Positions 1 to 64,000 of a stretch of 64,000 nucleotides of DNA are shown here, one piece after another. Under the pieces are notes generated by a model, which ran no database searches, was not told the origin of the DNA, and worked only from the letters and a program-made list of their open reading frames with translations. Position 1 is the stretch's first letter; each line of letters begins with the position of its first letter. Both the position numbers and the translations under genes were made by a program. The DNA is from Octopus sinensis. Its lineage: Eukaryota. The stretch is taken from the NCBI RefSeq assembly GCF_006345805.1, contig NC_043019.1, positions 6,199,360 to 6,263,359 of the forward strand. Reading direction: 5' to 3'.

Positions 1-199
1 AGGTGATATTCTTACGATCCATTTCTCGATTATCGATTTTGATTAAGTCTGAGTTCACGATCAACAATGGATGCTTGAGAAGTTGTGTTTCTATCAAGAA
101 TCTTTGAGATGACAGGAATGTAGTCAGTATTTTACATAACGTGGGACTCCATTTCTTGAAAGAAAATTGTTTTAACTTTTGACTTCATTAAGTGTTTGG

Positions 200-503
200 A
201 GGTTATTACATATTAAGAGATATTACATTTGGGCTATTATGTATTCCAAGTTATTATATACCTGGAGTTATTACATATTTGGTGTGATTACATATTTGGG
301 ATCATTAAATATTTAGGATTATTACATATTTGGTGTTATTACACTTACGGAGTTATATTTTTTGGTGTTATTTCATATTTGGGGTCATTACATATCTAAG
401 GTTATTACATATTGTGGATCATTAAATGTATGGGATTATTATATATTTGGGATTATAACATATTAGGCGTTATTACCTATAAGGGGTTATTATGTATTGG
501 GGC
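200..503. repeat. Degenerate ~18-bp minisatellite
   Basis: Recurring unit approximating GTTATTACATATTTGGG, roughly 15 diverged copies. Confidence 0.7.
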
Positions 504-1294
504 TTAAAGATTATCTTCAGTAAAGATCATTTTGTGTAAAGGTTAGCTTGAGTAAAGATTATCTTGAATAAAGCTTTTGCCAATTTTTCTATGACACAGT
601 ATTCAAATCATCGATTATCGCTAATCTTCGCAGTGCGGTTTGTATCAAATGACAAACAGTTCGCTCTCTTTGTTGTTAGCTTAACATTACAAATGTAGCA
701 TCTAAAGTCAACAACGCGAACTGATTGGTCTTATTGAAGAAATCTGTAGCCGCATTTGTAAGCAATTCTTCATTGCAAAAATCAGGTTATTTTAACATTC
801 CTACAAAAGTTCTCTTGTAGTTTTCAGTGAACTTTAAAAATTCCTGAACTAAAAATACAGGATAAGTAGTTGGGTTGGCTGAAAAGTTCATAGGCTGTCC
901 AAGATACTCTCATGGAATGTGACCAAATGCGGTTTATTTTCCAACATAGTTCCCGTTGCTGTTCGCACACTTCTTCCATCGTTGTTGCAGTGCTTGGATC
1001 CCTTTGGCAAAGAAGCTTTCATTCTGTTGGTCAAAAAAATCATTAATAACGGATATGACGTCATCATCACTGTGACCCTGATTCTCAGCCAACATTTTTC
1101 ATATTGAAGAACAGATGATAGTCAGATGGGGAGGGGTGATCAACCAATTCAAAGCCACTGTTATGTATGGCAGCCATTGAAATCAAGTTCTTGTTGTGAT
1201 GAAGCAAGACCAATTTCGTCAGTTTTCCTGGGTGTTTTGTCTTGATATCCTTTCGTAACTACCTCAGAAAGTTGGCATAGTACTCTCCATTGAT

Positions 1295-1550
1295 GGGGGT
1301 GGGTTTTTTAGACCCCCTAAAATTCAAACCAAGCAAATATACTGCATCATATCCGCCCTTATGCATTGAATCTAAGTTCCAAATATCATAAGGATCCATT
1401 CAGTAATTTTGGTCCATGAAACATTACTAAAATTTGGGGGTTGAGTTCCCGTTAGGGCGTCTTAGAATCATCCAAAGAAATTGAAATTTGGGGTATATTT
1501 TTAAAATTTATTTCTAATACCCATGGTTCAAATTTCATCAAAATCCGAAC
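1295..1550. mobile_element. Fragment of a non-autonomous Helitron-type repeat inside the mariner
   Basis: Shares catggttcaaatttcatcaaaat and neighbouring blocks with the Helitron-ended repeat at 6464-6900. Confidence 0.5.
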
Positions 1551-1874
1551 AATAAACACTATGCATTTTGCGTACCAAAAGGCTGAAGCCATCACCTTCC
1601 TTGCAGATGAAATGACCTTAGCCTCCTTCGTCGGGAAGTGAAGAGGGATGTTACCACTGCTTGTATTGTCTCTTTGTCTCTGGCACAAAATGGTGAACCC
1701 AACACTCATCCTGTCTTAGGAAACGTTCCAGATTTCCATGACATGATCAGGTGTCAGAAGACGTGGCACCCACTGAGTAGAAAGAAGCCTTAGTCTTGCC
1801 AAGTTCATTGTGCATTATCTCAACTCTTTCAGAGTCCAATGGCATTGACTACTTTTATTTATAATCAATCACCT

Positions 1875-2104
1875 ATTTCTTTACTACCCACAAGGGGCTA
1901 AATACAGAAGGGACAAACAAGGACAGACTAACAGATTAAGTCGATTACATCGATCCCAGAGCGTAACTGGTACTTATTTAATCGACCCCGAAAGGATGAA
2001 AGGCAGAGTCGACCTCGGCGGAATTTGAACTCAGAACGTAGCGGCAGACGAAATACAGCTACGCAATTTGCCCGGCGTGCTAACGATTCTGCCAGCTCCC
2101 CGCC
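1875..2104 (-). mobile_element. tRNA-derived SINE, family A (Deu/Nin-like core), full length with TSD
   Basis: A/B-box head, core gtcgac..gcctttcatcctttcggggtcgattaaataagtaccag, and 17-bp TSD tttataatcaatcacct at 1858-1874 and 2105-2121. Confidence 0.9.
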
Positions 2105-2955
2105 TTTATAATCAATCACCTGTCATCCCTCAGCATGTAGTGAACACGACCAATGTTTTCTTCGGTGGTAGCAGTTGAAGGGCGTCCAAACCTTGTGTCA
2201 TCTCCAAGACTCTCCCTTTCCCTCCAAAATTCAGTATCCCACTTTTGCATTGTTGGTAAAGCTGGAGCGTCATCCCCTTATGAAGTAACCATATCAGCGT
2301 GAATGGTGTTGGGGGCTAAACCCTTTTTTCCACAGGTACATGATAACACGATGATGTCAAATTTTGTCCATTATTTTGAGAAGTCGCGACTATTAATTAC
2401 TATTGAAGTCTTCTTGAACAATCAGAATAATTATAATAATTAATTATAATAGATGTCAGTTTACCCGACAAGAAACAATGCAGTTATTAATAAGAAAGAT
2501 TGAAATTAACGTATGCAAGATTTCACAGTTATACCATAATTCCTTCTTAGTCGGCCTACGAACTTTGCAGCCCAACTCACGTATTTTACTTTCTTTCACA
2601 CCTGCTAAATGTTCATTTTTGAACTTTTGAAATAATTTGTGTATGAGTGATTCTACAAAGGAACGTGTATAGTTTATATTTCGCCAAATAATTGGCAATA
2701 CTACATATTCAGACGATATACATATATGTGGCCTACATCTAACAGTACAGATTCAACTACAGTGCATATATATATAGATAAGAAAGTTTGTTTGGTAAAG
2801 CACGTGGGTGAATATATAAGAAAATGGTAAAGTGTGAAAAAACGACAGAAGGCTTAAATGTTAAAAAATATATATATTTGTGTCAAAATGTCTGGAGAAT
2901 ATTGGAAAAATTTTTTTTTTCCTTTCCTTAAAATGACATAATTTAAAATTTTTTA

Positions 2956-2995
2956 AAGAAATTACCGGTTTCGCGTGTAGCTTTTCAAATTTCTT
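2956..2995 (-). ncRNA. Minimal type I hammerhead ribozyme, U3-A8 core variant, in the PLE 3' end
   Basis: Minus strand reads AAGAAAU-UUGAAAA-GC uacac GC-GAAAC-CG-GUA-AUUUCUU: 7-bp stem I and palindromic stem III ACCGGU, ~135 nt downstream of the PLE stop. Confidence 0.75.
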
Positions 2996-3131
2996 GTGAC
3001 GTTATGTTTATATTGCATGGAGTTATCGTTGTTTTTATTTCCAGGAGATTTCTAAATAAGGGGAAGTAGTGAGTGATTTCTTCCGGTGTAAGGGAGATAA
3101 TCGCTTAAATTTTTTTTTTCCCTTTTCCTTG

Positions 3132-5250
3132 TTAATTTCTCTGTGTGAGTATGTTCGGATGGTTGAGTCTGGGTTTGTACTTTTCAATGAAGAATGTTTC
3201 CTTGTTCAGTCTCATTTGTGTTGATGATCCGAAAGCACATTGGTAAAATGGGAAGATTAAAAATTGTGGCAGTAGTTGCTTTGCGCATTTCTCAATGTGC
3301 TCACTAAAAGGTATCATTCTATATTCTGGGAATGCAATCTGTTGTCGATGCAGTGTGCATCTACGCCTGAGTGATAGTCCCGTGGAACCCACGTAGTCTT
3401 GGTGGCAGCCCGAGCATTTAATAACATAAATTATGTTTTCAGAGGCACAAGTAAAGTTAGATTTGATCTTAAATTTCTGTCCCTCTTTAAAGAAGAATTC
3501 TGATCCTTCCAATAGGTTAGGACATGTTGCACAGTTCGATCTACCACATTTTTTTACTTTTGCATCCGTAATTTTAGAAGACAATTTTGCCTTTGTGAGA
3601 ATCTTTTTAAGTGATTTAGGCTGTTTGTAGCTTTTAATGATTTGGTGTATGTTTAGAATTTCCTTTAATTTGGGGTTTTTATGAAGTATTGGTAAATTCT
3701 GGGTGATGATGGTGAAGGCTTCTTTGTTTCTGGGGTTGTATGTAGATATGTAAGGTAGTATTTTCGGGGAAGGTGTGTTGTTGTGTTGAGCTTTTCTTAA
3801 AGTTTCTATGTTGATTTCTGTTGCACGTCTGATCCCATCCTCTATGAGTTGAGCTGGGTAATGTCTGTCAATTAGGGTGTTTTTGAGTTCTTGCAGTCTA
3901 AAGTTCCTGGTATTTTGTTCTGACACTATTGTGCATATCCTTCTTGCAAGGTTGAAGGGGATGTTTGTTTTAGTGTGTCTTGGGTGGCATGAATTAAAAA
4001 GAAGGTATTGTTTGGCGTCTGTGGCTTTGTAAAAAATGTCTGTTTCTATTTTAAGGTTAATTTTTTTAATTAGTATATCCAAGAACGGGAGCTCCTTTTG
4101 GTTGTATTCCATTGTGAACTGTATATTTGGGTTTATGCTGTTCAATAGGTTTTTAAATTTTAGGAGTTTATCTGTTTTCATTCCAAAGAATGAAACAATC
4201 GTCTAGGAATCGTTTCCAATTCTCTTTTATGTATTGAGAGAGGGAGTTTCCAAAGATTAATAGAGATTCCTGGTAAATGATTATTTCCATGTATCCCATT
4301 GTTAAGTTAGCAATGACTGGTGCTGCCCTTGTACCCATAGCAATTCCGGATTTTTGACGGTAAAATGTATTGTCAAACATGAAGTGGTTATTGTGTAGGA
4401 TGAATTCAATTGATTTAGTAATGAATTCCTTACTGATCCTTTTTGGTATTTCTTCCGGAAATTGGTCTAACCAGAATTGTATTGCCTCCAGTCCATAATT
4501 ATGAGGTATACTGGTATACAAGTTGACTACATCAAATGAAACCAGGATTGTTTCTTCCTTGGTTTTTTTTGGAAGGTGGTTTAACATATCTAAGTCATCT
4601 CTGATATGGCTATCGATATGTTTAAGGAAGGGTTTCAAGAGGATGTCCATAAGTAGACTTAGTCTGTGTGTTTCACAGGTTGGGCCAGCTACAATGGGTC
4701 GTAGTTTTAGGTCCCCCGGATTAGGTGTGTGTATGTATGTCTTTGGTGATTTTTTAATGGTTTCATTTATAATTTGACTTTTATGAATTTTTGGCAGACC
4801 ATAGAAAAGGCTAGGTTTGCATTTAAAGTTTGTTAGGAAATCAATCTCTTTGGTTGTCAGTTCCTTTTCATGGGTTTTAATTAGTGAAGATAGAGTTTTC
4901 ATTATTTTTTGTGGGGTGTAGTTGGTAATTTTTTCATAATGTCGGTCTTCATCAAGCAAGGAAATTACAAGATTTCTGTAGTATGATGTATCCATTATTA
5001 CAACTGCATTTCCCTTGTCCGCTTCCTTAATGGTTATATCTTCATCATTTTGGAGTTCTATCAGTTCTTTCCATTGTGTAGTGTTAAAATTTGGGTTAGC
5101 TTTCTGTTTATGTATAGTATGGTAGGGGAAGTTCTCAATGTGGTTACAGAATTCGTCAAGATCTTTATTTCTTCCTCTGTGTGGGATGTGTTCACTTTTG
5201 TTCTTGACTAGTGATTCATCTTCAGTATTGAAACTGTTTGATGCTTCTGC
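3132..5250 (-). mobile_element. Penelope-like retroelement (Neptune-like), RT + GIY-YIG ORF, 5'-truncated, one frameshift near 4170-4180
   Basis: RT motifs IKEADKGNAVVIMD, FYGLPKIHK, LRPIV, SFDVVNLYTSIPH, GIAMGT, RFLDD; thumb LPFLDI/HPRHTK; Cys linker CGRSNCATC; GIY-YIG NIIYVIKC..YVGST..RRRCTLHR. Confidence 0.95.
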
Positions 5251-5327
5251 TAGTCTTATGCTAGTCTTCTGCTAGTCTTGATGCTTCTGCTAGTCTTATA
5301 TATATATATATATATTATATATATATA

Positions 5328-5392
<65 letters not shown>

Positions 5393-6380
5393 AAAGTGTT
5401 CAGCGAAGCATTTAGCGTTTATTTCTGTTAGAAGTAACATATAGTCTATGAGAATTCTTACTGTATTTGTGTAGGAAATAGTTATGTCATTTAAATTTAT
5501 ATTTCTTTATCCGAAATTGCCTTAATGGTAGAATAATCCTCTTTCTGAGAATTTCGATAACAAAAATCTGTTGTTTCTGAGGTAAATAAGTTTTCAGGTA
5601 ATCCAATTTCCTCTCTTCTCCGTATGTTTTTCCAGTTGTAAACACGCTGAAAATTTTGGCAGTACTACAAAATTGATAGATTAGCCACTGATTTGCATTG
5701 TCGTGGAAGATTTCTTTCAATCGTATTACTCTACGGTTCATTTATTCTAATAGTTCTGCTTCAAAGGTTTGTTTTAAGCCAATCTTTTTAAAATTGAAAA
5801 CAGATTCCTTTTTCTTTTTATTCTATTTCTTTTTATTTATTTATTTTTTTTTTTTTTGTTCAGTGTTGTATTTATGTTACATTCTGTTCCACGGAAGGGT
5901 GTAATTGATATGGTGCTAACAGATTATCTGGAGGAAAAAATATACCTCGGTTCTGTCTGGTGAACAATGGTGGCGTCTCTTTCATTATTCATTCTGTAAC
6001 ACAACAAGAATGCAAGTTCGCTCAACAAACAGATAAGTACAATAAGCTTAAAGGATTGACTAAAAAGTCAAACATTCTCGTGATGAACTGAGGCTCTAAT
6101 ATTGTTTTCCTTAATTTCATTCGCGGTTTTGCAACAACCAAGATTCTTTAAAAAAACAAAATCTATCAAATTTTCAATAGTAAAACCACTCCCGGTATAT
6201 CAATAAACCGGTATAGTTGCAAAACATCAATGTAAATTCACTGTAGCAAGCATTGTGTAAGTGGCGATGTATCGGCATTTTTGTAAGCGGGTCAACATCT
6301 ACATAGTTTGTAGCTGTTCACACACACTCACGCATACATACATGCGGGTGCGCGCACACACACGCATATAATATGTTTAT

Positions 6381-6463
<83 letters not shown>

Positions 6464-6464
<1 letters not shown>

Positions 6465-6900
6465 TAGCAGAGATACCCGGCGTTGCCAGTGTCACATGGA
6501 ATTGAAGAATTAGACTTTTCTTTTATATTTTCTCTAATGAACTAGGATACCTATGGTTCAAATTTCATCAAAATTGGAGATTAAGAATTTTAATGAGGGT
6601 TCTTTCCCCCTTTACACACCCTAACAAAAATTCTAATCATGACATATTTATCCCATACTACTCATCTTTATGCCCAGATTCCAAAATCCAAGTCTTATAA
6701 AACTCAATCAAAGGTTTTGTTCCTGAAAAGTGGAACACATGGAGCACATGGAGCTCTAAAATGTGGGAGTTTAGGCCCCTAAATTCAGTGGGAGTTTAGC
6801 CCCTTAAAGTCAGCCAGAGAAGTTGAATTGTTGGGAATCATTTTTAACTTCTGTCATATCTATTGTTCAAATTTCTTTGAAATCGGAAATATATGAACGT
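6464..6900 (-). mobile_element. Non-autonomous Helitron, 3' end
   Basis: Minus strand ends ...ggcaacgccgggtatctctgCTAG-t (GC-rich subterminal motif + CTAG) abutting (TA)n. Confidence 0.7.
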
Positions 6901-6984
6901 TTACTGGATTTGTAAAAGAGAGCAAAGCTAGAGGAAACCAAAAGACGAATGATCACAATAAGCAGTCAGCTACCCTATCTTAGT

Positions 6985-7071
6985 CGTTACCACTCCCCAG
7001 TGTAGGATTCCTCGCCACACAGGTGACCGGCACAGCCGTAAGATGCATTACGGATCTATAGCAATTGGAAG
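6985..7071 (+). ncRNA. Candidate degenerate HDV-like ribozyme
   Basis: P1 GUUACC/GGUGAC, L3-like UUCCUCG, GG after P1', P4 CCGUAA/UUACGG, J4/2-like GCAAU. P2 is imperfect and P3 atypically long. Confidence 0.35.
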
Positions 7072-7432
7072 GGCGCGACCCAATTCAAATAAACATTAAC
7101 AACAGTGTGATGTGAGGGCTAAAGGGAAATGAAAGTGTCTCCTCTGGAGTTTGCAAATGATCACTATGCCGATAGGTCACTGAACAGAATAAATTTGCAA
7201 TTTATAAATCTCTTTGAATGACCAATCACTTATCTAGAAAGGCCTTAAAATCAATGTTACCATCTGTGAAATATCTCTGACCCAATTATAATAAAAAGAC
7301 TCAGAGAAGGTCTGCAACCAAACAATTTTACTCAAAATAGCACTTTGCATCTGAATCAGGGAGGTAAAGATGCTCCTCCTTTACTTGACAATTTATGCAC
7401 CACATTGATTCTGATAGAAGCAAACATGATAT

Positions 7433-7654
7433 TGGCAGAAACGTTTGCACGCCGGGCGAAATACGTAGCCGTATTTCGTCTGCCGTTACGTTCTGAGTTC
7501 AAATTCCACCGAGGTCGACTTTACCTTTCATCCTTTCGGGGTCGATTAAATAAGTACCAGTTACGCACTGGGGTCGATATAATCAACTTAATCCATTTGT
7601 CTGTCCTTGTTTGTCCTCTCTGTGTTTAGCCCCTTGTGGGTAGTAAAGAAATAG
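7433..7654 (+). mobile_element. SINE family A
   Basis: Reverse-complement match to 1875-2104. Confidence 0.9.
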
Positions 7655-7789
7655 AATAATTCTCCGTCATACGTCTACAACCCCACCTCTTTTTTTAAGT
7701 AAAGACAAACGCTTTCTAATTGTGACAATGAAACAAGGGGTTTAGTCTTTACCGCCAAAATTAATTTCTCTTGCATTTTCTCTCTTTTC

Positions 7790-8203
7790 ATTTGTCTTAT
7801 GAAGAAAGGCTGAAGACGCTCGACCTTTATTCTCTAGAAAAACGACGGCGCCGTGGTGATCTCATTCTTGCTCACAACATCATAAGCGGAAAGCGTAACC
7901 TCTCGAAAGAGCTGTTCTTCACTCCTGCTCCAGAGCGTCGGCTGAGAGGTCACTCCGAAAAGCTCTATCTGCGACGATTTCATCTCAATCGAAGGAGAGG
8001 GGCTTTCTCCGTCCGGGTTGCGGATCCGTGGAATAAGCTGCCAGACGAGATGGTGAAGATGCCGACGACCGCTCAGTTCAAAGTCTCCCTTGACCACAAG
8101 TGGCCTGAACTCTTTACATGAACACCACCCTGTACATAACTCCATGTCCCCCTACATGGCCTTGCTTTTTGCTTTTTGAGCCAAAAAATTAACTTAACTT
8201 AAC
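7790..8203 (+). mobile_element. CR1-clade LINE 3' fragment
   Basis: LSYEERLKTLDLYSLEKRRRRGDLI...LRGHSEKL...FSVRVADPWNKLP, followed by a short 3' UTR ending in (aactt)n. Confidence 0.85.
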
Positions 8204-8850
8204 CCTAAACCATAAATTTGCTGACAGCAGGGCCGGCGCTAAGCCTCTGCAACCCAACGAAGAACTAGAATTGCTATAATGTAAAACTTAAAATTCGATG
8301 TTACACACAACTTATGCAATTTTCAGAAGAAAAAGAAACAATAAGATTTCTAAATAACGAAAGGTCTTCATACGGACGCACGCCCGGTCAAAACTCTTAT
8401 TACATTGATATATCTCATTCATTCATTCGGTCCTTTAAGCAATTTACACTGTAGGATATCTTTCAATTTATACGATAAACTTTATAAATGTTGAGGTTCA
8501 ATATTCCCGCGACATAAGTTAGAGATATCGACATGAGTTATTCAAATACTTGTTCGTGGGATGGACCTAATAAAATTAGCTAGAGTACACTCGATATTTC
8601 ATATTTAAATCCGATGATACTATTTCTATTTGGATAGGGATTAGAAAATGTTATATCTTGATAAACTTCCAATACATATTTTGGATATTTTTGGAACAAC
8701 TCGCCTTATTAACACTTGATATTTCACATTTATATCCAATATGAGTATTTATTCTTGGATATAGACTGAATACCAGTTACGCACTGGGGTCGACGTAATC
8801 ATTTTAATCCCTTCCTTTAAATTTGAGAGCTTGTGCTTCCAGTACAAAGA

Positions 8851-8910
<60 letters not shown>

Positions 8911-8951
8911 TATTATCATTATTGTTATTATTATTATCATTATTATTATTA

Positions 8952-9440
8952 TTGAGTGAGAGAGCAGCGCTTGCCATCAAAGTGATACAGGGGTAAAATA
9001 TACGAAGCCCGGTATACCCATCATGGCTATCTGTCTGGCAAGGGTACAGCAGGTACATGCATCACAACAATATGTACGCCACATGGTGACCTTATATCAA
9101 GATAAACAACACATGACCTTGCAGATGGGGCCCAGTTAAAATTTTCTTCATCCTGCTCAAAAGGTCCCTGAATGAGGGTTGTTTAAGGATGATGAATGAA
9201 ACACATATATTTCCAAATGTGAAATATTCAAACCTCAGATAATTCCTCTCAACACACGGCTACGATGTTCTCCCACTAATTCTGCTCGTGATCAGAGATG
9301 CACATATCGCCAGTCACTAAGGGGCATGCTCAACCGGTTAAGGTCAAACAACTGACAAAGCAAATTTGTGTTATTGAGCAGAATATTTGCTGTAGCCTAC
9401 ATTTTATACCAAAACAAAACATGCACATGATAACACTTCC
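8952..9440 (-). mobile_element. ~560-bp ORF-less interspersed repeat inserted in (AAT)n, copy 1
   Basis: Reverse complement of 21360-21915, flanked by ATT repeats. Confidence 0.85.
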
Positions 9441-9599
9441 ATTATTATTACTATTATCATATTATAATTCTGCTTGTTCCTTCCTTAGTTAGTTCGTTCG
9501 TCCGTTACGCTCTTCATATAATATATAAGAGGAGGGACAGAGAGGTAGTGAGAGAAAAAGAGTCAGAGAGAGGGAGATGGAGAGAGAGTAGTGATAGGA

Positions 9600-9644
9600 A
9601 GTGTGTGTGTGTATGTGTATGTGCGTGTATGCGTGTGTGCGTGT

Positions 9645-9699
<55 letters not shown>

Positions 9700-9916
9700 A
9701 CGTGCGTGTGTGGTGTGTGTGTGTGTGAAACAGAAGACAGATAGATAAATACAACAACACATTGTTAAATAAAAAAGAAATAACCACTGAAAATATTCGA
9801 TGTTACTTTTACTTTTCGATACATAGAGGGGACACAGAGGTAGTGAGAAAGAAAGAGTCAAATCAGAGGGAGCGAGAGAGAGAGAGAATGGTGATAGGAA
9901 GTGTGTGTGTGTGTGT

Positions 9917-9955
<39 letters not shown>

Positions 9956-9978
9956 CGTGTGACATTCTCTATCTGTTT

Positions 9979-10051
<73 letters not shown>

Positions 10052-10080
10052 CACACATATCTATCTATCTATATATATAT
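9600..10080. repeat. Compound (GT)n / (GATA)n microsatellites with a small duplicated flank
   Basis: Direct reading; the block gacagagaggtagtgaga...gtgataggaag precedes both GT tracts. Confidence 0.9.
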
Positions 10081-10155
10081 ATGTAATCTTTTGAGCACCA
10101 CCAGCTCATATATTTTCTCCTCTGTCTTCCCTCCTTGGGATCTTTCCTTCTCCTT

Positions 10156-10190
10156 GTTTCCGACGAAGAGCTCCGCTCGAAACGTTAAAC
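10156..10190 (+). ncRNA. Minimal hammerhead motif (U4C) in a short PLE-end-like repeat
   Basis: GUUU-CCGACGA-A-GAGC ucc GCUC-GAAAC-GUU-AAAC, with palindromic AACGUU stem III. Confidence 0.65.
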
Positions 10191-10314
10191 CCTCCTTCCC
10201 TTCTTTCCTGAGCGTCAATAATACTTTAATTGTTCCACGTCCTGCGTTGCTGTGTGTTTTTTCTCTTTTTTTCTCTTTTTTTCTTCTTTTTTTTCTGTGT
10301 TTTCTTGTTTGGAT

Positions 10315-10363
<49 letters not shown>

Positions 10364-10959
10364 TATATATATATTATATATATATACCATACTGTATAGA
10401 TATGCGTAAACTGTAAATCGGGGATGGGATTTATATCTATATATATAATGAAACAAATTTTGAAATTGAATTATGGTATTCAAACGTAATCTGTGTAATA
10501 AAATAGATAAATATAACAAAGTTTGAAATTGAAATAAAATGTTACTCAAAACGTGGAGGGGTTTTTTTTCTTTTTTTTTTATCGCGGGTGGCACTGACTT
10601 GCGCGGTTGCGTGCGTCCAGAAACAACGTGCAGTTGTCATGGTAACGAGCTGTTAATGCTTTGCTGTCTGTTGAAGGGCTAAAATTACCCAAATTTTCAA
10701 ACTTTAATTTCAGATAACATCAGATTCTTAATTTACGAGATAACGTAATTTCCTGAGAATAATCAAAATTCAGAACTGCGTCGATACACCAAAATTGAAA
10801 ACAATCTGAGCAAAATTAAAGGGGGGTGATTTTGTGAGTGAGACACAGAAGATTCGAATTACCTAAAACAGCCAATGTTCATCAATGTTTTTCTTCGCGT
10901 TTTGTATTCATATTATCTTGTGCTTCTTTTGTGCTTATAAACTGCATTCATCATAAACC

Positions 10960-25886: not shown

Positions 25887-26270
25887 TTCGACAGATTAGA
25901 CTGCTGGAAAAGAAAAGAATCCTAACATCGGGCTACAAGTAACTTTAGCTGTCAAGAACCCTCCTAAGTATCCTAGCTGTCCCTAATAACACTATTTTCT
26001 GCAGCTCTACTAAACTGGGTGTTATGCCTATTTCCTGTATCCATCTGTTCAGATCTTTAGGAATAGTTCCCAATGCACCTATAACTACTGGTATACATTT
26101 TACCTTCACCATCCATAGTCTCTGTAATTTAATAGCTAGGTCCTGGTAATTTGCTATTTTTTTATACTTCTCATATGAATTTTTTCCTCATTTGGGACTG
26201 TAAAGTGAATTACCCGGCACTTTCTATTCTCTTTGTCTACTACTACCAAATCAGGCCTTCTAGCTTCTAA
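25885..26270 (-). mobile_element. R4/Dong-like LINE 3' fragment
   Basis: RRPDLVVVDKENRKC..YQDLAIKLQRLW..IPVVIGALG..LQKIVLLGTARILRRVL*, ending in (AAT)n. Confidence 0.85.
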
Positions 26271-26949
26271 TCAAATGCAAATGGAATGAAGTGAAAAATC
26301 AAGCCAGGTGTACATAAAGAAAAGATTTGAATTTATTTGGGTTTCTTTTGCGAGGTGGCGGTTGTTGTACTCTTAAGTTTTGAATGGAAATCACACTAAG
26401 AACTTAACTTTTCATTCTTCCAATATCGATAAAATAAAGTACTAGTCAAGTACTCTCTTCGATTCAATCGATTAGTGTCTCCTCCCAGTCACTGTCACTA
26501 GGGTGTTCGATTGGCAGAATCGTTAAGCCATTGCAGTATCTATTACGGTTCGTTACGTCTTGAGTTCCAATCACCTCGAGGTCGTCTCTCTCTTTTATCT
26601 CTCCAGTATCGATAAATTGAAGTACCAGTTTCGATTACTCTCTTCCCGAAAATTCTTGGCCTAGAGCAAAAATTAGTTAAAGCAATTATTTAGCTTTTTT
26701 ATATTTTATTGTATATGTAACTATCATTGATTTTATTGTTGTTAAAACTATTATAGGCTATATTAGCCTGCGTTGATGTTGTTTTGAAGTTTGATGACAA
26801 ATACTCTCAAATTTCAAGAACCTTTCTTCGGATTCTTGCAGAATATCAAATGGCACTTTTCTGCAGGTTGGCAATGCGAGTTTCAATTGCATTCCCTTAG
26901 GCGGCATTTTGAGTATTGTGCTAAGTTCACCAATTACTGCCGGAATAAT

Positions 26950-27808
26950 TGTTGTTTTAATCTTCCACAGTCTATTCTGTTCTCTGGCTAAGTCCTGATA
27001 TTTCTCAATGTTTTTCCCTTTTTTTCACTGGTATCCACTTCAGAGCTTATGATCTTACGCTGATTATTTATTTTGTTCTCCATAATCATAACTGGTCTTC
27101 TTCAACAGTTTCGTCAGTCGAAATGAGGAAATCCCACAAGTCCTGTAATTCTCATTCTCTATTAAAGCCTGCCATTCGTAATCACACCACTTTTCTGCAA
27201 TTTCGAACCCATACACTCGGCAGACACCTTGAATGCACTCTTTTACTACGCAGTCATGTCTGCGCTTAGACACTTTTTCTTTTGCGCTAGCTTACTGCAT
27301 TCACTCAAGACATGATTACTACTTCCGTCTCACTCAGAAACTGCAGTTGCTCTGAATTTAATCAATTATTTCCTTCATTAAATTCGTCTTAATGGCTTGT
27401 TACTAAGTGGCTATAATTAGCGCTTCGGTCTCTCGTTTCAGGTTTACGTCTGCCGGCTGCAACTATCGTTCTTTACTTCTTCCAGCATCTTCGGTTTGCT
27501 GCGTGAATTCGCCAGATTATTCTTTCCCTTTCCAGCTACCACTTTGCTGCTCTTCCTCTTGTTTCAGGACCTTTTAGGACATCTTAAGGTGCTCTCTTTA
27601 CTCTTTTACTTGTTTCAGTTATTTGACTGCGGCCATGCTGGAGCACTACCTTTAGTCGAGCAAATCGACCACGGGACTTATTCTTTGTAAGCCCAGTACT
27701 TATTCTATTGGTCTCTTTTTGACGAACCGCTAAGTGACGGGGACGTAAACACACCAGCATCGGTTGTCAAACGATGGTGGGGGGACAAACACAGACACAC
27801 AAACATAT

Positions 27809-27845
<37 letters not shown>

Positions 27846-28320
27846 ACAGGCTTCTTTCAGTTTCCGTCTACCAAATCCACTCACAAGGCATTGGTCGGCC
27901 CGAGGCTCTAGCAGAAGACACTTGCCCAAGATGCCATGCAGTGGGACTGAAGATTATTTCTTTATTACGTACCACATAATGTTCAACCCTAATATCGTAG
28001 TACCCACAGTATCTTCTCCTCTAGTTCTTTTCTTGGTAGTTATAGTCTGTTAGTATTACTTTTAGGCTGGTGTGCTTTGTGTATTGTGAGCAGCTTTCTA
28101 GTTCTTCGATCTAAGTTCTGTAACTCGATCTTCGCCCATTTTAGAAAGGAACCAGAGTATCTTTATGCAGACATAACCCGCGTATTTGTTGTTCTAATGA
28201 TATTCCTTCCATTTAATTTTTGTTTCGAACACACTCCTAATTCTCTTGCACGCTTCGAGAAGTTCCATCCCATTTCTCCTTTCAATATTCTACCACCTTG
28301 CAGTTCTCCTAGGTGACTGT
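26950..28320 (-). mobile_element. Decayed R4/Dong-like LINE interrupted by a family B SINE (27594-27950)
   Basis: Remnants of the zinc-knuckle region (SECSKLAQ..RHDCV) and of the late RT; abuts (ATT)n. Confidence 0.65.
27594..27950 (-). mobile_element. SINE family B, 5'-truncated
   Basis: Matches 18389-18818. Confidence 0.88.
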
Positions 28321-28321
28321 A

Positions 28322-28325
28322 TCCA

Positions 28326-28423
<98 letters not shown>

Positions 28424-28612
28424 TATTATTATTATTATTATTATTACTATTATATTATTATTATTATTATTATATTATTATTATTATACTATTATTATTA
28501 TTATTATATTATTATTATTATATTATTATTATATATTATTATTATATATTATTATTATTATTATTATTACTATTATTATTATTATTATTATTATCATTAT
28601 TATTATTATTAC

Positions 28613-28652
<40 letters not shown>

Positions 28653-28732
28653 TATTATTATTATTATTATTACTATTATATTATTATTATTATTATTATT
28701 ACTATTATTATTACTATTATTATTATTATTAC

Positions 28733-28768
<36 letters not shown>

Positions 28769-28809
28769 CATTATTATTATTATATTATTATTATTATTAT
28801 TATTATTAC

Positions 28810-28841
<32 letters not shown>

Positions 28842-28943
28842 TATCATTATTATTATTTCTATTATTATTATTATTATTATTATTATCATTATTATTATTT
28901 CTATTATTATTATTATATATTATTATTATTATTATTATTATTA

Positions 28944-28984
<41 letters not shown>

Positions 28985-29004
28985 TATTATTATATTATTA
29001 TTAT
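28322..29004. repeat. (ATT)n tract
   Basis: Direct reading. Confidence 0.95.
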
Positions 29005-30800
29005 TCAACATTTGGTAGTTCCAGGCAAATTTCTACTGCAGTGAGGTGTGTAGTATTGTATGTTCTTTTTCGTTGTTGGGTGAGTGGAAGCTCTTCCCGG
29101 TATTGTAATGCGTCAGTTTGTTTTGTTATGGAGTCTAGTTGCAATCTTTCGTTTATATTGTGTGTTGTATGTGTAATACAAATTGTGTTCTGTTGGTTAT
29201 CCAGCCTGTTGGCGGTTGTTTATTTTATTGGATGTTTGCTATATAGAGTGTCTTGTGTTTGTGGATTGTTTTGTTTAGGTTGTTTTATTGAATCGGTAGT
29301 GTCTTGCATAGGATGTGGGGGTTTTTCTAGCAGGGTTATTTCTTTGGATAGTGTGTAGTGTTGTGGGTTCAGGTACAGCTTCTATGTTTTTGTTCACGAT
29401 TTTTTATCATGCTCAATACTCTAATTACTACTGGTATTATTTTCACCTTCATTGAATACTTCAGTTTCGAGATCTTTGTACTTTGGCAATTTTCCCACTT
29501 CTCTTGAGCGCTGTTTTGACCAGGAGGGACTGAAATATCTATTAGTAAGCAGATGTTGTTTTTCCAATTATTATGCCTGGACGATTAGTTTTTTGTTGTT
29601 GTTTTTTTTTTGTCAGTTTTAACATACATATATCCCAAATGATTGTGGCCTGGTCGTTGTCATGTACCTTGTTTGGCGCATGTTTTTACCATTTATTGTC
29701 AGTTTTTATGTTTAGTGTTGACATATTGTCCAGTGGTTATAACCATTTACTCGGTCGTGTCTGTATGTATATATTCAGATTTGGCAAGTACTGGACAGCC
29801 AGAGATGATGTGGTCAATTGTCTCATTGTGCTGGTTGCATATTCTGCATTTGGTGTTAGGGCCTGTTTTCATTATTTTACTTTTATAATTCTTTGTGGTC
29901 AGGCATTGTCTTGTACAGCGAAACTCAGTCCTTCCGTTCCAGCTTTTAGTCCAGAGCTTTTGAGCCATTGTTGGCTTTTACTCAAGCAAACGTCTTTTCT
30001 ATCAAGATTTGCAGAATATTGGTCATGGAATGGTTTTTCTTTACTCTTACTCTCTTTTACTCTTTTGCTTGTTTCAGTCATTTGACTGCGGCCATGCTGG
30101 AGCACCGCCTTTAATCGAGCAACTCGACCCCGGGACTTATTCTTTTTTTGTAAGCCCAGTACTTATTCTATCGGTCTCTTTTGCCGAACCGCTAAGTAAC
30201 GGGGACATGAACACACTAGCATCGGTTATCAAGCTATGCTAGGGGGACAAACACAGACACACAAACACACACACGCATATATATATATATATATATATAT
30301 ACATACATATATACGACGGGCTTCTTTCAGTTTCCGTCTACCAAATCCACTCACAAGGCTTTGGTCGGCCCGAGGCTATAGTAGAAGACACTTGCCCAAG
30401 GTGCAACGCAGTGGGACTGAACCCGGAACCATGTGGTTGGTAAACAAGCTACTTACCACACAGCTGCTCCTGCGCCTTCCATTTTTTTCTTTAATATGTT
30501 CTGTAGTTCTGTATTCATGTACTTTTTTTCTCGCTTTGACCATTTCTGCTATGTTGTTATTTGAGATCACTGTATCAATGTAGTTTGTTTCTGTCTTGTA
30601 TTTCGTCATTTTCTTGCCATTAAGGTGACACATTTGTTCTAGAAGGAATATTGGTTCTTAATGGCCTCTTTGTATACCTTTCCTGCGTACAATTCTGTGA
30701 TCTGAGTAACATTTGGGAGTCTGTGAGCTCTGCTTAATTTGACATCACTGCAATCTTTGCTCTAAGCTATGACATAGTCAAGCATGCGTTGGTTACTATA
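29005..30800 (-). mobile_element. R4/Dong-like LINE fragments interrupted by a family B SINE
   Basis: SQQWLKSSGLKAGTEG..AVQD, zinc knuckle CRICNQHNETIDHIISGCPVLA, and an RLE remnant CLLIDISVP. Confidence 0.8.
30038..30476 (-). mobile_element. SINE family B, full length
   Basis: Matches 18389-18818. Confidence 0.9.
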
Positions 30801-32130
30801 GCGAGGGTGCTTCAATGTGTTTTTTTATATTTATCGACCTGCTGAAATATTGTGTTTGTAATTACTAAACCAAATTGTTGACAGAAAGACAGCAGGCCTA
30901 AACCTCTTGCATTCATTTTTCTTGTTCGATATCTTCCTATTACTTTTGGCCACATTATGCGTTTATCTATTCTGACATTAAGATCACCCATTAATATGGC
31001 TGGATCAGGATATTGAATTTACTGATAAAGTAGAAAATAAAGTAGAAAATATTCTGTTCGGATGCTGACAAAGTAGGTGCACATCCGCTGTTAATGTGCA
31101 TAAGTGAGGAATTACCTATGGGTATACGAAAAGCCATGAGATGCAGATCAATAGCTTGAGGGATTGATGGCAAGTTACAAAATAAAGTCTACGTATAACC
31201 ACTCCAAAAACTCCAAAAACATGTATAACCACTCTCAACTTCTAATTCACAAGAGTCCGCAAATTACATTTTACTTAGAGCAGTGATATCAATATCATAT
31301 AAGCCGATTACTTTTGCAATTATTGCTGTTATTCATTCTAGACTGTCTTTGCTGCCTTGAAAAGTTCTTACATTCCCAAAACCAAATATTAACATTTTTT
31401 TCTTTTTTTCTTATCTTTACTTTGACCACAATAAACTTGCTGGCTAGATATTTGCAGTTAATGCCAGCCTTATTAAAGATAAATCATACTTAGGGGTCTT
31501 TTCTCACCTCGCTTCCGATGTTGGAGAAGCAGTATTAAACTTAAATATAACTTCTTGCCACACAAAGAAAGACACGCGTCTTGTAGATTCCTTCGGATTC
31601 TACAAAAACATGACCATCACTCTCTGTGCAGCTTATGTGTGAAACGTGAAACTCTGGCTACAAATTTTCATCAACACTCTTTACTTGTTCCTCTCGTTAC
31701 CATATTCCATCGCCATGGAATTTTTTCAATTCACCTTCAAACTACCTCCGCAATGATTTTGCTTTAAGTTGTACGGGCTTGTGTCACCTGTTACGCTCTC
31801 TCGTCCAAAAAACCTAGACGCCGTGCATATTAATGCCACGTAAACATAAGACAGGCTGAATGCAGGACCGGTGACTCGGGAGCGCCCAAACTAGACTCTG
31901 TTCTGGCTTCAATAAAAGATGAAGCCTCTACACCAACGGTTTGAGTTGACGAAGTAGAGCAATAAAAGCCCTTTATCCTGTGATCATCAGACACAATTGT
32001 CGAATCCCAGGCAAAATCAAAACTACCATTACTATGTGTGTATGTATATATATATATACACACACACACACATTCTTGTATATATATATATATGTGCATG
32101 TGTGCGTATACATATATACATACTTGTATG

Positions 32131-32162
<32 letters not shown>

Positions 32163-32194
32163 TGGATATGCATGCATGTATATATGTATGTGTA

Positions 32195-32577
32195 TCTCTC
32201 TCTATATAAACGGCAGTTTGTCTGTGCGTTTTCTGTGTGTCTGTTTTCTCGTACCCTCACTCTGACCACGGCTTTCAACCGATTCTGATGAAACTTGACA
32301 CACACAGCCCAATGTCATAATTCAAAACTAACGCAGCGAAAATTTTGAAAAGTTCCCCCAGTTCTGAAAAAAATCGATAAATTCGACATGGGGTCGAGAA
32401 TCAGAAACCCAAACCACAGACCGTCTAGGGGATGCAACTCCACCTTTTTTAACTCTCAAAAAAAAATTTACCATCATTTTTTTTCCATTTTTTTGCTATT
32501 TTTTGGCTATAACTCTCTAAAAATGCTTTATAGTTATTTCCCTTACAAACCTGAGTAACGCCGGGCGATACTGCTAG
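32195..32577 (+). mobile_element. Complete small non-autonomous Helitron
   Basis: 5' a|TC..tatataaa start; 3' cctgagtaacgccgggcgatactgCTAG|t end; A/T insertion site with no TSD. Confidence 0.8.
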
Positions 32578-32591
32578 TATATATATATATA

Positions 32592-32626
<35 letters not shown>

Positions 32627-32629
<3 letters not shown>

Positions 32630-33011
32630 GAGGCGCAATGGCCCAGTGGTTAGGGCGCGGACTCGCGGTCATAGGATCGCGGTTTCGATTCCCAGACCGG
32701 GCGTTGTGAGTGTTTATTGAGCGAAAACATCTAAAAAGCTCCACGAGGCTCCGGCAGGGGATGGTGGTGATCCCTGCTGTACTCTTTCACCACAAATTTC
32801 TCTCACTCTTACTTCCTGTTTCTGTTGTACCTGTATTTCAAAGGGCCGGCCTTGTCACTCTCTGTGTCACGCTGAATATCCCCGAGAACTACGTTAAGGG
32901 TGCACGTGTCTGTGGAGTGCTCAGCCACTTACACGTTAATTTCACGAGCAGGCTGTTCCGTTTATTCGGATCAACCGGAACCCTCATCGTCGTAACCGAC
33001 GGAGTGCTTCC

Positions 33012-33012
<1 letters not shown>
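32627..33012 (+). mobile_element. tRNA-derived SINE, family C
   Basis: A box tggcccagtggttag, B box ggtttcgattccc; near-identical to 46885-47270. Confidence 0.9.
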
Positions 33013-33066
<54 letters not shown>

Positions 33067-34959
33067 TCAAACTAAACAAATCATGCACAGGAACCACTAC
33101 AAATCAGCGTTTTGATGTGACCAAATTGAGTGATTATACAATAAAAAAAACAGTTTCAAATATCTCTCCAGAATCGTTTCAGTACATTACAAACTAGTGA
33201 GAATGTAACAATTGACAATTTCGACCAAATCCTTACAGACTCAGCTAAAAAAAAGGAAACTATTGGATATAGAAAAAAAAACAGGTATGAATGGATATCA
33301 AAAGACATGGAAAATCCTGAATAAACGGAAAGAAAAACAGAAGAAACTTCTCACTTCTACATCAACCAAACATAGAAAAGTATAAGATGCAATATATGAA
33401 TGAGGATAAGGCAGTAAAGAAATCTGTACGGAATGACAAACGTAGATACAGAAACCAATTGGCTGAAGAGGCTGGATTAGCCGCTAAACGTAAAGATTTA
33501 AGATCACTGTACAAAATGAGGAAAAGATGGGGAAGTTGATATGAAGGAAGATACTATGATCTACCTGTACAAAGTACAGATGTAATCAAAATAACAGGTG
33601 ATAAAGTCAAACTAGAACGATGGAAGAACCATTTCCAAGCTATCCTTAATCGCCCAGAGTCCATAATCTCTACCGAAATAAAAGAAGCGGACAAGGATTG
33701 GGAAATCAACCCTGGAGAAATCATAAAAGACATAAAACGAAGTCATAAAAGCTATCTGTGAATTAAAAAATGACAAGTCATCAGGATTAGATGGAGTTTT
33801 TGTTGAAATGCTTAAAGCAGAGGTCAAAACATTACCAATTATTTTACAAGAAATTTTACAAAATAAGGAAATACCGAACAGCCAGAAAAAAGGACTTGTT
33901 GTGAAATCACCAATGGAAGATGATGCTTCAAACTGTAAAAATTGGAGAGGAACCACTCTATTTTCAATTACCAGTGAAATATTCACCCATATCATATTAC
34001 AGCACATCACAGCACGAAGAGCTAGCTGGATTCAGGAAAGGAAAATCATTATTGACAATATTTCTGTAAGTCGCCAAATACTCAAACGATGCAATGAATA
34101 GAACTAATCTTTGTGCATGTTGTTTGTTGACTTTGAAAAAGCTTTCGATAGCTTTCACCGAGATTCTCAGACACTATAGTTTCCCACACAAATTAATCAA
34201 GATTGAATCGGTTATTGTATAAAAAAACTTCTATTGTCAAGTTATACACAATAACAAACTGACATATCCGTTTGAAAGCAAAACCGGAGTCAAACAAAGA
34301 TGCATGTTGTCACCAATCTTATTTTCACTGGCAGCGAATTGGTTAATGCAAAGAACGACAGAAGAATATAAACGAGGTATAAATTGGAACACAACTCAAT
34401 TAGAAAATTTACATTATGCAGATGACATTTGTTTGTTCTCATACATGCCTCAAGAGTTAGAAAACAAATCTGAAAGACTTAGTCAAATAGCCAACACCAT
34501 AGGTGTCAAAATCAACGAGAAGTACCCTCTTTGTAAAAATATAACAGACGCTGACAATGTGACTTTGAACAACAAACCAATCAAAAAATGCTGACGAAGT
34601 TAACTATCTAGGCACCAAAATAACAATGGAGACTGCATTCATGAAATAAATACAAGAATCAGCAAAGCCAGCCAATCGTTCGGTATGTTAAGCTCAATTT
34701 GGAAATCATCAACACTTGACAAAAGCACCAAAATACGAATTTACGAAGGCAACATATTCAGCCTCCTCCCCTAACAACCAAAAGTATTGAAAAGAAATTG
34801 GTGGTGTTTCAAGTTAAGTATTGAAGGTCTACTGGCCGAATATGATCTCGAATAGCCAACTGCACACCAACGCTAACGCGAAACCAATGAGAGCTGCGAC
34901 TCTATTCCCTGGAACGAAGGCGGGAAAGGTATGCAGTGATATATATATATATATATATA

Positions 34960-35160
34960 CACTTTTACTTGTTTCAGTCATTTGACTGCGGCCATGCTGG
35001 AGCACCGCCTTTAATCGAGCAACTCGACCCCGGGACTTATTCTTTTTGTAAGCCCAGTACTTATTCTATAGGTCTCTTTTTGCCGAACCGCTAAGTAACG
35101 GAAACGTAAACACACCAGCATCGGTTGTCAAGCAATGCTAGGGGGACAAACACAGACACA

Positions 35161-35233
<73 letters not shown>

Positions 35234-35395
35234 GACGGGCTTCTTTCAGTTTCCGTCTACCAAATCCACTCACAAGGCTTTGGTCGGCCCGGGGCTATAG
35301 CAGAAGACACTTGCCCAAGGTGCCACGCAGTGGGACTGAACCCGGAACCATGTGGCTGGTTAGCAAGCTACTTACCACACAGCCACTCCTGCGCC
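34960..35395 (-). mobile_element. SINE family B
   Basis: Matches 30038-30476. Confidence 0.9.
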
Positions 35396-35396
35396 T

Positions 35397-35790
35397 GGTA
35401 GCAAACTTTGGTATAAAGAGCTATACCAGACCACGAACAGGAAGTCACTGTGCTGTCCCCACTGTGCCGACTGATTCATCTCGGGCAAGGACGATGTACT
35501 GCAATAGCTTGGGTTTCAAGGGTCCACAGCTGTTTAACTGTCTGTCGAAGCATCTGAGGAGCCTCCATGGAGTGGAGATGTAGACATTTTCAAGCGTGAA
35601 CTTGACCTCTGGCTCGCCGAGATCCCGGATGAGCCAATATCTAAGCAAGAAACTCAAAAGAGGGCAGTAGCATCGAACTCCATCCTTCACCAGAAGCCGC
35701 TCCGACAAAGGTGGAAAGTGGAAAGATGATTACAATGGCGGTGCTCCAGCATGGCCACAGTCATTGGACTGAAACATATAAAAGAATAAG
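35397..35790 (+). mobile_element. CR1/L2-type LINE 3' fragment whose tail matches SINE family B
   Basis: NFGIKSY..RTGSHC..NSLGFKGPQLFNCL..FKRELDLWL..IPDEP, then ggcggtgctccagcatggccacagtcattggactgaaac. Confidence 0.8.
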
Positions 35791-35995
35791 AAACTTTTGA
35801 AACAAGATGGAAATAGCTGGGTCGAGTTTGTCCCAATAAACCGAACTCAATTGTCAGGATCGCTTTGCAATGGGTTCTACAAGGTAGAATACGGAGTCGA
35901 CCAAAGGAAACTTGGTGGAGAACAATAACGAAAGATCTTAAAAGCAGAGGGTTAACAATGGAACAAGCTGTCTTTATATTTTCGAACATATCGTA

Positions 35996-36500
35996 TGTCG
36001 TATAGCCAGCTGGAGACGATGTCTCCTGGGGCTAAACACAGTAGCATTCGCCTCAAAATGTGACTGCCACATTAGGTTGGCAAAAAATCGTTGCTTTAAA
36101 GTGCTGCTACTGAATATCTCTCGTTGAGAGATTTAGGAACTATAATGTTTCTAGTTTATTAGATCAGTGACTGTGAATCACTTAGAAAAATCATATATAT
36201 TTTCGAACGAGTGTTTAGCAGTGCCATCTCAGCCGAAGAGTTATTCTGTGCCGACGAAGAGAAATAACCCTGAAACAGTAAGGTCTACAGACACCGCTTT
36301 GTGCTGGGTGGGGATGATAACCTCCCCTGTTCGAAAATATAAGGACGTGGATCTTGTGTCGTATAGCCAGCTGAAGACAATGTCTCCTGGGGCTAAACAC
36401 AGTAGCATTCGCCCCAAAATGGGTCTGCCACTTTACGTTGGCAAAATATCGTTACGTTAAAGTGTTGCTACTGAATATCTCTCGTTGATAGAGTTAGGAA
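35996..36500 (+). mobile_element. Partial tandem duplication of a PLE-end-like repeat carrying a hammerhead
   Basis: 35996-36140 is repeated at 36357-36500, with an HHR between them. Confidence 0.7.
36245..36291 (+). ncRNA. Hammerhead motif (U4C)
   Basis: UCUGUG-CCGACGA-AGAG aaauaa CCCU-GAAAC-AGUAAG-GUC-UACAGA; 6-bp stem I. Confidence 0.6.
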
Positions 36501-36515
36501 CAACAATATTACTAT

Positions 36516-36579
<64 letters not shown>

Positions 36580-36775
36580 ATATAAATAGATGAGTGGATT
36601 TTTACCTGTAACAATTAACACGGAAAAAATAAATAAATAGTTACCAGGGGCAGCAAATCTCACAAGTAAAGATGTTGTACTCCTTGTTATAAAGGTAGAA
36701 ACTTCGTGTTTACGTTGAATATTTTGAATAATATATGAATAAATAATGGACTTTAACGCAGGTGTAAATCAAATA
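36580..36775 (-). mobile_element. PLE-end-like repeat, same family as the tail following the HHR at 53465
   Basis: Reverse complement of ~53560-53745; embedded in (TA)n. Confidence 0.75.
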
Positions 36776-36923
36776 TAAAATATAAAATGTTGATTCTCTC
36801 AACTGACTATATCCTATAAATCTATATAAATCTATATATATATATATAAATCTATATAAATATATATATATATATAAATCTATATAATATATATAAATAT
36901 AGATATATATATAATAATAATAA

Positions 36924-36969
<46 letters not shown>

Positions 36970-37659
36970 TATAAATATATATATAAATAATAAATATATA
37001 CATATATATATATATATTATATTATATATATAATATATAAATCCTATAAATATATTATATATAATATATATAATATATATATATAAAGATATATATATTA
37101 TCCATATAAATCTATATAAATATATATATCCATATATATAATATATATAATATATATATATATATTATATATATATATAATATATATATATATATAATAT
37201 ATATATTAATATATATATACATATAAATCAACTATTCCATCTTCACAGGAGGAGAATTAATAAAAGTTATGAGTTCCATCGTCGAAGAGCTATATTATAA
37301 GCTTAATTATATATTATTATATTTACCTTAACTTATTTTATTCTTCTCTCTTAATACTACATACAACTCATAATTCCTATAGCGACCACTTCATATATTT
37401 TCTCACTTCACCTACCTTATGATTTATAACATATTTGAATTAAGCACGAGCGAAATTAAATTCCAATACTTACTCTAGTTTATTTATCTATTAAACCTAT
37501 TTATTTACTCTGCTTTATTTTTATTTTATTTTATTTTATCTTATCTTATCTTAATACTTTATACTTCACGCTATTCGAATTTAGCGATAACTTAATATTA
37601 TATTTATTACCTGTGAACATACACTTTCAATAATATTTTTTATATTTTTATAGCTGACA

Positions 37660-37870
37660 CCATGCTGAAAAGTCCCTCGCTTTAAGAGAATCACGAAATC
37701 CTTAGGTGGAGGCCCAACCTTCCGAATTATTTTACAGGGCTTAGATAAACTGAAGGACCGCTGCAATAAGTGTATGAATCTGAAAGGGGAATATGTTGAA
37801 TAAAAATCACAAATGATCCTCCAGTATCTTCTTTTACCCAAAGCTAGGAGCTTTTCAGCAGCCCCTCGTA
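37660..37870 (+). mobile_element. Internally deleted mariner derivative
   Basis: Transposase C-terminus remnant CMNLKGEYVE* and TIR cttttcagcagcccctcg-ta, with an inverted copy ctgaaaagtcc near 37666. Confidence 0.6.
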
Positions 37871-38144
37871 TAACCAGTTGAGGTTTACCCTTGATCTCTT
37901 TACCCTTAGCCTCCATCCATGCTGGAATCCCTATGATAAAATGTTATTGTCTGAAGACTTCCTCTATCTTCTTTACAGCACTGAAACCTCCCTTTGGGTA
38001 TTTGATAATTCTAACTCGCAATGCACGTCGCCACTACACTTGGTTTCTTGCCATTACACATATGGTCTTCTTCACACCTTACCATTGAACCTCCTCTTCC
38101 CCACTTATTTCAGTACCTCCAGTTCCTTTACATGCATACGTGTG

Positions 38145-38850
38145 TACGAAGTGGTATCAAAACGTTCCCGGACTAGTTATATTTAATTTTAAAAAATAAC
38201 TTTTTCACCTAAATTTTAGCAGCATCTCCTTCGAAATAGTCGTCTTGCACAGCATTACACCGGTTCCAACGTTGCTGGAACAATTTGGAATCAATCTTGG
38301 AAGTCATATTCCGTAAGCGAGTCGAGGACCATCTGCGATTCACTCTTGATCTGGACATTGGCGACCTTTGCACTGCATTTTCATCTTGGGGAAGATATGG
38401 GAGTCCGCAAGCGCTAAATCTGGTGCATAGGACGGGTGCGGAAGCGACACCATGTTGTTTTGCGCGAGAAACTCACGAGTGAGAGCTCCGTAATAATGTG
38501 CGTTGTCGTCGTGAAGAATCCAATTCTTCGCGCTTCACAAATCGGGTCGCTTTCACCGAATGTCCTCCCTTAAACGCTTAAAAGCATTGCAGTATAACTC
38601 TCGGTTGATGGTCTGGCCCTGAGGAACGAATTCTCGATACACACTGCCGCGGATTTTGAATAAAACGATTAGCATGTCCTTGAATGAGCTGTGGTTCTGT
38701 AGTGCCTTCTTCGGTCGTGGAGTTTAAGGGCTCTTCCATTATGTCGACTGCTACTTTGATGTCGTAAGCTTGCTGAAGTATGCTCAATGTCTCTGTAGCA
38801 GACTTTCCAAGTTTAACGAAAACTTTCACGTTGGCTCTTTGTTCCTGTCC
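38145..38850 (-). mobile_element. Decayed mariner transposon
   Basis: EQRANVKVFVKLGKSATETLSILQQAY (mariner N-terminal HTH) and further catalytic remnants. Confidence 0.8.
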
Positions 38851-39139
38851 ATGACAAAATCTTTTTATGCTTTGATACTGGTGATACATTTCTATCTTCA
38901 GTCTCTAGCTCCTTACAAACTTTGTAGACGAAAGATCTGGCAACTTTTAAAAACCGAGATATTTCTAAATCGCTATGCTCAGCCTTTATGACCACAACAA
39001 CAGCATGCCTCTTCATTTCCTGAGTAAGCTGAGGGTGTACCATGATTATTTTCTGAAACAAAGATTATACAGAGTTAGCAAAAAATGCAGCAATGACTCA
39101 AAAAAGTTATGTCCCCAAATACCTTATGTACCCCGTATA
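38851..39139 (-). mobile_element. Tc1/mariner-superfamily 5' fragment
   Basis: MKRHAVVVVIKAEHSDLEISRFLKVARSFVYKVCKEL HTH-like start; terminus ta-cggggtac. Confidence 0.6.
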
Positions 39140-39221
39140 TACAGCTGTTCCAGAAACAGTTGTAAGAAATTTTATGCATTACTTCTTAATCCCTTATTTA
39201 CTTTAACATCACTGTAATTAT

Positions 39222-39504
39222 TGGTTGTATAAAGTCAACATAACGTGACAGTCCCGTGGGCTTAGTAAGCATCACCGCTAGCGGGGACACGCTACCCTGA
39301 ACTGATGACGGGCAATACTCAGAAACATGCATGTATTCATGTTGCTAGTCCTAGCTGGTGGGGGTGCTTGCCTCCCCTTTGCGAATATAAGGACACAGGA
39401 AATGTATGAAAGCCGACAGGAAGCGTCGATGCTTCCTAGGACTATATAGCGGTGGTGTAATTCCCTCTACGGGACTGTCACGTTATGTTGACTTTATACA
39501 ACCA
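39222..39504 (+). mobile_element. 283-bp element with perfect 36-bp terminal inverted repeats enclosing a hammerhead
   Basis: tggttgtataaagtcaacataacgtgacagtcccgt (39222-39257) is the exact reverse complement of 39469-39504; no TSD seen. Confidence 0.85.
39298..39339 (+). ncRNA. Minimal type I hammerhead ribozyme
   Basis: UGAA-CUGAUGA-C-GGG caaua CUC-A-GAAAC-AUGCAU-GUA-UUCA; palindromic ACAUGCAUGU. Confidence 0.75.
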
Positions 39505-39849
39505 CTCTATCGCTCCACCACCACTCATGTCTCTTTGAGACATTTAGAAATTCAATATTTCTAACTGTAATTATTTTTGACTTATAAATGACATACTCTA
39601 AAGCAGAGGTTCTTTACCTTTTTTTTTACCTGTGAACCCCTTTGATTCCTATTTTACTTGTGCTGACTCTCCATTGCCATTCAATATTTTAAAAATCCTA
39701 TTGTAGCTATTGAGTTAAATATTCTTAGGACTTCTATAAAAATTGTTAAAATATTTTGTGCATGTATAACCAACTTCATGCGCATAAACTTCATCAACTA
39801 AATTCTATGGAAAATGAATGCTCACAAATAAAAATAGTCATAAATAAAC

Positions 39850-40225
39850 AAGATAGCCTCTGTACAGCATATAAGCTATTGGGAAAGACTCAAGAGATTA
39901 AAACTCTATTCCTTAGAGCGTAGGCGAGAAAGATATGCCATAATATACATCTGGAAGATCCTAGAAGGACTTGTCCCAAACTTTGGCATCGAGAGTTACA
40001 CAAATGCCAGAACTGGGCGCCACTGCATAGTGCCAAGGACTCCAAATTTGCCATCAAGATGTAGGACAAGATACTGTGATAGCCTGGGCTTCCGAGGCCC
40101 ACAGCTCTTCAATATCCTCCCGAAGAACCTAAGAGACCTGCATTCGTAAAATCATGTAGCAACACCAAATGGCGGTGCCCCAGCATGGCCACAGCTTGTG
40201 AGCTGAAACTAGATAAATAAATAAA
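39850..40225 (+). mobile_element. CR1/L2-type LINE 3' fragment
   Basis: SYWERLKRLKLYSLERRRE.YAIIYIWKILEGLVPNFGI..SLGFRGPQLFNILP; tail ggcggtgccccagcatggccacagc..gctgaaac. Confidence 0.85.
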
Positions 40226-40919
40226 ATTTTTAAAAAGGACATATTAAAGAAGATAGTACTTTAATGTTGCTTTATTTAATGCAAGCCTTACGGTTGATGC
40301 TGCTCTGCTTGTTTTGTAATATTTGGCTCCAACGTCGTCAATGATAATTGAAAATCACATCTTTTTACAATGTCGTTTCGGCTACAAGCTTTTGACTGTA
40401 AGTTAGTGACACAGCTGAAACCGAATTCAACAAGGCAATATGGAGGACAAACAGTAAAGTACAATTGTGTTTTCTCCAAGAGTAGCGGATGCTTTGTAGC
40501 AGTGTCATTAATTTTCCATTCTTGTCTGAAATATTTCATCACTCTGAAATTCAATGAGATTCTCCTGCAGATATCAACAACATTCACTTGAAAAGGAATT
40601 GTCACTCAGCGCTGTATATTTAACTTGAGCAGGTCGCTAAACTTCGCTTGCATATAATCATGCAAGTTTTTCAAATGTTCGGCACAAGGTCATCATCGTA
40701 CACATTACTGCTAACCGATTCCAAACTAGGAAGTTGTAATAACGCACGACGTACAATATTCATTTTCTAGGGCTGTACTTTCCCGAGCAAAGCAGTAATA
40801 GCTCCTTCGGAGGATATGAGATCGGAGTTTTCTCCTTGAAGCTGTTTATTAAATTGATTTTAAATACATCTGATAAATAAAATATATTACATTTAGTTGC
40901 AACCATTTGTTGGCCGAGA

Positions 40920-41388
40920 GTGGAGGCGCGTGGCTTAGTGGTTAGAGTGTCAGCTTCATGATCGTATGATTATGGTTTCGATTCCTTGACCGGGCGACGC
41001 GTTGTGTTCCTGAGCAAAACATTTCATTTGAGTAACGCTGCGATCGGAACACATGCGCCATAGAAAACGGGAAACCGGGCCTATGAGCCTGGCTAGGCTT
41101 TAAAAGAGTGCATTTATTTAGTTTGTAGAGGCGCGTGGCTTAGTGGTTAGGTGTCAGCACCGTGATCGTGAGATTGTGGTTTCGATTCCTTGACCGGGCG
41201 ACGCGTTGTGTTCCTGAGCAAAACATTTCATTTCACGTTGCTCCAGTCCACTCGGCTGGCAAAAATGAGCAACGCTGCGATGGACTGGCGTCCCGTCCAG
41301 CTGGGGAAAACATGCGCCATAGAAACCGGGAAACCGGCCCCATGAGCCTGGCTAGACTTGAAAAGGGTGCATTTATTTTATATTTTAT
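40920..41388 (+). mobile_element. Two tandem tRNA-derived SINEs related to family C
   Basis: gaggcgcgtggcttagtggttag...ggtttcgattcc heads at ~40920 and ~41126; flanking atttgttggccgaga is repeated. Confidence 0.8.
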
Positions 41389-41570
41389 TTGTTGGCCGAG
41401 ATTGCCATTAGTCAGAAATGAGACAGTAGTGTCCCCAAGTACAACAAAACGCTGCAGGCAATTACGTATTGATAACCATCTCACATCTGTGTGAATTACA
41501 AGGTGTTCAAACTCTCCTTCATTTCGATTACAGAATTCATGAAAGACGCAGTCTTGTAATGAATTTTATA

Positions 41571-41965
41571 GGCGCAGGAGTGGCTGTGTGGTAAGTAGCT
41601 TACTTACCAACCACATGGTTCCGGGTTCAGTCCCACTCAGTGGCACCTTGGGCAAGTGTCTTCTACCAAAGCCTTGTGAGTGGATTTGGTAGACAGAAGC
41701 TGAAAGAAGCCCGTCGTATGTGTGTGTGCGTGCGTGTGTCTGTGTATGTGTGTGTGTATGTCTGTGTTTGTCCCCCCAACATCGCTTGACAACCGATGGT
41801 GGGGTGATTACGTCCCCGTCACTTAGCGGTTCGGCAAGCGTGGTCGATAGAATAAGTTACTAGGCTTACAAAGAATAAGTCTTGGGCTCGATTTGCTAAA
41901 CTAAAGGCGGTGCTCCAGCATGGCCGCATTCAAATGACTGAAACAAATAAAAGAATAAAAGAATA
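41571..41965 (+). mobile_element. SINE family B
   Basis: Head, CORE-like block and tail present. Confidence 0.9.
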
Positions 41966-42539
41966 GTTTATAACTTTTATTATAATATTAAGGGCAGACG
42001 TCCATTTCATTGTTTTGCAACTAAGTGTTACCAGTGCATCACACAGCGTATGCAAAATATTTCAAGTACAGATTTCTAAAAAAATCTTTGTATTTGCCAA
42101 TTATGGTTGGAGCACCGACCTTACTTAGCGCAAGTTATTATATTTTTGAGGGGAATTATTTTCCTCGAAATAAGTTACAACGTCTTTGAAAATTGTTTTG
42201 CCTTTAGCATCCAAAAATCAAACATACGCTTTAATATCTCGGGTTGAAGAGGAAAATTCTTTACTTGTAATTTGGCTATTAATTGCTTCTCCACACCTTA
42301 GCCATTTCATTAACGCACCTTAACACTGATGAGTTAAATAAAGGAATCTTACAAGTAGTTTCATTAGCAATTTGCTTCATAAGTGATGAAATTATGTCAG
42401 ATACCGCTGGTAATATTACAGTTACACCAATACTATGGGGTTTCCCAGCCTTTGCTATTCTGTTATTCTGTTATATGTTTCAGTCCAATGACTGTGGCCA
42501 TGCTGGAGCACCGCCATTGTAATCATCTTTCCGCATCCC

Positions 42540-43189
42540 ATATATATAAAGGGTTTAGTAAAGAAAGAAATTACTCTTTCCAGCAATGTCTTACAGTCAA
42601 GATTCCTCCGGTTTATCCATATATCTCTGAATTTACCAGAATTCAGTTCTCTAGTGTAGGTACTAGTGTTTAATACACTAGTACTGTACACATTTTGGAT
42701 TTCTAGTAGTCTGTATAGATGTTTCCATCTGATTCGACATATGGGGACACAAATTTAGTAATATAAGAAAATGGAGCGTATGAATACAGCCAAATCAATT
42801 TATTTGCATAGCTATCGATTACGTAAGACCTACGATCGATATAGTCTCTGCCTTGGTGCTTTACTATTAACAATTGCATTATGAATTCAGAAGACAGAAA
42901 TCTCTTCAGGGTCAATATCAACATATTAACATATTACTTTTACATCCTATTACATCCTAATAGATTGAGAGTTCGTTACAGAGCCTGTAATGAACTCTCA
43001 GTCTACTTGGATGTAAAAGTAATTTGTCGGTTTTGACCCTGAAGAGATTTGTCTTCTGAATTCATAATGAAATTGTTAATTGTAAAACGAATGAAGGCGG
43101 ATATTGAAACGATCGTAGGTCTTACTTAATCGACAAATATGTAAATAAATTGCTTTGGCTGTATTCAAACTCTCCATCTTCTTACATTA
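42540..43189. mobile_element. Head-to-head inverted PLE-end duplication with a hammerhead
   Basis: Arms ~42759-42980 and ~42986-43189 around gagcc; intact HHR in the right arm, decayed mirror copy at 42827-42913. Confidence 0.8.
43035..43121 (+). ncRNA. Type I hammerhead with elongated stem II
   Basis: GACC-CUGAAGA-G-AUUUGUCUUC...GAAGGCGGAU-AUU-GAAAC-GAUC-GUA-GGUC; palindromic ACGAUCGU. Confidence 0.8.
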
Positions 43190-43603
43190 TATGTGTGTGT
43201 GTTTACAACAGGCTTCTTTCAGTTTCCATCTATCGAATCCACTCACAAGGCTTTGGACGGCCCGAGGCTGCAGTCGAAGACACTTGCCGAGGGAGAGTGT
43301 CACGCAGTGGGACTGAACTATAAGAAATTATAAGAATTATAAGAAATTATCAGTAGTTAGCGTGAAAAACCTCGTAAGAGAAATTTATCCTTAATTTTAT
43401 CCTTAATTTTAAATTTATATTTTTCACCGGAATAGTTCAATACTGAATTTTTGTTCCGAGTAGGCAAGTTGTTACCGAAATGCATTGCGAATAAGCCCGC
43501 CATTTTCATAGATATGTAAAGATAAACATTCGTACATGCTGCGGCGAATTCTACGGTTGGCTGTCGGGTTTGTAATGTGTTTTTTCTTATATCTCTTGAG
43601 TTC

Positions 43604-43667
43604 GTTGCACTGAAGAGCATAGAATACATATTCTGCATTGATTGCGAAATCACAAGTGATATGTAAC
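43604..43667 (+). ncRNA. Type I hammerhead, unit 1
   Basis: GUUGCA-CUGAAGA-GCA..AGAAU..AUUCU..UGC-GAAA-UCAC aa GUGA-UA-UGUAAC. Confidence 0.75.
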
Positions 43668-44097
43668 TAAATTCTGTTTTTAAATGACTTGCTTTGAAGT
43701 TTTGCATTCGGTACACTTTGTTTATTTTTAGTAGTTTTGACTGCAAAAGTCCCTCCTAGCGTGCGGTACCTATGAATAATAGTACCCTCTATATAATATA
43801 AATAAATATTTTCAAAGTGGAAAAATTTACAGATTTTTTCTCTTACGGGGTTTTTCACGCTAACTACTGATACTTTCTTATAAAGATTTATCCTTAATTT
43901 TAAATTTGTATTTTTCACCGGAATAGTTCAATACTGAATTTTTGTTCCGAGTAGGCAAGTTGTTACCGGAATGCATTGCGAATAAGCCCGCCATTTTCAT
44001 AGATATGTAAAGATAAACATTCGTACATGCTGCGGCGAATTCTACGGTTGGCTGTCGGGTTTGTAATGTTGTGTTTTTTCTTATATCTCTTGAGTTC

Positions 44098-44161
44098 GTT
44101 GCACTGAAGAGCATAGAATGCATATTCTGCATTGATTGCGAAATCACAGGTGATATGTAAC
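44098..44161 (+). ncRNA. Type I hammerhead, unit 2
   Basis: Same as unit 1, with stem III UCAC ag GUGA. Confidence 0.75.
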
Positions 44162-44283
44162 TAAATTCTGTTTTTAAATGACTTGCTTTGAAGTTTTGCA
44201 TTCGGTACACTTTGTTTATTTTTAGTAGTTTTGACTGCAAAAGTCCCTCCTAGCGTACGGTACCTATGAATAATAGTACCCTC

Positions 44284-44346
<63 letters not shown>

Positions 44347-44364
44347 TAATATAATAATGATAAA

Positions 44365-44430
<66 letters not shown>

Positions 44431-44641
44431 TATAATTATAATAATAATAATAATAGAGAATATTATTCCAAACTTACAGGAAAAAAAGTCAATTTAAATT
44501 ATACTATTTATTCATTATTTTATACTTTACTTAATTATTGGTATATGTTTTTATCGTATATTTAATATTTTTCTATATGGTATAATTTAATTATATTATT
44601 GTTATTTCATTGCTGAATTGATAAAAGGTGGTTCTTCTCTA

Positions 44642-44703
<62 letters not shown>

Positions 44704-44705
<2 letters not shown>

Positions 44706-44858
44706 GACAGGCTTCTTTCAGTTTCCATCAACCAAATCCACTCACAAGGCTTTGGCCGGCCCGAGGCTATAGTAGAAGATACATGCGCAACGTATCGCGC
44801 AATGGGACTGAACCCGGAACCGTGTATCGCAGTATTTTGTGTTCTAACACAACAGCCA
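44704..44858 (-). mobile_element. SINE family B 5' fragment (another at 43206-43318)
   Basis: ggcttctttcagtttcc...ggactgaacccggaac. Confidence 0.75.
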
Positions 44859-45388
44859 CTTTTAAGTGGGAGATAAATATTACCTTTTGCTTAGAATACT
44901 GTTTCTGTGGCTAGTATTCTAACACCCAACGCTTTAAGAGCATCATTTCCAACACATCAAATCTCAGCTGACCGACGAACAACCAGTGAACATACGTTGA
45001 GTATGTGTGTTCGATATTGTTTACAACACACGCGCTGCTTCTCGATCGTATTTGAATTTATTCCTACGTATGTATCGTTCGTGCTCGGGCATGCCAGAAG
45101 ATGGTTCTTACACCATTTTGTTTATAGTCATCGACAGGCTATTTAATTTGCATCAGGTTCAGTTCCGGAACGTGATGCCACAAAGATGACAAAACATCGA
45201 TGTCCGTCGCTTCTCAACGGAACTTGGCTCGAGTTGTCTCGCCTTTCCATGACTGACTTTCATGTGTTTTGATACCCGGCGCTTTGTGCGAGTTATCTCC
45301 AACACCTCGACTCGCAGCCAATCGACGAACAAGGTAAACAATATTGTTTACAAAACTCAATTTGCTTATAATTCATATTTAAATATAG

Positions 45389-45389
<1 letters not shown>

Positions 45390-45448
<59 letters not shown>

Positions 45449-45585
45449 ATATGCATATATACACATATATGAAGTTGGCGATTTCTTTAGGAACAGAACC
45501 ACAAAGTAACGCACTCTCTAGATCAAGTAGTTGCTATATTAATTTATCAAATAAGTAGCACTCTTGCATTCCTAGAGATTTATTA

Positions 45586-45653
<68 letters not shown>

Positions 45654-46099
45654 TGTGTGCGTGTGTGTGTGTGTGTTTCAAATTGTTTGTACATTCAACT
45701 TTTCAATTAGTTGGACAAGAAAAGATGTAACAAAATAAGAAAAAAAAAACTCTGAGGGTAAATAAAATTATAAAAATGACAAAATTCACAGACATTAAAA
45801 CAATTTAAAAAATCAAAGAGAAGCTGTAACAAGGATGACATGAGAGTAAAGACAATAATGGATAACCGAAGGGACAAAGCACTGCAGACATTATATATAC
45901 ATATATATATGTGTGTGTATATGTGTGTGTGTGTGTGCGTGTATGTGTGCGTGTGTGTGTGCGAGTGTGTATTTATACGTTTCTGTATATGTGTATGTAT
46001 AAGTATTTATATATATACAAACATACATGCAGACGTACATATATATATATATATATATATATACACTCATATATACATACATATATTTAAATACATACA

Positions 46100-46132
<33 letters not shown>

Positions 46133-46217
46133 ATATATATATATATATACATACATACATATATATATGATATTTAATTATGCATGTGTGTATGTATATA
46201 TATATATATATATATCT

Positions 46218-46248
<31 letters not shown>

Positions 46249-46255
46249 GATAGAG

Positions 46256-46308
<53 letters not shown>

Positions 46309-46620
46309 TGATATATAATTATGCATGTGTCTATGTATATATATATATATATATATAATATATATATATATATTATATATAAACATCAAACATAATAATC
46401 TCCAATACAAAAATGTCTCATGCGACATATTTCTTTAGACGCATGTATATACGTGTTGTATATGTGTGAGTATGTGTGTATGTGTGTGTACGTACGTATG
46501 TATATTTATGTGTGTGTGTATGTTTGTATGTATGAATATGTGTATGTATGCACATATGTCTGTATATGCATGTAAATGTATGTGTATATATTTGTGTGTG
46601 TGTGCGCGCGTGTGTATGAG
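45390..46620. repeat. Mixed GT/TA/GA/GATA/TATG microsatellite region
   Basis: Direct reading. Confidence 0.9.
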
Positions 46621-46884
46621 AATGATTAAACTGAGCTAAGAGTTTCTAGGATTTATTAACAAAAAAAACGAGAAAGACGAAGAAGATAAAATAAATATTA
46701 TAGAAAAGAAAATATTTATTATTAAAGTCTCTGTGAGGTAAAGATTTAATAAACAGATAAAGACAATCTAATTAGAGAGAATAGCGATGTTATTGCAAAA
46801 GCATTTACTAACTAGAATTACATAACGAGATAACTTATGCTCATGAATAGAAAATTTGCTTTGGTGGGTCTATTTTTCTCCAGC

Positions 46885-47270
46885 TTGTGGAGGCGCAATG
46901 GCCCAGTGGTTAGAGCAGCGGACTCGCGGTCGTAGGATCGCGGTTTCGATTCCCAGACCGGGCGTTGTGAGTGTTTATTGAGCGAAAACACCTAAAGCTC
47001 CACGAGGCTCCGTTAGGGGATGGTGGTGATCCCTGCTGTACTCTTTCACCACAACTTTCTCTTACTTCCTGTTTCTGTTGTACCTGTATTTCAAGGGGCC
47101 GGCCTTGTCACTCTCTGTGTCACGCTGAATATCCCCGAGAACTACGTTAAGGGTACACGTGTCTGTGGAGTGCTCAGCCACTTACACGTTAATTTCACGA
47201 GCAGGCTGTTCCGTTGATCGGATCAACCGGAACCCTCGTCATCGTAACCGACGGAGTGCTTCCTCCCTCC
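46885..47270 (+). mobile_element. SINE family C, full length with TSD
   Basis: 11-bp TSD ttttctccagc at 46874-46884 and 47271-47281. Confidence 0.92.
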
Positions 47271-47499
47271 TTTTCTCCAGCATTATAACAATCTCTCTCC
47301 TTCACTTTCTCCTTCTTATTCTCTACCTTTAATTTTGTCTGTCTCTCCCTCTCCCGTGGTTTTCTTGCGCCCTCGCATTTCTCTTCTCACTTTTTTCCTT
47401 CTTCCTCTCTCTCCGGTAAAACATTTATGTCGTCTGCGGCAGCGTGAACATCTAAAACTATGGTGAATGCATGACACATGCTGGCAGGTCATATACTTT

Positions 47500-47530
<31 letters not shown>

Positions 47531-48334
47531 CACCTTGATCCGTCAGGCATCCATTTGACACCGCTGGTCACAGAACGCTGTCCACTCCTCTCTGGATCGC
47601 GCCTTTCTCATCCACGTGATCCCAATCGTCCTCCTGAAATCGTAACTCCACCGTCCGATTATTAAGAATATATATATTTATTAAGAATTATATATATATA
47701 ATACAAAGTAACATAGGGTTTATGGGTGTAACCCACTATGGGATAGCATTTATCCAATATACTGTTGGTATACCCAGATTCTTAGTACATAAATGTTTTT
47801 AATTGCAATGTAATTAACTTATTTATTGTATTAAACGGGTGAAGGTAAAGAAATATTTTTACCGTAAATTTATAATACAAATAAGAAAATGGAGAAAAAA
47901 ATTTAGTTTGTTCATCAACTTTCGGATATTATAATGTTAGATTATTTATTCAAAATGAGAACATCAATAGCATACATATGTATCTTATAATTCAATACAT
48001 ATAAGATAAGAATACAAATTTTAAAAGTCATAATATAAATTATTGAAATCATTAAAATCACTTATTACAGCTGTTTTAGCCTACGGCTACAAGTAGATAA
48101 TTTAATTTATATTGCCTATATTTATATTTCGCATAGATACTGAATTCTACTTAATAAGCATATAATTCAATCTAGCAGCCAAAGTAAATGGTATGCGCAC
48201 AGCTCCATCTGGACTATTTCACTTCTGCACTTTAATTTAATTATTTTGGGGAGTACGTAATGTCTGGTCTTTTGCATATAGCCGGTATGTAATTGTACAT
48301 TTGTTTCCGTGTACTATGTGATGTGTGTAAAAAA

Positions 48335-48416
48335 CATCCTGACGACGGGAGTGTCAATTTTAAAAATATGATATGTTTCATATTAATTGGCGCGTCTCCG
48401 AAACGGCCCGTAGATG
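48335..48416 (+). ncRNA. Type I hammerhead with elongated stem II
   Basis: CAUC-CUGACGA-C-GGGAGUGUCAAUU..AAUAUGA/UCAUAUU..AAUUGGCGCGUCUCC-GAAAC-GGCCC-GUA-GAUG. Confidence 0.8.
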
Positions 48417-49136
48417 AACTTTTATGTATTTTTGTAAATTTGTATATTTATCTTCTATGTATTTTTCTCTGCAATTTTAATTCGTCATTTTAATATGTCA
48501 TTGTATGTTTTATTACCCAAATTTTTAATTTAACAAATTTATACCAAATGTTTTATGATTTTAAGCGTACATTAAATGTGTTATATATGCAACATTGACT
48601 CTCTTATATATTTATATATTTTTATATGATGTTTATATATTTATATATTACTATATATTTTTAAACGTCGGGCTTTTATATCAGTTCTGTAGATATAAAT
48701 GAATATATGAATATATGTATGTGTTTGATCTTTCTGTGGATTTTGTAGTGTTCTTGTAGTTGCTGCTCGCATTGCCTCCCCTCGGATTAAAAAATGTATA
48801 CAGCTCATTTGAGCACTACTATTCCAGTCTGTTATATATTTTGAGCGCTGTTGTCACTGGCGATCTCAAGATCGTTTCTCTCCTTTTTACGCATTCTCGA
48901 CGTTGGTAGACATACAGCGGTACGAAAAACCGAATCAGAAAATCTCTAGTAAGACTTTTTGCTATTGATGTACCCGAAGGGACCCAGAACGGGTCATTCC
49001 ATCTATTTTATTAATACTGTTACCCCAACCGCCACTACGAAGTTCTTGCAATAAATCTTCGGATAACAACAGGTAATCGATACTGTGCCGGTCCTTTACT
49101 CATCATCTATTTACACATTTTGTACAATTTCTCCAT

Positions 49137-50297
<1,161 letters not shown>

Positions 50298-50330
50298 ATA
50301 TATATATATATAATATATATATATATATAT

Positions 50331-50863
50331 AATCAAATTAAGCAACAGGATATCCAGAGATGATGCAGTACGACCCGTTCAAGCGGCTCCCTTTAATTGA
50401 ACAATGCAATCGTTACATCAATTATTTAAATGCAGAGCTTTCCTCAGCTGCATAAATAAGTAAATAGAATTAATTTAATCAGTCGAGCACATTTGTATAA
50501 TTTTACTTAAATCCTCTAAAGTCTATGCTGTTTTCACTTCAGCTTAGACGCTACTAAGACATCAAGAAAAAAGACCCAAAAATCAGTGAGAAGCTAGAAC
50601 CCTAACAAGTTTCTTCTTTCTTGATGTCTTTGTAGCTTCTAAGCTGAAGTGAAAACAGCATGGACTTTGTCTTCTTAAAGGATTTAAGGAAAATTATACT
50701 AATGTGTCCGACTGATTAAATTAATTCTATTTATTTATTTATGCAGCCGAGAATAGCTCTGCATTTAAATAATTGATGTAATGATTGCATTGTTCAATTA
50801 AATAGAGCCGCTTCAAACGGTCCTACTGCATCACCTCTGGATATCCTGTTGCTTATTTTGATT
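50331..50863. mobile_element. ~530-bp imperfect palindrome, head-to-head PLE-end duplication with two decayed hammerheads
   Basis: Arms ~50331-50570 and ~50615-50863; HHR relics at 50363-50453 (-) and 50741-50831 (+). Confidence 0.75.
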
Positions 50864-50963
50864 TAATCACCTTATTTGAAATTGTACAGAAAATACCGCA
50901 CTAATTTTTGATGCCTCAACTTAAATACCTAATTCATATGAATCTCAATTATTTTGTATAAAT

Positions 50964-51028
<65 letters not shown>

Positions 51029-51073
51029 CAGATAGAGAGATAGATAGATCGAGAGATAGATAGATAGATAGAC

Positions 51074-51144
<71 letters not shown>

Positions 51145-51163
51145 CAGATAGATAGACAGACAT

Positions 51164-51251
<88 letters not shown>

Positions 51252-52280
51252 ACTTCTTTTATTAGCCACACAGGGCTGAATACAGAAGGGACAAATACAA
51301 ATGCAGAGCTTTTCTTTTCGAGGGTGGAAAAAAAAGAAAATAAATGTAAGATTGCGATCAAAAGGGATCGAGAGGAGGAAAAAAAGGAAATCGTGTATCA
51401 CAGAAATAATGATAAAAATATTGATATAACAAGATTGGGTTCATCTGTGGGAAGAAAGCCTACAGAAAAGACCACGGGAACCTCAGTCAGGGAGGAAATA
51501 ACCACATGAGATCAAAATGCTCTCTTTCTTTCTTTTTTACGATCTACAGGATCATGCTCAAAATGGTTTCGTTACTAGCACGCACCATCTTAGCAACATT
51601 CACCCATCTTTTTTTGAATCTTTCGCGAGACAAAACTTCCCTCTCCATTCTCACCTTCCTTTTCAAGTGGTACTTGAAAAAGTTGATGAGCGATTGGCCA
51701 GAGAGGTAAGTGTTTGTCTCTAATCCTTTCGCTCGAGTCCACCACACACATTCTTTCACCATGGCCACCAAATAAATAAGTAAATAGAATTAATTTAATC
51801 AGTCGAGCACATTTGTATAATTTTACTTAAATCCTCTAAAGTCTATGCTGTTTTCACTTCAGCTTAGACGCTACTAAGACATCAAGAAAAAAGACCCAAA
51901 AATCAGTGAGAAGCTAGAACCCTAACAAGTTTCTTCTTTCTTGATGTCTTTGTAGCTTCTAAGCTGAAGTGAAAACAGCATGGACTTTGTCTTCTTAAAG
52001 GATTTAAGGAAAATTATACTAATGTGTCCGACTGATTAAATTAATTCTATTTATTTATTTATGCAGCCGAGAATAGCTCTGCATTTAAATGATTGAGTAA
52101 TGATTGCATTGTTCAATTAAATAGAGCCGCTTCAAACGGTCCTACTGCATCACCTCTGGATATCCTGTTGCTTATTTTGATTTAATCACCTTATTTGAAT
52201 TGTACAGAAAATACCGCACTAATTTTTGATGCCTCAACTTAATACCTAATTCATATGAATCTCAATTATTTTGTATAAAT

Positions 52281-52337
<57 letters not shown>

Positions 52338-52382
52338 CAGATAGAGAGATAGATAGATCGAGAGATAGATAGATAGATAGAC

Positions 52383-52433
<51 letters not shown>

Positions 52434-52441
52434 AGATAGAT

Positions 52442-52482
<41 letters not shown>

Positions 52483-52501
52483 CAGATAGATAGACAGACA
52501 T

Positions 52502-52554
<53 letters not shown>

Positions 52555-53150
52555 CAGATAGAGAGATAGATAGATCGAGAGATAGATAGATAGATAGACA
52601 GATAGATAGATAGATAGATAGATAGAGATAGATAAACTTCTTTTATTAGCCACACAGGGTGAATACAGAAGGGACAAATACAAATGCAGAGCTTTTCTTT
52701 TCGAGGGTGGAAAAAAAAGAAATAAATGTAAGATTGCGATCAAAGGGATCGAGAGGAGGAAAAAAAGGAATCGTGTATCACAGAAATAATGATAAAATAT
52801 GATATAACAAGATTGGGTTCATCTGTGGGAAGAAGAAGCCTACAGAAAAGACCACGGGAACCTCAGTCAGGGAGGAAATAACCACATGAGATCAAAATGC
52901 TCTTTTCTTTCTTTTTTACGATCTACAGGATCATGCTCAAAATGGTTTCGTTACTAGCACGCACCATCTTAGCAACATTCACCCATCTTTTTTTGAATCT
53001 TTCGCGAGACAAAACTTCCCTCTCCATTCTCACCTTCCTTTTCAAGTGGTACTTGAAAAAGTTGATGAGCGATTAGCCAGAGAGGTAAGTGTTTGTCTCT
53101 AATCCTTTCGCTCGAGTCCACCACACACATTCTTTCACCATGGCCACCAA
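50452..53150. repeat. Near-identical 1.3-1.4 kb tandem duplication
   Basis: 50452-51771 is repeated at 51772-53150; differences are mainly 1-bp indels and (GATA)n length. Confidence 0.9.
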
Positions 53151-53330
53151 AACGATGAAAACTGCCTTGCCTTCCCGGTTGAGGGAAGGGGGCGGAGCAA
53201 TTCTCACGATAGACTCGGCCGACAAGCGGATTCGTCTCACACGTGACAGCAGCCGTTCGGCATAAGCCCACAGGTCTGAAATGGTTGGACATTGCACGAG
53301 TGCGTGCAGAAAGGTTTCGTCGCTCTGACC
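52635..53330 (-). mobile_element. L1/Tx1-like LINE 3' fragment (shorter duplicate at 51250-51770)
   Basis: SDETFLHALVQCP..LWAYAERLLSRV..; homologous to 14190-14850; ends in (TATC)n. Confidence 0.8.
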
Positions 53331-53464
53331 TGCTCTTTCTGTTAGCTACTTATGACGTTATATCATATAACGTTTTTTAAACAATGTTAATATCGTTCTG
53401 TCTATCGCTATACAAATCCATCATTATTTGCTAAAATGTCGTATTGACGAGTTTCGTTTTTTTC

Positions 53465-53550
53465 ACTTTCCCGAAGAGAAGATTGCATTGTTTATACCAT
53501 TTATTCTTTTGAATAGTATCAGTGGAATTTTCGAAACATGTGTCGAAAGT
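53465..53550 (+). ncRNA. Hammerhead motif (U4C) with elongated stem II
   Basis: ACUUUC-CCGAAGA-GAAGAUUgCAUUG...CAGUGgAAUUUUC-GAAAC-AUGU-GUC-GAAAGU. Confidence 0.7.
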
Positions 53551-53737
53551 AAAAATATTTGTTTACACCTGCGTTAACTCCATTTTTTATTCATATTATT
53601 CAAATATCAACGTAAACACGAAGTTTCTACCTTTATAAACAAGGAGTTACAACACCTTTACTTGTGAGATTTTTGCTGCCCTGGTAACTATTTATTTATT
53701 TTTCCGTGTTAATTGTTAACAAGGTAAAAATGCGCTC

Positions 53738-53865
<128 letters not shown>

Positions 53866-53966
53866 CTGTATACATATAAAAATATAATATATATATATAA
53901 GTATATATGTATAAAATTTAAAGATATATATAAAATTTAAAAACTTTAAAATCTTTATGAGAATTT

Positions 53967-54191
53967 ATCAAGTAGTCAGCGTGAAAAACCTCACAAGGGA
54001 AATGTTTTTAATTATTCTCTTTAAATATATTTATTTATATTAACAGCATTACTATACATAAATTCCTCACGCTAGAAGGGACTCATAAAGTCAAAACTAC
54101 CATAATAAATACAGTGTACCGAACGTGAGGGAACGCAACTCCCGAAGCGAGCTCCTTAAAAACAAAATTCACCCGCAGATCATATGATTTC
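53967..54191 (-). mobile_element. Diverged relative of the 43.4-kb unit 3' half, with half a hammerhead
   Basis: Shares ttttcacgct(g/a)actact, gtccc(t)tc(c)tagcgt and ttcggtacact; starts at GAAA-UCAUAUGA-UC. Confidence 0.65.
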
Positions 54192-55112
54192 ATAATTAGT
54201 GCGATTTGGCAAAAGAGACCGATAGAATAAGCACTAAGCTTACAAAGAATAAGTCCTAAGGTCTATTTGACCGACTAAAGGCGGTGCTCCAGCATGGCCG
54301 CAGTCAAATGACTGAAACAGATACAAGAATAAAAGAATATAACAAGCTAACTGGCATATTGCGATATTATCAATTTATATATCGCTGGCGGGGAGATGAA
54401 TCACTGCTGTTTTTAGTAATCGAATATCCATCATTGACAAGACCAAAGAAGGCCGAAGTCACATGCTTTGGTGGTCTCGGTTCCGGAGATAACAGGAGTT
54501 TATCTCCACGCTAATGATATAAACAAGAGTGTATTTTGAAACAAAACTGCCAATACGACAGATTTTCTTATGGCATCTACAGCCGTATAGTTTCTTCTAA
54601 CAGAGCATCCACACTTAAGTATTAATACTGCGTCTGTCACTTGCGCACACACACGCACATATATCGGCTTAACAGCCCTTCTTGTTTGTGTTACTGTTAT
54701 TCTCCTTGTCCTGTCTTTTACTGGTTATATTTTGTACTGTCGTTACTGTCCTGTTTTTGTTACCACTTTTACCCCTCCGCAAAAAAATCTTAGATTTTAT
54801 TTAATTTGATTTTCGCGGGAAGGAAAGTTTCATTAAAGTCATGTATCGCCTTGACCTTCGAAACGTGGACTAGATGAAATAAAGGCGACTGAAGAAGGGG
54901 AATTTTCCTTGTTTTGTATGTCCTGTACTCTATTTTTTCGCTGTTTAAGAAAAATGTCCATTTCCTTGGTTTTGTGTTTATGTTTTCGTTTCTCATTGTG
55001 TTCGACGTTTTTTTGGTATCCTGTTACCATATATGCGTGTATATATACATGTAGAGGTAGGTACGTACATATATGTATGTATATATGCATATGTTTTATT
55101 TATTTATTACTT

Positions 55113-55186
<74 letters not shown>

Positions 55187-55658
55187 CGTAGGAGTGGCTG
55201 TGTGGTAAGTAGCTTGATAACGAACCACATAGTTCCTGGTTCAGTCTCACGGCGTGGCACCTTGGGCAAATGTCTTCTACTATAGCCTCAGGCCGACAAA
55301 AGCCTTCTGAGTGTATTTGGTTGACGGAAACTGAAAGACGCCCGTTGTATATACGTATTATTCATTGATATATAAATATATATATATATATTATATATAT
55401 ATATAATATATATATGCATGTATGTATGGATGTGCGTGTATACGTTTGTGTGTCTGGGTTTGTCCACCCAACATCGCTTGACAACCGATGCTGGTGTGTT
55501 ACGTCCCCGTAACTTAGCGGTTCGGAAAAAGACACCGATATAATAAGTACTAGGCTTACAAAGAATAAGCCCTGGGGTCGATTTGCTCGATCGACTAAAG
55601 GCGGTGCTCCAGCATGGCCAGAGTCAAATGACTGAAACAAGTAAAAGAGTAAAAGAGT
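55187..55658 (+). mobile_element. SINE family B (3' fragment also at 54205-54338)
   Basis: Head, CORE-like block and tail. Confidence 0.88.
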
Positions 55659-55659
55659 A

Positions 55660-58600
55660 TTCCCTAATATTTATTATTTATATAATATTGATAATTTTGT
55701 ATATTGAGTGTAATACCTCAATTTCGAAAATTATGGATTTTACAGGTAAGATAGAACCGCTGTTTTGGGATTCATCTTTGAAAGATATTCCTATTCCTTC
55801 TAGAAAGGAATTTATCTTGAAACTTGTTAATAATGTTAAAGATTTTATTTCTAGAATTAAATGGAAGCTTTTTACTATAATTTTTATTTATTTAATGATA
55901 TTGTTAGTAGGAATGATAATTATACCTCTAAATTTAAATCTAGAAAGGAACCTCCATTTAATAAAGAATTAACAATTACTTGAAGATAGTATATGGAAGG
56001 TGGTAAAAAATATTGAATTCCATAAATACCCAAATAGAAATAATGAATATTTAAGGAATTTAGCAATTAAAATTAAAGATATGAGAAATATGGATGGTAT
56101 TATAGTACAATCTGATAAAACAAGGAACTTATATAATTAGATGTTAAATTATATGATAACTATTAGGGAAAGAAATAATTAAAAAATATAAATTGTTCCA
56201 GATGATATTCTTTATAATATTAATAAGCCTCTAAAGTAGTAATGTTAAAATATGAGTTGGATATAAAACTGAACTTATGTACCTTTGCACCCCAGAATTA
56301 CTCTTAAAGACCAAAGATAATTTTTATTCAGACCCTAAAGTTAGATTAATTTGCCCATGTAATCGGACCTAGGTAAATTAAGTAAATTTATTTTAGATAA
56401 ATATTGATAAGTTAACAAACTTAATTATTTAAAATTATGGTTTAGTAATATAATAATATTGAAATGGTTTAATAATATTAAAGATAAAATCGTTATAAAT
56501 TTATTCAAATAGATATAGATAATTATTATTCTTCTATTAATGAAATTGTGTTTAATAAAGCGCTTATATTCGCAATGAATAAAGTGGGCATGTCACGGGA
56601 AGAAGTAATGTAATTAAAATGGCTAGGAAATCGCTTATTAAATATAAAAATAAATTATGGGCTAGGAATGATACTAGAGATTGTTTTGATATACCTATGG
56701 GATCACCAGATTCTGCACAGGCTACTGATTTAGTAGGTATTTTTCTTTTATCTGACTCCATTAGAAAATCTTAAGATAGAGGGTGGTTTATAGATAGACG
56801 ATCTTCTACTAGTTACAAAGAATTGTACTATAGGAATCTAGAAGTATATAAGAAAAAACTATATAGTTTCTTTAAAAGATATGGTTTACGTATTACTATA
56901 TATAAGGAGAATTATAATGTTAATTATTTAGATGTTAATTTTAATCTTATTACAGTAAAACACAACCATATCATAAACTTAATGATAAACCTTAGATATA
57001 TAATGTTATAGTAATCACCCATTTTCTATTAAAAAATCGTTGATTAATAATATAAGTAAACGTATTTCATTACTCTCTTATGATATAGAGATTTTTAATA
57101 AACATGCTATTATTATAATGAGGCCCTTAGAGGGGCAGGTTATAATAAGAATATTAAATTTTATAATATTAGCGATAAAGATTTAAATGATAATTTTCGA
57201 GATACTTCTAATAATAATTATAATTTTGTTAGGTTTAGTGGTAAAAAATAGATATTATAAACAAAATAATAAAATGATAAAAATATAAATAAGAATAATA
57301 ATAATAATAATAAATATATAATATATATAATGAATAATATAAATAAAAATAAATTTAATAATTATTATAATAATTATATTGATAAATTTAATAATATTAA
57401 TAATTCCTTAAATGCTGTACATAGATATAATTCTGATAATAATTTTAATAAAATAAAGAATTATAAATATATTTATAATAATGATAATAATAATAAGGTT
57501 AATAAGAATAAAATTTGGTTAATAGTTCCTTATGGAGATCAAGTAAAAACGAATATTATTAAAGAGATTTTAGATGTTATAGAACTATTTATAAGATAAT
57601 CGTAAATATAGAAACATTTTCTCTTTTAATAATTTTGGAGTTGGTTACTCTACCACTAATAATGTTGGTAACATTATTTCTTCATTTAATAAATATAAAC
57701 TGAATAATTTTATAAAAGAAATTATTGATAATAATATTAATAATGATAAGACTTATATTATTGTACATGTAGAGATAAATCTAATTGTATATTAAATAAT
57801 AATTGTGATATTAACGATGTAGTGTATAAATGTATAGTTACATTACATGATAATAATTTTAAGAATAATAATTACACAAAAGCGGTTTATATAGGTTCTA
57901 CTTCCTCAAAAATAAAACTAAGAATCGCACAACATATGAATTCTTTTAAAAATAAAAACTTAATCAACTCAACTGGACTTAGTAAGTACATTTGGAGTCT
58001 TAAATCACTAAATATTAATTATAGTTTAATATGGGAAATAATTTGTAAAACTAAATCATATAATATAGAGCTAATTGTTGTTATTTATGCTCTAATGAGT
58101 TTAAAGATTTTATATTATAAGTATGATAATTTACTTAATACTGGTGAAGAGCGCAAAATAAAATGCAGACACAAGTTACTTTACCTATATAATAAGTTTC
58201 ATGATAAATAGCAATAATAGTTCCCTTTAGGTATTTTAGTTTAGTTTAAATTAGTTTGATATATATTTTTGGTTATGTTGTCTAGGCTTTAATTATAGTT
58301 AGTCTTTATTGTTATTTCTTTGTTTTAATTAGTTCATTTTAATGTATATTAATTTAACAGTTTATGGTACGTTAAAACTTTAATAATTTATATTAGATTT
58401 TTTTATTTTTTATTTTTATTTTTATTTTTTTTATTTTATTTTATTATGTATTTTTATTTGCATTTGTTATATGTATTTTGGAGGATATATTTATATGTTT
58501 TTGGGTGTTATTTAGCGGTGTTTTTTATTGAGTTTTGTATGTATGTGTGAATGTTTAAGATCCCTTTGTTTTTTGTTTTTTATTTGTATGAATTGACAGA

Positions 58601-61253
58601 TTTTATTTGGGTATTGTCTTTTATAATAAAGTACACACACCCATACAATTATAAGTGCCCACTTCATTCGGTGTACTTGGATTGCATGTGAGCCTCAGCA
58701 TATGCACCTAACGGCCACTCCCGCCCCACATGGATAAATAAACACATACATCCCCAAAAATGGGAGTAATCCCATTCACACCAATTATATGTATACAATT
58801 ATACACACTTGAATAATACATAACTAACCCAAATATACAGAACATACTAATAATCACCAACTAACCACCTTCACAAATGAAACCCACACCCATACAATGA
58901 CAAAACTCCCCCCATACCCTATTTACACCCACATAGTAATCCCAATATATTCTTCCATACATGGACGCAAGTGCGTGAAGCACATGAACATAATTAGTAC
59001 GTACAACCCCTAATACACACTAATATATACGTATCAAGCTCGACCTCCACAGCGATAAGTTTACACCCATTCACACCCAGATGGGTGAATTGCACAACCA
59101 GTGAATGCTCACACACACGGGCGTGATTACATTGTTGCATATATCGAGCCAAAATAGTATGCATATGTACATGTGAGGGGTACACGTAAATGAAGTGAGC
59201 GTGTACCCCCTGTATTTATACCCGTGCGTGAATATACACATGGAGACTACCACACAGGTACAAATGTGTTTAGAAATGGGAGCCCCATCACTACACTTAA
59301 TGTATACTCTCACCCATCCGCACGGATGTGTAAGTGTATCTCCGGTGTATATGTTGAGGCTTATATGTAGAGTTGTTGAAGGGAAAGTCGTTTAAATTGT
59401 GAATGATGGGTAGAGTTGGTATGTACCGGGTGGTGGACTAGCGTTGCTTGGAATTGTGAATGGATTAGTGTGGTAGTGAGGTAGGCATTGAGAATAGTTA
59501 TGGGTTACTGCAAGTTGTTTGTTAGAGCTGCTAGGGTGAGCTAAAGCTCATAAATGTATATAATTGATTTTTCATGGTAGTTTAAAGAATCCATTCATAA
59601 TAAATTTTTTTAAGTAGCGTTGGTTTGCTACGTGGATATAGTTTTTAGTTCCATTTATTATATTTCTCCATTCATACTATGAATGACGTTTACTTTCTAT
59701 GGCGCGTATTCTTTTTTTTACATTAGTTATTTCCATGGTAACGTAATTTTTGTTTGGTTTTTTAACGGCTAAGAATCTAATTTCACTTCATAATTTGTAA
59801 CTGAATTGTAAGTATGTATTTGATTTATCCTTATGTCATATTGTTATTTTTGATATTCTGGTTAATTACGATGTATTTAATGTTGTTTTCATAGGAGTGT
59901 TTATGTATATGAGATTGGTTGTGAGTTTTTAATTGTTTAATTAATTTATTTATCTGTATCAGTGTGGGTGTGTAAATATTGTTGTATATATCGAGTTTAG
60001 TGAGTATGTATATGCGTATATGTGAGGGAGCATATGTATCTGTTGTGTGTGTGTGTTTTGCGTGTGTGTGTGTTTGTGTGTGAATGTGTATTTGGGTTTG
60101 TTATTTAGGATTTGGGATGTATGTGTTAATTTGTCTGTGTGGGGAGGGAGTGGATTTTGGTGTATATTGAGGTTTATAAGTTAGTATAGGTTTGTGTATA
60201 AGTCTTGGGTCTGTGGTTTACGTGTGTGTATTTGTGTGTGAATGTTTAGGTTAGGGGGATTGCTATATAAGTTTGTTATAGGGTTTAGCAAAGGGAGATT
60301 TTATCGTTATATGCTTTTATGAGTTTTGGTTTATCATGGTTTTTTAGGTAATTCGTGGTATTTTGTCTATTTTAGATGTTGGTTATTTTTTTACATTGTT
60401 TCATTCATAATTTTTGAGTGGTGTTCGTTTTGCCACGTGAATAACCGGGTGGTGGATTAGCGTTGCTTGGAATTGTGAATGGAATAGTGTAGTAGTGAGG
60501 TAGGCATAGAGTATGGGATTGGGTTACTGCAAGTTGTTTGTTAGAGCTGATAAGGTGAGTTAAAGCTCATAAATGTATATAATGTTTTTTGTGGGTGTGT
60601 AAGTATTGTTGTATATGTCGAGTTTAGTGAGTATGTATAGGCGTATATGTGAGGGAGTATATGTATCTTTTGTGTGTGAGTGTTTTGCGTGTGAGTGTGT
60701 GTTTGTGTGTGAATGTGTATATGGGTTTGTTATTTAGTTTTTGGGATGTATGTGTTAATTTGTCTGTGTGTGGAGGGAGTGGGTTTTGGTGTTTATTGAG
60801 GTTTATAAGTTAGTATAGGTATGTGTATAAGTCGTGACTGTGGTTTACGTGTGTGTATTTGTGTGTGAATGTTTAGGTTAGGGGGATTACTTTATAGGTT
60901 TGTTATAGAGTTTAGCAAAGGAGATTTTATCGTTATATGTTTTAAGAGTTTGTTTTTATCATGGTTTTTTTTTTAGGGAATTCGTGGTAATTTGTCTATA
61001 TTTTCGATATGGTTATATATAGGTTATATATGGATTATATACTTATATTTTTTTCATTTATACTTTAATTATTTAAAATTATTATTTTTTTATTTTTTAA
61101 AATTTTGATTTTTAGATTGGAAGTCCACCTGAAGATTGTCGATCAAGACAAGAACGATTGTAGTGGCGGTTTTTTTGACTATTTATTAAATTTTATGTAT
61201 TGATTAAGTCTTTCCTTGTTTGTTTTGGCAAAATAGTGGTTTTGTCTCTAATA

Positions 61254-61260
<7 letters not shown>
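55660..61260 (+). mobile_element. Apparently full-length Naiad-like PLE: frameshifted ORF ~55732-58211, ~3-kb 3' region, terminal hammerhead
   Basis: SLKDIPIPSRKEF..ISRIKWK, SDKTRNLY, PRITLKD, PKVRLICP, IDIDNYYSSI, FDIPMGSPDSA, GGL.RDD-like, VNYLDV; CTCRDKSNC, VVYKC..VYIGST..KLRIAQH, LSKYIWSLK. Assigning the 3' region to the element is inferred. Confidence 0.85.
61125..61166 (+). ncRNA. Hammerhead motif lacking one A of GAAA
   Basis: CCAC-CUGAAGA-UUGUC gaucaa GACAA-GAAC-GAUU-GUA-GUGG. Confidence 0.65.
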
Positions 61261-61290
<30 letters not shown>

Positions 61291-61597
61291 ATAATACAGT
61301 GATTGGTTCTTGTCAGGAACAAAAAGATTAACAGGACTGCTATAGAAGTGCTCAATTGAATGAGACAAAAATATCAAACTAAAGTTATTGAACAAACAAA
61401 TGCAAGGTCATCCGCATAGCATTTCATAATTCGAACATTTAATCATAGAATATACACATAAACATCCCACAGATGGAACATAATTCATCTGTACAAGCAT
61501 ACAAGCATATAATAATAATAATAAAATAATAATAATAATATAATAATAATAATAATAATATAATAATAATAATAATTAATAATAATAATATAATAAT

Positions 61598-61862
61598 AAC
61601 CTACGCAAAATACTCTCTATGTAACCTCAAGGTTTAAAACAACCATAATTTTCGGTTTAAAACAACCATAATTTTCGGTTTAAAAAAAAAAAAAAAAAAA
61701 AACTTTTTTTTTTAGACATTCATTAGTACAACATCCCCACCCCCCAAATATATGGCACACTAGCATAAACAACAACATGAACTTCCAACCCTGTTGTCTC
61801 TTGAGGTCTCTGGGTGAGACTTGGAGCCAACTTGTACAAATATAAAGCAAAAGTCAAACGTA

Positions 61863-61864
<2 letters not shown>
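61598..61864 (+). mobile_element. R4/Dong-like LINE extreme 3' end in (TAA)n
   Basis: LRKILSM* plus a 3' UTR matching 22360-22650. Confidence 0.8.
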
Positions 61865-61949
<85 letters not shown>

Positions 61950-61952
<3 letters not shown>

Positions 61953-62865
61953 CAACAACAACTAGCCACTGAAACAAAAAAAAATGATATCACTGAACTA
62001 AATGATTTGATATACGCAGCAGCCACTGCAGCCACAAAAGAAGCTGGATACTCACCCAAACCCGCCCAAACAGGAGTACCACCACCCAAACAAACCCTGT
62101 GGATAAATAACATCCAAAACAAAATTTAAAAAATTAGAAAAGACCTGTCGATTCTTAATGAAATCAGCAAACAATCAACGCTACTGAGCAACAAAAAGAG
62201 AACAAAAATGCTCCGCAAATATAACATCACAGAAAAAGATTTGCCTGAAATAAAAGAAAAGCTGAAGCAAGATATCCTTGCCAAAGCTCAAAGGATCCGC
62301 CGGTACGAGAAACGCCAACGCTTCTTTGAACAGAACAAAAAGTTCAACTCCAACCCCAAAAAGTTCTACCAAGAACTGGGAAAAAATAAAATAGAAGTCA
62401 CTGCAGCACCAACGGCAGAAGAATTGGAAGATTCTGGAGAGAAATATGGTCGGCGAACGAACCACCAAAAAAAAGGAGTATCAAAATAACAAACTCGGCA
62501 CCTGAACAACTTTGGACCCCCATAACAACTGAAGAGGTCACCCAGGCACTGCAAAGACTAAGCAACTGGAAGGCACCTGGGCATGACAAGATCCCCAACT
62601 TCTGGTTGAAATATCTAACAGGAATGCCAAAAAGCTGGCTGAAAACTTTAACAACGTACTAGCAGAGCCAGAGACAATGCCTGAATGGTTCACGAAGGGG
62701 AAAACCATCTTAATTCCCAAATCAAATGAAACAGCAAAACCAGAAAACTACAGACCAATAACCTGCCTCCCTACTATGTTCAAGGCATTTACTGCAGTGA
62801 TATCGCAAAGGCTGAACAAGCACCTGGACGAAAACAAACTGTTCCCAGAAGAGCAGAAAGGGATG
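61950..62865 (+). mobile_element. R4/Dong-like LINE, pre-RT and early RT fragment
   Basis: LNDLIYAAA, AQRIRRYEKR..QNKKF, NWKAPGHDKIPNFWLK, PEWFTKGKTILIPK, NYRPITCL, EEQKG. Confidence 0.9.
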
Positions 62866-62974
62866 TTTATGTGTATATTCTATGATTAAATGTTCGAATT
62901 ATGAAATGCTACGCGGATGACCTTGCATTTGTTTGTTCAATGATTTTAGTTTGATATATATATATATATGGATG

Positions 62975-63733
62975 CATGTATGTATGTATGTATGTATGTA
63001 TGTATGTATGTATGTATGTATGTATGTACGTATGTATGTATGTATGTATGTATGTGTGTATGTATGTATGTATGTATGTATGTATGTACGTATGTATGTT
63101 GTATGTATGTATGTATGTATGTGATGTATGTACGTATGTATGTATGTATGTATGTATGTATGTATGTAGTATGTATGTATGTACGTATGTATGTATGTAT
63201 GTATGTATGTAAGTAATGTATGTAGTAGGTATGTATGAATGTATGTATGTATGTATGTGTGTATGTATGTATGTATGTACGTATGTATGTACGTATGTAT
63301 GTATGTATGTATGTATGTACGTATGTATGTATGTATGTATGTATGTATGTATGTATGTATGTACGTATGTATGTATGTATGTATGTATGCATGTATGTAT
63401 GTGTGTATGTATGTATGTATGTATGTACGTATGTATGTATGTATGTATGTATGTACGTATGTATGTATGTATGTATGTATGTATGTATGTATGTATGTAT
63501 TTATGTATGTATGTATGTATGTATGTATGTATTTATGTATGTACGTATGTATGTATGTATGTATGTATGTATTTATGTATGTACGTATGTATGTATGTAT
63601 GTATGTATGTACGTATGTATGTATGTATCTATGTATGTATGTATGTATGTATGTATGTATGTGTGTGTGTATGTATGTATGTGTGTGTGTATGTATGCAT
63701 GTATGTATGCATGTATGTATGTATGTATTTATG

Positions 63734-63767
<34 letters not shown>

Positions 63768-63841
63768 TGTGTGTATGTATGTATGTATGTATGTATGTAT
63801 GCATGTATGTATGTATGTGTGTGTGTGTGTATGTATGCATG
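62975..63841. repeat. (TATG)n tract
   Basis: Direct reading. Confidence 0.97.
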
Positions 63842-64000
63842 AATAATAGAGAAGAGAAAAGAGAGAAAAGAGACAGCGAGAGAAGGTTGGGGGGTAGGAA
63901 GTGGGAGACATGAAGGTGGAAAGAGGTGGGGGGGGAAAGATAGGAAAAGGATATTGCAGAGTTAAGAGGAAGAGTAACTGAAGAATGTAAGTCAAGAAAA

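Follow-up and report, generated by a model that had tools for sequence, protein, structure and literature searches.

A dispersed 354-nt hammerhead ribozyme family in Octopus sinensis: inverted insertions, paired end sites and LINE passengers

The insertion at 39222-39563 and its ribozyme

The window, by which we mean the whole stretch of 64,000 nucleotides of Octopus sinensis DNA that was analysed, contains at about 39222-39563 a 342-bp insertion belonging to a dispersed family with a period of 354 nt. The initial annotation had described a 283-bp hairpin element at this place, ending at 39504, in which perfect 36-bp inverted ends enclose one hammerhead ribozyme and no target-site duplication (TSD) is present. 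The inverted repeat is indeed exact (39222-39257 with 39469-39504), whereas the boundaries have had to be redrawn, as family sequence runs about 60 nt beyond 39504 and a TSD is found outside the longer interval. The parts of the insertion, and a second one in the same window, are as follows.

39211-39222, no strand: left copy of the TSD, ACTGTAATTATT, its last base common with the arm
39222-39257, minus strand: inverted 5' arm, a 36-nt reverse copy from family end site A, identified by the inverted-repeat match
39259-39563, plus strand: direct copy of the 354-nt unit, 5'-truncated, unit positions about 109 to 59, across the unit origin
39296-39341, plus strand: minimal type I hammerhead, identified by core motif and covariation
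39498-39510, plus strand: end site A, AC-rich (..ACAACCACTCTAT)
39505-39563, plus strand: 'tail' of about 55-60 nt with two predicted short hairpins, at the right end only, stopping at site B (..TTTCTA/A)
39564-39575, no strand: right copy of the TSD, ACTGTAATTATT, repeating the left copy
43337-44303, plus strand: tandem units of another hammerhead family (491-nt period), inverted 5' arm, the same insertion logic

The window copy thus pairs an arm at A with a direct end at B and is framed by the 12-bp TSD, the left copy of which is given as 10-12 bp because its last base is common to the TSD and the inverted arm. Its direct arm deviates from the commonest family letter at 14 of 305 mapped bases; it is without passenger sequence, and the frames over it are all short (<65 aa). 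The 283-bp unit is not an element in itself but part of a single 342-bp insertion, which derives from a repeated ribozyme-bearing retroelement of 354 nt. A broken mariner-type transposase (Pfam Transposase_1, E 2e-8) adjoins the insertion on its left, on the minus strand at about 38200-39100.

The hammerhead is in place as first described, with a CTGATGA core from 39302, GAAA at 39322 and a cleavage triplet GTA ending at 39335, after which the cut is predicted; stem I is formed by 39296-39301 with 39336-39341, and stem III is the palindrome ACATGCATGT. Rfam scans reported no hammerhead at this site at E<=10, and the call rests on the core motif and on covariation. Conservation is 97.8% at core positions and 94.0% overall (about 88 segments), and both sides are changed in 10 of 13 pairs among 20 rows, including a change from C3-G8 to U3-A8, a result inflated because these rows were chosen by a pattern demanding pairing. 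The window copy has a stem I mismatch at 39340 (1% of copies) and a G-U pair in stem II at 39319 (4%), and its ribozyme is predicted from sequence to be weakened. It holds one complete ribozyme, and loci L017 and L060 hold two each in tandem, at least two complete ribozymes in tandem being the published criterion for an 'active' retrozyme (bioRxiv 10.64898/2026.07.22.740005). The computed fold of the 283-nt stretch includes the internal pairing of caccgcta with tagcggtg that had been pointed out, and its departure from shuffled sequences (z -10.6) is due largely to the arm. The minimum-free-energy fold of the isolated ribozyme is not the hammerhead fold; a dimer fold pairs the stem III palindrome. 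Cutting of the multimer would probably be by a dimer of the ribozyme, and insertion would not require it.

Direct arms cross the cleavage bond in 72 of 100 cases, which suggests that the template would mostly be an uncut multimer or circle. Ribozyme-cut monomers were rejected as template, as 5' ends do not pile up at the cut (3 of 100 direct arms start within 5 nt of it). Among sequencing runs matched with a query that included flank, none was listed as RNA; three that were presumed to be RNA yielded 80-338 contigs of the family, and the single raw RNA run yielded 0 reads. None of these figures has a bearing on expression, ends or circles.

Copies, arms and end sites in three hammerhead families

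When the 2.7-Gb genome was searched with the 283-nt query, 110 matches were obtained (40 of 2225 candidates scored); the best of the scored matches mostly span query positions 38-283 rather than 1-283, and sequence to the right of 39504 is common to many copies. ORF look-alikes come mostly from molluscs. The unit period of 354 nt was taken from a natural tandem copy. An exact family 20-mer has 148 matches genome-wide against 1 for the reversed control, a figure that is not a copy number because arms and tandems are counted separately. The 114 loci mapped gave 112 rows after duplicates and edge-cut matches were dropped, and among these rows four large insertions are entered as two halves each, one locus is present in duplicate and some rows are fragments.

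Direct copies stop at site A in 55 rows, at site B in 45 and elsewhere in 12, so that 100 of 112 end at one of two sites lying about 55 nt apart, with a tail of 55-63 nt. By analogy with PMC11167929, site A is likely to be the first reverse-transcription start. Direct arms are longer than one period in 24 of 100 cases. An inverted 5' arm is present in 41 of the 112 rows and ranges in length from 21 to 369 nt, whereas the initial annotation had looked to fixed 36-bp ends and had named, ahead of the search, variation of the repeat from copy to copy as the mark of ordinary inverted truncation. Across 28 insertions the mean difference between the two arms is 7.5%, and the perfection of the 36-bp match is not special, because at this mean divergence 36 identical bases have a chance of about 6%. 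Divergence from the arms of other copies is 9.1%, and the insertion's own arm is the nearer in 20 of 28, a comparison that faintly hints at a single template RNA for both arms.

Arm and direct end almost always use opposite sites. With the arm named first, the scorable insertions comprise 0 AA, 12 AB, 19 BA and 1 BB (opposite sites in 31 of 32; Fisher p 5.8e-8), the 9 of 41 inverted rows with an end at neither site being left out of the count. In 9 of the 19 BA insertions the arm includes tail sequence that is wholly absent from the direct copy. Anchored, non-simple TSDs of at least 8 bp were found in 17 of 112 rows, 14 of them among the 41 inverted rows (shuffle mean 2.2, maximum 8); their lengths are 8-16 bp and they are located outside the tail. 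Insertion sites are biased to microsatellite or AT-rich DNA, and many other TSDs are unscorable because microsatellites adjoin 56 of 100 ends, against a background of 10.6%.

A young sister family with a 362-nt period is 60% identical to the 354-nt unit end to end (score 200, against 70 +/- 12 for shuffles). Its copies (L281-L310) are 99-100% identical, have a U3-A8 hammerhead core and form arrays of about 20 units. Among 30 loci all 17 scorable insertions are reciprocal (11 BA, 6 AB, 0 AA, 0 BB), 4 loci having been set aside from the pair count, one of them a possible BB, and pooled over both families reciprocal end use amounts to 48 of 49. The initial annotation had also seen a like layout at 43337, with an inverted 5' arm before hammerhead units, and this is borne out: the 491-nt family there ends in (TA)n and shows two hammerhead cores, one in a canonical type I ribozyme (about 43605-43668) and one at 44104. 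A blastn comparison gave no match between the 491-nt and 354-nt families. Two ends and variable arms were again seen at 20 loci of the 491-nt family, a sample selected by similarity and hence biased. At 19490-19670 the window has two hammerhead-like cores facing opposite ways, at 19548 (minus) and 19605 (plus), probably another inverted insertion.

LINE and ORF1-only passengers upstream of the ribozyme

At unit positions 127-146, directly before the ribozyme, several copies are joined to foreign sequence. L1/Tx1-type LINEs and ORF1-only derivatives lie 1-17 nt upstream of the hammerhead core with 14-20-bp duplications, in three related unit families.

L277:1250-6760, L279, L280:1140-6510, L276 and L160 (G000): two-ORF L1/Tx1-type LINEs with 14-17-bp duplications, placed 8-17 nt before the hammerhead core of three diverged unit families
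L061:2451-5349, and L140, L147, L149, L154 and L162: ORF1-only (HAL1-like) cassettes, 1.7-2.1 kb
G000:C3:72503860-72526838 (L230, L232, L233, L240, L278): ribozyme unit and LINE repeated in tandem with a 5.72-kb period, one copy inverted

One two-ORF LINE has open frames of 512 and 1140 codons. The Pfam domains of the passenger LINEs are of L1/Tx1 type (APE, RT and zinc finger in ORF2, CCHC in ORF1), the best solved relative is human L1 ORF2p, and the best named homolog of ORF2 from the related LINE L145 is labelled 'Transposon TX1' (31%). The LINEs finish in a 3' end of their own, AATAAAGA, with a 14-20-bp TSD inside the unit; where both junctions of a full LINE are present the duplications measure 17 bp for two of the unit families and about 14-16 bp for the third. 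Among two-ORF relatives at 20 loci, a 5' junction with the unit was found at 14 by blastn and at 1 more by eye, 4 of the 20 loci lying in one array, 4 in another target and 1 being truncated. The near-intact two-ORF family of L145, L146 and L152 occupies one position of an abundant repeat, likely a SINE, with a duplication of roughly 16 bp.

One form of the cassette measures 1.85 kb and has a 363-codon CCHC-knuckle frame. With ORF1 of one of the genome's two-ORF LINEs it has an identity of about 31%, and that LINE for its part occupies a fixed position in another repeat, likely a SINE. A word from the cassette's 3' end has 46 exact matches, of which 30 were fetched. The hammerhead motif comes next in 18 and unit sequence in 2 more; by eye, the others run into another cassette start (3/30) or into a partial target word or unrelated DNA (7/30). 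In all, ribozyme units flank the LINE at 15 of 20 loci, 4 of them in one array, and follow the cassette 3' end in 20 of 30 cases, counts that are not all independent because some are recopied composites, and in both sets the proportion exceeds the 20% of flanks above which a LINE is regarded as target-specific (PMC4494074). Cassettes join ribozyme units in L061, L140 and L162, and diverged cassettes, 73-83% identical where aligned, occur in tandem runs (L140, L147, L149, L154, L162); in a within-genome ORF1 tree the ORF1-only cassettes form an old clade of their own (support 91/91, a value under the starred level of the tool). That the short unit arose from the ORF1 form by splicing was considered, but a GT donor occurs in some older copies only, and insertion with a TSD is preferred.

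In L061 and L085 the 3' part of the cassette stands on both arms of an inverted insertion, so that the composite itself was the template, and some composites have been recopied Penelope-style. For the young LINE, identity is 97.7% in the unit and 99.4% in the LINE (66 pairs), stretches too short to separate independent insertion from recopying. We infer that the LINE endonuclease may target the position before the hammerhead core and that the passenger RNA may use the ribozyme. No LINE aimed at hammerhead repeats came up among the papers listed in literature searches, and Repbase, Dfam, subscription papers and supplementary files may contain such families.

Origin of the insertion and relation to known systems

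Taken together, the interval 39222-39563 is very probably one aged, protein-free insertion of the hammerhead family of 354-nt period, a non-LTR retrozyme, which is likely to have been copied by the RT-endonuclease of a Penelope-like element (PLE). The family belongs to the known non-LTR retrozymes (non-autonomous Penelope-like elements). What had been proposed at the outset, a small ribozyme-bearing element that is mobilised by a PLE and is not a MITE, is retained, with mobilisation likely; the suggestion of an undescribed class is given up, the pattern being that known for Penelope insertions. Such insertions include inverted, 5'-truncated copies, often with the tail on one end, and the origin of inverted and tandem structures in Penelope-like elements is an open question (PMC8557442); a Penelope-like protein, predicted to be a dimer, cleaves both strands of AT-rich DNA and has two internal RT starts bounding the tail, the ribozyme being dispensable in vitro (PMC11167929). 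Our current model is that the PLE enzyme would cut both DNA strands about 10-13 nt apart, and that each 3'-OH would prime a cDNA, one starting at A and its partner at B, with uncleaved multimers or circles of the RNA as template; both cDNAs would halt at random and then be joined head to head. In the window copy the A-primed cDNA would have ended after 36 nt and the B-primed cDNA after about 305 nt, giving the look of a hairpin, a structure that Penelope-type insertion ordinarily leaves behind. The reciprocal A/B ends fit paired priming by a Penelope-type RT-endonuclease.

As for the source of the enzyme, a GIY-YIG Penelope-like family is abundant in the genome (L191-L220; 88-94% amino-acid identity) and apparently also has two 3' ends. 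No canonical hammerhead was found in the 700 nt scanned after its frame, its terminal repeat at 30 loci is without homology to the 354-nt unit, and it counts against a PLE partner that the sole intact RT found in physical linkage with the units is a LINE ORF2. Elsewhere in the window, frame fragments of Penelope-type RT and GIY-YIG endonuclease lie at 3930-5064 (minus strand), 49565-49891 and 57792-58172.

A fixed-boundary 283-bp hairpin element or MITE, or an element primed by foldback, would account for the perfect 36-bp arms and the strong fold, yet it is scarcely credible, being refuted by the range of arm lengths; against it also stand the extension of the family beyond the right arm, a TSD that frames the longer interval, and ends that are reciprocal, not equal. 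Foldback, suggested earlier as the mode of priming, is contradicted because it predicts equal ends, which just one of the 32 scorable insertions has, and because it cannot supply a tail missing from the direct copy (9/19). Readings as DIRS, Helitron or DNA transposon were dropped, as the boundaries vary. A route nearer to two-site priming, with the same family and the same enzyme, would have both cDNAs begin at B and the endonuclease trim one tail while resolving the intermediate. It likewise yields a tail on one end only, and endonuclease-mediated resolution has been suggested (PMC8557442); genomic data alone do not separate trimming from two-site priming, but the Penelope-like protein begins in vitro at two internal sites matching the tail ends (PMC11167929), and we consider trimming unlikely, though worth keeping in view.

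The full two-ORF LINEs between ribozyme units, which at one locus form the 5.72-kb-period array, and the old clade of ORF1-only cassettes invite the further reading that the L1/Tx1-type LINE inside the units is the true autonomous driver and the 354-nt unit its deletion derivative. This is very improbable, as the LINEs have their own AATAAAGA 3' end and a TSD within the unit, close LINE relatives occupy other targets, and a LINE junction is seen in 3 of 30 young-family loci, one of them the query. To our knowledge, overlapping inverted arms with internal A and B ends are not products of LINE twin-priming, which also counts against a LINE driver.

Within the preferred account of Penelope-type copying, we advance tentatively, as a possibility and with rather more doubt than confidence, a joint reading in which L1/Tx1-type LINEs and their ORF1-only derivatives are specialised on hammerhead retrozymes and ride on Penelope copying with coordinated dimer priming. 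Insertion upstream of the core would place the passenger RNA between two ribozymes, giving it defined ends or allowing circularisation, much as R2 uses rDNA transcription and a ribozyme; passengers would also be carried by the retrozyme's Penelope-type copying, amounting to three-level parasitism, and the reciprocal start sites would reflect one enzyme dimer priming both DNA ends in a coordinated way. The 354-nt family thus offers two leads, reciprocal start-site use and ribozyme-adjacent LINE targeting. The reciprocal ends bear on how Penelope-like elements build inverted and tandem structures, and the 99%-identical young family with strictly reciprocal ends supplies in vitro work with a template of 362 nt and a sharply defined prediction. 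LINEs upstream of the ribozyme are less expected than the varying flipped end piece, itself known from Penelope-type elements; if true, a LINE aimed at the site ahead of a self-cleaving ribozyme would add a class to the targets of sequence-specific retrotransposons, and ribozyme-adjacent insertion would be a route for Penelope machinery to move 2-6 kb of coding cargo.

The family shares with MITEs and DNA transposons a short, non-coding form and apparent terminal inverted repeats; unlike them, it has repeats and boundaries that vary, copies that are 5'-truncated and tandem, and TSDs that are variable and lie outside the apparent ends, not flush with the repeats. Like the non-LTR retrozymes (PMC7229834; bioRxiv 10.64898/2026.07.22.740005), it is protein-free and occurs as dispersed monomers and multimers with long TSDs, its period falling within the 150-450 nt of their tandem units, each with one type I hammerhead, for which a Penelope origin has been proposed; the inverted arms and tails go unmentioned in the sections of PMC7229834 drawn on here. 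PLE insertions with pLTRs (PMC8557442; PMC11167929) resemble it in 5' truncation, partial tandems, an inverted 5'-truncated copy, a tail at one end, AT-rich and microsatellite targets, and a hammerhead upstream of two internal starts. Their tail is given as 30-40 nt in these papers, against 55-63 nt in the 354-nt family, which differs further in having no RT-endonuclease ORF and in the near-strict end reciprocity counted here. The passengers, for their part, resemble Tx1-clade LINEs in an APE-RT-zinc finger ORF2, a CCHC ORF1, a preferred place in a multicopy repeat and a TSD (PMC4494074), and HAL1 in their ORF1-only derivatives (PMC5753468). The Tx1 targets given in PMC4494074 are DNA and LTR transposons, snRNA, 5S rRNA, microsatellites and satellites, whereas the place occupied here is upstream of the hammerhead core and, unlike Tx1-clade LINEs and HAL1, the composites have been recopied with Penelope-type arms and tails.
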